A stretch of DNA of 6,307 bases, from NCBI GenBank assembly GCA_027031765.1, contig JALVPN010000044.1, positions 1-6,307 of the forward strand. Reading direction: 5' to 3'. This DNA is from Promethearchaeota archaeon. Its GTDB lineage: Archaea > Asgardarchaeota > Thorarchaeia > Thorarchaeales > Thorarchaeaceae. Below the pieces are notes generated by a model. That model worked only from the letters and a program-made list of their open reading frames with translations. It did no database searches and was not told where the DNA came from. Shown here one piece after another: positions 1-6,307 of the stretch (position 1 is the stretch's first letter; the number at the start of each line of letters is the position of its first letter). The position numbers and the translations under genes are program-made.

Positions 1-530
1 GGCCCCTCGGTCTTCACTGTGACGCCGAAGGTGCTCTCGTACTCCTCCCAGGTCGTCACTTCTCGCTGGAACACGGCCACTGCCATGTCGCAGTCCATCT
101 TGAATGTGGTGCCGTTGACTGCCGGGTTCACTACGATTGCCAGTGCGTCCGCAGCGACTGGTAGTGGCTGGACGTAGGGGTGGTCTTCAAAGTACTCTGC
201 AGGGGGGTACGAGCTCGTTGCCCCGATGTCAATGAGGCCAGCTGCAATCTGTGACTGTCCAAGTCCGGAGCCACCGGTCGTCGGGTTCAGTGCGAAGGCA
301 GGGTAGTCCTCGGAGAAGTGGACCGACCACTCCTGGGACAGCGGGAACACGGTGGACGAACCGGCGGTGCCTATCGTATACAGCACCTGCCTACCTCCAC
401 CAAAGGCCGCCACACCGAGTGCACCGACCATGATACCTATGATGAGAGCGACGCAGGACCTGGAGTTCCATCCTTGCAACTTGGCGTTCACCACTGGGCT
501 GAGACGGGGACTGTCACCATTAAAGGGCAT
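1..530 (-). CDS. pstS: Phosphate ABC transporter substrate-binding protein PstS, 5' part (runs off the left edge)
   Basis: Hand translation of the minus strand shows no stop from 530 to the edge: ...CVALIIGIMVGALGVAAFGGG (TM anchor)...TAGSSTVFPLSQEW...TGGSGLGQSQIAAGLIDIGATSS...PVAADALAIVVNP...TTWEE. GSSTV, GGSGxG, DIGxxS and DALAIVVNP are PstS hallmarks. The start is uncertain: ATG 530 or GTG 494/491. Confidence 0.88.
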   Translation of the reverse strand, partial: MPFNGDSPRLSPVVNAKLQGWNSRSCVALIIGIMVGALGVAAFGGGRQVLYTIGTAGSSTVFPLSQEWSVHFSEDYPAFALNPTTGGSGLGQSQIAAGLIDIGATSSYPPAEYFEDHPYVQPLPVAADALAIVVNPAVNGTTFKMDCDMAVAVFQREVTTWEEYESTFGVTVKTEG

Positions 531-538
531 TCCATATA

Positions 539-571
539 CTTCATATGATGGTAAATGCTGCATGTACAGGC
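539..571 (-). promoter_or_regulatory. Candidate operator/promoter motif upstream of pstS (copy A)
   Basis: Minus strand reads GCCTGTACATGCAGCATTTACCATCATATGAAG. It aligns at 27/35 columns with 691-724 and contains an 11/12 match to the palindrome CTTCATATGAAG (539-550). Confidence 0.5.
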
Positions 572-690
572 GGTGGACGTTCGGGTGCCGGTACTGTTGT
601 GGCACTGGTGTCCGGGGCCAGTGACCGTGGTGCTGCTCTGGATGCCACAGTGGCCACCGGGCGCGTTGTGGCGCGATGGCACTGGTACTG

Positions 691-724
691 GCCCGTACAA
701 TGCATGCAGATGCTTCATATGAAG
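691..724 (+). promoter_or_regulatory. Candidate operator/promoter motif upstream of phoU (copy B)
   Basis: GCCCGTACAATGCATGCAGATGCTTCATATGAAG ends in the perfect 12-bp palindrome CTTCATATGAAG (713-724), 18 nt before ATG 743. Confidence 0.5.
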
Positions 725-742
725 TTTCCCGAGGGGAAGAGG

Positions 743-1762
743 ATGGACAGTGGCGAGGAGTCGGTGGTGACCCGGAAGCTCAACCGGGTGCGGAACTCTT
801 TCTACATATACTTGCCTAGGCAGTGGTGTCAGGCGTATGGTCTGACAAAGGACTCTCAGGTGCAAATACGTATCACGTCCGAGGGCGACCTTGTTGTGAT
901 GCCACCGTCTGGCGGACGCGTGCGGCCCTCGGCCCTCGACCTGTCGATAGGAGTGAGTGCGAAGAAGGGCCTTGAGAGCCTCCTTATTGGCGCCTACATA
1001 ATTGGGGCCGACCGGCTGGAGCTACGGTTTGACGATGTGCTGGACATGAGCACACGGGAGCGTATCAGCAAGTGGATACGGCGGCTCCCGGGCTACGAGA
1101 TACTTGAAGAGACGAGCACGAGCGTCACGATCAGTGACACGTCAGAGAAGCAGGTGATAATGCCGATACTGCGGCGGCAGTTTGCGACGACCAAGTACAT
1201 GCTGCAGAGCCTTGCAATGGGCCTCCAGTCGGGCGCGGTGCCAGAGAAGTCGAAGATACTGGACAGGGACGAGGATGTTGACCGTCACAGGTACTTTGTG
1301 GAACGGCTGTGCCACCTTGCACTCCGCAACCCGACGTACGCTAGGCGCATTGCCATCTCACCGTCTGACGCCCTCCACTTCAGTCTCGCGGCGAAGTACG
1401 TGGAGCGGATTGCAGACCACATCTGCGGTGCGATCCGGGAGCTCGCAAAGACTGGTGGCATTGACGGTCGTGTTGCTGGCCTGGGTCATGCAATCCTGGA
1501 AGTGTGCGAGGCGACATCACAGACCTTCTTCGGTACTCACAAGGATGGCAGGTCACCGGCCGGCGACCAGTCTGAGGACGCCCTTGCTGCCCACAATGCT
1601 GCGGTACGGCTCGTCAGGCGTCTTGCTAGACTTGGCACCTACCACAAGAAGGCGTCCCGTGAGGACGTAGTACTGCTGCTGCACCTTGAACGGATTGCAT
1701 CGTACTGTGCTGACATTGGCGAGGTGGCAATCAACCGCATTATCCAGGCCCAGCTCGCCTGA
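743..1762 (+). CDS. phoU: Archaeal phosphate uptake regulator (N-terminal AbrB/MazE-type DNA-binding domain + PhoU repeats), 339 aa
   Basis: RKLNRVRNSFYIYLPRQW...GLTKDSQVQI...EGDLVVMP is the AbrB-like domain. PhoU motifs are DEDVDR, KYVERIADH and LERIASY. Start set at ATG 743 after the purine-rich GAGGGGAAGAGG (ATG 719 is an alternative); the ORF-track extension from 545 looks non-coding. The gene is divergent from pstS. Confidence 0.88.
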   Translation: MDSGEESVVTRKLNRVRNSFYIYLPRQWCQAYGLTKDSQVQIRITSEGDLVVMPPSGGRVRPSALDLSIGVSAKKGLESLLIGAYIIGADRLELRFDDVLDMSTRERISKWIRRLPGYEILEETSTSVTISDTSEKQVIMPILRRQFATTKYMLQSLAMGLQSGAVPEKSKILDRDEDVDRHRYFVERLCHLALRNPTYARRIAISPSDALHFSLAAKYVERIADHICGAIRELAKTGGIDGRVAGLGHAILEVCEATSQTFFGTHKDGRSPAGDQSEDALAAHNAAVRLVRRLARLGTYHKKASREDVVLLLHLERIASYCADIGEVAINRIIQAQLA

Positions 1763-1938
1763 ACCGCTAGGGCCCTGACGGATACTGTCGACTACTTGTG
1801 TGACTGCACGCTCCACCCTTCGCAGGTATGGCTCCAAGACTGATGGACTATCAGGTGAGAAATGAATGGGCGGTGGAGGACTACTGTGTTGCAAAAGAAG
1901 ACTGGGAAGTTGAATCCCCCCCAGACCCGTTCCTAGTT

Positions 1939-1951
1939 CTTGACTTGTTCT
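1939..1951 (+). repeat. 13-bp direct repeat, left copy (CTTGACTTGTTCT)
   Basis: Identical to 2696-2708 and 18/21 when extended. It overlaps the MNT stop codon. Confidence 0.7.
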
Positions 1952-2256
1952 AGGCTATTCCCGTCCAGTATTTCTGTGCGTCTCTTATCACGGTGCTTGT
2001 TCTCAGCCGTTCTCTGAGTTCTTCTGGTGTCAGGGGTATCACTTCTATGAAGGGACGTGTCTTCAGCATCCACTCAGACCGATATATCAAGTCCAACCTG
2101 TCCAGGTGTTTCATTCCGTCAAAGTCCTGTGAAACAATGATGAGGTCTATGTCGCTTGTCCTTATCCATGTGCCCTTGGCGTAGCTACCGAATAGGTACA
2201 CTTCCTGTATCTCTTGTCTTGGCCAGCTCTTCTAGCAGCTCAGCCACTGTCCTCAT
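1950..2256 (-). pseudogene. Minimal nucleotidyltransferase (MNT) antitoxin, frameshifted at about 2211-2220
   Basis: ATG 2256 gives MRTVAELLEELAKT and that frame stops at TAG 2187-2185. The catalytic part EIQEVYLFGSYAKGTWIRTSDIDLIIVS (exact GS-X10-DXD) lies in another frame, closed upstream by TAG 2234-2232, whose only standard start is GTG 2201. Confidence 0.75.
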
Positions 2257-2656
2257 CGCTTTCCCCAATGCGGGCTTCGATGTGGTCGACAATTCTCTTG
2301 GCTGTTTCAAAGCATCGTTCACCCTCGATTTGATCTATGGACTCGTGAGGTAGGCCGTTGGCTGCATCAGGGTATCTTGTGACAGTGTAGTACTTGTTGA
2401 ACATGTAGATCTGTTTTTCAAGTCCTTCGGGGAGTACGAACCCTTCCTCCTTCAGAAGCCAGTAGAGTTCTGTTACGGTGTGAATCTTGGGCGGGTCCTC
2501 TCGTCTTACTATGAAAAAGAGCGCTCTGAGCGCTTTCTCAACAGCCTGGTGAGAGAAGAAGGCTGTCCTGAACCACCTATCCCTCTCCAAGGCGTCCCCG
2601 GCGTCTTTGAGGTCCTCCCTTGCCGTAGCCATCCACAGATACACTTCCCTTCTCAA
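2240..2656 (-). CDS. HEPN domain protein (HEPN-T/COG2250-like), partner of the MNT, 138 aa
   Basis: W...AREDL..A...AFFSHQAVEKALRA...PPKIHTVTEL...YTVTRYPD matches the archaeal HEPN-T pattern. TTG start; overlaps the MNT ATG by 17 nt. Confidence 0.88.
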   Translation of the reverse strand: MRREVYLWMATAREDLKDAGDALERDRWFRTAFFSHQAVEKALRALFFIVRREDPPKIHTVTELYWLLKEEGFVLPEGLEKQIYMFNKYYTVTRYPDAANGLPHESIDQIEGERCFETAKRIVDHIEARIGESDEDSG

Positions 2657-2695
2657 ACCAGAACACCCTATTCTAGCCTGTCAGTGCCTATACTA

Positions 2696-2708
2696 CTTGA
2701 CTTGTTCT
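2696..2708 (+). repeat. 13-bp direct repeat, right copy (CTTGACTTGTTCT)
   Basis: Identical to 1939-1951. It lies in the gap between the kinase stop and the HEPN start. Confidence 0.7.
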
Positions 2709-2772
2709 TGGTCTCTTTTAGCTTGTACCTGTCCTTGTCTGGCATGGCTCTGTGTTTCTCTTCTTGCGAGGA

Positions 2773-4392
2773 CTATGAGGTTCCACTCCGGACTGTCAGG
2801 GCCATGCCTGCGAGTTCGCCGACGAGCGCAGTAGAAGATATCGTGTCGCCGAGGCCGACTGTCTGGCCCGGCTGTGCGACCATGATGGTGGGTACGGCAA
2901 CTATGGTGTAGTCCCCGATATGTGCAGTGCCGTCCATCAGGAAGTCGTCCGCTGCGTCAACGGCCCCACGCTGTTCGAGGGCTGTCGCCAGGTCTTGGAA
3001 CTGGGGTGTGGGCAGGCCCCCGGACACCTCCGGTGTGAGCAGGGTGGCCAGCAGCGAAGGGTCGCGGCTGACATCACCGGTATGGGCACGGCTGGCAGCC
3101 TGAAACGCGGCGAAACATAGGGCCTGACGTATGGTCTCTGGCGGTGTCTGGTACCGCTCACGCGCCACGAAGACGATGAAACAGCCCGGTTCATGGAAGT
3201 GGTACCTTGCGATGCCCATCCTCTGACATATCTTCAGCCCTGCCGTGACGACCACGCCCTGGTCAATCGTCCCACCCCTGCCGAGCTCCGAGGCGGCGGT
3301 CTCCTCGTGGAGGGCAGTGAGTATCTGTTTCATCTCCTCCTCGTTGGAGCCGAAGCTGTCCCAGTACGTGTTCTCTCCCGTCGCTCCGGTGGCTGCGGTG
3401 CTGTCGTCCGGGGACGGTCTACCGGGTGCGTCACCTGTCCCGGCACCGGTCGTCCCGTGGCCGGGCGCGGAGAGCCCTAGGAGAGCTGACATGATTTCGG
3501 GCCGGGTGCTGGAGTGTTCGAGGTGTATGATGGGCCGTGGGTGTGCGGAGCGTGCACGTGCCACGAGCCTAAGTGCAGCGGATATCCTCTCGCGGAGTCC
3601 CTGTTCTCCCAGCTTGTCCGTGTCAATGAGGTGGAAGCCGGCGAAGACCATTGCGCCCGCCATCCCTGCAAGCTCTTCGATATGGTCGTTGAAGGCGGGC
3701 ATGATGGAGAGCTGGCCGTTGGGTGGGTCATAGGTGGCAATGAACCTGTTGCTCCTGGGACAGCACCACTCCTCGCCATCGACTGTGATACAGTCGCCCT
3801 TGCTGAATTCTGCAATCATGTGTTGGAAACACTCTTCCGAGGGGTTCACAGCTCCATGGGGGTGTACGAGGCGCAGGGCACCGGTGGTGCTGTCGACTAT
3901 GGGGAGCTTTATCGCCGGCTCATCGTAGAACAGTCCCATCTGTTCGTGTGACCGCGAGTAGCAGTGCACAATGACCTGTGGCACCCCCAGCCGTGCGAGT
4001 GTGTTCGCCATGATGCCAGCCTGCCCACCCATGGCCAGTTCTTGGTCTGGGGGGAGGAGGCGCCGGATCTCGCGGTAGACCTCGGGCCGTGCAATCAACC
4101 ACTCGGCAGCCTTGCCGTCACGGAAACACCCAGACAGGCCCACCAAGAAGTCCGCGGGCGTATCGATGCGTCCCTTCCACTCCTCAACACCACGCCTGAG
4201 CCTGCTCCCGTCGAGCCGCAGGTGCTCCATCAGGGCGCGTATTGCATCCGGGTCGTAGTGTACGATGACGTCCACGTTGGTGTTGAAGCCTACAACGAGT
4301 CCACTGATATGGTCTATGCCTCTCAAGACAGTGTCCGCTGCCTCTTTGTAGCGGTGCTTCCATGTTTCTGCGCTTTCATTCCTCCCGTCCAT
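2773..4392 (-). CDS. glkA: ADP-dependent glucokinase/phosphofructokinase family protein with glucokinase-type signatures, 539 aa
   Basis: Motifs are GFNTNVD, GKAAEW, MGGQAGIMAN, HMIAEF, PRSNRFI, AGFH, HLE and the catalytic TVGLGDTISS. ATG 4392 has GGAGG upstream; GTG 4413 is an alternative. The family call is secure; substrate and symbol are inferred. Confidence 0.9.
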   Translation of the reverse strand: MDGRNESAETWKHRYKEAADTVLRGIDHISGLVVGFNTNVDVIVHYDPDAIRALMEHLRLDGSRLRRGVEEWKGRIDTPADFLVGLSGCFRDGKAAEWLIARPEVYREIRRLLPPDQELAMGGQAGIMANTLARLGVPQVIVHCYSRSHEQMGLFYDEPAIKLPIVDSTTGALRLVHPHGAVNPSEECFQHMIAEFSKGDCITVDGEEWCCPRSNRFIATYDPPNGQLSIMPAFNDHIEELAGMAGAMVFAGFHLIDTDKLGEQGLRERISAALRLVARARSAHPRPIIHLEHSSTRPEIMSALLGLSAPGHGTTGAGTGDAPGRPSPDDSTAATGATGENTYWDSFGSNEEEMKQILTALHEETAASELGRGGTIDQGVVVTAGLKICQRMGIARYHFHEPGCFIVFVARERYQTPPETIRQALCFAAFQAASRAHTGDVSRDPSLLATLLTPEVSGGLPTPQFQDLATALEQRGAVDAADDFLMDGTAHIGDYTIVAVPTIMVAQPGQTVGLGDTISSTALVGELAGMALTVRSGTS

Positions 4393-4536
4393 ATCGACTG
4401 TCTCCTCCCCCACTTAGTACGGGACGTCTGAGAAAAGTCTTCCCGTAATGGTGCGTGTGCACCGTTGTGCCGGGCCCGGACTGACACCGCAACGCAGCTG
4501 GCTGTCGGGCCTTGGGGGCTGGTCACCGGCCCTACG

Positions 4537-5421
4537 TCACTTCTGGAGGCGTCGTTCTAGTAAGACGTAGCGTCTGTCGAGGTACTCCTCGGGGACGTAG
4601 CCTAGGTGCTGGGCCCACTCTGTGGCACGTGGGCCCATGAAGAAGACTGCGTACTCAGCCCCCTCCGACTCGGCGCTGTGGAGCAGGCGGGCCATGAGGT
4701 CGACAAAGGTCGACCGGTCAGTAGCGTAGACACCGTATACGAGTGTGAGCGCTCCACGTCTGTCCCGTGGCGTCGTGTAGTACAGGGCGACGGGCTCACC
4801 GGACTCCGCAAAGACAACGTGCAGGGTCGAACGCATGGCTATTGTGCGCAGGCCGTTCTCGTCCAGGGGCTCGAACTCCCATAGGAACGGTACGACATCA
4901 GTGGGCACGAGCTCGGGGTGATCCCTGACCAGTTGCAGCACCCGTTCGACGTCGACTTCGAGTGGATGGATATTGGGACTTGGACTGGGCCGCGCCGGGA
5001 AGGGCCTCTGGAACCGGGCATAGCCCACTGACACGTGGGGACTGAAGCCGGTCTTCGTGGCAACTCTCAGCGACTGGAGGTTCTTGGAGGACGTGCCGTA
5101 TCTCAACAGCGAGACCCTGACGCCGGCTGCCACATCTACGAGGTGCCTGACAATGGCCGTGCCCACCCCACGGTTCTGGTAGGCCGGGTGTACTCTCAGT
5201 GCGCGGATCCAGCCGCAGTCGTTGGCGCGGTCGACTAGGAGCATGCCCATGCCGATGAGCTCCTCTCCGGTGAACGCACCGAAAGGGAAGTGTACTTGCG
5301 AGTCTGTCCAGGTGGCGAACTCGTCGGGCACGTAGTCGTTTTGCCACAGGGTGGTGCACAGGCTGGTCACTGCTGGCAGGTCCTCAGCGTGCAGGCGTCT
5401 GATGCTGGTCTCTCCAGTCAT
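4537..5421 (-). CDS. GNAT-family N-acetyltransferase with C-terminal extension (NAT16/HISAT-like), 294 aa
   Basis: SIRRLHAEDLPAV...NDYVPDEFATW...GWIRALRVHPAYQNRGVGTAIV (acetyl-CoA motif A)...NLQSLRVATKTGF. Start set at ATG 5421; the ORF-track extension to GTG 5580 is translated tandem repeat. Confidence 0.85.
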   Translation of the reverse strand: MTGETSIRRLHAEDLPAVTSLCTTLWQNDYVPDEFATWTDSQVHFPFGAFTGEELIGMGMLLVDRANDCGWIRALRVHPAYQNRGVGTAIVRHLVDVAAGVRVSLLRYGTSSKNLQSLRVATKTGFSPHVSVGYARFQRPFPARPSPSPNIHPLEVDVERVLQLVRDHPELVPTDVVPFLWEFEPLDENGLRTIAMRSTLHVVFAESGEPVALYYTTPRDRRGALTLVYGVYATDRSTFVDLMARLLHSAESEGAEYAVFFMGPRATEWAQHLGYVPEEYLDRRYVLLERRLQK

Positions 5422-5423
5422 GG

Positions 5424-5582
5424 TCAGACAGAGTTGCAGGGCTTCTTTTGAATCGTGCGGGAGCTGCACTCCAGCGGTGCGGGAGCTGCACTCCAGCGGT
5501 GCGGGAGCTGCACTCCAGCGGTGCGGGAGCTGCACTCCAGCGGTGCGGGAGCTGCACTCCAGCGGTGCGGGAGCGGGCACAT
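5424..5582 (-). other. Short 52-codon ORF through the tandem repeat, bridging the MTase stop and the GNAT start
   Basis: TAG(5586-5584)-G-ATG(5582)...TGA(5426-5424)-CC-ATG(5421). The peptide is MCPLPHRWSAAPAPLECSSRTAGVQLPHRWSAAPAPLECSSRTIQKKPCNSV. Translation is not demonstrated. Confidence 0.25.
5455..5574 (+). repeat. Perfect 22-bp tandem repeat (GTGCGGGAGCTGCACTCCAGCG) x5 plus a 10-nt partial copy
   Basis: Units start at 5455, 5477, 5499, 5521 and 5543; the partial runs 5565-5574. There are no mismatches and no spacers. Confidence 0.98.
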
Positions 5583-5583
5583 C

Positions 5584-6307
5584 CTAGGTCGCTACCTTCT
5601 GCAGTATGATGCAGTAGTGGTGGTGCACATTGGACACGTACGTGGTCGGGTAGCCCCAGCAACCCAGCTGCTTGTTGTCCTGGCACCATATCTGTTCCTG
5701 TTGGAGGCGGTACGTATCGGACAGCGCCCTCGCGAGGTCCCACGCCACGGGTCTGAGGGTGCCATCAACATCGCGCACGTTCTGCGCCACGACGGTGAGG
5801 TAGGCCCCGTCTGCCAGGTATGCGCCTGCACATGCAATCGCTGTCGAGACCTCCTCTATGAACCGACCGTAGTCCTCGATGTTGCCCAGGTCGCGGTCGG
5901 ATGTGCTGTAGGTCTGCGGCAGTCCATTGCGTCGCCTCTTCTTGTGGACGGTCTCGTTGCCGCCACGTGACTTGTGGAGCATCGTCCAGTAGGGTGGCGA
6001 GGTGATGAAGTAGTGGAACACCGGGGGCTCGTCAAAGGCCTTGTGGAGGAGCCTGTCCACCTCTATCGCATCGCCTTCGATAAGGAGCTGCGTGCCCGAG
6101 CCACTGGTCTGTGACAGGTGGCGTCTGCCCACTGCCACGAATTCGGGGTTGAGCTCGATGCCGACGGCACTCCTACCGAGGGCACGACAGGCGATGGCTG
6201 TACTGCCGACGCCTGCGAACGGGTCGAGGACCCACTGGCCCGCCCTCGTGAAGAAACGGACGAACCTCGCCACGAGCTGTTCTGGGAACTTTGCTGGGTG
6301 TACGAGC
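5584..6307 (-). CDS. Amino-group (N4-cytosine/N6-adenine) DNA methyltransferase, 5' end outside the window
   Basis: The frame is open to the right edge: LVHPAKFPEQLV...VLDPFAGVGST (motif I)...GIELNPEF...ITSPPYW (motif IV, SPPY typical of N4mC enzymes)...DLGNIEDY...YLTVVAQN...HHYCIILQK. Confidence 0.85.
   Translation of the reverse strand, partial: LVHPAKFPEQLVARFVRFFTRAGQWVLDPFAGVGSTAIACRALGRSAVGIELNPEFVAVGRRHLSQTSGSGTQLLIEGDAIEVDRLLHKAFDEPPVFHYFITSPPYWTMLHKSRGGNETVHKKRRRNGLPQTYSTSDRDLGNIEDYGRFIEEVSTAIACAGAYLADGAYLTVVAQNVRDVDGTLRPVAWDLARALSDTYRLQQEQIWCQDNKQLGCWGYPTTYVSNVHHHYCIILQKVAT

Follow-up and report, generated by a model that had tools for sequence, protein, structure and literature searches.

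Archaeal phosphate responses that run without PhoR and PhoB are largely unsettled. PMC6864096 speaks of an archaeal 'PHO stimulon' of unknown mechanisms and calls the regulation of polyphosphate genes in archaea unknown. Here we consider an intergenic region of an uncultured archaeon in which two phosphate genes diverge from look-alike arms of DNA, and ask whether these arms form a control element, how that element is built and which protein is likely to bind it. The window, that is, the stretch of DNA analysed, is the whole 6,307-bp contig C44 of a metagenome-assembled genome of 2.95 Mb (229 contigs, 59% G+C). As nearly every relative that a search with the regulator protein retrieved bears the name Candidatus Thorarchaeota or Promethearchaeota, and as a true actin (Pfam Actin, E = 2e-133) is encoded in the same genome, we place the host among the Asgard archaea, in the Thorarchaeota family.

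The two genes are the 5′ part of pstS (3–479, minus strand, cut at the contig end), encoding the phosphate-binding protein of the Pst ABC transporter (PF12849 PBP_like_2, E = 4.7e-12), and a gene for a 339-residue AbrB(SpoVT/MazE)–PhoU regulator (743–1762, plus strand), recognized by PF01895 and a weak match to PF04014. Orthologues of pstS are 50–65% identical from about residue 17–27 on, and contig C185 carries the remaining pst operon, with pstA, pstB and a classical phoU. Genes for Pit (PF01384) and a Na/Pi cotransporter (PF02690) were not found in this 95%-complete genome. Within the window, Rfam gave zero matches.

On the 3′ side of the regulator gene lie a nucleotidyltransferase/HEPN pair, an ADP-dependent sugar kinase homologue, a GNAT protein and a partial DNA methylase. 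The pair (1950–2656, minus strand) consists of a minimal nucleotidyltransferase of 83 residues (PF01909) adjacent to a HEPN protein of 138 residues (PF05168) and looks like an MNT–HEPN toxin–antitoxin module that separates the regulator gene, as an insertion, from the genes beyond it. The kinase homologue, of the ADP-dependent phosphofructokinase/glucokinase type (2773–4413, minus strand), has 546 residues, about 90 above the family norm, with its Pfam match split over two stretches. The N6/N4 DNA methylase gene (5584–6273, minus strand) is a recurrent neighbour of pst and abrB–phoU across Thorarchaeota (for example, L076:5266–5991), and in genomes that lack the regulator a DNA methylase gene is directly divergent from pstS (L039 and L040, upstream of pstS).

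Two look-alike arms and their hexamers

A preliminary description of this DNA had pointed to the likeness of the two arms, and that likeness is easily reproduced: in a global alignment, the reverse complement of 539–571 and the segment 691–724 share 27 identities over 35 columns, and the palindrome reported there, CTTCATATGAAG, is perfect in the phoU-side copy (713–724) and one base off in the pstS-side copy. A repeat search returned a perfect 11-nt inverted repeat, ACTTCATATGA, at 538–548 and 715–725. The best inverted local alignment of one half of the 212-nt intergenic region against the other scored 26, against 14.6 ± 2.3 for dinucleotide shuffles of the region. That score was reached by 2 of 2,000 shuffles and by 2 of 2,974 random 212-nt windows of the same genome, which confirms that the arm similarity exceeds chance, about 1 in 1,000 shuffles or genome windows being as good.

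We therefore give hardly any credence to the reading, opposed by that same rarity among shuffles, that the similarity is accidental, and just as little to its companion, that a small mobile element is lodged between the genes, with the arms as its terminal inverted repeats. The perfect 11-nt repeat does enclose a 166-nt GC-rich segment, as such an element might, but the genome holds no other copy of this segment or of its ends as a unit, and relatives with unrelated DNA between the arms have the same words at corresponding positions. A blastn search with 521–760 against the window's own genome gave the self-match only, with no further copy; the intergenic DNA is single-copy, and the arms therefore do not mark the ends of any repeated mobile element. 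The word TCATATGA has 17 copies in the 2.95-Mb genome, two of them in this intergenic region.

Each arm is built from hexamers of the form CATWTR, or YAWATG when the opposite strand is read, three or four of them in a row at intervals of 9–10 bp. The pstS-side array (533–567, minus strand) has four, starting at 533, 542, 552 and 561 with spacings of 9, 10 and 9 bp: on the plus strand they are CATATA (533–538), CATATG (542–547), (G)TAAATG (551–557) and CATGTA(C) (561–567), which in the direction of pstS read TACATG-cag-CATTTAC-cat-CATATG-aag-TATATG. The phoU-side array (695–721, plus strand) has just one perfect unit in this GC-rich genome, CATATG at 716–721, with two degenerate units before it, CAGATG (707–712) at a distance of 9 bp and (GT)ACAATG (695–702) 10 bp further. 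The phoU arm also holds GTACAAT (695–701).

Because orthologous regions share CATWTR words phased at 9 bp, the 12-bp palindrome is read here as one CATATG unit with its preferred AAG spacer and the mirror of that spacer. This changes the architecture first proposed. A 34-bp bipartite unit, GTACA-TGCA-GCA plus the palindrome, gives way to an array of 6-bp CATWTR units with a 9–10-bp period, and its distal GTACA/TGCA part resolves into a run of degenerate units (CATGTAC, CAGATG) that is not kept as such in relatives. What stands of the preliminary description is a cis-element shared by both divergent promoters, which proves to be conserved, phosphate-specific and absent where the regulator gene is absent; what falls is the model of a bipartite site.

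The spacer between the arrays (572–690) is GC-rich and free of boxes. It contains an exact 10-nt direct repeat, TGGCACTGGT, at 600–609 and 677–686 (77 nt apart), and an imperfect 15-nt inverted repeat (615–629 and 680–694, 80% complementary); neither was seen in relatives, whose spacers are unrelated. In the corresponding intergenic region of one genus (g4; L009 and L012, about 1300–1410), two species share a conserved, clearly self-complementary GC-rich block of about 60 nt (ggagcggcg...cgtcgctcc), located between the box arrays, which may encode a small structured RNA or serve as a site for protein binding.

Conservation across Thorarchaeota and rarity elsewhere

The orthologous region was taken from 19 genomes of the same family, in which the regulator is 42–57% identical to that of the window; pstS is divergent from the regulator gene in 17 of the 19. 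These intergenic regions are mostly AT-richer and otherwise unalignable, yet the same short words are prominent in them. In 20 orthologous regions between pstS and abrB–phoU we counted 33 copies of CATATGA, where the flanking DNA predicts 1.1, 28 of CATTTAC (0.46 predicted) and 21 of GCATTTAC (0.11 predicted), and the most widespread 8-mer, CATATGAA, is present in 12 regions (17 copies against 0.4 expected). Spacing is equally marked: 27 pairs of units lie 9 bp apart and 6 pairs 10 bp apart, every other distance up to 40 bp being represented by at most 7. Typical sites in relatives are CATATG-aag-CATTTAC, CATTTAC-ag-CATTTAC and CATATG-nnn-CATATG, with CATTTAC oriented toward the nearer gene on both sides. 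L021, a homologue at greater distance, follows pstB within an operon and yielded no intergenic region for comparison.

A wider sample of 37 orthologous loci from named Thorarchaeota was drawn from a scan of species-representative genomes. Since family genomes are not independent, and this set of related genomes overlaps the species on which the weight matrix described below was trained (this genome having been left out of training), its counts overstate the statistical weight and should be taken as describing a family trait, not independent events: 64 phased pairs fall within the 420 nt upstream of abrB–phoU (4.2 per kb), and the remaining DNA of these loci has 6 (0.033 per kb); 34 of the 37 loci, each roughly 6 kb long, have their best array in that upstream segment; upstream arrays have a median score of 26.6, with 36 of 37 at 19.7 or above, whereas 450-nt windows from other parts of these loci have a median of 4.2 and reach 12.7 at the 95th percentile; and phased hexamers adjoin pstS and the AbrB–PhoU gene in 36 of 37. 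Enrichment at phosphate promoters, which the preliminary description had put forward as a check, is borne out by these figures, as is conservation of the motif in orthologous intergenic regions.

Two of the three exceptions, L060 and L076, have their best array directly behind the regulator gene, about 50 nt before a gene for a Na/Pi-cotransporter–PhoU protein of 538–544 residues that immediately follows it. Both arrays are perfect rows of three CATATG units, reading CATATG-cag-CATATG-tta-CATATG in L076 (3536–3559); that of L060 lies at about 3150–3190. The cotransporter promoter is thus a third phosphate promoter with boxes, and its gene a third member of the proposed regulon in some species. 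At the other extreme, the regulator query gave only a distant paralogue in four family genomes, in which pstS has other neighbours; upstream of pstS there we counted zero phased units, and scores are those of background (−1.7 to 9.3).

One GC-rich relative, G004 (L017/L065), keeps the regulator gene and has no CATWTR units. On its pstS side GTACTAGAC stands twice in tandem with a 9-bp period (L065:2212–2231), and a 91%-complementary inverted partner, GTCGAGTACAA, lies about 22 nt before the regulator ATG (L065:2466–2476). These replacement words, two copies of GTACTAGAC on one side and GAGTACAA on the other, occupy the usual places of the boxes, so that the two-promoter geometry is the same and the word is different. 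The G004 regulator is changed at otherwise near-invariant positions of the N-domain (K12R, N14H and C29V in window numbering), and in this one case operator and regulator may be changing together.

Within this genome, both strands were searched for three-unit arrays with spacings of 8–10 bp, using a 9-column weight matrix built from relatives only. The pstS-side array ranks first of 5.9 million positions (score 26.6; next best 18.8) and the phoU-side array fourth of 5.9 million (17.8). Rank 2 is the TATA-rich promoter of actin, and the remaining top matches lie inside long ORFs. Counting by plain pattern, we found 4 phased pairs in the whole genome, where independent placement of units would give about 2.7, and a single phased triple, which is the pstS-side array at 533; arrays outside the pst locus are mostly inside ORFs. 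The second PBP_like_2 gene of the genome (contig C208), part of a molybdate-type transporter, is without boxes. The actin promoter (contig C97:3430–3470 of G000; L031), a long alternating TATA run, CTATATACGGCATATATATAATG, is a useful example of a generic strong promoter in this genome.

These counts bear on the reading that the boxes are unusual core-promoter elements, variants of TATA or BRE, of two strongly expressed genes without a dedicated regulator. CATTTAC and CATATG are AT-rich and TATA-like, the phoU-side boxes stand at the expected TATA place of a short-leader transcript, and the second-best array of the genome is the TATA-rich actin promoter. The words, however, are repeated two to four times with a fixed 9-bp period in two or three phosphate promoters per genome, are essentially absent elsewhere (4 phased pairs in 2.95 Mb, and the other windows of the 37 loci), and are gone from pstS promoters that lack the regulator gene. 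We hold this reading to be improbable. A generic TATA/BRE element in front of unrelated genes, the alternative that had been set against an operator at the outset, is likewise at odds with 4 phased pairs and 1 triple genome-wide. The TATA-like character of CATTTAC and CATATG nevertheless means that some of the signal may come from the core promoter.

A symmetric triple pattern (YAWWTR-N3 three times over, 41 relatives) was rejected for its degeneracy: TAATTA and CAATTG fit it as well, in AT-rich genomes it was hardly more frequent than the reversed-pattern control, and it missed the 9-10-9 spacing of the window. The stricter pair pattern CATATG-N3-CATWTRY gave about 127 matches against about 31 for the control in 41 family genomes. 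Twenty non-annotated matches to it were fetched, most of them inside long ORFs and four of them pst loci of further species. One other recurrent intergenic site appeared among those fetched, in genus g4 (L106:1505–1610 and L107:1490–1540; genomes G003 and G018, two species): a four-unit cluster, CATATG-cat-CATATG ... CATTTG-ctg-CATATA, in the divergent intergenic region between a gene for a Pyridox_ox_2 flavoprotein and one for an AP_endonuc_2 protein (xylose-isomerase-like TIM barrel), which may be a further target or chance. Triple matches outside the family (G031, G025 and G036) lie inside ORFs or in a simple tandem repeat.

Start codons and promoter geometry

The likely start of pstS is TTG 479, with GTG 494 or 491 as alternatives. 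A Shine-Dalgarno-like GGTGA, read from the sequence (488–492, minus strand), lies 13 nt before TTG 479, and such words peak at −11 to −14 from the start codons of this genome. The start at ATG 530 assumed in the preliminary description is probably wrong: the N terminus that it implies aligns to the nearest GC-rich relative only through a stop codon. Distances from boxes to gene therefore differ from those first assumed. For the regulator the start is ATG 743, with a Shine-Dalgarno-like GAGGGG at 731–736, and GTG 764 or 767 are possible alternatives; orthologues start at about residue 8 of the 743-start protein. A 405-residue ORF from ATG 545 (545–1762) is an artefact of a stop-free GC-rich stretch, and its ATG sits inside a CATATG box. 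An AT-content profile upstream of 934 long ORFs made genes led by Shine-Dalgarno words apparent and contained no TATA peak; a sigma-70 and terminator scan was discarded as inapplicable to an archaeon.

The consensus of 30 Thorarchaeota pstS promoters runs TTTAAA, 6–7 nt, CATATG, AAa, CATTTAC, one or two degenerate units, ATGCC and CCTTAA. In relatives, the distance from the first unit to the pstS ATG is constant at 100–106 nt, and the CTTAA block lies 49–50 nt past the first unit and 51–57 nt before the ATG. The window repeats these promoter blocks in compressed form, in the order CATTTAC (a TATA-like unit), CATATG, TATATG and ATGCC-CTTTAA at 530–520, from which it follows that ATG 530 belongs to a conserved non-coding block. 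That block (520–530, minus strand; toward pstS, ATGCCCTTTAA) is the local copy of the ATGCC...CCTTAA found downstream of the boxes in relatives and, by the 30-promoter consensus, a candidate second TATA box, T2. In the window, a GC-rich (59%) member of the family whose arrays are partly degenerate and compressed, ATGCC-CTTTAA lies 24 nt nearer the boxes than in relatives.

On the phoU side of relatives, CATTTAC-ag-CATATG or CATTTAC-ag-CATTTAC ends 19–21 nt before the ATG (for example, L043 and L046–L048), and in the window 21 nt lie between 721 and ATG 743. With the last unit ending at 19–21 nt, the phoU-side boxes overlap the place at which a TATA box would be expected for a short-leader transcript. 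The geometry of both sides fits an arrangement in which boxes overlap or directly follow a TATA box. If the upstream TTTAAA served as TATA, the units would lie between TATA and the start site, the classic position of an archaeal repressor; with the downstream CCTTAA as TATA, they would instead lie at about −75 to −35, the usual position of an activator.

The AbrB–PhoU fusion and a proposed phosphate regulon

The window regulator matches PhoU (PF01895, E = 8e-9) and, below Pfam's cut-off, PF04014 (E = 8.6e-4); its 19 orthologues all match PF01895, and 14 of them match PF04014 (best 2.4e-6). The AlphaFold model (pLDDT 81) has a β-β-α-β-β N-domain at residues 14–53, an α/β middle domain and a six-helix bundle that Foldseek superposes on the PhoU crystal structures 1t72, 4q25 and 1xwm with TM(target) values of 0.65–0.72. 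A weak profile match to 7d2n was also obtained, and our search turned up no solved structure of an AbrB–PhoU fusion. Proteins of the AbrB/SpoVT/MazE type are DNA-binding dimers of dimers, commonly repressors, that often autoregulate from a divergent promoter or their own. In its N-domain (PF04014 in 14 of 19 orthologues, modelled as β-β-α-β-β) the regulator resembles Bacillus AbrB and SpoVT and the MazE antitoxins; it differs from them in carrying, beyond this domain, an α/β linker domain and the complete six-helix bundle of PhoU, and, unlike the loose AbrB consensus, the candidate operator is a sharply defined phased hexamer. The first 30 or so residues, TRKLNxVRNSFYVYLPRxW, are nearly invariant across the family, in keeping with a conserved DNA target.

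By sequence comparison, the boxes are conserved, are particular to phosphate promoters and very probably form an operator, of which the adjacent AbrB–PhoU is the most probable user. A real phosphate operator could also have another binder, an unlinked regulator or the second AbrB–PhoU paralogue of the genome (C40:177803–178729), with the neighbouring gene only a co-regulated target. The adjacency of the regulator gene is circumstantial, and the paralogue, about 27% identical, has the same domain pair and occurs in every family genome. That ubiquity, however, includes the four genomes whose pstS promoters are without boxes, which argues against the paralogue as binder; in addition, it adjoins unrelated genes, for phosphoglucomutase and ribosomal protein S3Ae, whereas in 36 of 37 loci boxes accompany the adjacent orthologue. 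We rate another binder as unlikely.

We consider it likely that Thorarchaeota have a small phosphate regulon independent of PhoR/PhoB, with the two arms as its operators and AbrB–PhoU as the putative binder. Each operator would be a row of two to four CATWTR hexamers with a 9-bp period, most commonly of the forms CATATG and CATTTAC, one row lying in the promoter of pstS(CAB-phoU) and one in that of the divergent AbrB–PhoU gene. Dimers or higher oligomers of AbrB–PhoU would bind these rows through a swapped-hairpin, AbrB-like N-domain, and the C-terminal PhoU fold would report phosphate status. Under repression, the protein would sit on the core promoters when phosphate is plentiful, shutting off pst and its own gene, and would leave the boxes when phosphate is low. 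Bacterial PhoU acts negatively, most proteins of the AbrB type are repressors and the divergent gene has boxes of its own, and for these reasons we lean, if only somewhat, toward repression over activation.

A more elaborate scheme, which we put forward as speculative and hold to be unlikely, would have AbrB–PhoU act as a one-component sensor that coats hexamers flanked by alternative TATA boxes of the pst promoter, with TTTAAA immediately before the hexamers and CCTTAA some 50 nt after them, and so switches between long- and short-leader transcripts according to phosphate, with boxes co-evolving with the AbrB domain. Such co-evolution is hinted at by G004, in which both the boxes and positions of the N-domain have changed.

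The Thorarchaeota regulon, as we propose it, invites comparison with the bacterial one. In Escherichia coli the Pho box of the PhoB/PhoR system consists of 7-bp direct repeats, CTGTCAT, with 4-bp spacers and an 11-bp period, in place of the −35 element. Both are short repeats of fixed period before pstS and other phosphate-acquisition genes, in a small regulon. The Thorarchaeota core differs in having 6 bp, in being partly palindromic and in its period of 9 bp (27 pairs) or 10 bp (6 pairs). An OmpR/PhoB-type response-regulator domain (PF00486) was not found in this 95%-complete genome, although control genomes matched. The candidate binder here is a one-component AbrB–PhoU fusion, whereas bacterial PhoU acts upstream of a two-component pair.

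The closer parallel is archaeal. Furtwangler et al. (2010, Mol Microbiol 76:378) are said to have dealt with pho boxes in the Halobacterium salinarum pst1 and pst2 promoters. The preliminary description, in stating that no operator of this type was established, overlooked these boxes, which PMC6560208 attributes to PhoU-type regulators and describes as needed for up-regulation; H. salinarum pho boxes are also covered in PMC6267482. Our literature search found nothing on phosphate control in Asgard archaea or on a defined AbrB–PhoU operator, and the single set of archaeal promoter boxes that it yielded is the one from Halobacterium. As in H. salinarum, the window array (533–567) lies upstream of pstS in the promoter of the Pst operon, as it does at the same place in at least 30 relatives, PhoR/PhoB is not involved, and a regulator gene with a PhoU fold (PF01895 and PF04014), divergent from pstS in most relatives, accompanies the boxes, as in a system of the pho-box type. 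The lineage is different, being Asgard, and the box sequence presumably so. Further differences from H. salinarum are that box geometry in Thorarchaeota leans to repression, where the haloarchaeal boxes are described as required for up-regulation, and that the regulator gene itself has boxes before it, as does a Na/Pi-cotransporter gene in some species. The Thorarchaeota boxes are a lineage-specific variant of the archaeal pho-box idea. The boxes are sharply defined throughout the family, keep a fixed 9-bp phase, occur in two or three phosphate promoters and are tied to one neighbouring regulator gene, which makes the question of phosphate control without PhoR and PhoB directly testable in Asgard archaea, and the box itself provides a search pattern for annotating the phosphate regulons of uncultured Thorarchaeota.
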